NCBI RefSeq assembly: GCF_006345805.1 | Contig: NC_043006.1 | Coordinates: 9,362,001-9,426,000, forward strand | Direction: 5' to 3' | Source: Octopus sinensis | Taxonomy: Eukaryota | Length of the DNA stretch: 64,000 bases | Part shown: positions 1-64,000 of the stretch, piece after piece | Layout: each line of letters opens with the position of its first letter | Numbering within the stretch: position 1 is the stretch's first letter | Program-made: the position numbers and the translations under genes | The notes under the pieces: generated by a model | The model's input: only the letters and a program-made list of their open reading frames with translations | What the model was told of the DNA's origin: nothing | Database searches by the model: none

Positions 1-512
1 AACTATAATAATCTTTCCTGCTTCGCAGACGTGGTATGGTTGCCGGTTTTAGTCGCTGACAGCCCAGTGATGCGAGGTGTACTACGTTACGGAACCAATA
101 CGGCAAATTTATGTACGTATGAATGTATAAAGGCCTGCATATTTCCAATACATGTGGTAACATACGTGGATATGTACGAGCAAATATACAAAGATTCTAA
201 CATGTATAGATGCAAATATATTTACCTACGTAGCAACACTTCGGAACATACACAAGGATGCAGCAACTCGGAGCATGGTTGAAAATTTAATTAATAAAGA
301 TTTCAAACTTGGTGATAATACAATAATTTTCTAATTGACTATTTACGGTAAAAAAAAGGCAGTGGATGACAGCCTTGACATTTTAATTAATTAATATGGA
401 ATGAATTTGGGAGTGAGGTTGATCAAATTCTATTAATGAATTAGAATTCCACGCTCAGCGATAAGAAATACTAATATTCTAAATGTACATGCCTATACAT
501 GCGTATACATAC

Positions 513-572
<60 letters not shown>

Positions 573-1032
573 TTACACAGACATATATGTGTGTACATAT
601 ATGTATGTATATATATGTATGTATGTATGTATAAATTAAATTATCATGATGTCGGTTGAAATTTGAAAAGCTTAGCAAATACAAGCAGTGATTCACATTT
701 AGGCAAAAGGCAAATACATTTTAAGAGTTACTTGCATCGAACCCAGTATTTGACTCTTAAATTATTTCATTATGCCGGAAGAAACAAGTCGACCTCAGCA
801 ACCTTTGAAACTAGATTGTGACGAACCAAAAGAAATACAACGAATTATTTCAATGGTGCACCTGTGCAATATATACCTGCCTGATCTGAAGAGTGCGTTT
901 AAGAAATGATCATCCGTTTATCTAATATCCGACGCGAAACCGTTTACAACACCGTTTATATGGATGAATAATACAGTATTGTTGCACTGGATGGAAAAAA
1001 TAATTCAGCTTTAGTTTTAAATATGTCTGTGG

Positions 1033-1104
<72 letters not shown>

Positions 1105-1149
1105 TGTGTGTTTATAGAGACCTGTAACCAAATATATACACATACACAT

Positions 1150-1490
1150 GCTGCCAAGTATGTGACGCTGGCATTCCGTCGCTTAAGACGACGTGGGTTC
1201 GAGTTTATCCAGTCAACGGAAAAGTAGGCTCGTGAAATTAACGTGCAAGTGTCTGAGAACTCCACAGATACGCTTACATTTCACGTAGTTATCAGGAGAT
1301 TTAGTTTGACATATTACGTGACAATGCTGGACTTCACTTTGAAATATATGTACCACTCATTTTTGATAGCTGAGTAAACTGGATCACGTGAAACAAAGTG
1401 TCTTGCTGAAAGACATAGCACATCTACGGAAACCGAACTCGCGTCCTTGTGATCTTGAGCCTAGTACGCTAACCATTAAGCCACGTGCCT
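1150..1490 (-). mobile_element. tRNA-derived SINE (family C)
   Basis: Minus strand starts GCACGTGGCTTAATGGTTAGCG...GAGTTCGGTTTCC (A/B-box-like), then CAGCAAGACACTTTGTTTCACGTG; homologous to 40514-40830. Confidence 0.7.
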
Positions 1491-1544
1491 TCACTAGCAT
1501 ACTTGTATACCTACGTGAATTATATAAAACGTAAAACGTCGCCC

Positions 1545-1840
1545 TCTTCTATCCTAACCAGGCTCATGGGCCATGTTTCCCGGTTTCTGTGGCGTATGTG
1601 TTCCGCCCAGATGGACGGGATCCTAGTCCATCGCAGCGTTACTAAAAAAATAGGAAGAGAGTGTGAGAGAATGTTGTGGCGAAATAGTACAACAGGGGTC
1701 ACCACTACCCCCTACCGGAGCCTCTTGGAGCTTTACGCATTTTCGCTCAATAAACATGCACAACACCCGGTCTGGGAAGCGAAACCACGATCCTCTGACC
1801 GCGAGTCCGCTGCCCTAATCACTGGGCCAATGTGCCCCCA
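1545..1840 (-). mobile_element. tRNA-derived SINE (family C-related)
   Basis: Minus-strand tRNA-like head TGGCCCAGTGATTAGGG...GGTTTCGCTTCCC; tail GCTGCGATGGACT...GAAACCGGGAAAC...CCCATGAG shared with 61848-62090. Confidence 0.7.
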
Positions 1841-2299
1841 CGAATTATAAACTACCGTTCGGAAAATAATATTCTGAGATATATTTCGTTACTGGATATT
1901 CGGGATGGAACAATTACCCAAGTAATTTTTACGCCAGTTGTGAGCGTATTTGCAATTTTTCCTCGAATTCGGATACGACTCGAAGATAGCTGCTGCTGAT
2001 ACATATGTCACAACATTTGACGTATTTTTTTTTCACAAATATATATATGACATAGTGTTGCGAATGGACATAGGTTTTGAACTACGGGTGCATGAAATTA
2101 TAGTGGTGTTGCACACCAACTTCTATCGAAAGCAGTGGGAGGAATATTACTAAAATTTATCTAATAACATGGCAAAAATGAACATTCAGATCACAAATTA
2201 TTGTTTGTTTCCTGCTTATGTATACAGAAATACAAGCACAGAAACAGACACACGGGCACACTCATATGTAAACGCACACACACGCATTCACTAAGATCA

Positions 2300-2395
2300 T
2301 GTATATATACTTACATGTATATAGATGTATATGTATATATATATATATATATACATATTTATATGTATATATTATATATATATATATAATATATA

Positions 2396-2475
<80 letters not shown>

Positions 2476-2585
2476 TATATTATATATATACATACATACA
2501 TGCACACATACATATGTATATCCGTATACATATGTATACATACGCACACAAAATATACGTACATTATACATACAGATATATATGT

Positions 2586-2623
<38 letters not shown>

Positions 2624-2648
2624 CTCTCTCTCTCTCTCTCTCCTTATA

Positions 2649-2688
<40 letters not shown>

Positions 2689-2700
2689 TACATGAATATC
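2300..2700. repeat. Compound (TA)n/(TC)n microsatellite, representative of dozens in the window
   Basis: Direct inspection; it explains the YIYI-type ORFs. Confidence 0.95.
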
Positions 2701-3509
2701 AATGTGTGTCCGTGTGCCGTGTGATCATATAATACATCAAAATTCTATCACACTACAAATCAACTTACGTGTTTTGAAATCGAATTCACTGGAAATTCAT
2801 GTACTGTTTCAATTACCTGTTGGCTGATTGAACTGTTACGGGCAATATGCCGATAAATGGTTCTATACAATACTATAACCGAATCGCCGATCGAGGAACA
2901 TCAAAAGCCCTTTAGATGCGAAAAGGAAAACAATATTAATACTTTTATTTCTATCCGATAAATACTCAATATTCAATTCTGTTGCAAGTGGGCCTGCATT
3001 TAACTATTATATGTAAGTAACTACACACATACCACATTGTACTTTTAATGGTATATCTAATCTTGTCTAATATTGTGTGCCAATTATTGTATTGAGATAT
3101 TGCATATTTTGCATTATGCTCCATGTATGTGATACTCTTATGAAAGGAATTTCTTTACGAGGACACCAAAATCTCTTATTATATGCTACGGATGTTATAT
3201 TACATGTCCCATGCAGTAATATAGCTGACATATTTGAATAGACTCATGACTTCAAATTAGATGCAGTTAGTTTGCTCTGTTTCCTGACAGAACTGCACAT
3301 TCTTCATGGCAATGGGGAATAATTTCCAGATAAATCTTCTCGAGGTTCTTTCCTATTCCCAGCAACCTCCTAAAATATCATGAGTTCTTCACTGCCCCCT
3401 CCAACTAAAATCTGACGTATTTGGCCAGTTTCCTTGTGAGTGATTTAGAGGCAGTAATTTTCATGCCTTACTAATGAAAAAAAACATATATTCATCACAG
3501 AACTTTTAC

Positions 3510-3696
3510 TGTGCCGGAGAAAATATTTTGCAGCATTTCTTCCGATATTACATTCTGAGTTCAAATTCCGCCGAGGTCGACTTTGCATTTCATCTTTTCG
3601 GAGTCGATCAATTAAGTACCAGTCAAGCACTGGAGTCCATAAGATCGACTACATCTTTATCCCAAAATCTCATGTCATCTGCCTATCTTAGAGAGG

Positions 3697-3697
<1 letters not shown>
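3510..3697 (+). mobile_element. SINE family B, degenerate copy ending in (TTA)n
   Basis: TTCTGAGTTCAAATTCCGCCGAGGTCGACTTTGC core shared with 63174-63410. Confidence 0.75.
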
Positions 3698-3760
<63 letters not shown>

Positions 3761-4255
3761 GTCCCGACGGAATGAAATTGTTTCTCTCATCGTAAGTGTT
3801 TCTCCTAAGTTTTCTTTCCAAAATGTGTTAATTGCTTACTTTTTTTACCAAACGTTTTGCTAAAGAACCAACTTTGCATAGGTGGGCCGCTTTGTCTTGT
3901 GAGTGGCCTCTGTATGAATAGTAAGCTTAAATTTATTTTTTCAAAATTAACTTAAAAAGAAAACAAATATAACGAAACCGGCCTTGTTGAAGAACATAGA
4001 AGAGGAGGTGAGAGGTTTTTGAAATAGAGAGTTGCAAGATGCCGTACTGGCCTCAGCCCACTACTCACAAATAGAAAGAGAGGCAAGCACACAACGTGTT
4101 CAAATGCCCACTCACGAAATTGCAGACACGTCAAAACATAATACCAACACTTTTAGCGACATCAGAAACTACGAAGCTGAATTTCCTCCAATTCAATGGA
4201 ATACTCTAACTCAAAAAAACAAAACGCTCATACCAGTAGTATCAAGAACACGTAA

Positions 4256-4460
4256 GGTGGTGAGCTGCCAGAAACGTTAGCACACAGGGCGAAATGCTTA
4301 GCGGTATTTCATTTGTCTTTACGTTCTAAGTTCAAATTCCACTTAGCCGTTCATCCTTTCGAGGTCGATAGATTAAGTAACAGTAGCGTACTGGAGTCGA
4401 TCTTATCGATTGGTTGCCTCCCCTCCAAATTTCAAGCCCTTTGCCTAGAGCAGAAAAGTA
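4256..4460 (+). mobile_element. SINE family B
   Basis: GGTGGTGAGCTGCCAGAAACGTTAGCAC...GGGCGAAATGCTTAGCGGTATTTC matches the head of 63174-63410. Confidence 0.8.
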
Positions 4461-4789
4461 TCATGACCACAGACGACTCCGCCACCACTACAACTACATC
4501 GAATAACCAAACGACAGGACATAGCGTCAGTTTCTCGACCACAAATAACTACATCACCGCCACCGGTACAATGAATAATATCGAAATAATTGACAACAAT
4601 ATGAACCAGAATACATTCGCTGCAACAGCAACGAGACGCAAAGGATATTGTTGTATGCATCTGCTTCAGAAAGACATGTATCTAGTTGAGGCAGCTAAAA
4701 TAAAATCATTGGGAAAGGCGCCGACTAATATCGCCATCCGCAACCACAACCAGCGAGGTGTTGACAGAAAGAAAAAAGAAAACTGTTTT

Positions 4790-5215
4790 ACAGATGCGTT
4801 TCAGTAAAAAAGAAGCCGCCAGAGATGGCGACCCAGGCAGACGTACAAAGGGCAACGAAAGAAATAATAGCCGCCATTTAGCATATAAGCGCGGGAAAAA
4901 TAGTTTGCCGGAAATTCAGTGCTCTTTAAATCTGAAGCTCTGGACAGTAAACACTTTGTGGTTCCCTGCCGGGGTGAAAAATATCTGTTCCATCCATCCT
5001 ATTCAGGAAGGAGGATGGGGTACATAAAGATCGCTGAGATACCACCAGAGGTACACCTGTTGTGGATTCTCGCAGCGATCGCTTTGAAGGGGGCAACAGC
5101 CTCATGGAACTGAAAAGGACACGTCGCGAAAACTTGACTCTAAAACCACATTAAATATTCATACAACATGAACATTTAATGTGGCTCCAGTTATTTCAAA
5201 GAGATTGCTGTTGAA
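4790..5215 (+). pseudogene. Decayed L1/Tx1-like ORF1 fragment
   Basis: IKIAEIPPEVHLLWILAAI aligns by eye with IRTPRVSPQVNPM*LMEAV at 57.4 kb; GHVAKT resembles the end of a zinc knuckle; frameshifted. Confidence 0.45.
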
Positions 5216-5242
5216 CCTCTCATTTCGTAATTTAATTCCATA

Positions 5243-5403
5243 GGCGCAAGAGTGGCTGTGTGGTAAGTAGCTTGCAAACCAACCACATAGTTCCGGGCAT
5301 CTTGGGCAAGTGTCTTCTGCTATAGCCCCGGGCCGACCAATGCCTTGTGAGTGGATTTGGTAGATGGAAATTGAAAGAAGCATGTCGTATATTCGTATAT
5401 ATG

Positions 5404-5462
<59 letters not shown>

Positions 5463-5686
5463 TGTGTGTGTGTGTGTGTTTGTCCCCCTAGCATTGCTTG
5501 ACAACCGATGCTGGTGTGTTTACGTCCCCGTCACCTAGCGGTTCGGCAAAAGAGACCGATAGAATAAGTACTGGGCTTACAAGGAATAAGTCCCGGATCG
5601 ATTTTCTCGACTAAAGGCGGTTCTCCAGCATGGCCGCAGTCAAATGACTGAAACAAGTAAAAGAGTAAAAGAGTAAGAGTAAAGAG
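5243..5686 (+). mobile_element. SINE family A with internal (TA)n(TG)n microsatellite
   Basis: Head GGCGCAAGAGTGGCTGTGTGGTAAG, core CTTGGGCAAGTGTCTT, tail ...ATGACTGAAACAAGTAAAAGAGTAAAAGAG; several homologous copies in the window. Confidence 0.85.
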
Positions 5687-6008
5687 CGCCGTGTGTAATT
5701 TCTAGAGTGGTGCAGATATTGGTTAATGCGAGGGCGTATTAATTTTTTCGTTTGTAAGATAAGTAATGTGTCTTATGCTCAAGGATAAAAATGAAGCAAG
5801 CTTCTTCAATACTGCGAAACATATAACAAGCGCCAGTAATATACCTACACGTATAAACTACATCTATAGTTTGGAGCGATCATTTGTTTTGCTATTCTAT
5901 TCCCGTATGTGTAAACGTCAATGTGTGCACATATATATGTGCATATATATGGATATATCAAGAAAGATAGCTAGAGAGAGAGAGAGACAGACAGTCACAC
6001 ACAGATAT

Positions 6009-6108
<100 letters not shown>

Positions 6109-6294
6109 TAGATAGATTGAAGCAAGAACTTTTATAATCCTTATTTCGCTACCTAACTGATCGTCTAGCAGGAATATCAGAGCAGTTATTGAACAAATCA
6201 TTGAATTTACATAAACGCAACACACACACGCGCATATTTGAATGTATACATACACACACACACACACACACACACATACATACATATATATATA

Positions 6295-6368
<74 letters not shown>

Positions 6369-9300
6369 ATATGTATGTATATATGTATATGTTTCTGTTA
6401 ACTTTTCATTAGTTACACTGAAAGGAAATTGTTCCAAGGCAGACCTATAATCTATTAGAGACTTAATCGATCCCACTATATAATTATTCGGTATGGAGGT
6501 ATTGATTCCTGAAGGATGAAAAGCGAAAATTTACCCCCATCACCTACTGTTTTAACTGCGAACACTAGTATAAGAATTTAATAGAGATATGCATTTTGGC
6601 CGAAAATCTCTTGTCTTAACCTATTTCTTGCTTCTTTGATGCAATGCTTATAATCATATGGGAAACGCCAATTTGATTATCCATATATCGAGCGAGTGAC
6701 GTGATCTCTAGACTCAATGCCCCGAGCAATTGGCTTTGGTAGTTCTTGCTGTCGTTGCTTAGTTTTCATGTTCGCAATAGTCGAAGAAACCTACCATTAA
6801 AGCCATTCCACGTTGACGTCACTTGAATTATTTTTCTCTCATACCCAATATAAACTAAACAACCTCAATCGACTCGTCTTTAAACATGGTTATTTTTAAC
6901 GCTGAACATGATTTGGCTGGTATTTTTAGTCGTTGGAGCGAACGTCAATAAACTGGTAGAAACGGTGATGTTTTTACCCAGGTCGAATCAATGAACTCCA
7001 CTTATGACTATTATTGGCATCATTATGGTTGTGTCGAAATGTATTATGCAACTATAAATATACACACAAATCTCCCCACACACATGTATTAATATCTCCC
7101 TGCGCCGTGGCATCCTTTACCGGTAATTATTTTTTATCATAGCCAGGTAAGCCGAGAAGGTAACAGTGAGGTCTTCAAGACATTGAATTTACTCTTACGA
7201 GGTTTCTGCTATTCTGTCATCCAATCCAATGCTGGGCAGTCTGTAACACTAGCTAGGTTAGGAAACAGAGTTTTGTTTTGATGATAAGTTATATACAAAA
7301 TCGTTATAAGATTAACCTGAAGGAGTACAAAATACATTTTTCTAGAGTACATATTAACTTATACAAGGAAAAAAGTTTAACAGTGAATTTGATAGTTCAC
7401 CTTCCTGACCTTCCTCAGACAGACTGATGTTGGTGAGCTAGATGAGACTCCGAATCTAATATTAATTTCTCCCTTCTAAAATTTATTTCGCACACATGCA
7501 TGTGTGTGTGGACGTTGTCGTTGGGAGATGAGACATATTTGTCTCAAGTTTCCCTTCGGTTAATGAAGACTTCTTTTTATTTGCCACTCATGAGTCGTAC
7601 CTCATATACACCTAAAATCGAAATCACTATTGACTGTTGTATCATATGTTAAGTTATTGAGTTAGGCTGCCACGACAGAAAAGATATACGTGTTTTGCTC
7701 ACACTGTATTTGCTGCTTTGTACTCTATCCAAGATATTCAATTTCAGATCTTCTTCACGGCACCTGCTACTGGATACAATTCTCCTATTGTCCATTCGTG
7801 AAGGGTAATATCATTGTTGATCCAATCTAACCATATTTTACTCCATGTCACATCTGCCATTATTATGGGCTCATTTTGTGTTCCAAAGCAAGACACAATC
7901 AAGGGGCAATATCGTTAATGATGTCATTGGCCATAATTTGGAGCTATCCTTTCCTAAAATATTGCAGAGGCAGCTGGGAATGAAAGCGCATTTGGCTCGG
8001 CTATTGTGGAAAACAGGAAGCGTATGTCTCCTCCCAATGAAGAATAATTGACGTAAAGTTTTTGTTAGTTCTGCTCCTAATTCATGTTCAGACTACTACA
8101 ATATGCGCGGTATGCTTCTCCAGGTATAATATCTCAGATTTTGCTTTCTTGCCGATGAGTAGTTCTGTAATATTCAAATCTGGTTTACAATTCTGCTTTA
8201 CAAAATTTTAGCACTATTTGGATCCCTCTGCAAATGTTGGACAATATGCTCATCGTTTGCGATAGGACACTGACAACATACGTCGCTATGATATTTGTGT
8301 TTACATTCGTTGCGAGGCACTTATACATACTGTCTCGGTGTTATTAAAATGTAGGATTTCTTTTAATACCTCTATAGCATTATGTCTTGCATTGGATTTG
8401 AAATAGTGAAGCAAGATATACTTGTAAAGAATATTTACAGTGTAATCTGCCGGAAGTGTTGATTTGAAATGTACGTCAAAGGATGTCAAAACCACAATGT
8501 AGTTACACCAGTCAAGGAATACTGGTAGAATGTTCCATTAAAAACAGCAACCCGGGGCAAAGATAACAGATCTGAAATTGTTCTCTGAGGGAACAAAACC
8601 GTGTTCCCTTGTAGAGATCAGCCTACCCATCGTGTGTGAATGTACCATCAAAAGCCCAAACAAAAGAGAATGTTTATGGTGAATTAATGCGAAACATAGA
8701 GCTCTTGTTTCCTAAATATATATTTTTCATTTGTAGTTATTATTATTGGTGTATTAGCCTATGTACCTACACATTTACACAAAAAAATGTAGTAACTGTA
8801 GGTTTTTCGATGACACTGACACACATTCTCTAAATCTAATCTATTAGTGGCACAGGGAAAAAAATTAAGACAATCCAAAGATTTTCTGCCTGAGAGACGT
8901 TAGATGAATGGGCGAACACACTTGTGCATATGCATTCTCAGTTCAACTTAAGACACCAACTCAACCACAAATTTACAAACACAGGAAATTCACTTTAACT
9001 CGAAAAAACTTGCTGCTTTGTTAGAAACCATATTGAACTCTCTTCATATGAACTTAAATAAAACAAACGCATATATATACGCATATATGCATTTCATAAA
9101 AAAAACAAAAAAACTTCCATTTTTTTCACTTTGGATCAATCAAGATATTTGTGTCTTTAGTAATTAGTGTTATAGAAAATGTTATTGAAACGTGTACATT
9201 ATGTAATATGTCACACATAAATATTATGCGACAAATTTATTGCAATTCACATCCGTAGTTAATAGGAATTTTGTGTTCAGCTAATAGAAGATAATATATT

Positions 9301-9999
9301 TTATTGCAAGTTTGGTCAGCTCTGTAGAGCAAAATATATTTCATACGGAATAAAAGTCTATATTATTTAAATTGTGAAGATAGTCGTATATTTACGGCTG
9401 GACATAACAAGGACAGATTAGTTAATTTACACTGATTAAATAGTATTTTTTGTTGCTGAGTTGGAAAAGGAGAGCATATATAAAATATTTCAGGGGTTTA
9501 AGTTGCGCCAGATGAAATGAAAAAACAAAACAATTATAGTACGATCGTTGTGTAGGCCAAAGTGATTGCTTGCGTGTGTGCATCGCTGAAGTTATCCAAT
9601 AGCAAAGAGGAGGTATTAAAACGGGGAACGGTTACAAGTTGCATTTTATATGACCAGATTGGATCATTCCGATTGTCGTCCAAACATTTTCTTTCGTATG
9701 GTAGCTGATATCTGACATCTCACCAAATTTTAAGCTTATGTATATTATGTGTTAACTACACGTATGATTCGAATGCTGGTCTGTTGTAAAAGTCATTTGC
9801 TTAATAATTATTGCGCTTGGATTAAATGAAATATTACTGTAAATACTATTTTATGAGAGAGCGATTACAATTCATTTGATCATACATTTAGTATCCTACA
9901 CACACACACACACACACAGACACACACAAACACACACATATATATAGTCGGGAAAGTATAAATCCGAAAAAGAAGCACACACTAAATTATAGGTATATT

Positions 10000-10061
<62 letters not shown>

Positions 10062-10079
10062 TATATATATATACATATA

Positions 10080-10387
10080 TAGGGGCTGAACAAAGTAATG
10101 GACACATCTAGTATCATGGCATGATAATTTTGAAATATCTATATTGCCGTCAAACGCTCGTTTATTGTTTATGTTTTTTGATTTATTATTAGTGTTGCTT
10201 AATGTTTTGCTAAAATTGCTGTTTCTTTTTAGATATAATCAGAAAATTGTATTAAAATTCATTAAAATGACGAGATCTATCGGACTTTTAAAGAGATCAA
10301 ATTGTTGGTGATCGTATGGCAGGTGTTAGCGTAACGAAAACACCCGAAATGTTTTGTGTATCAGGAAGTACTGTCTTGAAAGTAACA
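10080..10387 (+). mobile_element. Tc1-family transposon, 5' fragment
   Basis: TIR-like start TAGGGGCTGAACAAAGTAATGGACAC, then frameshifted MT.DLSDF*RDQIVGDRMAGVSVTKTPEMFCVSGSTVLKV, typical of the Tc1 N-terminal HTH. Confidence 0.75.
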
Positions 10388-12125
10388 TTTTTTAAAAGAC
10401 ATTATTTTCATCCGTTTGGAGCAGGCCTATTTTATCAACATTGATAGTGGTGGTGTGTTTCAATTTTTATGCTAGGATGTTGATGGTTTCATATACAGCC
10501 TTTCTGTCGCCTTCCCTTATTCGAGTTTCGAAGACTTTTCACTAATCTACTAGCTTTTAACCTTTTATTTCCTTCATTTTCTATCCCCCAAACGTATATT
10601 CACTGCATCCAACACAATCTCCATCTCTGATTATCATAAATTGGTGGTGTCCACTTCTTCTTCAAGCCTTCAGTCATTCACTGAGTTTAGCTTGCAGGGA
10701 GAAGCAGAGAATGTTCTTGCATCCAATGGTGAGAGTCAGGCGAAAATCAGTGTACTCCTCCATGATTATAGCTGGTGTTGCCGGAAACTAAGGTATTATC
10801 TCTACCCGAAGACTCTTGTTACAGTACTGAGTCCTAAGTGCTGATGACAAGTACGAGATCGCTTATACTATGCAGAGCCGTCTATTTGGTGGTTGGTACA
10901 GCTTTCCTTCACAAAATTGGGAATTAGATTTTTCAGAATTTTCCATTTGTTTATCATTGCATATCTTTCGCGTCTTCTCTCCCAGTAGATCATCTGTTTC
11001 AAACTTTTTCGTCTATTGCCGTTGGCGTTTATCGAGTTCGGCTGTGAGTTTGATGCACTGAGGCAGCCATAAATATCGCCGTCGAAACTTGTACAGTACA
11101 GATTTGTGACTTCTTGGAATTTGGACGCCGCTACAGAAGAAAAGATTGACTCGGTACAATATATGGGCTGCAGGGAGATGCTGAATGCAGTAAGGATCTA
11201 CTCCCTAGAGGGAAGACGCAAAGAGTCTCGTGATATTCAATATGCAAATCTAGCTAATTTTTGCATAAACGCGTGCATATTCATGAATGTTTATGCAAGT
11301 ATACAAAAGAAAATGAACATTTGTCGAAAGTGCCCATGAAATGCGGTATTTAGTTTAAATTTCTTGATATTTTTCATCAGAAATGACAGTAAATCTTTAA
11401 TCAAAATTAACGAGCACTGAAATATTACAACCTTTGCATATTTATCGCCGTGTACGAAGTATATTAGTTAAATAAGTTAAATAGTTAAACCCCATACGAA
11501 TTTGTGTATTTATCCACCAGAAATCGAACAAAATCTTCGGAATCTCACATGGTATTATAATGATATTCCAACGTTCGTCAGTCTGAAGTCTACCCATACG
11601 CACTCTTGTTTACGTGTCCACCAGTGTATATTTTCTCCAAAACTGAAATCTTACAAAAGGTCAGATTCTTTGAGTGGCATGATGTAAACATAGACATAAC
11701 ATTGTCATTTATTATGTCTAGTAATCATTGATAATGATTAAGCCACGTTTATTGTTGATGTTGTTGCTGCTACTGATGCTGCTGTTGCTACTTCTGCTAC
11801 TTTTCTTGCTTCAATTATGTACGAGTGTTTATGTGGTTGCGTGTCTATAGATCATGTGTAACCCTACATGAATTATTACTATACAAAAGGCAAGCATCGA
11901 TCTGTCCACTATGCTATTGTCAGCGCCTCTGTTGTTTTAGCTGATACGTCGGTTATTATTGTTACTGCTCTCTTGGTTGCTTTGGCGATGGTATTTTAGC
12001 AAAACTCTGTATTTTCGTATCACATAAATTAAACATACATTGTCCAAGCGAACAAACACAAAACACACACAAACACACATCACTCAAAACGTAGACTCAT
12101 GCATATATATATATATATATATATA

Positions 12126-12160
<35 letters not shown>

Positions 12161-12181
12161 CATATATAAATATATATATAT

Positions 12182-12230
<49 letters not shown>

Positions 12231-12825
12231 AATATATATATATATATGTATAAACTCACACAGGCACAAAGGGAACTGTACACACAAATCCCCAGAAACA
12301 GATTATTGAATCGCACGCTTACATACACACTCAGACAAATAATTATATATATATATATAGTTACATCTACGTTAAAATACACGTACATCCCCACACGTAC
12401 ACACTTCACAACTTACTGAGTTACACAAACACACTCAGACACACACATACACACACATACAACTACACACACAGATACTACTACACGCACACAACTGTAT
12501 CCAAATGCTATGTCGACCAGTAAAAAAAAAATTTTATGATGTCTAACATTTGTTTGATGATAAAGATGAGCGAGTAAGGATGTATTGAAGTTTCCGAGTA
12601 CTTAGTCAACAATAATATAATCGTTGCTATAGGTGATGTCGATTTTGATTGTGTTATAGATAACAGTGGTCGTGGTATCGATGCTGCTATTACATCTATT
12701 CAGGCTGCTGCTGTCGCTGCTCCTGCTATTTCGACTGAGGATGCCAATGATGATGATGATGATGATGAGGAGGAGGAGGATGACGACACTGATGATGAGG
12801 ATGGTGAAAATGATGATGCTTGTAG

Positions 12826-13194
12826 TTTCTTTTATTTGTTTCAGTCATTTGACCGTTGCCATGCTGGGGCCCCACCTTTAGTCGAACACATCGGCCCCAG
12901 GACTTATTCTTCGTAAGCCTGCCTGGTACTTATTCTATCGGTCTCTTTTGCTGAACCGCTAAGATACGGGGACATGAACACACCAAAATTGGTCGTCAAG
13001 CGATGGTGGGAACAAACATAGTCACACACACACACCCACACACATATATATATATATACGACGGGCTTCTTTCAGTTTCCATGTGCCATATCCACTCACA
13101 AGGCTTTGGTCGGCCCGAGGCTATAGTTGAAGACCCTTGCCCAAAGTACCACGCAGTGGAACTGAACCCAGATCCACACAGCCACTCCTGCACC
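12826..13194 (-). mobile_element. SINE family A
   Basis: Reverse complement of the 5243-5686 family with a short deletion in the head. Confidence 0.85.
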
Positions 13195-13199
13195 TAACT

Positions 13200-13298
13200 A
13201 AAAAGTTCGAAACGCTTCACGAATTTCCGTGTAATCCTTGCGCAGAGGCCATGCTAATCTCTGCATCGTTCCCGTTTAAGAATATGTACCGCCTTAGC
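13200..13298 (-). pseudogene. U6: U6 snRNA retrocopy (pseudogene)
   Basis: Minus strand reads ...ACATATTCTTAAACGGGAACGATGCAGAGATTAGCATGGCCTCTGCGCAAGGATTACACGGAAATTCGTGAAGCGTTTCGAACTTTTT, colinear with U6. The ACAGAGA box is mutated with a 3-nt deletion after it, so it is likely non-functional. Confidence 0.9.
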
Positions 13299-14774
13299 TA
13301 GTGGTGGTTATGTTGATAATGTCATATGTGAATATCCATAATATTGGAATTTTAGCGATGACTCTGGTGTTAATGATCATGAGATTTTCGAATCAATAAA
13401 AAAAAAGATACACACACTCACACAATTACTCATACATATACATAGCAGGCACATAAATGCATATACATACACAAACATATTTTCGGATGTATATATACAC
13501 ATCATTAGATACCTTCCCCTCCTTTCTAAACAATAAATGAATAAAGTCAAAATTTAGGCGATACTGTTCTCTATCAGTTTCCTCTGTGGTAACCAATGCA
13601 GGCTGACTAACGGCACGAGAATTTTAAAACTAAGTTCTAGACAAAAAAATGGCTACGGAAGCGAGATCTCTTTGATCTAGCTTACGTAGCCATTTTCTCA
13701 AAATCTAATGTTTACAGGCAATTTTTTTTAACCTTTAAACCGTCAACTGATGTCTTGTATTACCTAACTTGCCCCTCAGTCATCCCACAGTTCCTTTCAA
13801 CCAATTCTCTCCCATTACATTTTAAAATCTACAATACGACCTCTACTCTTCTTATTTTCTTTTCGTATTCAAGTTGTAAATATTTCTGAAAAGCGTTCTC
13901 TACTGAGCCATTTGTCCAGTGTTTTCTACTGAGTATAGTACAACTTCATCATACGGGTGTTTCTGAATCCGTGTAAGGTCATAAACATACACAAGTATGC
14001 TTGTTTTCGTCACAAGTAATCAAGTATGCAAGGCAAGTGTCAAAATAAGTTTCGATTTCATTGTCTCATTATGTACGCAACATTTCATATGACTACATTC
14101 TGTATACCTAGTATTTTTTTTATGTTACTCTGTCTGTCTTTTCCTTTCTCCTTGTGTGTCTATCACTTTCTATTAACACACACATACACACATACTCGTG
14201 CTTTGAGTTGTAATTTCTTGTTTGCATCACCAAACACGTCTGCAGACACACTTGCACACACATACATATACGCGGAGGGTTTTAACATGTTCGACTAATA
14301 GTTTCAGGCTGTAGAGATACACTAAATTCGCAGAATATTATATCATGTCATGTCTCTCTGAGCAGTATTTCAGGAACAGTCCAAAACATAACGCTATGCA
14401 AAGCGGTGAAGGTTGTGTTTTCCAGTTTGACAAGACAAACCTTACTATGTGAGTACATTTGATAAAATTATTCGGATCGGGAATTAAGTAGTGTAGTAGA
14501 ATTTGGGGATCTTAATAGTATGTGCCATCATTCTCACATTACATTACTAATAAATGTTTAAGTGAAACTTTACGATTTTAATGTGTTTCTGAATGACTAA
14601 CTTATATATCTCCCACGTAGCACTTGCTATATATACACACATACATACAACATTACATATATATATATATATATATATATATGTATACAGGTATGTATGT
14701 ATATATATATATACACACAAACAGACCCATGTGCACGCGCGCGCACACATGCACACACACAGATATATATAAGA

Positions 14775-15168
14775 TTAGCAGTATCACCCGGCGTTGCTCG
14801 GGTTTGTAAGGGAAATAACTATATAAGCATTTTTAGAGATGTAAAGTATAATAGCCATATTGAGATGGCTAACCACAAAGGGGGGTGTTAATGTAGCTTT
14901 TTACGTTCTGAGATTTAATAATAATTTTTTAGAGAGTTACTTCCCTTATATATGCCAAAAATGCATTAAAAATGGGAAAAATTGATGGTAATTTTTTTTT
15001 TAATGGTAGACTCATCGTAGACGCGCGCTAATACCCAGAAGGGCTCGATATGAATCACGACTATAAGATACCCGGTTTTGGTTAAACTGCACCGCAAATT
15101 GTGGGAGTAGTTAGGAATCTAAATCGTAGGAGACAGACAGCACACAACCTCACTTTTATATATAAAGA
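14775..15168 (-). mobile_element. Non-autonomous Helitron (~395 bp)
   Basis: Minus strand 5'-TCTTTATATATAAAAG ... hairpin CCCGAGCAACGCCGGG ... CTAA-3' (CTRR), inserted between A and T; near-identical to 44073-44471. Confidence 0.85.
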
Positions 15169-15925
15169 TATAACACAAGATTTCTATTACATATAAACAA
15201 AATTTCACTTTCTTTAATCACCTCATCCATTCTAATACGTAACTGCAGACCTTGTATTAATTCTTGCTATAAACTAGTATTCAATCTATGTGGGAATTAT
15301 ATCTCCTCTCTCTCTATTTCTCTCTTCCTCATTACTACATTAATATCATTAATACAAGAACTATCAACTAGTCTCAAGTGTCGTCATGCTTTTGCTTGAG
15401 AAACGAAAGATGCTTTTATTTTCTCGATTCAGATACCCAATAGTTGTTTGGTGTTAGAATAGTGATATCAGAGATTTCAAATTAATATCCGACTGGGAAT
15501 TGAAAGCTGAACTTGTGTTAAATGATATTAGATATTTTAAAAGAGATATGTTTATTCTAGATGGAATCTAAATCATTTCATCGATCCTTAATTCCTAAAC
15601 GCAATGAATCGTCTGCGAAACCCAAACAGCTGTACGGTAAATGTTTACCTCTGGTATTTACATAGAATCAACAAATTCGAACGAAAAACAATGTAATGCC
15701 AATAGAAATAATCGCCGTGGAATGTGTTACAAATGGCTTGAACTTTTGAAAATGCCTTCGGTATTCTATGAAATGAAAAGTAGAAAGGAAAGAAATATGT
15801 GACAAAATATGTATGCAGGTAAAAAAATTGTAAATCAGTAAAATAAACAGAGAAAATTTCATTCTTTTTTTTTTTTGATCGAATCTAATACCACGTGTTA
15901 GTTAATTGAATCTTTATTGTTATAA

Positions 15926-16080
15926 TGTTGTAATTGTATTGTTGTGATTTTGGAGGCTCGTCTTTTCTCCTTTTTAATTCGATTTCTACATGCTGCAACG
16001 AGTTCAGTATTTAAAGAATATTTATTCACTTTAAATTTCGAAGTTTAAAACTTTAAAAGTTTATTAAAAACCTATAGGGA
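15926..16080 (+). repeat. ~155-bp direct repeat, copy 1 (copy 2 at 17183-17338)
   Basis: TGTTGTAATTGTATTGTTGT...TTTAAAAGTTTATTAAAAAC present twice with scattered substitutions. Confidence 0.9.
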
Positions 16081-17657
16081 ATTTGGATAGACCCAGCCTT
16101 CTCGCTAAAATGATTTTTTCCGCTACTCTAAACCTTGAAGTAAAACCTAAGTACTCGTTTGAAAATTATGGTTGATGGGTATTTTCGCTGATGTCGACTT
16201 AAAATATACAGCTATATTTATTTTGTAAACCACTTTGGTAGAAAGAAAACTGCACCCAGTTTGGGGGCAGTTAGTATAATTCAGCAGGCTTTTTTGCGGG
16301 TATTTAGTTTATTATGTAAGTCATAGCACGTTTATATCCAAGTACAGAAATATCAAAAATAATAAGAGATCAACCTATACTGAGAGATTTACAAAGTATA
16401 GTTGCATATTTTGCAGAATATTTGGGTTAAGCTATTCGACATTCAATTTTTCTGTCCTTGAGCACTTTATTAGAAATAAACCAACGAAAATGGAACATTA
16501 TATCCAAATATATAAGTATTCCTCTGTTGCTGCAATGACAACAGTTTTCGATTTATTCTATAGAAATAAAATCATAGTTTATGCAATAGGAAACTTAAGA
16601 AATATTGTTACATTAAAACAACTATTAATAGAAGACCCTGAAGATAAGTTTTACTATAAACAATTTTGTGCTTCTCAATAGTAATAGAAATACTACACAC
16701 ACCAGTTTGGTTATTATGAGTTGATATAATCTCGTAGGGGAAAAAAGGCAAAATGTAACAATGACTGACCATTCCAGCATTTCTACCTTCGTTTATTTCT
16801 ACCGCCTATTTTATGCAATTTTCAGCCTTTTCATTCATCATCACAAGCATCATCAGGGAACTAAAACAACCAATAGGAAATTGAACTTTGGACACGAGAA
16901 ATCTGCTCGTATGAGAGTGTGTGATTTTATGAAGGTATATTTGTGTGCGTGTATCCATATTTGTATGTATGAATAAATGTATATATGTGTGTATATGTGT
17001 ATGTATGTAGAGAATATATGTGAACTGGAAAACGCAGCATATAGCCAAATGTTCCTGCCTAGTAGTAAATTCTACTTTTCACTCTTGTAGCCAGTATGGA
17101 TAGATGAAAGACATGAAACCACCGAATATCCTAATTGATGGATTACGAATCACGTATTTATACATACATATATGTGTGTATGTGTTGTAATTGTATTGTT
17201 GTAATTTTGGAATCTCGCCATTTCTCTTTTTTAATTCGATTTCTACATGCTGAAACAAGTTCAGTATTTAAAGAATATTTATTCACTTTAAATTTTAAAC
17301 TTTAAAACTTTAAAAGTTTATTAAAAACATATAGAGAAGTTGTGTGTGTGTGTGTGTGTGTGCGTGCGCGTGAGCACGTGTTTCAGCTAATGTCATCCAT
17401 GAAATAAGATTGTGCATTTTCACCTACTTTATGACGTAAAACCGTAAATACTAAATATGTTTTATACACCATACACTCATGCACATGTCTACGCACTCAC
17501 AAATGTATAAGTATATATTTGCTTGTTTGTTGGTGTGTGATTGTATGTGTGTGTGTGTGTTTGTAGACATCTGCATGAGTTTTCCTTCTCTGAGCGCCTT
17601 CTTAAGACGTTTCATGTGTTACATTTTCACACTTTATACACACACACACACACACAC

Positions 17658-17719
<62 letters not shown>

Positions 17720-17723
<4 letters not shown>

Positions 17724-18138
17724 TGCGAACATAATCAAAAAGGGTAATAACATAGGTTATTATTACCAGTAGCCTAGCACAAAAGACGAATTCGTCATTA
17801 GACAAAATATTATTAATATACAAATACAATAAAATGCTCCCAAATAAGGAAGCTTAGTGCTAGAGACACAAAGAGGGATACATTCATGGAGAGAATGAAA
17901 ATCAAAAACATTTACCATTAACGATATATCCCGGACTGATCAGAATTAGGAAGGTCCCACTGACAAACCTTGCCTTGGCAAACATATTCTGTCTGTTTTG
18001 CTAGAAAGAGGCAGAAACTGATCAGTCCGGGATATATCGTTAATGGTAAAAGTTTTTGATTTCACTCTCTCTACGAATTTAGCCCTCTTTGTGTCTCTAG
18101 CACTAAGCTTCCTTATTTGGGAGCCTTTTATTATATTT
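17720..18138. mobile_element. Inverted-repeat element in (TA)n, putative PLE terminus
   Basis: Arms 17822-17943 and 18018-18138 are reverse complements; ~100-bp extension on the left only; HHR-like motif spans the spacer. Confidence 0.75.
17954..18033 (+). ncRNA. Degenerate minimal hammerhead ribozyme motif
   Basis: GTCCCA-CTGACAA (G8A)-two short hairpins-GAAA-CTGATCAG-TC-CGGGAT; palindromic stem III and GUC cleavage triplet. Confidence 0.55.
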
Positions 18139-18168
18139 CTATATATATATATAATTATATAATATATA

Positions 18169-18216
<48 letters not shown>

Positions 18217-18217
18217 A

Positions 18218-18264
<47 letters not shown>

Positions 18265-18267
<3 letters not shown>

Positions 18268-18624
18268 AAAAAAGGAGATGTGGAACACGAGTTGTGATAT
18301 ATAAAAAAAGGAAATGAAGAAAATGCAGACAAAATAATTTAAGTAAGGGAGAGTGTATTTAATTAGGTGAAAGTTGTTTTTACCGGTTGCGCATTTTTCA
18401 TGCTGATCAAAAGATATTTTTTAAGAGAGATAGAGTTCCTTTCTGATAGATTTTTTCTCTTATCAGATAAGAGAAAGAAATCTATCAGAAAGGAACTCTA
18501 TCTCTCTTAAAAAAATATATTTTGATAAGCATAACAAATGCGCAACCGGTAAAAAGAACTTTCACCTAATTAAATACACTCTCCCATACTTAAATTATTT
18601 TGTCAGCATTTTCTTCATTTCCTT

Positions 18625-18625
<1 letters not shown>
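18265..18625. mobile_element. ~320-bp near-perfect palindrome in (TA)n with left-side tail
   Basis: 18307-18625 is self-complementary about 18465 (CTCTTATC-A-GATAAGAG); 18265-18306 is unpaired. Confidence 0.85.
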
Positions 18626-18689
<64 letters not shown>

Positions 18690-19119
18690 CATAATATATA
18701 TATATATATATATATCGAAAAATACTCCCCCATCACTAATGTTCTGACGTCGACTACATAACTTTTCATAAATTTTCTGTTCACATGATTTTGAAACCGC
18801 GCAATTAATGATAATTAGATTGGGCATTGTCCGGCGAAATAGTGGCTGGGGCATTGTTTTCGGTTGACACTGCTCCACCCATTGGGATGTCCAGTCTTTG
18901 GAAACTTTTGAAACAAGAACTCCTTTCGTCTTGGTCGTTTTTCTTCTAGCGCTGACGTGAGCCGCTCAAGATGTTCCCACTAGAATTCCTTTGTTATCAT
19001 TTGGTGTGAGTTTAAAAGTTCAAAAAGGACTAAACCTTTCATATCCCATGAAACAGATAACAAAACCTTACGTGAAGGTCCCATGTTGTGACAGGAGTGA
19101 AACACTCCTGTCACAACCT

Positions 19120-19163
19120 GGGACCTTGAAGACTGCTTTAATGCAAGAAAGTATACTAGTCCC
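19120..19163 (+). ncRNA. Minimal hammerhead ribozyme motif with 1-nt core insertion
   Basis: GGGAC-CTTGAAGA-CTGC TTTAAT GCAA-GAAA-GTATAC-TA-GTCCC; stem I GGGAC/GTCCC is perfect and stem III AGTATACT is palindromic. Confidence 0.65.
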
Positions 19164-19336
19164 TTAATATTTTATATTCAATATTTCATCTATTCAATAA
19201 GACAATCAATACTTTATTTCATTTTACTATATGTATATACTATTTATACTATATATTCTATGTTCTACATTAACATTATTAGGAATATAAATAAAACATT
19301 AAAAAACCGAGTTGGAATTCCTTTGAATAATATGTT

Positions 19337-19394
<58 letters not shown>

Positions 19395-20271
19395 TGTGTA
19401 TACATATTGCACATGAACTTTACTACGATAAATACATATATACATACATGAGTACAGATAAACAGCGTTCGGCCTTTATACTGTTCTCTTCGTCAGAATT
19501 TGATTAGTTTCCACAAGGCTTTCATAAAAGCCCAGGTTAATATTTGACACGTAGGAATGTATTGGCGAAACAAATTTCTTTAACACATTGCCATATCTTT
19601 TAGACTGCTACACACATAGTTACTACCCAAAGCCTCAACAAGAAAACATCAGGAAGTATTTCTAAATTCTTAAACAAAATGTTAGAATGTTCAATGGTTG
19701 TAGAAACTATAGAGATTCAATGGCACGATCTTGTCTTCAGCAGAAAACTAATGGATAGAAACTGACAGTTGAAGTTTATCGCAGCAATAATATTACGCAT
19801 GAACTTAGACACCGGAATTGCAGGTCAGACAAAGGCGGTCAGACACAACGACACATGCGTATTCACATCAGGAAGATGAAAACGATAATGCTACTTCACT
19901 CTAAGACTTGACGTAACAGAATATTGTATTTGTAAAACAATGTGAAATACGATACACAAATGTTTTACAGTCTCTTTTCGTTGATAAACATGACATGGTT
20001 GAAAGGAAAGATACTCATGATTTATACAAATGTGTAAAGCGCCATCTCCTTAGCAGGACTACGATACAACAGTTGAAGTCAGATCGAATAACAAACAGCA
20101 AACATAAATGTACCTGTGTGTCTACGTGCGTATGTAAATTGTAAATTTACATATACACATATAGGAATACGTACATATGCATACACACACGCATGTACCT
20201 GACTGTATGTGCGCTTATACACACACACACACACACATACACACACACATATATATATATATATATAATAT

Positions 20272-20302
<31 letters not shown>

Positions 20303-20303
20303 G

Positions 20304-20331
<28 letters not shown>

Positions 20332-20337
<6 letters not shown>

Positions 20338-20487
20338 GAGTTTACGAAAAAAACAACAAAAGTCGAAGTCAGGTGGTGTACAAAACAAACAGATGTATTA
20401 GTATAAAGCTCAGGAATAGAAAAAGTCTTTTACGTTTCGAGCCTACGCTCTTCTACAGAAAAGGACACAGAAAAAACAAGGAGAGAC
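20332..20487 (-). mobile_element. Short microsatellite-embedded element with HHR-like motif (20427-20462)
   Basis: Minus strand TTTT-CTGTAGA-A-GAGC GTAG GCTC-GAAA-CG-TA-AAAG; flanked by (GA)n and (TA)n. Confidence 0.55.
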
Positions 20488-21477
20488 ATATATATATATT
20501 ATATATATATATATATATAATATATATATATATACGTGTGTGTCTGTGTGCTTGTGTGTGGGGAGGTATATACACGTATACAAATGTGTGTGAGCATATA
20601 TACACGTGTATGCATACATTTAAGTATGTGTATATCTTTCTATCTTTCCATCTCTCCTACTTTGTAAACAATATATTAGGGATGGGTATACTACGACTGC
20701 ATTTAGCTGATTCCGGTTTTCACATTAGTAAACGAGAACAACTTTAAACGATGGGATGATACACACTATCTGATGCGGGAATAGATCCAACTACCCAATT
20801 ATATCGTAATTGGCTACACGCATTTACCATAACCCTATTCACATTTTACCGATCTTTAATATGAGAGAGATATAAATGAAGACACATTAACACTACACAG
20901 TAGGTGTGCGGGAATGTGACGATGATAAATTTAAATGATGAATGAAGAAATAGAGTGAAAGCGTCACCTGAAGGAATGTATCATGTCCACTTTACGTCTC
21001 GTTAGAGAAGTCTTCCTTCACAAATACACTCGCACAGCAACAACAAAAACAACAACAACACTCAGGACAAGAAATCGTCAACACCATCGCTCATTGAGTA
21101 AATATAATGAAATAGTTACTTCTCGTACTAGTTACACTCAGGTTCGTACATACGCACACTCTCTTATTCATACACACACACTCAGAGGCGCACATACCTT
21201 TTACCTTTTTGCCTTCCCCATATTTCGGGATGGTCATTCCTTTTCTTGCCAACATTACTGTTCCAGTCTTATGTCCATTGTCTGGAAATCTTCCCTAATA
21301 CACAACTGTAACCTCTTCAGAGAATATCCATCCCGCATATTTCCCGCTGTTCTATTTAGCCCATTTCAACACACGATTTGACATCAGGATTCTTGCAAAA
21401 AGATTCATAGACGCATAACGTATATACACATACATATATGTATGCATGCACATATATATATACATATATATATATAC

Positions 21478-21557
<80 letters not shown>

Positions 21558-21877
21558 TACGTTTGTATATACATTTGCATACACACACACACACTTATAA
21601 AAACACATACAAAAGTACGTATATATTGTATGTATTTCGAGTAGAATACAGACGGGCGTAAATATCACAATTAGGGCACAGCATAATTAGTTTGAACAGC
21701 AGTTTCATTAAGAATTAAGATCAATAATTCTGTAATTACGTAACTAAAATTCATAACTAATTACTATGAATCTATGCGAGTCGAATTCTATTCAGAATCA
21801 TCAGAAATACTGCTTAAGCTAGTCATCAGCTGATGCAAGCTTAAAGATATATTTATGCATGTGTGCGCAAATATATG

Positions 21878-21969
21878 ATAATAATAATAAAAATAATAAT
21901 AATATAATAATAATAATAATAATAATAAAAATAAAATAATAATATAATAATAATAATAATAATAATAAC

Positions 21970-22002
<33 letters not shown>

Positions 22003-22003
22003 T

Positions 22004-22034
<31 letters not shown>

Positions 22035-22060
22035 TAATATAATAATAAAAATAATAATAA

Positions 22061-22101
<41 letters not shown>

Positions 22102-22115
22102 TAATAATAATAATG

Positions 22116-22160
<45 letters not shown>

Positions 22161-22264
22161 TAATAATATAATAATAATAATATAATAATAATAATAATAA
22201 TAATATAAAAATAATAATAATAATATATAATAATAATAAAAATAATAATGATAATAATAATATA

Positions 22265-22308
<44 letters not shown>

Positions 22309-22319
22309 TAATAATGATA

Positions 22320-22355
<36 letters not shown>

Positions 22356-22360
22356 TAATA

Positions 22361-22410
<50 letters not shown>

Positions 22411-22418
22411 TAATAATG

Positions 22419-22455
<37 letters not shown>

Positions 22456-22512
22456 TAATAATGATAATAATAATAATAATAATAATAATATAATAATAAA
22501 AATAATAATATA

Positions 22513-22557
<45 letters not shown>

Positions 22558-22561
22558 TAAA

Positions 22562-22608
<47 letters not shown>

Positions 22609-22730
22609 TAATAATGATAATAATAATAATATTAATAATAATAATAATGAAGATGATGATGATGATGATGATGATAATGATGATGATGATGATGATGATG
22701 ACGACGACGATGATGATGATGATGATAATT
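21878..22730. repeat. ~850-bp (TAA)n tract grading into (GAT)n
   Basis: Direct inspection; source of the spurious 324-aa ORF. Confidence 0.97.
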
Positions 22731-23339
22731 TATTAAGTAACAAGTAGATGGATTTGTTATTAATTTTTATTTTATAAAACCTGTTACTGTCCCTTATTGG
22801 TGGGACTCCGTTCAACATGTGTTGCATACATTCTGCAGTCTGGGTCTCATGGTGTACAATCAGAGCTAAAGCTCTGTCTCACTAAAAATCTTGACTTTTG
22901 GCTATCTCGCTGTTATATTCCCGTCTGGTTAGGGAAATAAACATTGCTACAATTTCAATTACTGTTATCCTTCAATAAGAATTGTAAATATGTGTTAATA
23001 TACAGAAATAACTGTTGATAAAAACAAAAATTAGTGCATAGCTGGATAGTGATGGATAGAATTACATTGGATTTAATAGAAAGGAATGGTACTAGAGAAA
23101 GAAGGGGGAGATATATTCAGGCTAGAATATCTAGGGGGTCAAAGGTTGCTTATCTAGCTAGCTTAGGTCGCAATGCGTATGTATATATATAGGCTACATT
23201 CAGAGGAGACAAACAATGATAGACAAACGGATTAAGTCGATTATATCGACCCCAGTGTGTAACTGGTACTTATTTAATCGTCCATCAACTATCACCGAAT
23301 ACCTGCAGCCAGCCATTAAAAAAAATGGAAAAACCAGAT

Positions 23340-23735
23340 CCGTTGCGGCCGATGGGGTAAAAGGGTCACAGCCGCTTTTAACTCTTCCCAATCGACCGCT
23401 GGCGATACCCTTACCTGGGGGTAACCAACATACCCAGGCTCTTAATTTCCTCCCGCAGTACGACGGGAGAATAGAATTTCGTTGTCCTCCAAGGGCTGGC
23501 TCGCAAAATTGCGAGCCTCCTCCAGGGTGTCAAACATCAACCATACGGCTGCATGCTTGACACCGCGGGATATGTATTTCACAGAGGACAAATAATCTTT
23601 CAGTTCTTTTTCTATAGTTGGTTTTGGGAACACGGTGATGGTATCAAGAACTTTAGAGTAAGTTCTAATCACTACCGTCCCCTCCTCCATATCTTTTAAC
23701 CACTGCCTGGGTGGGATAATTTCATTATTCTCTTT
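23340..23735 (-). pseudogene. L1/Tx1-like ORF1 fragment
   Basis: KYISRGVKHAAVWLMFDTLEEARNFASQPLEDNEIL aligns by eye with TYLARGKKFGTIEVRLKDIETAQMHSVKSLQTEDVVL at 57.2 kb. Confidence 0.55.
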
Positions 23736-23765
23736 AACCCGTGCAACGCCGGGTATTTCTGCTAG
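23736..23765 (+). mobile_element. Helitron 3' terminus
   Basis: ACCCGTGCAACGCCGGGT hairpin followed by ATTTCTG-CTAG|T. Confidence 0.7.
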
Positions 23766-24042
23766 TATGTGTGTGTGTGTGAACGTGTGTGTATTTGTGT
23801 GTGTATTTGTGTGTGTGTATGTGTGTGTGCGTGTGTGTATCATGCATGATAACTGATTATGATAAGCCTCCGTGGAGATACGATCCCTTCTATTTCTTCA
23901 GTTATGCATATTGATACAATCTCGTGTAAAAGATCACACGAATTATTTATGAATAATGATATTCGAAGTGAAGTGTTACTGAAGCTGTTCTAACAATTAT
24001 CAAATCTTTATCTCCATCTTTATTTTTGCTTTACATATTATT

Positions 24043-24200
24043 GCAGGAGTGACTGTGTGGCAAGCAGCTTGCTTCCTAACGAAATGGTTACGGGTTCATT
24101 CCAAGTGCGTATTTCCTTGGGCAAGTTTGTTGTACTATAGCTCCGGGTTAGCCAAAGCCTTATGAGTGAGTTTCGTATACGGAAATTGAAAGAAGCCCGT
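24043..24200 (+). mobile_element. SINE family A, 5' half
   Basis: GCAGGAGTGACTGTGTGG...CCTTGGGCAAG...GGAAATTGAAAGAAGCCCGT, running into microsatellite. Confidence 0.75.
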
Positions 24201-24266
<66 letters not shown>

Positions 24267-24696
24267 AACGTGTGTGTATTTGTGTGTGTGTGTGTGTGTG
24301 TGTGTGTATGAATATTTATATAAGTGTGTTATACCTGCATATATATATATATATATATATATGTATGCATATATATATGTATATATATATACATATATAT
24401 ATAAGTTTTATGTATATACGGATTATATATTTATAGTTTATAGAAACGTAGATGTGTGTTTGTGTGTATGCATATAGTTGTAAATCTTACCTTTACTAAT
24501 GTACAGATTCATAATTTGCAATATTCCAATGTATTTTATTGGGTTAATAACACCCCATTTAATTCCTGTGCATGATGCCATAGATAATTAAGAACGCCGT
24601 GTTTCAGTACGTGAGGATTTATATCTATGCATACAAAAATATACACACATATATACATGCATATATGTGTATATATACATACATACATACATATAT

Positions 24697-24756
<60 letters not shown>

Positions 24757-25367
24757 CTTCCATACATACATACACATGTGTATGCATGCATGTGTGTATA
24801 TATGTATGTGTATGTATGCGAGTTTGCAATGTCGATTATATATGTATGCATACGTTTATGCCATACCTATTTAGTTGTTTGTTTTTGTGTGTCTAGCTAC
24901 ATGCTGATTGTAATTTAATTTAGTAAAACGCTTGAGAAGCGTTAGGATTGGCTGTTATCCAGTAAAATGAGATCTCCTTAATATTATTGTGTATTCTATT
25001 TCAGTGAAACACATAATACACATTTAGAATAGAATTATTTCGTTCCATTGTTAATCTACTCAATTAAATTATATGATCTGCAATTTTTTTTTGTTTCTTT
25101 ATATCGTTATTCTTTACCCTGCTATTATAATTTGAAATGATGAGTATTTTTTTTCACGATATTATCGTATTTTCTTACGTAGATTGTGATTTAATATTTT
25201 CTATCCCTGAGTCATTGAAATACAGACTATTGTTAAAAGGCACTTGTTTCCTATATTTCGTTGTTTTCTCACACCTTTTACCGCTTCCGTTTCAATTAAA
25301 TTAGTATTTTCCCTTTTTTGCATTATTATTATTATTATTATTATCATTATTATTATTATTATTATCA

Positions 25368-25401
<34 letters not shown>

Positions 25402-25467
25402 CATCATTATTATTATTATTATTATTTTTATTATCATTATTATCAATATTATTATTATTATTATCGC

Positions 25468-25529
<62 letters not shown>

Positions 25530-26427
25530 GTAGTAGTAGTAGTTGTAGTAGTAGTACTAGTAGTAGTTGTTGTTGTTGTTGTTGTTACTCAATAACATTT
25601 ACTGGTAGAGTGATAGCATTGTTATGGATAGTCTTGGTAGCAGAATATTTGGATCTGTGTCTGCTGTTGGTGGTAGTTTCGATGGCGAGTGTGCAATGTT
25701 TTTAGTGCTGATGACGTAGTTTAAGAGCTGCTGCTGGAAGTACTAGATTTGCATTTATTCCTTGCTAGTTTGCTAAGGTAAGAGGACGAGCTGTTAGTGT
25801 TTTGCACTCAACAATCGTAAGATCAAATTCTCGGTTTCTGAACCGGGTTGTGCGATGTGTTCTTAAGTAAACACTTCAGTTCACGTTACATCCGTCCAAT
25901 CAGCTGTAAATGAAATCCGGCAATATCTTGGGAGTTATAAACCGAATGAACCATTGTTCGGTTTAGGGTGGAGATTCGTAATCTAAAGTACGTTTACACC
26001 ATTGAAACAGAGTCAAGTTTGCGTCATATGAAACAGACCTGATATTGAATTAGATACCATGTAAGCTAGGTTTAGCACCAAACATTTAGGATCAATTTTT
26101 TTTTTCTTTACTGGTTGTAGTAGAATCGGTAGAAATGTTCATAGTGACAGATGAATTGGTAGTTTTTTCGCTAACGACGGAAGTTTGTGCAACAGTTGTG
26201 ATAGTAGTTTTGGTACCCCCTTGATATATCAGACATACCAGTCAAGTGTTTTTCATAGCAAGAATGCCATTACCGTTGCTGGCGCCGGTATTTGTGTTTC
26301 TGTTGGTGCAAGCCCTCATACTGTCATTTCCGTAGCGTTGTGTTTATGCTGTAGCGATGTTGCTCGCCTCATAATAAAGTATTGTTCAGCTGGCGAATGC
26401 AGGGAAAATTCAATCGTTGTTAGATTC

Positions 26428-26820
26428 ATATTTCTTTTTTCCCACAAGGTGCTACACACAGAAGGGACAAACAAGGATAGACAAACGTATTAAGTCGATT
26501 ATATCGACCCCAGTGTGTAACTGGTAGTTATTTAATCGACCCCGAAAGTATGAAAGGCAAAGTCGACCTCGGCGCAATTTGAACTCACAACGTAAAGACA
26601 GACGAAATACATATTTCTTTACTACCCACAAGGGGTTAAACACACAAGCGTATTAAGTCGAATATATCGACTCCAGTGTGTAACTGGTACTTATTTAATC
26701 GACTCCGAAAGGATGAAAGGCAAAGTCAAACTCGGTGGAATTTGAATTCAGAACGTAGCGGCAAACGAAATACCGCTAAGCATTTCGCCCGCCGTCCTAA
26801 CGATTCTGCCAGCTCGCCAT
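26428..26820 (-). mobile_element. SINE family B with internal tandem duplication
   Basis: Two consecutive copies of TATTAAGTCGA..ATATCGAC.CCAGTGTGTAACTGGTA...GAAAGGCAAAGTC; reverse complement of 63174-63410. Confidence 0.85.
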
Positions 26821-28223
26821 CTTAATCGTTGTTAATTTCTTTGCTACTCTTATTCTCGTTCTTGTCATCTTAAAATAGCAACAACACTGTTGGCCCGACT
26901 TATTTTGAAGCATGTAAAAACTATGAAACATAATACAATGTTTCTTTACTCAAAAACATTCCTCTGTAGTTTGAGGGAATTTCATCGAAATTATATTCAG
27001 GTGGGTTGGCTGGTACAAGCTCCATTATTGGATCAATATCCCTTTTATGTTTTGCTATTGCAGCGTTGTTGTTGTTGTTTTTGTTGTTTTTGTTGTTTTT
27101 GTTGTTGTTGTTGTTGCTGTTTCGTTATATAGCTTTAAGCTACAACTGCAAATCTTCTTTTCGTGATTGTAATGAAAATTGCGATGGTTGCACTGCTGCA
27201 GGTGATGTGGCTGGAAAAGAATAATTGTGGCGGGCAAGGGTGAAGTAGGTTGTGGTGTTTATGGAATTGTTCAACAACATTTTTCTTTGCATAGTTCTTT
27301 AAAGCTAGGAGATGCTTTTGTGAGAAATATATAACTGATTTCCAAAATAGACATATGTTATATATCACCATTATGTAGATTTTTAAATGTCTGGCATTTC
27401 ACCATTTCTCTGTTGGCATTGCTTACCATTCTCACTGGCAGTTGAATAAATACTTGGAGAAAGTTAATAAATTTATTGATGAAAGTTCAATTGCTTAAAT
27501 TAACTACAATTCAGCAAACCTGGCACCAATTTTGGCTTACATCGAACGCATCCTCAGTCTCACTCCAGGTTTAGAAATGAGGAAGAATAAATAAACAAAA
27601 CAAAATAAACACATACAATTACATGCACAAGCACAGCCATAAACAGACATCGACACACGTATAAGCATGCATCACAAAATAAGTGTTTTGCTATGCGTAA
27701 AACAAAGAATATTGAAAGAATAAAGGTCATAATACATGGATAGAATATAAAATCTATCACGATTTAACTACATCAGACTACGAAGTTTTCAGACTTTCTG
27801 ACTTATTATTCAAATGAGGAAATCTGCAAAGACGCAGACATGTACGCACAGATATACACAGCATATATATATATTCTTGTATACTTTTTTTTCTTTATTT
27901 GTTTCAGGCATTAAACTGCGGCCATGTCGGAGCACCGCCTTTAGTCGAACAAATCAGCCCCAGGACTTGTTCTTTGTAACTCTAGTGCTTAATCTATCTT
28001 TCTTTTACGAGGAGATAAACACACCAAATTCGGTTGTTAGACAATGGTAGTGGGGATACAGACACACAAGTACATACATACATATATTCATACATACATA
28101 CATACATACATACATACATACATACATACATACATACATACATACATACATACATACGTACGTACATACGTACGTACATACACATATATATATATATATA
28201 TACCTAGATACATAAATAAATAA

Positions 28224-28255
<32 letters not shown>

Positions 28256-28260
28256 TATAT

Positions 28261-28763
28261 ATTGGTAAAAACGGTAAGATAACAAAAGAAAGAAAGAGAC
28301 CTCAACATTATGTAAATAGAGGAAAGTTATTTATAAAATAATATGTTACAATTACTCAATTAGTCAAGATAAACTCTGAGTTTCAGATGCCGAAGTGGAA
28401 ATCCACAACACCATCTCTTCGGTTATATGGCCATCTGAAAAACGCTATGAAAAAATACCCTCATACAAAGGGAAATTACTGTGTTATAATTCTGCTACTT
28501 ATATAAGTACTCACGTGGTCCGCAAGCGCACATGTGAGCGTATGACTAGCCATGTTTACGTGTTTTACTATGAAATTTCAATCTCATTTTATATAAGTAG
28601 TAGAATTATAACACAGTAATTTCCCTTTATATAACAGTGTTTTTTCATAGCGTTTTGCAGATGGCTAGATAACCGAAGAGATGGTGTTGTGGATTTCCAC
28701 TTCGGCATCTGAAACTCAGAGTTTTATCTTGACTATTGAGTAATGGTAACATATTATTTTATA
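28261..28763. mobile_element. Inverted-repeat element in (TA)n, putative PLE terminus
   Basis: Arms 28332-28506 and 28589-28763, ~82-bp spacer, left-only tail 28261-28331; the tail recurs at 61372-61446. Confidence 0.8.
28667..28729 (+). ncRNA. Minimal hammerhead ribozyme motif (U4C variant); mirror copy 28367-28428 on minus strand
   Basis: AGATAA-CCGAAGA-GATG..GTGGA TT TCCAC..CATC-T-GAAA-CTCAGAG-TT-TTATCT; stem I is a perfect 6 bp. Confidence 0.7.
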
Positions 28764-28810
<47 letters not shown>

Positions 28811-28844
28811 TAGATAGATAGATACATAAATATATATATATACA

Positions 28845-28942
<98 letters not shown>

Positions 28943-29320
28943 AGTACACGTATACAAACACATATATAATATATATATATATACATGCGACGGGCTTCTT
29001 TTAGTTTTCGTCTACGAAATCCTCTCACGTGGATATGGTCGGATCCAGAGTATAGTAGAAAACATTCATACAAGGCCCTACGGAGTGGGACTGAACCCGG
29101 AACCATGAGGTTCAGAAGTCAGCATCTTACCACACCACAACTCTTGCCAACTACCTCTCTCAGTTCCTTCCACCTGACCGGTGTTCCGCCAAGCATGATC
29201 TTTCTTTCTTGGGTTGACAACCACCCGTACAATACATAATTTAGTTCTATATTTAAGAGATGAGGAATTATGTGCATTATTTACATTTAACGGAAATTGT
29301 TCCTCATCTTGTTAGTTGTT

Positions 29321-29366
29321 AACGCAACGTTTCGGTTGATATACCCTCCAGTCTTCTTCAGCTGTC
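29321..29366 (-). ncRNA. Minimal hammerhead motif with intact core, in a dispersed repeat (29240-29370; second copy 45480-45620)
   Basis: GACAG-CTGAAGA-A-GACTG..CAACC-GAAA-CG-TT-GCGTT; the second copy has perfect stem II GGCTG/CAGCC. Confidence 0.7.
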
Positions 29367-29688
29367 TTACAGGCATACATATATGCATAGAAACATGCAA
29401 AAATACCATGTTGTTGATGTTGAAACTCCAATGAAGAACCCTTGGATTTAGTTTAGCAAGAGGTTCTTTCTATATTGGCAAGAAATCTTGAAATAAACTG
29501 AACAATGTCATGCACACATGCACGCACAAACATGCGCCGTGTAACTTAGAGATTCGGCAAAAGATATGATAAAAGTAGTACCTGGTTGAAAACACTTAAG
29601 TATGGGGCGATTCCTTTAATTAGCATTCTTGAAATCCTTGCCCTAGTAAGGCTGCAGTCTAACGACTGAAACAATTTTTAGTTGACTG

Positions 29689-29744
<56 letters not shown>

Positions 29745-29747
<3 letters not shown>

Positions 29748-30053
29748 CAATAAATGACCACCATAAATGGCTAATATAAGTAAAATGAGACATACTTATC
29801 TACATGGCCGAAACAGCTGTAAGATGTAGTCTATATGTATATTTATATTTACTTATATTTATATTCTCTTATATATATTCTACATATTGTATAACATTAC
29901 TCTTTTATCTACACTCCTTTATGTACACTGTTTTGTTCTACTTTTTTATGTTGAACCTTATAGTTTCTTATGTGGTGGTTTAATAAAGTATGTGATTGAG
30001 TATTATCTGCTAATTGATATTTGATTCCGATGTATTTCTCCATTTTCTTTTTT

Positions 30054-30058
<5 letters not shown>
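29745..30058 (+). mobile_element. (TA)n-embedded element with the 3' half of an HHR
   Basis: GGCTA..ATAAGTA..TACTTAT..TGGCC-GAAA-CAGCTG-TA at 29769-29821; the CUGANGA box is absent. Confidence 0.5.
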
Positions 30059-30092
<34 letters not shown>

Positions 30093-31158
30093 GGTTTGGA
30101 GATGATTTACAGGTATTATATATTAGAAGAAATGAGGTACTCAGAAATCTTGATGGGTTTCTATTTACAGGCATTTATCAATATGTCATATGTTTTTATA
30201 AATCATATATATTAGGGCTTGCGTCCAATCTAGTGGATTCGTCAGGACTTTTTCAGGAAGTTTGTCTCCTTTTATAGTATTATTGAGTGTGTAGGGGTGT
30301 AGAGATATATAAGATAGTACAAGAGAGTGAGGAATGGGGAGAAAGTGAGAGAGAGTGCGTGACACACAGTATTCTTCGATTTTGTAGCAGAAATGATTTT
30401 AGTGACGCATGACGAAACAAATATAAACCGGCATTTACGAAGGTCTGAGAAACTTCTAGTGCATTTGTAAGTCCACAAATGTTACAAAATTTATGAAGGA
30501 GAATACATACACACACACACCGCACACTACACACATACACACATACAGATATGCGTTCGTGAACACACGCTTGGGTACGTTTAGGCATTATTTTTTTCCC
30601 CTTATAACTACCCTGCCTTATGTTTGAATTAGTTTCTTCATTCTCTCTTTCTAATACATACATACATATATACATACAAACTTACATTCTTACAAAAATT
30701 CCTACATACATACGTATACACAATATATAACCATATATGTATATATATGTATATATATATGTAAATACACATATATGTATATATACGTATGTATATGTAA
30801 ATGCATGTATATGCATACATAAATACATTCATACACAGACAGGTACACAAACATATGCATATATATATATGTGTGTGTATGTTTGTGTGTGTCTACATTA
30901 CTATCGTCGCAGATCCGTGAGCTCGTTGTGAATATCTCCTGATTTATTATCAAATACATTGAACATTCTAACACATACATATGCATACACTCACTGAGAT
31001 ACATACAGGTAGATTCGCCTCAACGTACCTGTATCATCATGACAACTAAATGTTCTTTGATATTCAATTCTTGTGTGATAAGGAATCTATTAACTCATAA
31101 ACTCTCTCACCAGCACATGTGCACGATTATGCATTAAATTATTTAACTCATTCATTAC

Positions 31159-31455
31159 TAAAGGGTAAAGACCCCCTTCGGTCGTGAATGACCATGGGAT
31201 TGCACCTAGAAAGTTATCCTCCTAGACACAAGTCCGGGCAAGTTTGTTTATGGAAGGCCAGCAGTCGCCCATGCATACCAGCCTCCCCTCTCCACGCCAC
31301 CAGTGTTATCCAAGGGAAAGACAAAGGTCGATACAGCTTGGCACCTGTGACGTCGCAACTCATTTCTACAGCTGAGTGAACTGGAGCAACGTGAAATAAA
31401 GTGCCTTGCTCGAGAACACAACACGCAGCCCGGTCCGGGATTCGAGCTCACAACC
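31159..31455 (-). mobile_element. SINE family C variant with a different tail
   Basis: Minus strand GAGCTCGAATCCCGGACCGGGCTGCGTGTTGTGTTCTCGAGCAAGGCACTTTATTTCACGTTGCTCCAG. Confidence 0.75.
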
Positions 31456-33813
31456 AACATTACTAACATCGTGTATAATACTCGTCTATCAACTGAACAT
31501 GACAAATAACTGTATGAATCGGGACTGGGTACAAATGGAATAAGCGCCGTAACAAATGTTTGGTACGCTTCTCACAACGACGAGCAATTAGTCAATGCTG
31601 GGGGTAACATCCCTGAAAAATTAGTATACCAATATTTTTATTGAAGGGAATAAGTATTTGAAAATATATGTTATACAACATAATTCTATATTGTGCTTAA
31701 ACACAAGGACTATATAGAAACTGTACTGAACAATGTGTGCCAAGCGTTACGTGAGCAACCACCTTGATAAGCCGTTGGCTAGCACCAGGCAGAGGCATGT
31801 AATGACTGAAACAAGTAAAAGAGTAAAAGAGTTTCCAGCCTTTACTTGATCACATACATTTTCATGTTTTTTATACGATAACTATTCCCAACTCAAAGGA
31901 CATTGTAGATACTGCTAATTGTACTTATTTAATTGGATGCTTTTATGAAATTCAGACTTTTTCATTTTTCTCATGATCTATATATATTTTTTTACTTTTG
32001 TGAGTCTGCTTCTCTTTGTCTTCGTGAGTTTCAGAGGAACGTGTTTTAAACGTGTAAACGTGACAATAATATCAAACTGCTGCTATGTTGATTCAATATC
32101 AGAGGAAATCTCTGTGAAGTAACTGTCGATAAGATTTTTTTTCTACTTGCCTCCCTGTCTGCCTCATGACGATCGGTGATTTCGAATGCTTATACTGAGG
32201 CAGGAGTGATGATCTGGCTTAGGCACGCCGAACACTAAGTTAGTTAGTTAATTTTTTGGCTCAAAAAGCAAAAAGCAAGGCCATAAGTTTGCACAGTACC
32301 GTCTAGAACCTACGAAGAGATTTTTCAAATAAATTGTTACAAATGGAGCCTGGGTGGTCTGTTAATATCAGGTGCAAATTTTTCATGTTTTGTTTTGCTA
32401 CCTCAAGCACAAGCTCGAAATAAGCCTAATACATCCACCATACTAAAAAGCAGTTTTGTTATTGCTTTGACTGGTTGCTTTTAATGGAATTTGTAATTTA
32501 CTTCACATTAAGACGTTAAATGTAACCATCGGTAATATGTTCTCAGAGATGTGCAGGATAAAGGGGCTGAGATTGCTGAGTTAATCGGGAGGAGGCCTAT
32601 CAATAGCGAAAAGGGTTTTGTCATTAACTTTGTTGCACAGTGAGACAGACACCATTAGAAAATATACCATTTGTATCCAAGGCAAAGGTACCTTGCCGAA
32701 AAATGATAGCTCTTTCTCTATTTCGACCACTGCGATTTGCACGAATGATGATGAAATTTGGATTTTCTGACTGAAATACATGTAAAAGTATTCCAGTTAG
32801 GCTTCCGGTAGGAAGAAGAAAGAAACATAGAGACTCTTTTAAGAAATTGAATTATATACGCATGGAATCCATTTTCGAGCGATGCGCGATGCGTTGATAC
32901 CTCCTACACGTAATAAAATCATTCAAACGAAGTTTGGTTGATATTTGTGCTTTTCTCAAGGCCATGTTTTATGTATTTCGATGTTTAATCACAACACTGC
33001 GTGAAGTTTGTGTATAGAATAGATCGTATTATGTGTTCTTCTGGTTGATAGTGAGTGTACCAAAATATTTTGCTGGATGACTGCCGACAAGCTTTTGAAT
33101 CTGCAGGCTTAGATCAGGTTTTCTATTTTCTTGTTATGTTAGTAAAAATGAGTTAGATTTTTGTAAAAGTTTTGAGCAGGTGTTACGTTCAACTTGCTTA
33201 TTATTTATTTCTTTATTTATTTTGGATATTAATATTTTCTCATACTTTCTTCTGACGGACATGGTTCTTTGGAGGCCGGTGCTGGGAGGCAGGGTATAAA
33301 TGATTATTATTATTGTTGCACTTCTGTATTGCTTGGCATTTTTCATCGCTTTCTACTTTTCAGATAGAGTTGCTAGCATATTCTTAGAGGCGGAGAAACC
33401 TGGCAGAGTTTAGGATGGAAGAAGGCACGCCTGTTGCCTATTGCGCGTCTATGTTTAGGACCACGGATATGGAATCTGTACCTAGGATATTACCTGGATT
33501 GCTGGTGGAGAGACTCTTTTCGCTTTATGCCATGTGGAGATGATATAAGACTACGGTATAATGGAAGATGGGAGAAATGACCTTCATGTTTATTATAGCT
33601 AGTTCAAATTTACAGATCCTTGAGAATTTAAGGGATTATTTTTCTATTTGGGCAGGTGAACTTCAATTAAACTTCAATTATCCGCTCCAACGCACGGTTG
33701 CAACACCAAATGGTCTTATGTCCAACCGTGCTGTTTTCCGCTGTGATTTTTGCTAACCAGGTATCGGTTAAACCTTTGAATAATCTGTAACAAGAAAATT
33801 CATCATTCTATTT

Positions 33814-33819
<6 letters not shown>

Positions 33820-33846
<27 letters not shown>

Positions 33847-33856
33847 CTATATATAT

Positions 33857-33901
<45 letters not shown>

Positions 33902-34062
33902 TATATATATATATCTTATATATATATATATATATCTATATATATATATACTATATATATATATCTTATATATATATATATACTATATATATATCTTATA
34001 TATATATATATATACTATATATATCTATATCTTATATATATATATATACTACGTATATATAT

Positions 34063-34099
<37 letters not shown>

Positions 34100-34802
34100 T
34101 ATATATATCTTATATATATATATATATATATATACTATATATATCTTATATATATATGTATATATATATATCTCATATATATATATATATACTATATATA
34201 TATCTTATATATATATATATATATATATATCTTATATATATATACTATATATATATATCTTATATATATATATATATACTATATATATATATCTTTTATA
34301 TATATATATATTACTATATATATCTTATATATATATGATATATATATATATCTCATATATATATATATATACTATATATATCTTATATATATATATACTA
34401 TATATATATCTTATATATATATACTATATATATATATCTTATATATATATATATATACTATATATATATATCTTTTATATATATATATATATACTATATA
34501 TATCTTATATATATATATGTATATATATATATCTCTATATATATATATATACTATATATATATCTTATATATTATATACTATATATATCTTATATATATA
34601 CTATATATATATATCTTATATATATATATATATACTATATATATATCTTTTATATATATATATATACTATATATATATATCTTTTATATATATATATATA
34701 CTATATATATATCTTATATATATACTATATATATATATATCTTATATATATATATACTATATATATATATCTTATATATATACTATATATATATATATAT
34801 AT
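33820..34802. repeat. ~1-kb (TA)n tract with recurring TACTA/TCTTA interruptions
   Basis: Alternating ...TATACTATA...TATCTTATA... motifs recur throughout. Confidence 0.95.
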
Positions 34803-36272
34803 TATATTAAATTAGAGATAAAACCACAATTAGGCAAATCAAACAGTGAAAATCATAAGCCTATACATAGAAATAAAATTAATTTAAAATATATAAAAGT
34901 TAAAATTTAAATATTTTTTAAATAATTTAAACTTATAAATTTTAAAGATATATATATAAATGAATATATATATATTTATGTGTATATTTTTATATTATTT
35001 TTTTCATTTATTTATTTATTTGTATTTTTAATTATTTATTTATTTATTAATTAATTTAAAAACTTAAAAAAATTTTTTTTTTAATATTATATAAATATCA
35101 AAAACTTCGCTAAGCCAAGTATATTTTTATATTTAAGATCTTTAAAATTTTAAATTATAATATTTTATAAGTCTTTGGTGTAATAATATTGTTTTTTTAT
35201 GTAAATATAGTTGTTTATGTAATGAACTAATTATCGTAATTTTCTATATAATTATTTGATATTAACTTTAAGTTTATTCGTACGATTTTACTTACCGATA
35301 TATATGTTGTTTGATAGCAAGTATACGAGTTGTTTAAATTTAGGTTTATGTATATACATGTATTAATAGCATTAATTGTAGTTTACATTTCGTATAATTT
35401 TTATTTCAACTTATATATTGTCTTTTTAAATTGATATTTGCTAGTTTTATTCCCATTGGTAATTATATTTATAGTATTTATTTGATAGTATATAACTACG
35501 AATTGATTATTTCTTTAAGTATTATAAATATAAGATTTCCGAAAGTTATTATTTAGACAACGAGATGTAAAGATGGTTAATTTGCTATACCGTTCGTTTA
35601 AGATTGTTTGTTTGTATTTTCGAAATTAGCTATTTCATCTTTAAATATGAAAAATTAATTTATTAGGTATTTATTATATGTTCATATATATTTATATATA
35701 GAGATTATTTTAGATCTTAATTATAATATTTATATACATTTATATATTTTCATTGATAATTTATATATAATAGTCATTTTTTTTTTGTAAAATATTTATG
35801 TAATAAGATATTGACTATTAACGAAATTAGATTATTGGTGGGTTTCTTACCTTAAAAATTAATACTTTGATATTAAAATTAATATTTAACATTATAATAG
35901 ATGTTATGATATAATCATAACCGTTAAGTTTTAAGTTTCTACTTTGATAATAGAATTTTTTTTTATACGTATAATTATTATATTATATATTTCTTAAGGA
36001 ATATTGTTTAAATATTTCTGATTATTTATTAAAATATTACAATTAACCTGAAGATTGACTGTAGCCATAATTTGAATTATTAATTGAATTTAAATTATTG
36101 TAATTCGAATTGGTTACAGCCATGAAACGATCGTAGTGTTTTTACTCTTTATCTTTTATTAAACTTTTAATACTTTCTGATATTTATATAACATAACATT
36201 TTTTTTTAAAATTAATAAATAAAAATAAATAAAAATAAATAAATAAATAAAATAATATGAAAATATACATAC

Positions 36273-36323
<51 letters not shown>

Positions 36324-36535
36324 ATAAGTTGAAATTATTTAAATAATTTTTATATTTTTAACTTTAATATTTTTTTAATTAATTTTATTTCTATGTATTG
36401 GCTTGTGATTTTCACTGTTTGATTTGCCTAATAGTGGTTTTATCTCTAATTTAATATAATATATTTATACTATAAAATTGGATTTAATCCTAAATCTAAT
36501 TTTCCCTGTAAGTTTGGATTTACTCCCTAATATTA
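34803..36535. mobile_element. ~1.7-kb AT-rich element with ~300-bp inverted arms, HHR and right-side tail (putative PLE)
   Basis: 34803-~35105 is the reverse complement of ~36173-36458; tail to ~36535; (TA)n on both sides; short family copy at 60130-60250. Confidence 0.75.
36043..36140 (+). ncRNA. Hammerhead ribozyme motif with intact core and long stem II
   Basis: CTGAAGA-T-TGACTGTAGCCA...TGGTTACAGCCA-T-GAAA-CGATCG-TA; palindromic stem III ACGATCGT; stem I is weak. Confidence 0.65.
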
Positions 36536-36557
36536 TTATTATATATATATACATATA

Positions 36558-36594
<37 letters not shown>

Positions 36595-37591
36595 GTGTGT
36601 GTGTGTGTGTTGTGTATGTATCTGTGTGTGTGTCGGTATTCTACCAAACCCACCCACAAGGCTTTTATCCATTATTTTATTATCATTTGCACAATGTGGA
36701 ACATATTTCACCAACCAATTATCAGATCATATGATTCTCATTAATAAAATACGTTAAGGGTGTTTTTTTTTCTTCCTTTTGATAAAAGTTAGCCATACAA
36801 GAGGCAAAACTTTTACGTTTTGCCATGGCCTTTTATGTAACTACCATTATCCAAGAGTGGAATGTAACACCACTGTGTTATTGTTCTTACCAAATCATCG
36901 CAAATAGCGGATGGTAGGTTGAAGGTTTAGTAACCTACTATTCAATTTCTGCTAGAAATTTCTATTTGGTTCAGTAAAAATGTTTCTTAATGGTAATATA
37001 GACATGAAAGAACATAAATATATGTCAGATGTAGGTTGTATATCTTGAAGGGGGAACATAGAAATACGATGTCACCATCCCACATTGTTGGTGACGTACT
37101 TTATGCAATTTTTCAAGTTCTCCACAGTATGGTTAAACCCAAGGAATCTGGTGAGAAGCATCTTCATTATCCACATACCTACACCTGTACATATTCATAC
37201 AGGGATATACACTAGGACTCAAATATATACCTCTATGTATGTGTGTGTGGGTTGGGTTAACGTGTGTCTGCATCTTCAGCTAATATGTGTAGCTGAATCG
37301 AAATTTATGAATAATTGTGGGTGGATAGAAAAGTATCAATAGATATAGAATTATTAGTGAATCATATTTCGTGTTTACGAATTAAAACATTTTCCGTTCC
37401 CATGATATTGGCAGCAATCAAAATACAGACATACGCAAACATACGTATATATCTAGCAATTATTTATGTGTATATAGTGACGCATAAGCGTACATCTAAA
37501 TATATGTATATATGTAGGTATAGAGGAATATATACATACATCGATATTTATGTATTTGTATGTATATCCATCTACCCTTATACAATATATA

Positions 37592-37648
<57 letters not shown>

Positions 37649-37843
37649 TGTGTGAGCGTGTATTTGTATATTCTTATCCATTATGTACGTATGATTAAGA
37701 ATGTATATATAGTGACGCATATACATACTATTATGTATGTGGATATATGTATGTGTATGTATATATATATATATTTATATATATATATATATATATACAC
37801 ATATTTGTATAAGCATACATATATATATTTATGTATATGTATA

Positions 37844-37896
<53 letters not shown>

Positions 37897-39430
37897 TTAT
37901 ATGTATATGTATATATATATATACATATGTGTGTGTATATCTTTATATTCATAGGTGTGTGTGTGTGTGTGTGTTTCTTTTTTTGTGTGTCAAAGTATTC
38001 ACATCAATCGGAATCAGTGAATATGTTTTGTAAACTATGGGAAAATACACAGACACCTCAGTCAATGACTTAAAAGACATTGGAAAACCTAGGACACGAT
38101 ATTAACAAATTTAGAATTCCTTCGTGATGATTTATTTGATATAGGTTTGCCTTTGTTGAAAAGTATATATAGATCTATTCATTTATTTATTTTACTATTT
38201 ACACGTTCCAGTCATCAGGTTGCGAAAATTTAGACAGTGCGTTCAAATGTTATATTAAGCTTTACCGAGGCCAACTCACCCCCATGTACTTATGCAATCT
38301 ACCATATGATCACCTAATGAAGAGCTACCCTACAGGGAAAGGGGCAATATACACGGTTTGCAGTATTGTATGATCTTTTAATCGACGTGCCGATTTTTCT
38401 TAGTGTTATAAGATCATTGACATAATTAGGAAGGTCTCAAATATCCAAATGTTTCACTTTAAAGATAAGGGAACATGATAATTGGAATGACTTTTTGAGG
38501 AGTGTAGTATGGTTATATGACATATACATTTTCTACGATATATATGGAGTATTTTTCTTCCGTTGCGAAAATAAATTATCAACAATCCATGCACTTGATC
38601 CCACGTACACACGGACACACACACGCGCGCGCACGCATGCACGCACACACACGCATAAACACATACACACATATGTGTATGCGTGTCGGGCAGGCTGCGG
38701 AATCCGTTGTGAAAACAACTGTCCAACGAACGGAATGGTGAAACTCTGAGTGATTGATCTCTGATAATATCTCAGCTTTAATAAACGCACATTATTCTAC
38801 CTTTGGTATTTGAGTACTATCATTCCACCTTATTTTGCACCAATGTACTCCTCTGTGTGTATACATGTGAGTGTCTGTGTGTGTGTGTGTGTGTGTCTGT
38901 GTGTGTCTGCGTTTGTCTGTGAGTGTTTGTGTATATATATAATCTCTCTGTCTATCTATTTTTTATCTCTATAAGAGAGATAGACAAAGAGAGAGAGATC
39001 GGGAGTGAGAGAGAAAGAGAGAGCCAGGGTAATGTCTTCCTATTCATAGCTTGACTAAACTATATCAGGTGTGCTTTTTCCGTCCATGCACACGTAAATT
39101 GGTTTCGAATCACGAGTGCTGCTTGAAGTTTGCATTACAAATAAGTGTCGCACCTCAAGTTTTGTCTCATCTATGAATACTTAAATCCTTCAAATTCACA
39201 CCATTTTGTTAAAAGTATTTACTATCTGGTTAAAATACACGTCACATAAACGTGTTAGTTTGATTGAATATTATGCATCCAGAGTTTGTATACAAAGACG
39301 GTCTCGGAAGTGTGAATTTCGGTCAGGCTTAGCGACTGAAATATGATTCTTTCTGTTCAACTAATTATTTTCCCGTAGTTCTCTTTTATCTTTGTATATT
39401 TTTCAATTGTTATTATTTCACTATCCTAAG

Positions 39431-39660
39431 GCGGTGGAGCTGACAGAAAGGATTATTTCATTATCCTAAAGGCGGCGACAAAATGCTTAACGTTATTTCG
39501 CCCGTCGCTACTTTCTGAGTTCAAATTCCGCCGAGGTTGAGTTTGCCTTTCATCATTGGAGATCGTTAAATTAAGTATCAGTTGGATACTCCGGTCGTTG
39601 TAACTGACTCATCCGTTCCCCTAAAATGCTGCCCTTGTTGCAACATTTGTAACTATTATT
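39431..39660 (+). mobile_element. SINE family B, degenerate
   Basis: TTCTGAGTTCAAATTCCGCCGAGGTTGAGTTTGCCTTTCATC core. Confidence 0.7.
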
Positions 39661-39935
39661 TCTCTATCATTTGTCTGACACCAGATCAATTTTCCTGTTC
39701 ATTTATACCAAATACATTCGATATCTTCCTATAGATTCGACAACTTTCCATCATCCTCAGTTGACTAGAAACAAACATAGTGTGAATTGATGAGAGCCCA
39801 ACTCACACAGAAACCTCACTATCTGGTGCATGAGAATTTGATGAAAACACTTTCGGTTAAAGGATTCAAAGGTTTAGAAGGGGGTGATAGTACAAATGGA
39901 CAATGCACTAAAAACTTTGTGTTGACCTTAATGTA

Positions 39936-40493
39936 TTGGGTTGTCCGGAAAGTTCTTGCCGATTTATAGTAGCTTACATTTCGACTTATTTTAGAACATG
40001 GTTGAGTCAATTAAATAGGATTTGATTACAACTCCATTTAGAGCACGGTTTAAGCTATCTTTTCATGGAAGAAGGTTTATGTTCCTATAACCTGTGTTAA
40101 TTCTGTAAAATGGAAGATAAGAAAGTTCATTTTCGGTATTTGAAGATTTGGGAACCAAGCAAAAATTGCTGCAGCTCGGCTGGGATATGTTGCCCCACCA
40201 TCCTTATTCATCAGACATTGCTCCTTAAGATTTCCACTTATTCAGGTCTCTGCAGAATATTCTTAATGGTAAAAATTTCAATTCCTTGGATGACGTAAAA
40301 AAGATACCTTGATGAATTCTTTGCCATGAAACCACCTCATTTCTGGGAAGAGGGTATTTTCAAGGTAAAGGAAAATGGAGACGCATTGTGCAACGAAATG
40401 GTTCATATTTGGTTGATTAAAAATGCAATGGCAAGTATTTATTGACCTTTTTCTCTCCTTTAAAAATCGGCACGAACTTTCTGGACAAGCCAA
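39936..40493 (+). mobile_element. Internally deleted mariner element
   Basis: TIRs TTGGGTTGTCCGGAAAGTTCTTGCCGATTT / AAATCGGCACGAACTTTCTGGACAAGCCAA with TA duplication. Start MEDKKVHFRYL is joined to C-terminal LGWDMLPHHPYSSDIAP*DFHLFRSLQN (YSPDLAP.D motif). Confidence 0.92.
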
Positions 40494-40513
40494 TATATAC
40501 ATACATGATGTTA

Positions 40514-40830
40514 AGGTGCGTGGCTTAGTGGTTAAGGTATTTGGCTCACGATCGTGTGGTCGTGAGTTTCATACCTGGTTGTGGGTTGTGTACTTCATCA
40601 AGGTACTTTATTTGGCAGTGCTGAAACCCGCTCAGCAGGCAAAAATTAGTCGTACTTGTATTTCAAAGAGCCAACTTTCTCACATCTGTGTCACGCTGAC
40701 TCTCCCTGAGAACTACGTCGAAGTTATGCGTGTCTGCGCTGTTCTCAGCTACTTGCACGTTAATATCAGGAGAAGACATTTCTGTTGATCGAATCAAATG
40801 TAAGTCTCGTCGTAACTGATATGATACCAG
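40514..40830 (+). mobile_element. SINE family C
   Basis: GGTGCGTGGCTTAGTGGTTAAGGTATTTGGCTCACGATCG tRNA-like head; homologous to 1150-1490. Confidence 0.75.
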
Positions 40831-43800
40831 TTTACAGACATACGTAACTGGCGCCTTACCAGTTTACAGACAAACAAATAGCAGAATTCCCTGTTATTTC
40901 CTATCAGATTTACACACATTGCTTTGCTAATATGTAACAGAATATCGCATATTGTAATGCCTTTGGTGCGTAATAATGTCGGCAGAAGTATCACCTAGTT
41001 ACGAATTAACTTCTTGACTACACCAGTATATACAGTAGCTTTTAATTATTGTTTTATTTTAAATTTTACTTATGTATTTTTTCGACTTTGTGGCTGTCAC
41101 TTATATCTATATATCTTCCGAGGCGCCATTCTCTCGTGTATATTCTCAGTCAGCAGTTGAATGAAGATGCAACTTCAAAAAAATATATATTTTCAAATAT
41201 ATTATTGTTTATTTTTTTCATTTCTTTCAAACGCGTGTACGCACACATATCACTGATACAATCTCATCAATGACATATAATTATTATCTGTGCTATTTTT
41301 GAATATATATTCATATGGGTTATTTTCTGGATTAATTTCCTATATCTTCGAAGATATATTTACCGACTCCGCCATGTTAAACTTAGTAGCACTCACATTT
41401 AAGGCTACTATTTTAAATTTGTTGTTAGAAAAAAGAGGGGCATATCTTAGTCAACAAATCTAATTAAATACTTTATGATCTTTACACCAGGATATTTCCA
41501 CAGCCCACCATTAATGTGTGGCGATATTCTAAATATATTCCTTCAGAATTGGACTTAAGAAAGCGAGACGAAAGTAAATTTGAAATCGAAATGTAGAAAT
41601 TCGTAACTAAATATGTTATTGTATTCTGATGGACACTCAGCTCATTCGTCTCTAATTCGACGTAAATTTCATATAATCAAGCAATCTATATAAATTAGGA
41701 AATATACTAAATGTGTTATTTTGAGGTAATTTGACAGGAGAATGGCTTTTACAACCCAGCTCGCCTCCAGGGACTGGCTGTCGGCTGACATAACCATTAT
41801 CTTTTAACATAATTGACCTAAATTATGATATTGATAATAAAAAGTACAATAGATATGTTGACTCCAAAAAGGTATTCTCATTGTAGATTAATATGAAAAA
41901 TATTAGAGGTTTTTACAGAAAATACTAATGTGATAATTATAAGTAATGGCCTTAAATGCAAAAAACTGCCACGTAATAATCAAATTTCATATACTTTTAT
42001 ATTTATTTCAAATCGCATTGGAATCGAATTTGCATCTTCTCGGTAAAATAGGCACCCTCATATTCTGCCGTCCATTCAATCGAATTCCTACCCACAAGAA
42101 AATGTGTGGTGTGTTATCAAATCAAACTTATATCTATTGTAATTTATAACATTTTATAAATTATTTTGATGTCAATGGAATTGCTGAAAATTTGGTGAAC
42201 CATTTTGACAGACACTGCCTGTTTTTTGTTTTAGAATATTTTCTTTTCACATATATCATCAGACAATAATTCATGAAGGGTATCAGTAACGTCGTGTATA
42301 CAGACAATAACGTAACTGTTTATTTTAAATAGGCTTTGGCAGATTAGAAGGCGTTAATCTGATCGCTGGTGATTTTTGTCTTCGGAGAAAATTCCCTTTA
42401 GACGTTATGTTTTCATAACACACGCGATTCATTGATATAAAAGGACATTGAGACACTGCGATGCATCGACCTTGTTGTGTATCACTGTCAAACTAGACCA
42501 ACGTATTGTGCACTCTAAGAGGTGTTCACTTTTTACGCAAAGAGTGGAGATTCTATCCCATGATGAGAAAGAAAACAACAGTGATGAGATATTCAGTTGC
42601 GAATCTACTAGAAGGTATTCAGATTGGGTATATACATTTAAAGGGAAAAAAATTGACAAGTCAGTCAGTCACCGGCTGACACTCGCTGACGATACATCGA
42701 AGAGGCCAGGGAACAGAAGAAAGAAGACATGCAGCCAACACCAGAGCTCAAGACACCTCCGAAAGGGGAGCCCCGCCACGTCAAAACGGTAGAGGAGTAG
42801 GGGCCGAAACCGGACGTGGTTCCTCCTGATGATGTCTTGAACTAACTGGATCCTATAAAGGAGCTGTTGTGGTAGCAGACCACGAAACGGTTGTAATTCC
42901 TTCCTATTATTAGCCAGGGCTTTGTGAACCATAGTACTCTGCTCAGTCATACGCCAGCTGCACACTCACTCGTGTGGTATGCCTTCACATACAATATGGC
43001 TGAAAAAATGGCAAGAATATATTTATGATATGTATGCGGCCTAATCATCGATTAATATTTTGTACTAAGAAGATACTAATTAGATCAAAAGGATGTCAGT
43101 GCAACATAGATCTACCTCTACAGAAATTAACAACTACTAATGTAAACATTCAATCTTCTTGGTAGATAATATTCTCAAGATACGTAAATAATTAACAATG
43201 GATCCATCACAAGACGTAATTAGAAGAGTTCCTGGTTAACATCAATGCTAACATTGTTGTTTCCTATTATCAAGGACACATTCGTATATTCCCTAGATAC
43301 GAACATACACACAGCCATGTTATCCAAGAAAATGAAATGCTAAATGTTAATGTTATATGCTTGAGTACTAAACGAAAACAACAAAAACAAAACGATAAAT
43401 AATTACATCATTATGATGATCCGTTTCTGAAACTGCGATCAGCTGCTTACTCTTATAACGCAATGATTAGTGGAGACGCTTTTTTTTTGTGCGTATTCAT
43501 TATTTTCCTGTTTTTTTGTTTTTTTGTTTCAAAACATGACTTTCTAGAATATAAGTATTTTCCTCCTTTGCTTATCTCATATATTTCTAATTGCTGCAGT
43601 AGATCGGTCGGTAGAGAATATGAACAATCATTCATAGGACGTATTATTTTTACAAATGTGTTACATTATTTCCTACTGTTGTTCTCTTCTAAATCTGTTA
43701 TTTAAGATGGGAATTATCTGTTTAGGGATTCCATTGTTAGCTGTAGTTTTTCATCATCCTTTCTGTAGCATACTTCAGGATAAATTAATTACATTTAATA

Positions 43801-44072
43801 TATACTACATTTTTTGAATCGTGAAATCTATAACTTCCATCGGTATTTATGATTTTCTAACATTTACCGACTGTTTTCTAGCATTTAGCTTAATTGAAAA
43901 GAGAATGTAACTATAGAGAAACGGATGCAATTTAATGCTAATTGTATATATTATTTTATGTTAAATTCAAACGGGAAAAAAATTCTGTGGTTAATCATTT
44001 CATTGTACACCCGTATTTCTCCGAGTTCGAGACAACAACGAGTCTAGCTTTCAACAATTCATTCATGTGTTA

Positions 44073-44471
44073 CTAGCAGTATCACCCGGCGTTGATCGGG
44101 TTTGTAAGGGAAATAACTATATAAGCATTTTTAGAGATGTAAATTATAATAGCCATCTCAATATGGTTAACCACAAGTGGGGGGGGGGGTTACTGTAGCT
44201 TTTTACGTTCTGAGATTAAATAATAAATTTTTAGAGAGTTACTTCCCTTATATATGCCAAAAATGCATTAAAAATGGGAAAAAATGATGGTAATTTTTTT
44301 TTTAAATCGTAGACTCATTGTAGACGCGCGCTAATACCCAGAAGGGCTCGATATGAATCACGACTATAAGATACCCGGTTTTGGTTAAACTGCACCGTAA
44401 AATGTGGGAGTATTTAGGAATCTAAATCGTAGGAGACAGACATCACACAAGCTCACTTTTATATATAAAGA
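44073..44471 (-). mobile_element. Non-autonomous Helitron
   Basis: TC...CTAG ends on the minus strand, subterminal hairpin, A|T target; same family as 14775-15168. Confidence 0.88.
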
Positions 44472-44814
44472 TTTCATTTTATGGAAGCGTACACACATAT
44501 ATGTGTTTGTGTGGTGTACATATATACAAATACATATATATGTCGCTGTGTGTGTGTGCACATAAATATAATATTCTTTCTGGCATTAATCCTTGAATAT
44601 AAGACGTTGAAGAAACTTAATTGGGTCATATCAAGCACATACGGTCACTTATTCCATTGGTCAGTCTTTGCTGATTTGCAAGTTGACAAGATATAAATGG
44701 AAACATCATAAACCTAATGCAGACAGTCACAGTCACAATTATAGTAATTTAGCAATAGACTATCAGTTATAATACTGTATTGAGAAACAATAAATTTTAT
44801 CTGTTTATAAATAA

Positions 44815-45198
44815 CTAGCAGTATCGCCCGGCGTTGCTCGGGTTTGTAAGGGAAATAACTATAAATAATTTTTGGAGAGTTATAGCCAAAAAATAGCAAA
44901 AAATGCATTAAAAATGGAAAAAAAATGATGGTAAATTTTTTTTTAAATCGTTGACTCATCGTAGTCATTTTTAGAGAGTTACTTCCCTTATATTAAAAAA
45001 AATATGCATTAAAATGGAAAGAAATGATGGTAAATTATTTGTAAAATCATAGACTCATCGTAGACGCGCGCTAATACCCAGAAGGGCTTGATATGTATCA
45101 CGACTATAAGATACCCGGTTTTGGTAAAACTGCACCGCAAAATGTGGGAGTAGTTAGGAATCTAAATAGACACACAACCTTTCTTTTATATATAAAGA
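44815..45198 (-). mobile_element. Non-autonomous Helitron variant with internal duplication
   Basis: Same termini; the ATGCATTAAAA...GATGGTAAATT...GACTCATCGTAG block is present twice. Confidence 0.85.
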
Positions 45199-45649
45199 TT
45201 TGCGGGGCATCAGATAGAATAACTTCCAGTGCAGATCATGGATGTTCTGAGTCACAGCTACTGATTTTTAACGTTCTGAATCATATAGTAGGATTGCATT
45301 TAGTCGTTTTATTTTCTGATTAAAAAAAATAGTATGAGTCTAGTAACAGAATCTGTCTGAACCAACTCATAACTTTCGGAAGATCTGAAGTACTCTGTCT
45401 ATATATTAAAAAGCCTTATTACTCAAGAAGCGTAATCCAGGTGCGCGCAGACTGAGTATAATGTTTTGAATGGATTTATTTATTTACATTATTTACATTT
45501 GTCGGATATATGTCCCCAACTTGTTTCTTTTTAACACAACATATCGGCTGATATACCCTCCAGCCTTCATAAGCTGTCTTGGGGAAATTTCGAAAGTGGG
45601 TTCTCATTCGTAAGGTATTTTGTAATGTTATAATTATTATTATTATTGT

Positions 45650-46620
45650 TGTTGTTGCCTTTGCACAGCTTCTAACGCAGGAGGTGTACTATAGTGTTAG
45701 CTTTTCACTACCAGTGATCTAAGGTAACACCTCTAATTGTTCGAGCACCTTCCGGAGTATTCGAGCGGTTCCAAGCAGTGCTGTTTTCTGCAAGTGCTCA
45801 CCCTTATTGCGGCCCCGATTTGTTCCACGTATTTCTCGAGATTTTTGCTCACTGTTCCCAGGACTCCGACAATTATTAGTACTATTGCTACTTTTTCATC
45901 GACCACAACTGATTAACTTCTCATGCGAACCTGTCATATCTCTCGACTTTTCTTTTTTCCTCATAGCTTACCTTGTTCACAGCTGGGCATGCTATATCTA
46001 TGATCCAGCATAGTTTGTTTGCTTTCTGAATTAAAACTATGTCTGGCTTCCTATTCTCAATCTCATGGTCGCACTGAATCATAAAATCCCATAGGTTCTT
46101 TGCATTTCTATTTTCAACGATGCTTTCAGGTTTATGGTCGTACCAATTTTTTGCTCAGTGAAGTCCGTACTTGTTGCAAAGTGTCCAATGTACAAGCCTG
46201 GCTAGCTACATTGCCGTGGCGTTTCTCGGCTGGTGGCGTATAATGGCTGGTAATATGCCATAAGGTTTCGCTGTTTCGTCCACAGATTCTGCAATTGTCA
46301 TTTTCTGCTGTGTTATCTATTCCGCATTTTATGTAGTTTGTTCTAAGTGCTTCCTCTTAGGCGATACTGATTATAGCCTCTGTTTCCGGTTTTAAATCAC
46401 TTTTACACATCCACAGCCATCTTTTTCCTCTGTCTGCCTTAAGTTCAACATCCCTATGAAATTTACCATGCATTCTTTTCTTTACCCACCTACTTTCAGT
46501 TTCATTCGTTATTAGTTTCTTGTATAGCTCTTTATCTTTGCTATACTTCATCCGACACAAGCGTGAACTTCTTACTTCTAATAATAGCGGTTCTGTGGCA
46601 TTTTTTACAACCATGCTACC
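45650..46620 (-). mobile_element. R4/Dong-clade non-LTR retrotransposon, 3' fragment (RLE domain), decayed
   Basis: Minus-strand translation: MHGKFHR...WLWMCKSDLKPETEAII; LWDFMIQCDHEIENRKPDIVLI...CWIIDIACP...IIVGVLGTVSK...LQKTALLGTARILRKVL; followed by (CAA)n(TAA)n. Confidence 0.85.
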
Positions 46621-46779
46621 GGATGGACTACTCGACACGAATAGTCATGTGTTGGTTGGGTTTCGTGCATTTTACCCCAGTGTCATTTGGATAGTAAGCA
46701 CTATGCTCTCACTCAATAATAATAATAACATCATCATTACCATCAACAACAACAACAGCAACAACAATAATGATAGCCT

Positions 46780-47840
46780 TAGACATTCTTACTGATAAAT
46801 GGCGAGAAAAACCTCTCAATTTCAAATGCCCAAAGTGAGGTAATAATGTCGATGCTGACAAAGCCCTACTCATCAATGGTTAGCGTCTTCTGGCTTAAAA
46901 TCAGAAATAGAAGGGTTTATAATAGGAGCTCAGTTCCAATGCATACCTAAAAGAATCTACCAGGCCAACATCTTAAAGAACGGCAATAGACTAAACCTGT
47001 TGTGCATGTAAAAAACGAGATACAAACATTGATAATATTGTGTTCATGTACAGTCTTTTGCGCCTACAGAGTATCTCAGCTAGCAGGATAGAGTAGTACA
47101 GCATATTCACTGGGTGATTGCAAAGACTTGGACATGCCCCATGATAAAAACTGGTGAAAACTCAAACCAGCGCCAGGGCTTGAAAATGGCTACATCTCTC
47201 ATCTCACTCTTTGGAACTTCACCGTTCAAACTGACAGAAAGATAGATGCAAAGAGGTCAGAAATAAATAGGGCACTTCAGATAAAAAGCATGCCTCCTCA
47301 TCGATATGACTGTCCCAATCGACAAAAATGTATCTGTCAAGATCTACCAAAAGCTGAGCAAGTATAAAGATCTTGAAATAGAAATTTGCAACACTAAAAC
47401 AATACCTGTTGTCATAGGTGCCCTAGGAATGATAGAAAAAAATACGGCTTATTGTAACTAGCTCAGGATAACCAAAGATATAGAAATTCAAAACGTAGTT
47501 ACTCATGGGACTGCCCATATCCTACGCAAAATACTGTCTATGTAATCCCCAAAATATTTAAAACTGTAAACAGTGACAAAATACTTTTCAATGTATTGGT
47601 ACGTAACAGCAAACTGCCATCTTAACATAAGACTGTCAGCTTATAATCAAATCACTTTCAAAACAAACTTCTAAATTTACTTATGTCTTGACAGATATTC
47701 TCTAGAACAATACTCTCTGCTATATATGGCACCCTATTAGTCATAACACCAACTTGAACTTCTAACTTGTTGTCTTTTGAGGTCTCTGGGTGTGACTTGG
47801 AGTGAACTTGCACAAATAGGAAACAAAAGCCAAACGTATA
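46780..47840 (+). mobile_element. R4/Dong-clade non-LTR retrotransposon, 3' fragment, decayed
   Basis: LKSEIEGFIIGAQ; LWNFTVQTDRKIDAKR; CLLIDMTVPIDKNVSVKIYQKLSKYKDLEIEI; TIPVVIGALGMI; GTAHILRKILSM*; ends at (TAC)n/(TAA)n. Confidence 0.85.
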
Positions 47841-47867
47841 ACACTACTACTACTACTGCTGCTGCTG

Positions 47868-48008
<141 letters not shown>

Positions 48009-48037
48009 ATAATAATAATAATAAATAATAATAATAA

Positions 48038-49098
48038 ATGCCCTGATGCAGTACCAGGCAGTGGCTCTCATGGCTTCTGATCTTAACTGATTGGAAGTGT
48101 TATCATGTACATTGTTTTGTCTTGGTATAAAAGATGGGCTACAGCAAATATTCTGCTCAATACCACAGATTTGCTTGTCAGTTGTTTGACCTTAACCAGT
48201 TGAGCATGTCCCTTAGTAGCTGACGATATGTGCATCTCTGATCTCGAGCAGAAGTAGTGGGGGAGCATCATAGCCATGTGTTGAGAGGGATTCTTTGGGG
48301 TTTTAATAATTCACCCCTGGGTGGTTCCTTCAATATCCTTAAACAATCTTTATTCAGGGACCTTTTGAGTAGGATGGGCTACTCGAACAGAAGAAAATTC
48401 TAACTGGGCCCCACCTGCAAGGTCATGTACTGTTTATCTTGATATGAGATCAGCATGTCGCGCACATATGGTTGTGATGCATGTGCCTGGTGTACTCTTA
48501 TCAGGTGGGTAGTCATGATGGGTATACGGAGCTTTGTATATTTTACCCCAGTGTCACTTTGATGGCTTGCACTGCTCTCTCACTCAATAATAATAATAAT
48601 AAGTGCCTTGATGCAAGTGTCCCTCATAACTTCTGATCTTAACTGATTGGAAGTGTTATCATGTACATTGTTTTGTCTCGGTATAAAAACAAATGGGCTA
48701 CAAAACCTGTTCTGCACAATACCACAGATTTGCCTGTCAGTTATTTGACCTTAAGCAGTTGAACATGTTCCTTAGTAGTGGAGGAGCATCATAGCCATGT
48801 GTTGCGAGGGGATTCTTTGGGGTTTGAATAATTAACTTCTGGAAACATGGGTGTTTCTTTTATCATCCTTAAACCAAATCTTATTCAGGGATCTTTTAAT
48901 CGGTATAAGTTACTCAACCTGAAAACAATTCTAACTGGGTCCAACCTGCATGGTCATGCGTTGTTAATATTGATATAAGATCACCATGTCGCGCACATTC
49001 GGTTGTGATACATGTGCCTCGTGTACCGATATCAGACGAGTAGTGGTGGCGGTTATATTGGGCTTCGTATAATTGACGGCATGCACTACTCTCTCACT
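48038..49098. mobile_element. Two tandem diverged copies of a ~500-550-bp (TAA)n-flanked element
   Basis: 48038-48586 and 48602-49098 share TTCTGATCTTAACTGATTGGAAGTGTTATCATGTACATTG ... CTCTCTCACT; the same end occurs at ~46660-46715. Confidence 0.8.
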
Positions 49099-49279
49099 TA
49101 TTATTATTATTAATAATATAATAATAATAATAATATTAATAATAATAATAATAATAATGATAATAATGAATAATAATAATAATAATAATAATGCATAATA
49201 ATAATAATAATAATGCATAATAATAACAAATAATAATAATAATATTAATAACAACAACAAAAACAACAGCAACAACAAT

Positions 49280-49330
<51 letters not shown>

Positions 49331-49331
<1 letters not shown>

Positions 49332-49510
49332 GAATATCCAGTAGAATTCATACAAATCAGCTTTGCCTTTTTGGCACGGCCAGAATAATTATGAAAGTAC
49401 TAGATAATTTTGAGACGGAACAGGTAGAATGTGCGGTAGGCTGCAGGCAACAAACCGCTGCGCATGCAAGACCGCAGGAGTTACAATTAAAACTGAGTTG
49501 AAAAGAACAA
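49331..49510 (+). mobile_element. Very short R4/Dong-like 3' end
   Basis: GTARIIMKVL matches the C-terminal GTARILRKVL motif of the neighbouring copies; follows (TAA)n. Confidence 0.6.
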
Positions 49511-50123
49511 TGATAAAGATAACGAAGGTGATGATGAAGATGAAAATAATGATAGAATGACTACTAATCTAGAATGGTAGATTATTAATTAGCTTAACAA
49601 TATTAACAACTAATTATTTGAAATCCGCTAGATGAAAGATGTATGGGAGAATGTTTTAACCAGCAGCGAAAAATTATTTGAAAATCTGCATAGGTATCAA
49701 AACGTCAGGCAGGTTTCTAATCTCCAAACAACAAGATTTTTAACGTAGATGTGCATAATTTTTAGACGCACACAATAACATCACAACACAAATAGATCCA
49801 GCGAAAATGGAAGAGTGAGATGGTTCAGAGAATGACAACGAAAAGCTTTATATAAATCTGGGTTATATTTCGTGCTGTAAATAACAGCCACAATATTAAA
49901 CTATGTAGTAACAAACCGAGATAATTGTGTGCCGTACGACGGGCTCCAACCAAATATTTGTGGAGAGAAGCATATACATGTGTCTCTGTGTCTCTGTCTG
50001 TGTGTGTGAGTATATATATATATTTATATATATTTATATATATGTATATATATATATTATATATATATATATATATATGTGGGTGTGTGTGAGTATATAT
50101 ATATATTTATATATATATATATA

Positions 50124-50156
<33 letters not shown>

Positions 50157-50995
50157 TATATATACATATATATATACATATATATATATTATGTATACAC
50201 ACCTATGTATATATATATATACATATATATATATATGTATACACACCTATGTATATATATATATATATATATACGCATAGATATGTATATACATATCAAT
50301 ATATGTGTGTACGTGTATGTATACATATACAGCCATGCATAGACACATATATCATAAACCGTAAACGAGATTTGATGCAATGGAAAAACCAAGTCGAAGT
50401 ACAACAATACGTTTCAGTAACATAACATGAGGACAGAACTCCATTTCTAAACATACTTACATAAACACACTATAATGTCTGTAGAGAATCGTATTGTAGA
50501 AAAAACAGGGGGAAAGAATAAAAACAATTACCATAATTCTCTGGTTTAAAGAAAACATAGCATATAAATGGAGATTCGATGTTATAGAAAATATATTCTA
50601 ACATAAACAGAAAACACTCACTACAGAATTCTATTGAGGGAAAAGGGAAAAAATACCATATTTTCTACATAATAATTGGTGGGTTGCTTAGAGAATATTT
50701 CCAATTAACTGAACAATACAAAGGACGTAATAACCGTAACAGATAACCACAAATACCATTGACAGGAATTACAAGCAGCAACAATCCCTCGCATATTAAC
50801 TGACTCGAAAAGAATCAGATTGAACGTCCGAAGTATTGTAACGCATTTGTCTCCCGATTTTCAGTTTATCTATTTATTTGTCGTATATGTTCTAATATAT
50901 ATATATATATATAATATATATAATATATATAATATATATATATATAGATATATATATATATATACACACATATGTACCTACATATATATACCTAC

Positions 50996-51072
<77 letters not shown>

Positions 51073-51075
<3 letters not shown>

Positions 51076-51414
51076 ATTGCAGCGTGGAAGGTGTTTATAA
51101 GCCGTTTAAGAAACACACAAAAGCCGTTCGATTCATTTCAACATTTAAGTTTAATTTGTCAAAATATTTTCGTCGCTAAAATCCGCGACCTGTTCACTGA
51201 CAAAGTCCGTGCTGCAGCACGGACTTTGTCAGTGAACAGGTCGCGGATTTTAGCGACGAAAATATTTTGACAAATTAAACTTAAATGTTGAAATGAATCG
51301 AACGGCTTTTGTGTGTTTCTTAAACGGCTTATAAACACCTTCCACGCTGCAATTGTTTTCGTTTCAGCACACGATCTCAGATCAAATTACTTGCTATGCG
51401 AGTACATCTCCGTA
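51073..51414. mobile_element. Perfect 284-bp palindrome (51073-51356) plus ~58-bp tail, in (TA)n; putative PLE terminus
   Basis: Arms are exact reverse complements about CTG|CAG at 51214/51215 with no spacer. Confidence 0.9.
51225..51274 (+). ncRNA. Minimal hammerhead ribozyme, G3:C8 core variant; mirror copy 51155-51204 on minus strand
   Basis: TTTGTCA-GTGAACA-G-GTCGC GGATTTTA GCGAC-GAAA-ATAT-TT-TGACAAA: 7-bp stem I, 5-bp stem II, palindromic stem III AATATT. Confidence 0.8.
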
Positions 51415-51551
51415 ATATATAATATATATATATATAATATATATATATAGATCTATACATCTATAATATATATATACATATATATACATATATATATAGA
51501 TATATACATATATATACATATATATATATATATATACATATATATAACATA

Positions 51552-51585
<34 letters not shown>

Positions 51586-51751
51586 CATATACATATTATA
51601 TATATACATTATATATATATATATATCTATATATATATATATATATACATATTTATATATATATATATTACATATATTTATATATATATACATATTTATA
51701 TATATATATATATACATTATTTTATATATATATACATATATTATATACTAT

Positions 51752-51790
<39 letters not shown>

Positions 51791-52095
51791 TTATATATAT
51801 ATATATATACATATATTATATATATATATATACATATTTATATATATATATACATATATTTATATATATATATATATAAATATATTTATATATATATAAA
51901 TATATGTATATATAATATATATATATAAATATATATATATAAATATTATATACATATATAATATATACATATATATATATACATATATTTATATATATAT
52001 TATATATATATATGCAATATATATATATAATTATACATATATTTATATATACATATATTATATATATATATATATATACATATATTTATATATAC

Positions 52096-52176
<81 letters not shown>

Positions 52177-52190
52177 TATATATTTATATA
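51415..52190. repeat. ~775-bp degenerate (TA)n tract
   Basis: Direct inspection. Confidence 0.97.
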
Positions 52191-52925
52191 CGTGGCCGTA
52201 GCCAGTACCGCATCGACTGGCCTCCGTGCTGTGGGCGCGTAAGAAACACCATCCATCTGGCACCTGTGTCGGAGACACAAAAAACATCATCCGAAGACCC
52301 AGCAAGACTAGTCACGCCATAACCCGTGGCCCCTACCTGGGACGTTGTCAGTTCACCTGTGCATACCTTCCTTCCTTCTTGTGACACTTGTGAAGACCTG
52401 TTGATGCAAGTGAAAATCAAATCAAATCAAATCAAAATAGATGAACATCAATGGAATTTGTATCTTTGCGGTACCAGTGCCGGTGGCATACAAGAAAACC
52501 ATCCGAACGTGGCCGTAGCCAGTACCGCATCGACTGGCCTCCGTGCTGTGGGCACGTAAGAAACACCATCCGATCGTGGCCGTACGTCAGCCTCGTCTGG
52601 CACCTGTGTCGGTGGCACATAAAAACACCATCCGAGCGTGGCCGTTCGCCAGCCTCGTCTGGCACCTGTGTCGGTGGCACATAAAAACACCATCCGAGCG
52701 TGGCCGTTCGCCAGCCTCGTCTGGCACCTGTGTCGGTGGCACATAAAATCACCCACTACACTCTCGGAGTGGTTGGCGTTAGGAAGGGCATCCAGCTGTA
52801 GAAACACTGCCAGATCTGACTGGCCTGGTGCAGCCTTCGGGCTCCCCAGACCCCAGTTGAACCGTCCAACCCATGCTAGCATGGAAAGCGGACGTTAAAT
52901 GATGATGATGATGATGATGATGATG
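52191..52925 (+). mobile_element. RTE-type SINE or non-autonomous retroposon with internal 62-bp tandem repeats and (ATG)n tail
   Basis: Three 62-bp units at 52559-52744; GGCGTTAGGAAGGGCATCCAGCTGTAGAAA motif; tail CGTCCAACCCATGCTAGCATGGAAAGCGGACGTTAAA(TGA)n; nested LINE-like 3' end with (AAATC)n at ~52296-52440. Confidence 0.7.
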
Positions 52926-52983
52926 ATATACATATATATATATATATATACATATAATATATATTTATATATTTATATACATC

Positions 52984-53064
<81 letters not shown>

Positions 53065-53639
53065 GATATATATATATATATATATATCACTAGAAATATA
53101 TAATATATATGTGTGTATATACGTCTACATGTATACATTTAAATACACACGCCCGCACACACTAACTAGTACCTTTAAGCACGAACATTCGAAACGCGTA
53201 CATATCATAATCACGTAAATACACATACATATTTAAACACACATAAATACTCGCCTACACGTGCTGTGTACCTTTTTCGTTATCAGTCTATATGTACTTG
53301 TATGTGAGTGTTTTTATGTACACATATATCCATAAGCATACTGTCGTCGTTTAGAAGCGTATACTCACTAAATATAAACATTAATATATGTATACTAAGA
53401 TACATATATAATTGTATGTATATATGTAAGTATTTATGTAATTACGGATGTGCATGTGTGTGTATAGGTGTCTACAACAGAAAGTTTGGTGTTGGACGCG
53501 TTATATATGGATCAACTGCCGCAGAAAGTCTCAAAATTGAACGGCTCCAGTGAAAAATCTTCCCCGCTTACGGTAACGTTTACTGTTTAGACTCTATAAC
53601 CGAATTAATACAAAAACAAAAATAATAGCCGTTCTTTGA

Positions 53640-54851
53640 AGCATGGAATTTCCTTGTGCAGATTATTGCTTGATATCAAAGGGAACTACTGAAATATTTT
53701 CAAGTCATTGTGTACTCCTTATTTGTGATATGTCATTTGAAATGGTATTGCGTTGATTTTCTCAGGAATATTATTTTTCAAATTCTCAAGAGTTCGAGGA
53801 ATATGTCGGATAAGTTTTTCCTTTAGGTATCCCCAAAGGAAAAATGTCTCAATAGCTTAAATCTGGTGACCTTGCCATTCCACGTCCCCACAAAAGAAAT
53901 CAAATGCCCAGGAAAGATCTCCGTCAGTACTCCAAGTAAACGTCATGCTATGGGAGCCGTGGCTCCATCCTGTTGAAACCATAGATGTTTGGTAGGGGGC
54001 AGAAAGTTCTCCAACCTTTCACTGTATTGGCCACAGTTAACCGTTACTGTTTCGTCACCTACTTCAAAATATACGGGCGGATGACTCCAAAATTGGCAAC
54101 AGCACAGTAAGCAGTTACACAAGGAGAATGCAGTGGTCTTTCGTGGAGTTTATGGAGAAATCTTCAGCTCAGTAGCGAACATTCTGCTTGTTTACCGATC
54201 CATTGAATTGGAAGTGAGCCTTATAGTTAGTCAGAAGAACAGCTGCAACAGAAACTTGGGCAAGAGTATCCGAACATAAGGCTTTACGATTATTATGATA
54301 TATTTCAGTAAATTCTTGAACTAAGATCATTTTCTAAGGATGCATTTTCAAATCTACCTGCAGAAACAGTTTCAAATTTTAGATAGATATGCCTAATGCT
54401 ATGCTATGCTTAGGAGCAGATCGCATTTGGCGATTGCTGAACAGATACTGTCACTGATACCATATTTCCAGGTCTGCCATATTTTCTTTTCATTTGAGAT
54501 CCAGGTGAATGAAGGTTAGAAGTCCAGGTAAGGTAGATTTCCGGTCTGGTACAGATGCGTTTCGACCGGGCGCAAAATGTCTACGGAACGCTCACTGCGT
54601 AGCTATTAGAGTAACAAAGCCATGATGTTCACAGGTCCAATTCCTGATGACTTCTAAAAATAAAAATAATTTTTTTGAGTAATAGATCACGATTATAAAA
54701 ATAATAGAACCTGAAACACGAAAAGACGTTTTAATGAAGAATAGGACAATGGTAGATAGTCTTCCACATGAAACCGATTCCCTCTCTCTACTTTTAGTTA
54801 AATCTACGCGTTGCCTCTTCCAAATGTAGGAGATATTTATGCACCACTCTG
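53640..54851 (-). mobile_element. Decayed Tc1/mariner-superfamily element, probably rosa/DD41D type
   Basis: Minus strand WFQQDGATAP...FPGHLISF...ARSPDLS...FLWGYLKEK...PRTLENLK; TIR-like end TA-CAGAGTGGTGCATAAAT at 54851; left boundary uncertain. Confidence 0.75.
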
Positions 54852-55377
54852 TATATGCACACACACAAACACACATATAAATACATATATGCATATGTGT
54901 GTATGTGTGTATGTTTGGGTTCGTGTCTTTGTGTCTGTGTGAGTACGAATTTGTATATGTAACGTTATCATTTATATATATACATATACACGTTGAAGAT
55001 GTGTTCATGTATATGGAAGTATGTGCACACACGAACACAGTGACTCACCTGCACACGCAGAAATTCACACACACACGAACAGAGACACAGACAAACACAC
55101 ACATACACATCTTAGTGCTTGTTTGGGCTTGTGTGACTTCAAGCAGCATTTTAGTGTGTACAAAAAGCATGATTTGAGCGAAAGAGGCAAGCATTTAAGT
55201 CAAGATTTTTTTTTTAAATTCAAAACTTTTTAATCCTTTCATGACGTTGTTCGAAACATTAAAACATACTACTACTACTACTACTACAAGAGAATACGCA
55301 GTTAGATTTCGCTCTTGGGGAGTGAGAGACATGGACAACAGTAACTAACGTGTTTCTCTGCAACTGTTACCTTTCAG

Positions 55378-55452
55378 ATGCCGAAACCTAAGTATATTCA
55401 AATTAATTTCCTGGGTGACAAACGTCGATCGTTTCTTGGAGAGGAGAAAAAG
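55378..55452 (+). other. Candidate 75-nt spliced exon of an unknown transcript
   Basis: Branch point ACTAAC (55344-55349), pyrimidine tract, CTTTCAG| acceptor, AAG|GTACTT donor; open as MPKPKYIQINFLGDKRRSFLGEEKK. Confidence 0.4.
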
Positions 55453-56040
55453 GTACTTGCATAAAATATTGTATATTCACTTTATTGGATGTAGCTGAAT
55501 GTTTGAGACCAGTAGAAATATTTATGTTAAGATACTTCAACTGGGATATCTGCTGGTGTTAGGATGTAGAATAGGACATTGTCAAGAATCAGTGTGCAAT
55601 TTCCCTTCACGAGGAATCAGTAAGCAGAGCAGGAATTTCGTAGATGACAACCAATGCAATATGTGTGGGGCGCAATCATATTCTTTGTTTTCCGAGCGTG
55701 GTGTTACTCAGATGCACAATCGTTTGAATCATAACAGAAGTTTACCTTCCTATAGATGTTATAGACACTGTTATTTGTCTCTTCATCTGAAACCGAAGAC
55801 TTAAGATGTTTTTTTTCATATATTTACCAAGCTGTAGGGAATTTAACATTTTGATTTACGAGTATGTGTTTCAATAATTGACAGAATTTACACCTATTTT
55901 ATATTACAATAAACACTCAGATAATTATAAACATTTGTTGTCTAGCAAATAAATTGAAATTACTGCATATACTTATTGGTGTCGCATTGCACCTTATATT
56001 TCTTTTTCACACCCTCCCTTATTCTGTCTCTCTAACGTAG

Positions 56041-56081
56041 TCGATAGCGGTTTACGTTCCATTTCCTACATATGAATTCAG
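56041..56081 (+). other. Candidate 41-nt spliced exon
   Basis: Long pyrimidine tract ending TAG|, donor CAG|GTATGT; stays in frame with the 75-nt candidate (SIAVYVPFPTYEF). Confidence 0.35.
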
Positions 56082-56185
56082 GTATGTGTGGTGGTATAAA
56101 ATAATGTTTATCTGTATATATGAATTCATAATTCATGCATATGTACACACACACACACACACACACAAATATATATATATCTATA

Positions 56186-56385
56186 CTAGCAGAGATAACC
56201 GGCGTTGCCCGGTTACATTAAATTGAAGAATTAGACATTTCTGTTATATTTTCTGTAATGAACTGGAATATCTGTTTTGAATTTCATCAAAATTGCAGAT
56301 GAGGGTTATTTCCCTCTTTACACACCCTACAAAAATTGTAATCGTGCCACATGTATCCCATACTACTGATTTTTATGCGCATATT
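56186..56385 (-). mobile_element. Helitron 3' portion
   Basis: A|CTAG at 56186 and hairpin AACCGG-CGTTGC-CCGGTT (56197-56214); the other boundary is uncertain. Confidence 0.6.
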
Positions 56386-56879
56386 CCAAAATTCCAGAGT
56401 TCACGCAGCTCTAGAATGTGATAGTTAAGGCCCCTGTAGGAGGTAGGCATCTTAATGTCAACCAGAGAAGTTGAATTGTTGAGGATCTTTTTTACTTGGG
56501 TCTTATATCTATTGTTTGAATTTCTTTGAAATAGGAAATATATGTTCACTGGGTTTGTAAAAGAGAGCAAAGCTACAGGAAACCAAAAAAAACGAATGAT
56601 CAGAATAAGCAGTCAGCTACAGTACCCTAGACGTTACCACTCCCAATGTAGTATTCTTCACCATGCAGGTGACAGGCACAGCCGTAAGATACATTACGAG
56701 TCTATAGCAATTGGAAGGGCGCGACCCAACTGAAATAAACATTAACAACTGTGTGACGTGAGGGCTAAGGACAAATGAAATTTGGAGTGTGTGTGTGTGG
56801 GGGGGCATTAATTGCTGGCAAGATGCCGAAAAGTGTAACTTCGTCTGGCGAAGAGTCGTCAACCAATAGGGAGGCAAAA

Positions 56880-58090
56880 AACATTGGAAGTTAAATATTT
56901 AGCGATAGTTCGCATTCTTCTGAAAATGAATTTCCCCAATATGTACTTTTGAAAAGAGGAATATTGATGTGAAAAGCCTTCAAACAGAAGAAATTAAACA
57001 AAAAAGAATTTTTGCGTCAGCGATTGGAGGTGGAACCCGCCAACTGTCGACAAACAAAAATGACCTGATAAAGTACAAAGATATGATAACAATTGAAGAC
57101 GGTGTTGTGAAAGTTCAATCCTCGGAAGAACTATTAATGTTAGAAAAAAGAAAAACAATTTTAAATCTTACTGTCTAAAAGGAAAAAAAATTGATGTGGT
57201 GAGCGAAGAGAGAAGTGCTTGAAACCCATCTGGCAGGATATCACATACCTAGCCAGAGGGAAGAAGTTTGGTACTATCGAAGTACGACTAAAAGATATAG
57301 AAACTGCACAAATGCACTCAGTTAAATCTTTACAAACGGAGGACGTTGTTTTAATTCCAATATACATGGAAATGAAGACGTCAAAGATACGTACACCTAG
57401 GGTCTCACCTCAAGTCAACCCTATGTGATTGATGGAGGCAGTCCTGGCGAAAAAGAAGCTAATATAACACTCCTTCAGGCTACCATCACAGAAAAGGCTT
57501 ATTGGACCGATCAAACTGTTCACCTCCTAATACAAGCAGAACCGTCAATTTTAGAACAGTTACAGGAGAAAATAGAAATTGGGGAAGGATTCCTTAACGT
57601 ATTCGTCGAGGGCCGTAAGCCCCGATGTTTCCAGTGAGGCCAGCTGGGCCATATAAAAAAAACACTGTAGAGACGGTGAGAAAGAATCCGATGAGGAGGT
57701 GGAGGAGGAGGGGAGAGAGAGAAACAGAAGAAAAGAAAGCAACTAATAGTAAGAGAAAAATGGAAAGCTCAAATCACGAAAAACAGGTCGAATTAAGACA
57801 AAAAAAAAACTGCGAAAAGAGACAAACCAAAAATGAAGATTTAATGAGAGAAATAAAAGCGAAAAGATCAGCCACGAGGATTGCAGAACTTTCTGATAAA
57901 TATAAGAACTACGAGTTCAACGAAATGGATAAAAAGACTCATAATATATTACTTAACGCGTATAGAAAGCCGGTGTCGATGATGAGATTGGATTTTAATC
58001 AATCCATTTTCAAGACTTGCCACCTCCGACCCTGTGTGAAGAAAAGGTGGAGAGTCCCTCTTCAGAGTACAACCCAGATTAAATATGTAA
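56880..58090 (+). pseudogene. L1/Tx1-like ORF1 (RRM-like region plus CCHC zinc knuckle), frameshifted, no ORF2
   Basis: NVFVEGRKPRCFQ*GQLGHIKK..C is a CX2CX4HX4C knuckle with one Cys mutated to stop, preceded by a V.VEG..P motif typical of this ORF1 class; basic/acidic tail follows. Confidence 0.7.
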
Positions 58091-58160
58091 ATAATGTCTA
58101 TTCACATTGGTTGTGTAAATGGTCATGGCCTGATGTCTAGCTGGAAGTAAGGGTTTCCTC

Positions 58161-58533
58161 TGGTCGCCATAGCGTCGACTGTGGGTCGGTGTCTGTGTAC
58201 AGTCACCTTTACGTCGTCCACAGCGAGCTGTAGTCGTCGTAGCGTCGACTGTGGGTCGGTGCCTGTGTACAAACGCCTCTACGTCGTCCAGAGCAAGCTC
58301 TGGTCGCCGTAGCGTCGACTGTGGGTCGGTGCCTGTGTACAGTCACCTTTACGTCGTCCACAGCGAGTTGTAGTCGTCGTAGCGTCGACTGTGGGTCGGT
58401 GCCTGTGTACAGTCACCTTTACGTCGTCCACAGCGAGCTGTAGTCGTCGTAGCGTCGACTGTGGGTCGGTGCCTGTGTACAGTCGCCTCTACGTCGTCCA
58501 CAGCGAGCTGTGGTCGCCGTAGCGTCGACTGTG
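58161..58533. repeat. 70-bp GC/CpG-rich minisatellite, ~5.3 units
   Basis: Units start at 58161, 58231, 58301, 58371, 58441 and 58511; consensus TRGTCGYCGTAGCGTCGACTGTGGGTCGGTGCCTGTGTACAGTCACCTTTACGTCGTCCACAGCGAGCTG. Confidence 0.97.
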
Positions 58534-59104
58534 TACTAAATATCTAATCGATTCATCCTTTGCTCTGTTTCAGGTGCCTTCTGAGGCCGTGTGACGGAGG
58601 CACATGTTGGCATATCATCAAGTATATACGTGTTCTGTTAAGATGTCTGCTGATCTTACTGCTTATGTTTTGTTAGAGACTTTTTTTCAACGTGTATACT
58701 GGCAACCGAAACTGTTTGCCATTCCTGTTTACTCACTGGAAAATGAAGTCAATTGAACTGAGGTTAGATTTTATCACCTGAGGCTGTGTTTCGGAGATTC
58801 TTGTGTGCTAATCTTGAAATCGATTCATCCTATGCTCTGATTCAGGTGTCTCCCGACACTGTGCAGCGGAGGCTTGTGTTCACATATCATCAGAAGTATT
58901 CCTGTTCTGTGAGGGTGTCTCCTGAGCTCGCTGCTAATATTTTGCTATAAACCTTTGCCCATGTCGCCTAAATGGAATTACATACATGCAGACATAAACA
59001 CTGACACCCATAAACATATATACACAACATATATATACCAACACACACCGTCAGTGTCAGAGATATACATAAACAGAGAAAATGATAGAGGGAATGATAA
59101 TATA

Positions 59105-59319
59105 CGAAGGGTGTTGAAAAGTTCCTGGTTTTGGGTAAACGAAAATACGGGAGGATAGGTTGATTATGATTTTATTCAACATAAATTCCTTTCAGATATA
59201 CACGCATTGCAGCTGGCCTTCAGGTCTACTAAGCCTTGTAAATGCACTCTGAATTTTGGGCCTCCAACCAGGCGGCCTTCTTGATACTTCTAGACCTAAG
59301 AACTTTTCAGCACTCCTCA
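59105..59319. mobile_element. mariner-type MITE
   Basis: TA-CGAAGGGTGTTGAAAAGTTC ... GAACTTTTCAGCACTCCTCA-TA imperfect TIRs. Confidence 0.75.
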
Positions 59320-60081
59320 TATAAATGTGAAAGAAGTATGACACCAGCGAGAGACTGCGACAGAAGATTAGAATTACAAGAATTTATAGGACTTCTTCAT
59401 GAAATCTAAACGTACAGTGACGCAAGAAGACCAGGTATGTTTATAGAGAAGGCAAAAAACATACACAATGCAACAGAGTTTGCAATACCACATGATAACA
59501 GATGGGATACCAAAGAAAGAAGAAATAGAAGAAGAAGAAAAAGAAAGAAGACGGGGAGGAGGAGAATGTATTCCATCATTTCACGAGCAGACAATTTGGG
59601 CCAAGAGTTAGAGTAATTAAATAAGGCTGGTCCTGTGTTTATTAGAAAAATCATTTTGCCCAATCTTTTAGGATGAAAAATATTACGCTCTTGACTAGCA
59701 TTAGTAAAACTATATATAGAATGAGCTAAGTATCTATTTACGTCCTCCACACGCAATAAACTGTATTCTCAGATGGAAACAGCTGCCAAGCAGGTCGGAG
59801 GCATGAAATTAAAAGGAAAAAAAAAAAAAAACAGTGTATTTCTGTAATGCATTGCGTTGAGCTACACGATCTAATAGTAAATTAAGTCTGTTTTATTTTG
59901 GGTGAAATTTTAAATTCCTGCGCCTGTGCACCACCAACGAATATTTCCCAGATATAGACGATGTGATGAAAGGAAAGATGAGGACGAGATAATACATGAT
60001 AACTATTGAGGATTTCCAATCAAACACACCCCCAAGCACACGCGCACACATGTAAAATATAACACACACACACACACACAT

Positions 60082-60129
<48 letters not shown>

Positions 60130-60133
<4 letters not shown>

Positions 60134-60243
60134 AAACTTTTAATACTTTTGATATATATTTAAAATAATATAAATTAATTAATTTTATGTATTGGCTTAA
60201 GTTTTTCATTGTTTGATTTGCCTAATACTGGTTTTATCTCTAA

Positions 60244-60250
<7 letters not shown>
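60130..60250 (+). mobile_element. Short copy of the 34.8-36.5 kb element arm, in (TA)n
   Basis: ATTAAACTTTTAATACTTT...TGTTTGATTTGCCTAATA.TGGTTTTATCTCTAATTTAATA matches 36158-36457 with deletions. Confidence 0.8.
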
Positions 60251-60289
<39 letters not shown>

Positions 60290-60420
60290 GCTTAAATATA
60301 TATATATAAAACAAATATATAGCATATATATATATAGCAATGTAGCATATACAAGTCTGTATATTTATATATAGGTATATATATCGAAAGCTATGCATAC
60401 ACACACACACACACACACAC

Positions 60421-60466
<46 letters not shown>

Positions 60467-60760
60467 CATGCATACATAGATACATACACTGATATGCATA
60501 TTGACGATAGAATAATGGTAAAGGAATTTAAAGTAGATGTTTCCAATAAGTATTCGCGATCAGCTTATCAGATGAACCAAAAGAGATGGATTTCGATCAT
60601 TTCATTAGATGAATCGCGTCTATAAAAGATTACTCAAACGTGTGTAATGAATTTTTCAAAAGTGTTATCTCATATTCTACCTTCTTTAAGCTGGCGCGCT
60701 AATAAACATACGCACACAGCCTAATACACAAACACACACACACACATATATATATATATA

Positions 60761-60803
<43 letters not shown>

Positions 60804-61320
60804 ATATATATATATGTGTGTATATATATATGTATATATATATATATGTATGTTAGTGCTTGTATGGGTCAAGACATAACTCAACCGATGGCAAAGTGAT
60901 ACGTGTTAAGTAATATGTGATAGATGGTTAATCTGACCCAGAAGAAGCGGATGTAATTTTTCAATGATTAATTCCAGAGGAAGCTACGAAGAAGGATATA
61001 AATTTAATTAGGTATGCACAATTTTAACATATATATATATATAATTATTTTAATTAAAACTACTTCTTTCATTAAATTCAAATAAATGAGAAAAATAAGG
61101 AAAATTAAATATTTCAGTTGCGTATATCCGTTTTTAGTTTGTATTTGCAAGTGTATTTTTGTGAGTATGTTTGTGTGTGTGTGTGTGTGCGTTCGTGTGC
61201 CAGTGTGTTTCAGCTAATATATCAGATATGATGTGCTATTTTAGGTTTTACATGCTTTCTTAAAATGTGTGACCCCTATAGTTTAAGCACTCATACCATA
61301 AAAAAATATTGCTATGTATA

Positions 61321-61365
<45 letters not shown>

Positions 61366-61371
61366 ATATAT

Positions 61372-61510
61372 ATTGTTAAAAATGGCAAGGCAACAAAAGA
61401 ATAAAAGAGACCGCAATATTATGTAAATAGAGGAATTATCTATAAACTGGCGGCGTGGATTTCTACTAGGAGTTTTATTATGGCCACCGAATAATTGTCA
61501 CATATTACAT
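61372..61510 (-). mobile_element. Fragment of the 28.3 kb element family, in (TA)n
   Basis: AACAAAAGAA.AAAAGAGACC.CAA.ATTATGTAAATAGAGGAA shared with 28261-28335. Confidence 0.7.
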
Positions 61511-61544
61511 TACGCACACACACACACACATACATACATACATG

Positions 61545-61593
<49 letters not shown>

Positions 61594-61847
61594 GTAAAAG
61601 TTTATATTGCTACATATATCTTTAAAAGCTTATACATAGTCTGACATCTACCAATGTGTTCAGTATGAGATTCCATTACGGTAATATTCCAAATGTTCCA
61701 GACAGTGCCCGAGCTTTCTAAAAAGAGCCACATAGTACAAGGACTAAGTGCACGCAGTAAAATATAATACACTAAATCTTTAAAATGAACTTTTCGGAGC
61801 AAGTTTTGAAAGGATGTGATATGATTGAAATTAATCTAAACAGGCGT

Positions 61848-62090
61848 GGAGGCGCCTGGATTAGTGTCAGCATCATGATCGTAAGATTGTGGTTTCGATT
61901 CCTGGACCGGGTGACGTGTTGTGTTCTTGGGCAAAACACTTCATTTCACTTTGCTCCTAACCATTCAGCTGGTAAAAATGAGTAATGCTGCGATGGACTG
62001 TCGTTCCGTCCCGCTGGGGAACACATACGCCATTGAAACCGGGAAACCGGGCCCATGAGTCTGGCTAGGCTTTAAAAGGCCGCATTTATT
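61848..62090 (+). mobile_element. SINE family C
   Basis: GGTTTCGATTCCTGGACCGGGTGACGTGTTGTGTTCTTGGGCAAAACACTT; tail shared with 1545-1840. Confidence 0.75.
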
Positions 62091-63173
62091 ATTATTTTCC
62101 TAAATAGGCAGTGTGATGACATAGTAGTAGGTTTTATCTTCTGTGAGCGGACGAGGTGATTTCAATGTTTACAGTTATTGCATCATTGAACATTACGCTA
62201 CACACAGCTCAAAATATCGAACACATGTGTTAGTGTTTAAATTGCGGCTACTGGAAAAAAAAAACAATGAATGAACTTTAGTATTGCATTACCAGAAAAT
62301 CGATAATATAGGTAATATTCATGAGGAAGACAGCTATTTTAGTGGAATTACTGTAGCCTTCCCTGGTGACTGGCACCAAATAAAACGATTTTCTTAGAAA
62401 TGGTAGCAGTACAGAGGCAATTAATGAATGGTTTATGAATTCTCTTGTTGGAAGAATTTCAGGTCGTGCTATTTAACAGAAATGTTTCGAATGGCAGAGA
62501 GTATGCTCGAAAAAATTCCATTTAAGAGAAACTTCGGTGAGGAACATTATTGAATTAGTGTTAGGAGTCGAAGAAATTCTATTCAGATAAACTCAATCGC
62601 AAAACAGAATTTAAGATAATCTTATACATCATTTTACTACTTCGTTTTTCCTAGGACATCAGGAAAACTGTAAATATAAGTTCTGCAAGAAAATATTATG
62701 ATGACTTTGGTCGTGGATGAATGTATGGCGAGGGGGCTTAAAATCTCATCGAACTATTGTAGAAAGACGGCCAGTAGTTGCTTTCTTCGTCTCCTGATTT
62801 ACAAAATATTTTTAATAATTCAATCTCCTCATCCTGCTTCTCATTCTTCTCACGTAAATAATTTTTCATTTTGAAAGAGTTGCTATGAACTTAGCAAATT
62901 CGATTAGATCTTAGAAGATCTTAAATAGATTTCCAAACTACAGATTCCAAATGTTATTCCTAACAATTATTCTCTTGCGTCCTGCTTATCCAACCAATTT
63001 ATTCGATTTGAGTTGAGTGTTTATGTAATTCAAAACAAAAATAAAATAAGTTGGTAATTGACCCACTCGTTTGAAAATTTAAATAGATATACATCTGTTT
63101 AGGGCAAGAACTGACGTCTATAAAATATCGGGACCTGATGTTTACACAGAAAAGTGGTATTTATAGTTCAAAG

Positions 63174-63410
63174 GGCGGCGAGCTGGCAGAAACGTTAGCA
63201 CGCCGGGCGAAATGCGTAGCCGTATTTCGTCTGCCGTTACGTTCTGAGTTCAAATTCCGCCGAGATCGACTTTGCCTTTCATCCTTTCGGGGTCGATTAA
63301 ATAAGTACCAGTTATGCACTGGGGTCGATATAATCAATTTAATCCGTTTGTCTGTCCTTGGTTGTCCTCTCTGTGTTTAGCCCCTTGTTGGTAGTAAAGA
63401 AATAGGTATT
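63174..63410 (+). mobile_element. SINE family B, well preserved
   Basis: GGCGGCGAGCTGGCAGAAACGTTAGC...GAGTTCAAATTCC (B-box-like)...GTAGTAAAGAAATAGGTAT. Confidence 0.85.
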
Positions 63411-64000
63411 TAAAGTTCAAAATATAAGCAAATTTCCAGAAAATTTTTAACTGCAAAATTATTATTACCTTCTCCGTTACTAAGATAGGTGATGTGAACG
63501 TTTCACCGTGCTTTATTATCCTCAGCTCAAGGAGACATTACTACGTTTTAGCTTCTTTATTATCGTGCTGGTTGTCAAATGTACGACGCCAATTAGGGGA
63601 CTAAGTTTTGATGCATTAGTCTTCAATGAGATCAAAATCTCATCGACACACGCATTCGTTTGGCAGGGATCAAGGATAGCAGTAGAAATGTTTCACCAGT
63701 GTCTTAATTTCGATTTATGCCCGTTTCACTTCAAACAAGGTTCAGAGACAAACCGCCAAATTGCTAACCTTAGCAGTGAATGCTTTACTTTCATTTTAAA
63801 GGCTAAGTAGGACGTAGTGGTTTGGTGTTCACTTACAACATCTAAATGCATTCTTGATAGTGTACTTGTTGGCTTATGTTGAGAGCGTAAGTGTTTTTCC
63901 GCGGAGACCTAAGTCTATGAGCATAATTTGGTGCAAGGCACCTTGACCAGGACCATACACTAGGTGTTAGTCTCAGCTGCTGTATTGCCAAACACTTCAC

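What the first reader, a model, noticed from the sequence alone, without database searches (positions are those of the whole stretch)
51225..51274. Hammerhead with naturally swapped G3:C8 catalytic-core pair (GUGAACA)
Seen: stems I (TTTGTCA/TGACAAA) and II (GTCGC/GCGAC), GAAA and palindromic stem III are all perfectly placed. The CUGANGA box reads GUGAACA, so exactly positions 3 and 8 are exchanged, and there is one extra G after A9. Established: C3 and G8 form a Watson-Crick tertiary pair in the active hammerhead, and the double swap partly rescues activity that single changes destroy. Inference: covariation at precisely this pair argues for selection on catalysis. Standard CUGANGA searches would miss this family. 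The UUU cleavage triplet predicts slow cleavage, after position 51267.
Basis: partly seen in the sequence, partly recalled or inferred. Interest (0 to 1): 0.8.

Follow-up and report, generated by a model that had tools for sequence, protein, structure and literature searches.

The report
Swapped-core hammerhead in Penelope retrotransposon
This 50-base motif is one of about 5,000 genomic copies of a hammerhead-shaped RNA at the end of a Penelope-type jumping gene, nearly all with two paired core letters swapped (G3:C8 instead of C3:G8); it likely still cuts itself slowly, which is untested, and would be a natural version of a known laboratory rescue mutant.

Summary
The motif is a minimal type I hammerhead in the pseudo-LTR of a young Penelope-like retrotransposon (RT plus GIY-YIG ORF about 1 kb upstream in longer copies). 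G3:C8 is the family state: 5,102 copies with G3 against 199 without, kept in three subfamilies of different age. The sister family has C3:G8 at the homologous place and other relatives have U3:A8; 12 of 13 aligned motifs keep a 3:8 pair, in three forms. That supports selection on the pair, but cleavage is untested. Genomic 5' ends do not pile up at the predicted cut (2 of 98). They pile up about 15 bases upstream of the motif and carry an extra G (13 of 16), the likely trace of a cap, so the RNA that gets copied is probably capped and uncut. This particular copy is a truncated insertion inside a perfect 284-base palindrome and is probably inert. The extra G after A9 and the palindromic helix III are published features. 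I found no natural G3:C8 in the papers I could search; this scan noted it before on other DNA (10 notes, at least 6 genomes). New variant of a known kind.

The parts
51225..51274 (+). Minimal type I hammerhead motif with G3:C8 core
   Evidence: Sequence, fold, alignment with relatives
51232..51239 (+). Core box: G3 (51232), U4, G5, A6, A7, C8 (51237), A9, plus one extra G before stem II
   Evidence: family counts
51240..51257 (+). Stem II (5 pairs) and 8-base loop II; the loop is 7, 8 or 9 bases in the three subfamilies
   Evidence: covariation across families
51258..51267 (+). GAAA box, self-complementary 6-base helix III, U17; predicted cut after 51267
   Evidence: hammerhead numbering; cut site is predicted only
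51215..51356 (+). Right arm of the palindrome: 5'-truncated pseudo-LTR of the Penelope-like element, up to its first 3' end
   Evidence: 95% identical over 147 bases to the 3' end of an ORF-bearing copy
51357..51416 (+). 60-base tail present on one arm only; about half of the copies carry it
   Evidence: 49 of 98; alignable with the sister family's tail
51073..51214 (-). Left arm: inverted, tail-less second copy of the pseudo-LTR
   Evidence: 142 bases, 100% complementary, no spacer
51155..51204 (-). Second, identical hammerhead motif on the minus strand
   Evidence: Mirror of 51225-51274
50895..51069 (.). (AT)n microsatellite, left flank, likely the insertion target
   Evidence: most copies abut (AT)n
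51415..52190 (.). (AT)n microsatellite, right flank

Best explanation
The motif is the minimal hammerhead of a Penelope-like retrotransposon's pseudo-LTR, in which the 3:8 core pair is G:C throughout the family, and it likely still self-cleaves, slowly and probably only as a dimer or with the element's protein. Shown: position about 1 kb behind an RT + GIY-YIG ORF, family-wide G3:C8, C3:G8 in the sister family, U3:A8 in other relatives. Inferred: a promoter in the pseudo-LTR starts a capped RNA about 15 bases before stem I; most of this RNA stays uncut and is reverse-transcribed from the two 3' start points into (AT)n targets, often from both DNA ends, which gives inverted pairs like this one. 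Inferred: selection acted on the few source elements, not on copies such as this one, whose read-through RNA would form one long hairpin. My odds: hammerhead homologue in a Penelope-like element 0.97; 3:8 pair kept by selection 0.85; measurable cleavage under suitable conditions 0.65.
For: ORF link: 24 of 30 loci found by the ORF's C-terminus carry the G3:C8 core 865-1137 bases downstream, 1 is a decayed variant, 5 show none. ORF of 1042 codons with RT motifs and a YIG endonuclease end; homologues hit RVT_1 and GIY-YIG weakly, 4 of 31 each. Family state: 1,729 exact young copies, 4 with C3, all 4 still C8; 5,102 G3 against 199 non-G3; in copies picked by a downstream word, G3 in 74 of 75 and C8 in 69 of 76; in the oldest subfamily, picked the same way, G3 9 of 12 and C8 9 of 12. 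Sister family (54% protein identity, sister on the tree with SH-aLRT 99) has C3:G8 at the homologous place. A further family has U3:A8 in 13 of 18 matches (counted by eye). Pair count: 12 of 13 motifs paired, C:G 6, G:C 3, U:A 3, 0 of 500 shuffles as high; stem II 4 of 4 counted pairs fully paired, 3 with changes on both sides. Loop II length of 7, 8 or 9 bases excludes a coding constraint. Laboratory rescue by the double swap: PMC11167929, PMC9901934. Cap trace: G just before the start in 13 of 16 copies that stop there and 0 of 4 that continue; 21 of 27 and 0 of 23 in the other loci; PMC11702581 reads such a G as mRNA capping for L1.
Against: No cleavage data. Only 2 of 98 copies begin within 3 bases of the predicted cut, 1 exactly, and that one is an inversion junction. 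Within the lineage the core is unchanged (0 of 11) while 15 of 82 downstream columns changed, but this is not significant (p = 0.13). The three G:C rows are one lineage, so the pair count rests on 11 lineages (10 paired) and the shuffle test ignores kinship. The rows were picked by me from scan hits and by eye: 8 of 20 metagenome loci gave a motif. G3 is predicted to pair with U17 (p about 0.67), which could trap an inactive fold. Inverted pairs are far more common than the tandem pairs that a dimer needs (10 of 28 loci with both strands, 0 with same-strand repeats only). 325 of 5,102 copies lack C8 and about 39 of the first 100 have G8, more than the mirror change at position 3 (counted by eye). 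Relatives tolerate C9 and an inverted 15.1-16.1 pair, so the core is under loose constraint.
Confidence: 0.65

Rival explanations
1. The hammerhead fold, 3:8 pair included, is kept for a role other than cutting, such as a binding site for the RT-endonuclease protein or a structure that marks the 5' end of the RNA for copying.
For: The copied RNA appears capped and uncut. In the anole element, hammerhead mutants do not affect insertion in vitro and no reads end at the cut site (PMC11167929). Cervera and de la Pena leave functions other than cleavage open. Several relatives carry core changes expected to lower activity.
Against: The 3:8 pair is a feature of the active conformation (PMC3884650), and G5, G12 and A13 are kept in the aligned motifs apart from one misaligned row. 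The anole hammerhead does cut with protein and its double swap partly rescues.
Confidence: 0.22
2. The ribozyme is a dispensable relic in this lineage: two neutral changes happened to restore a pair and were carried along by a successful source element.
For: Going from C:G to G:C needs two transversions through an unpaired state, so loss was at least tolerated for a time (inference). One origin is enough to explain all G:C copies. The within-lineage test is not significant. Naiad elements spread without canonical hammerheads (PMC8557442).
Against: The core and stems survived three waves of amplification (median divergence about 3, 8 and 23%) while N7, loop II and helix III length changed. 10 of 11 lineages keep a pair in three forms. 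No C3:G8 revertant or unpaired subfamily stood out; G8 copies are scattered over the tree.
Confidence: 0.11
3. The motif is a chance look-alike or an assembly artefact of the palindrome.
For: Perfect spacer-less palindromes can be assembly or library artefacts (own knowledge). Rfam gives no hammerhead match.
Against: 0 hits in 150 resampled windows; thousands of dispersed copies with 0 control matches; the element is in contigs of the three DNA-type or unlabelled runs laid with no change of 3% or more at positions 3 or 8; inverted pairs with varied junctions are common. Rfam also misses canonical relatives.
Confidence: 0.02

Closest known systems
Minimal type I hammerheads (min-HHRs) in pseudo-LTRs of metazoan Penelope-like elements (Cervera and de la Pena 2014, PMC4209133; Lunse et al. 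2017, not held)
   Same: Place in the pseudo-LTR, type I topology, extra base between 9 and 10.1, G10.1-C11.1 pair, short palindromic helix III, many single truncated copies and opposite-strand pairs, a known covariant at 3:8 (U3-A8).
   Different: The 3:8 pair is G:C. I found no natural G3:C8 in the parts of that paper I read or in its searchable supplements.
Hammerhead of the anole Poseidon element PAc (Frangieh et al. 2024, PMC11167929)
   Same: Penelope-like element, AT-rich target, tail between two 3' ends, uncut RNA as the main template; the engineered C3G/G8C double mutant partly cuts.
   Different: There G3:C8 is a laboratory mutant; here it is the natural state. There the ORF starts in stem II; here no frame runs through the motif. 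The protein here has a cysteine linker before the endonuclease, unlike Poseidon.
Natural core variants of hammerheads (Perreault et al. 2011, PMC3088659)
   Same: Covariation at 3:8 in nature, and U15.1-A16.1 as seen in relative L113.
   Different: Only U3-A8 is reported at 3:8 in the section read; four G3:C8 core words were absent from 11 searchable supplements.
C-terminal-endonuclease Penelope-like clades Neptune / Nematis (Craig et al. 2021, PMC8557442)
   Same: RT followed by GIY-YIG, DKSG motif, CxxxCxxC linker, Cys/His residues in the endonuclease, (TA)n target, inverted truncated 5' partner, one-sided tail.
   Different: Clade not tested against reference sequences; the short linker looks more like the two Nematis rows seen. 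The tail is about 60 bases against the 30-40 described.

Membership tests
Hammerhead ribozyme, type I | Three helices around the core, ends in helix I | tested here: met
   Stems I and II at pairing probability 0.93 or more in single-arm context; helix III only as a 6-base self-complementary stretch
Hammerhead ribozyme, type I | U4, G5, A6, A9, G12, A13, A14, A15.1-U16.1 | tested here: met
   majority in all subfamilies
Hammerhead ribozyme, type I | Literal C3 and G8 (CUGANGA) | tested here: not met
   G3 and C8; hence a variant, not a canonical member
Hammerhead ribozyme, type I | Watson-Crick pair between 3 and 8 | tested here: met
   G:C here; 12 of 13 aligned motifs paired
Hammerhead ribozyme, type I | NUH cleavage triplet | tested here: met
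   UUU at 51265-51267
Hammerhead ribozyme, type I | Self-cleavage 3' of residue 17 | not testable with these tools
   Only contigs were served, no raw reads; genomic 5' ends do not mark the site
Hammerhead ribozyme, type I | Match to an Rfam hammerhead model | tested here: inconclusive
   No match, but canonical-core relatives also give none
Hammerhead ribozyme, type I | Loop I-loop II tertiary contact | not tested
   Loop II varies in length and sequence; no contact was looked for
min-HHR of Penelope-like elements | Located in the pseudo-LTR of an RT + GIY-YIG element | tested here: met
   24 of 30 ORF-anchored loci
min-HHR of Penelope-like elements | Extra base between 9 and 10.1, G10.1-C11.1, palindromic helix III | tested here: met
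min-HHR of Penelope-like elements | Acts as a dimer | tested here: inconclusive
   Helix III duplex is only -0.2 kcal/mol and the free cofold is a non-hammerhead duplex; same-strand neighbours are rare
Penelope-like element (EN+, C-terminal) | Single ORF with RT then GIY-YIG endonuclease | tested here: met
   (Pfam hits weak and only in homologues; none for the protein itself)
Penelope-like element (EN+, C-terminal) | 5' truncation, inverted partner, one-sided tail, (TA)n target | tested here: met
Neptune or Nematis clade | Placement in an RT tree with reference elements | not tested
   Tree held no reference sequences; motifs compared by eye only
Non-LTR retrozyme | Head-to-tail tandem arrays of hammerhead-bearing monomers | tested here: not met
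   No tandem array at the locus; copies are dispersed or inverted

The most novel reading that the evidence does not exclude
The 3:8 pair is a rate dial. Penelope-like families place a hammerhead just behind the cap site and tune it with C:G, U:A or G:C at 3:8 so that enough capped, uncut RNA survives to be copied, while the cut (removing the cap and first 58 bases) is released only by dimer formation or protein binding. The G3:C8 family would be an attenuated ribozyme that spread to thousands of copies because it cuts poorly.
Probability: 0.2. Interest if true: 0.75.

Novelty: new variant of a known kind. Interest (0 to 1): 0.5.

Why it matters
The C3G/G8C swap is a classic laboratory proof of the active hammerhead structure; a natural family that has carried it through three waves of amplification shows that evolution uses the same solution, and that hammerhead searches should ask for a 3:8 pair rather than for CUGANGA. 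Sister families with C:G, U:A and G:C in one genome make an open question testable: what hammerheads do in Penelope-like elements. The copy ends add a genomic readout: a likely cap site 15 bases before the motif and almost no copies starting at the cut.

Tried and rejected
Rfam scan: only hairpin and AT-repeat noise. Idea that the window copy differs from the family at 3 and 8: rejected, the two differences lie at 51293 and 51325. Idea of a C3:G8 subfamily with the same stem II: none among 4 matches and none among the 100 of 199 listed. Idea of a G3:G8 source lineage: G8 copies are scattered over the tree and over subfamilies, weak support on short sequences. Cut-site pile-up of 5' ends: not found. 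Within-lineage selection test: a Fisher test on hand-entered counts gave p = 0.011; the scripted version gave p = 0.13 and 0.10 and replaces it. One search had stem II brackets off by one column; one search is the corrected count. No ORF remains were found beside the U3:A8 family or the oldest subfamily, so their link rests on pseudo-LTR similarity. The tree is the quick version, with long branches. PDB search gave one weak RT hit. Coding constraint on the motif: rejected, loop II changes frame between subfamilies.

Full report
Observation. The 50-mer folds as drawn (z = -3.40) and a matching descriptor finds nothing in 150 resampled windows. The motif is one arm of a perfect 142 + 142 base palindrome, 51073-51356, between two (AT)n tracts.

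The family. The arm is a dispersed repeat in the 2.7-Gb genome G000, likely an octopus (inference from a source's name for a homologous protein). A 23-letter pattern with positions 3, 7, 8 and the extra base left free has 1,729 matches and 0 control matches; only 4 have C3, and all 4 keep C8. With the loop left free, 5,102 matches have G3 and 199 do not; 325 of the 5,102 lack C8. In 98 copies picked by a downstream word, independent of the motif (98 distinct copies recovered from 99 of the first 100 listed places out of 5,335), G3 stands in 74 of 75 and C8 in 69 of 76 copies that cover it. So G3:C8 is the source state, not a quirk of this copy.

The parent element. Longer copies carry, about 1 kb upstream on the same strand, an ORF with RT motifs and a C-terminal YIG endonuclease; the longest open frame is 1042 codons. 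Of 30 loci found by the ORF's C-terminus, 24 have the G3:C8 core 865-1137 bases downstream, 1 a decayed core and 5 none. Pfam gives no hit for the protein itself and weak RVT_1 and GIY-YIG hits in 4 of 31 homologues each. 5' truncation, inverted partners, a one-sided tail and (TA)n targets match Penelope-like elements as described in PMC8557442 (passages). The clade was not tested; the linker resembles Neptune/Nematis by eye.

History of the pair. Three subfamilies with loop II of 8, 9 and 7 bases have median divergences of about 3, 8 and 23% (the oldest group there included one misfiled young copy). The oldest, sampled by a downstream word (30 of 159 matches, 12 kept as still covering the core, 18 dropped), has G3 in 9 of 12 and C8 in 9 of 12. 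Between oldest and youngest, 0 of 11 core positions changed against 15 of 82 downstream columns; this is suggestive only (p = 0.13). The sister family (54% protein identity; sister on a quick tree, SH-aLRT 99) has a hammerhead at the homologous place, with an alignable downstream region and tail (score 12 against a shuffled maximum of 4), and its core is C3:G8 with C9. A further family has U3:A8 with C9 in 13 of 18 matches (by eye). Of 20 related metagenome loci, 8 gave a motif downstream of the ORF match: C:G five times, U:A twice, A:G once (two found by eye). On the 13-row alignment the 3:8 pair holds in 12 rows, in three forms, and 0 of 500 shuffles reach this; stem II is fully paired with compensatory changes. 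The three G:C rows are one lineage, so the independent count is 10 of 11, and the shuffle does not allow for kinship.

What the copy ends say. If the RNA were cut efficiently after U17 and the 3' piece copied, insertions should often begin at 51268. Only 2 of 98 begin within 3 bases of it, while 66 of 98 begin in the 31 bases just before the core (ends at 51224-51227 are partly an alignment effect of subfamily differences). Copies that stop at the position equal to 51210 carry a G in front in 13 of 16 cases, whereas copies that continue upstream have C or T there (0 G of 4); the other loci give 21 of 27 and 0 of 23. An extra 5' G is read as the copied mRNA cap in L1 insertions (PMC11702581, passage), and Penelope has an internal promoter in its repeat (PMC2377424, passages). 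I infer a capped start 15 bases before stem I and an uncut RNA as the main template. A rival reading is several short source copies that each begin with G; it needs independent sources in two subfamilies. The result agrees with the anole element, where unprocessed RNA is the main substrate and the hammerhead cuts only with protein (PMC11167929, passages and first half of the main text).

This locus. The window copy begins about 3 bases downstream of the inferred start and has no ORF remains nearby. A transcript of one arm would fold the hammerhead, but read-through of both arms gives one long hairpin with zero probability for stems I and II. It is probably an inert insertion.

Mechanism, shown and inferred. 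Shown: anatomy, place, family state, covariation, end distribution. From papers: the double swap partly rescues (PMC11167929; PMC8495972, one passage; PMC9901934, passages); minimal hammerheads of these elements cut poorly and as dimers (PMC4209133, parts 1-2 of 4; PMC6765202, passages); a G3-C8 variant does better with G17 than with C17, data not shown (PMC3884650, passages), which fits the predicted G3-U17 wobble here (p about 0.67). Inferred: slow, conditional cleavage; selection on source elements. Against: no cleavage data, few tandem pairs, loose cores in relatives, an unexplained excess of G8 among decayed copies.

Novelty. Full-text searches for natural G3:C8 cores returned only laboratory swaps and natural U3-A8 (PMC3088659, section 8; PMC4209133). 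Supplement searches for four G3:C8 core words found none (one file not searched, figures are not held). PMC6155905 and PMC10085705 (passages) and bioRxiv 10.64898/2026.07.22.740005 (abstract) added nothing on this. Lunse et al. 2017, with many Penelope-associated variants, Martick and Scott 2006 and Hammann et al. 2012 could not be read; the first could already hold this variant. This scan has 10 earlier notes on G3:C8 hammerheads in at least 6 other genomes, phages and protist elements among them; none in this genome or on this sequence. They are unchecked and I did not test them. What is added here is a large family, its history, the sister contrast and the end analysis. Verdict: new variant of a known kind, interest 0.5.

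Noticed in passing
Family-wide; position equal to window 51210 (e.g. L229, L237, L252, L284): Many copies start at one site 15 bases before stem I and carry an extra G absent from longer copies, likely the copied cap; this would map the element's transcription start from DNA alone.
   Followed up: yes
L073:5364-5412 (sister family), L220:1497-1548, L114:2490-2538: Three related hammerheads have C instead of the normally fixed A9, combined with C3:G8 or U3:A8.
   Followed up: partly
L113:4966-5018: A related metagenome element has a hammerhead with U15.1-A16.1 instead of A15.1-U16.1, and an open frame of 1632 codons.
   Followed up: no
G000, one search list: Among copies that lost C8, about 39 of the first 100 have G, roughly twice the share of the mirror change at position 3 (about 19 of 100); the copies do not form one clade. 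Unexplained.
   Followed up: partly
L071, minus strand, just upstream of 7577: The 1042-codon frame has no early start codon and is preceded by a pyrimidine-rich stretch ending in AG, possibly an intron end as in Penelope.
   Followed up: no
L077:4320, L082:1696-1725, L073:7064: Other hammerhead-like motifs with canonical cores and long stem II lie in flanks, probably from other Penelope-like families; one is itself palindromic.
   Followed up: no
window 52473-52753 and 58163-58533: GC-rich tandem repeats of 62 bases (4.5 copies) and 70 bases (5.3 copies); the first looks like part of a short interspersed repeat (recalled resemblance, not tested).
   Followed up: no
L131:1729-1773: A distant relative has an otherwise good hammerhead with A3 and G8, the one unpaired case in the alignment.
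   Followed up: no
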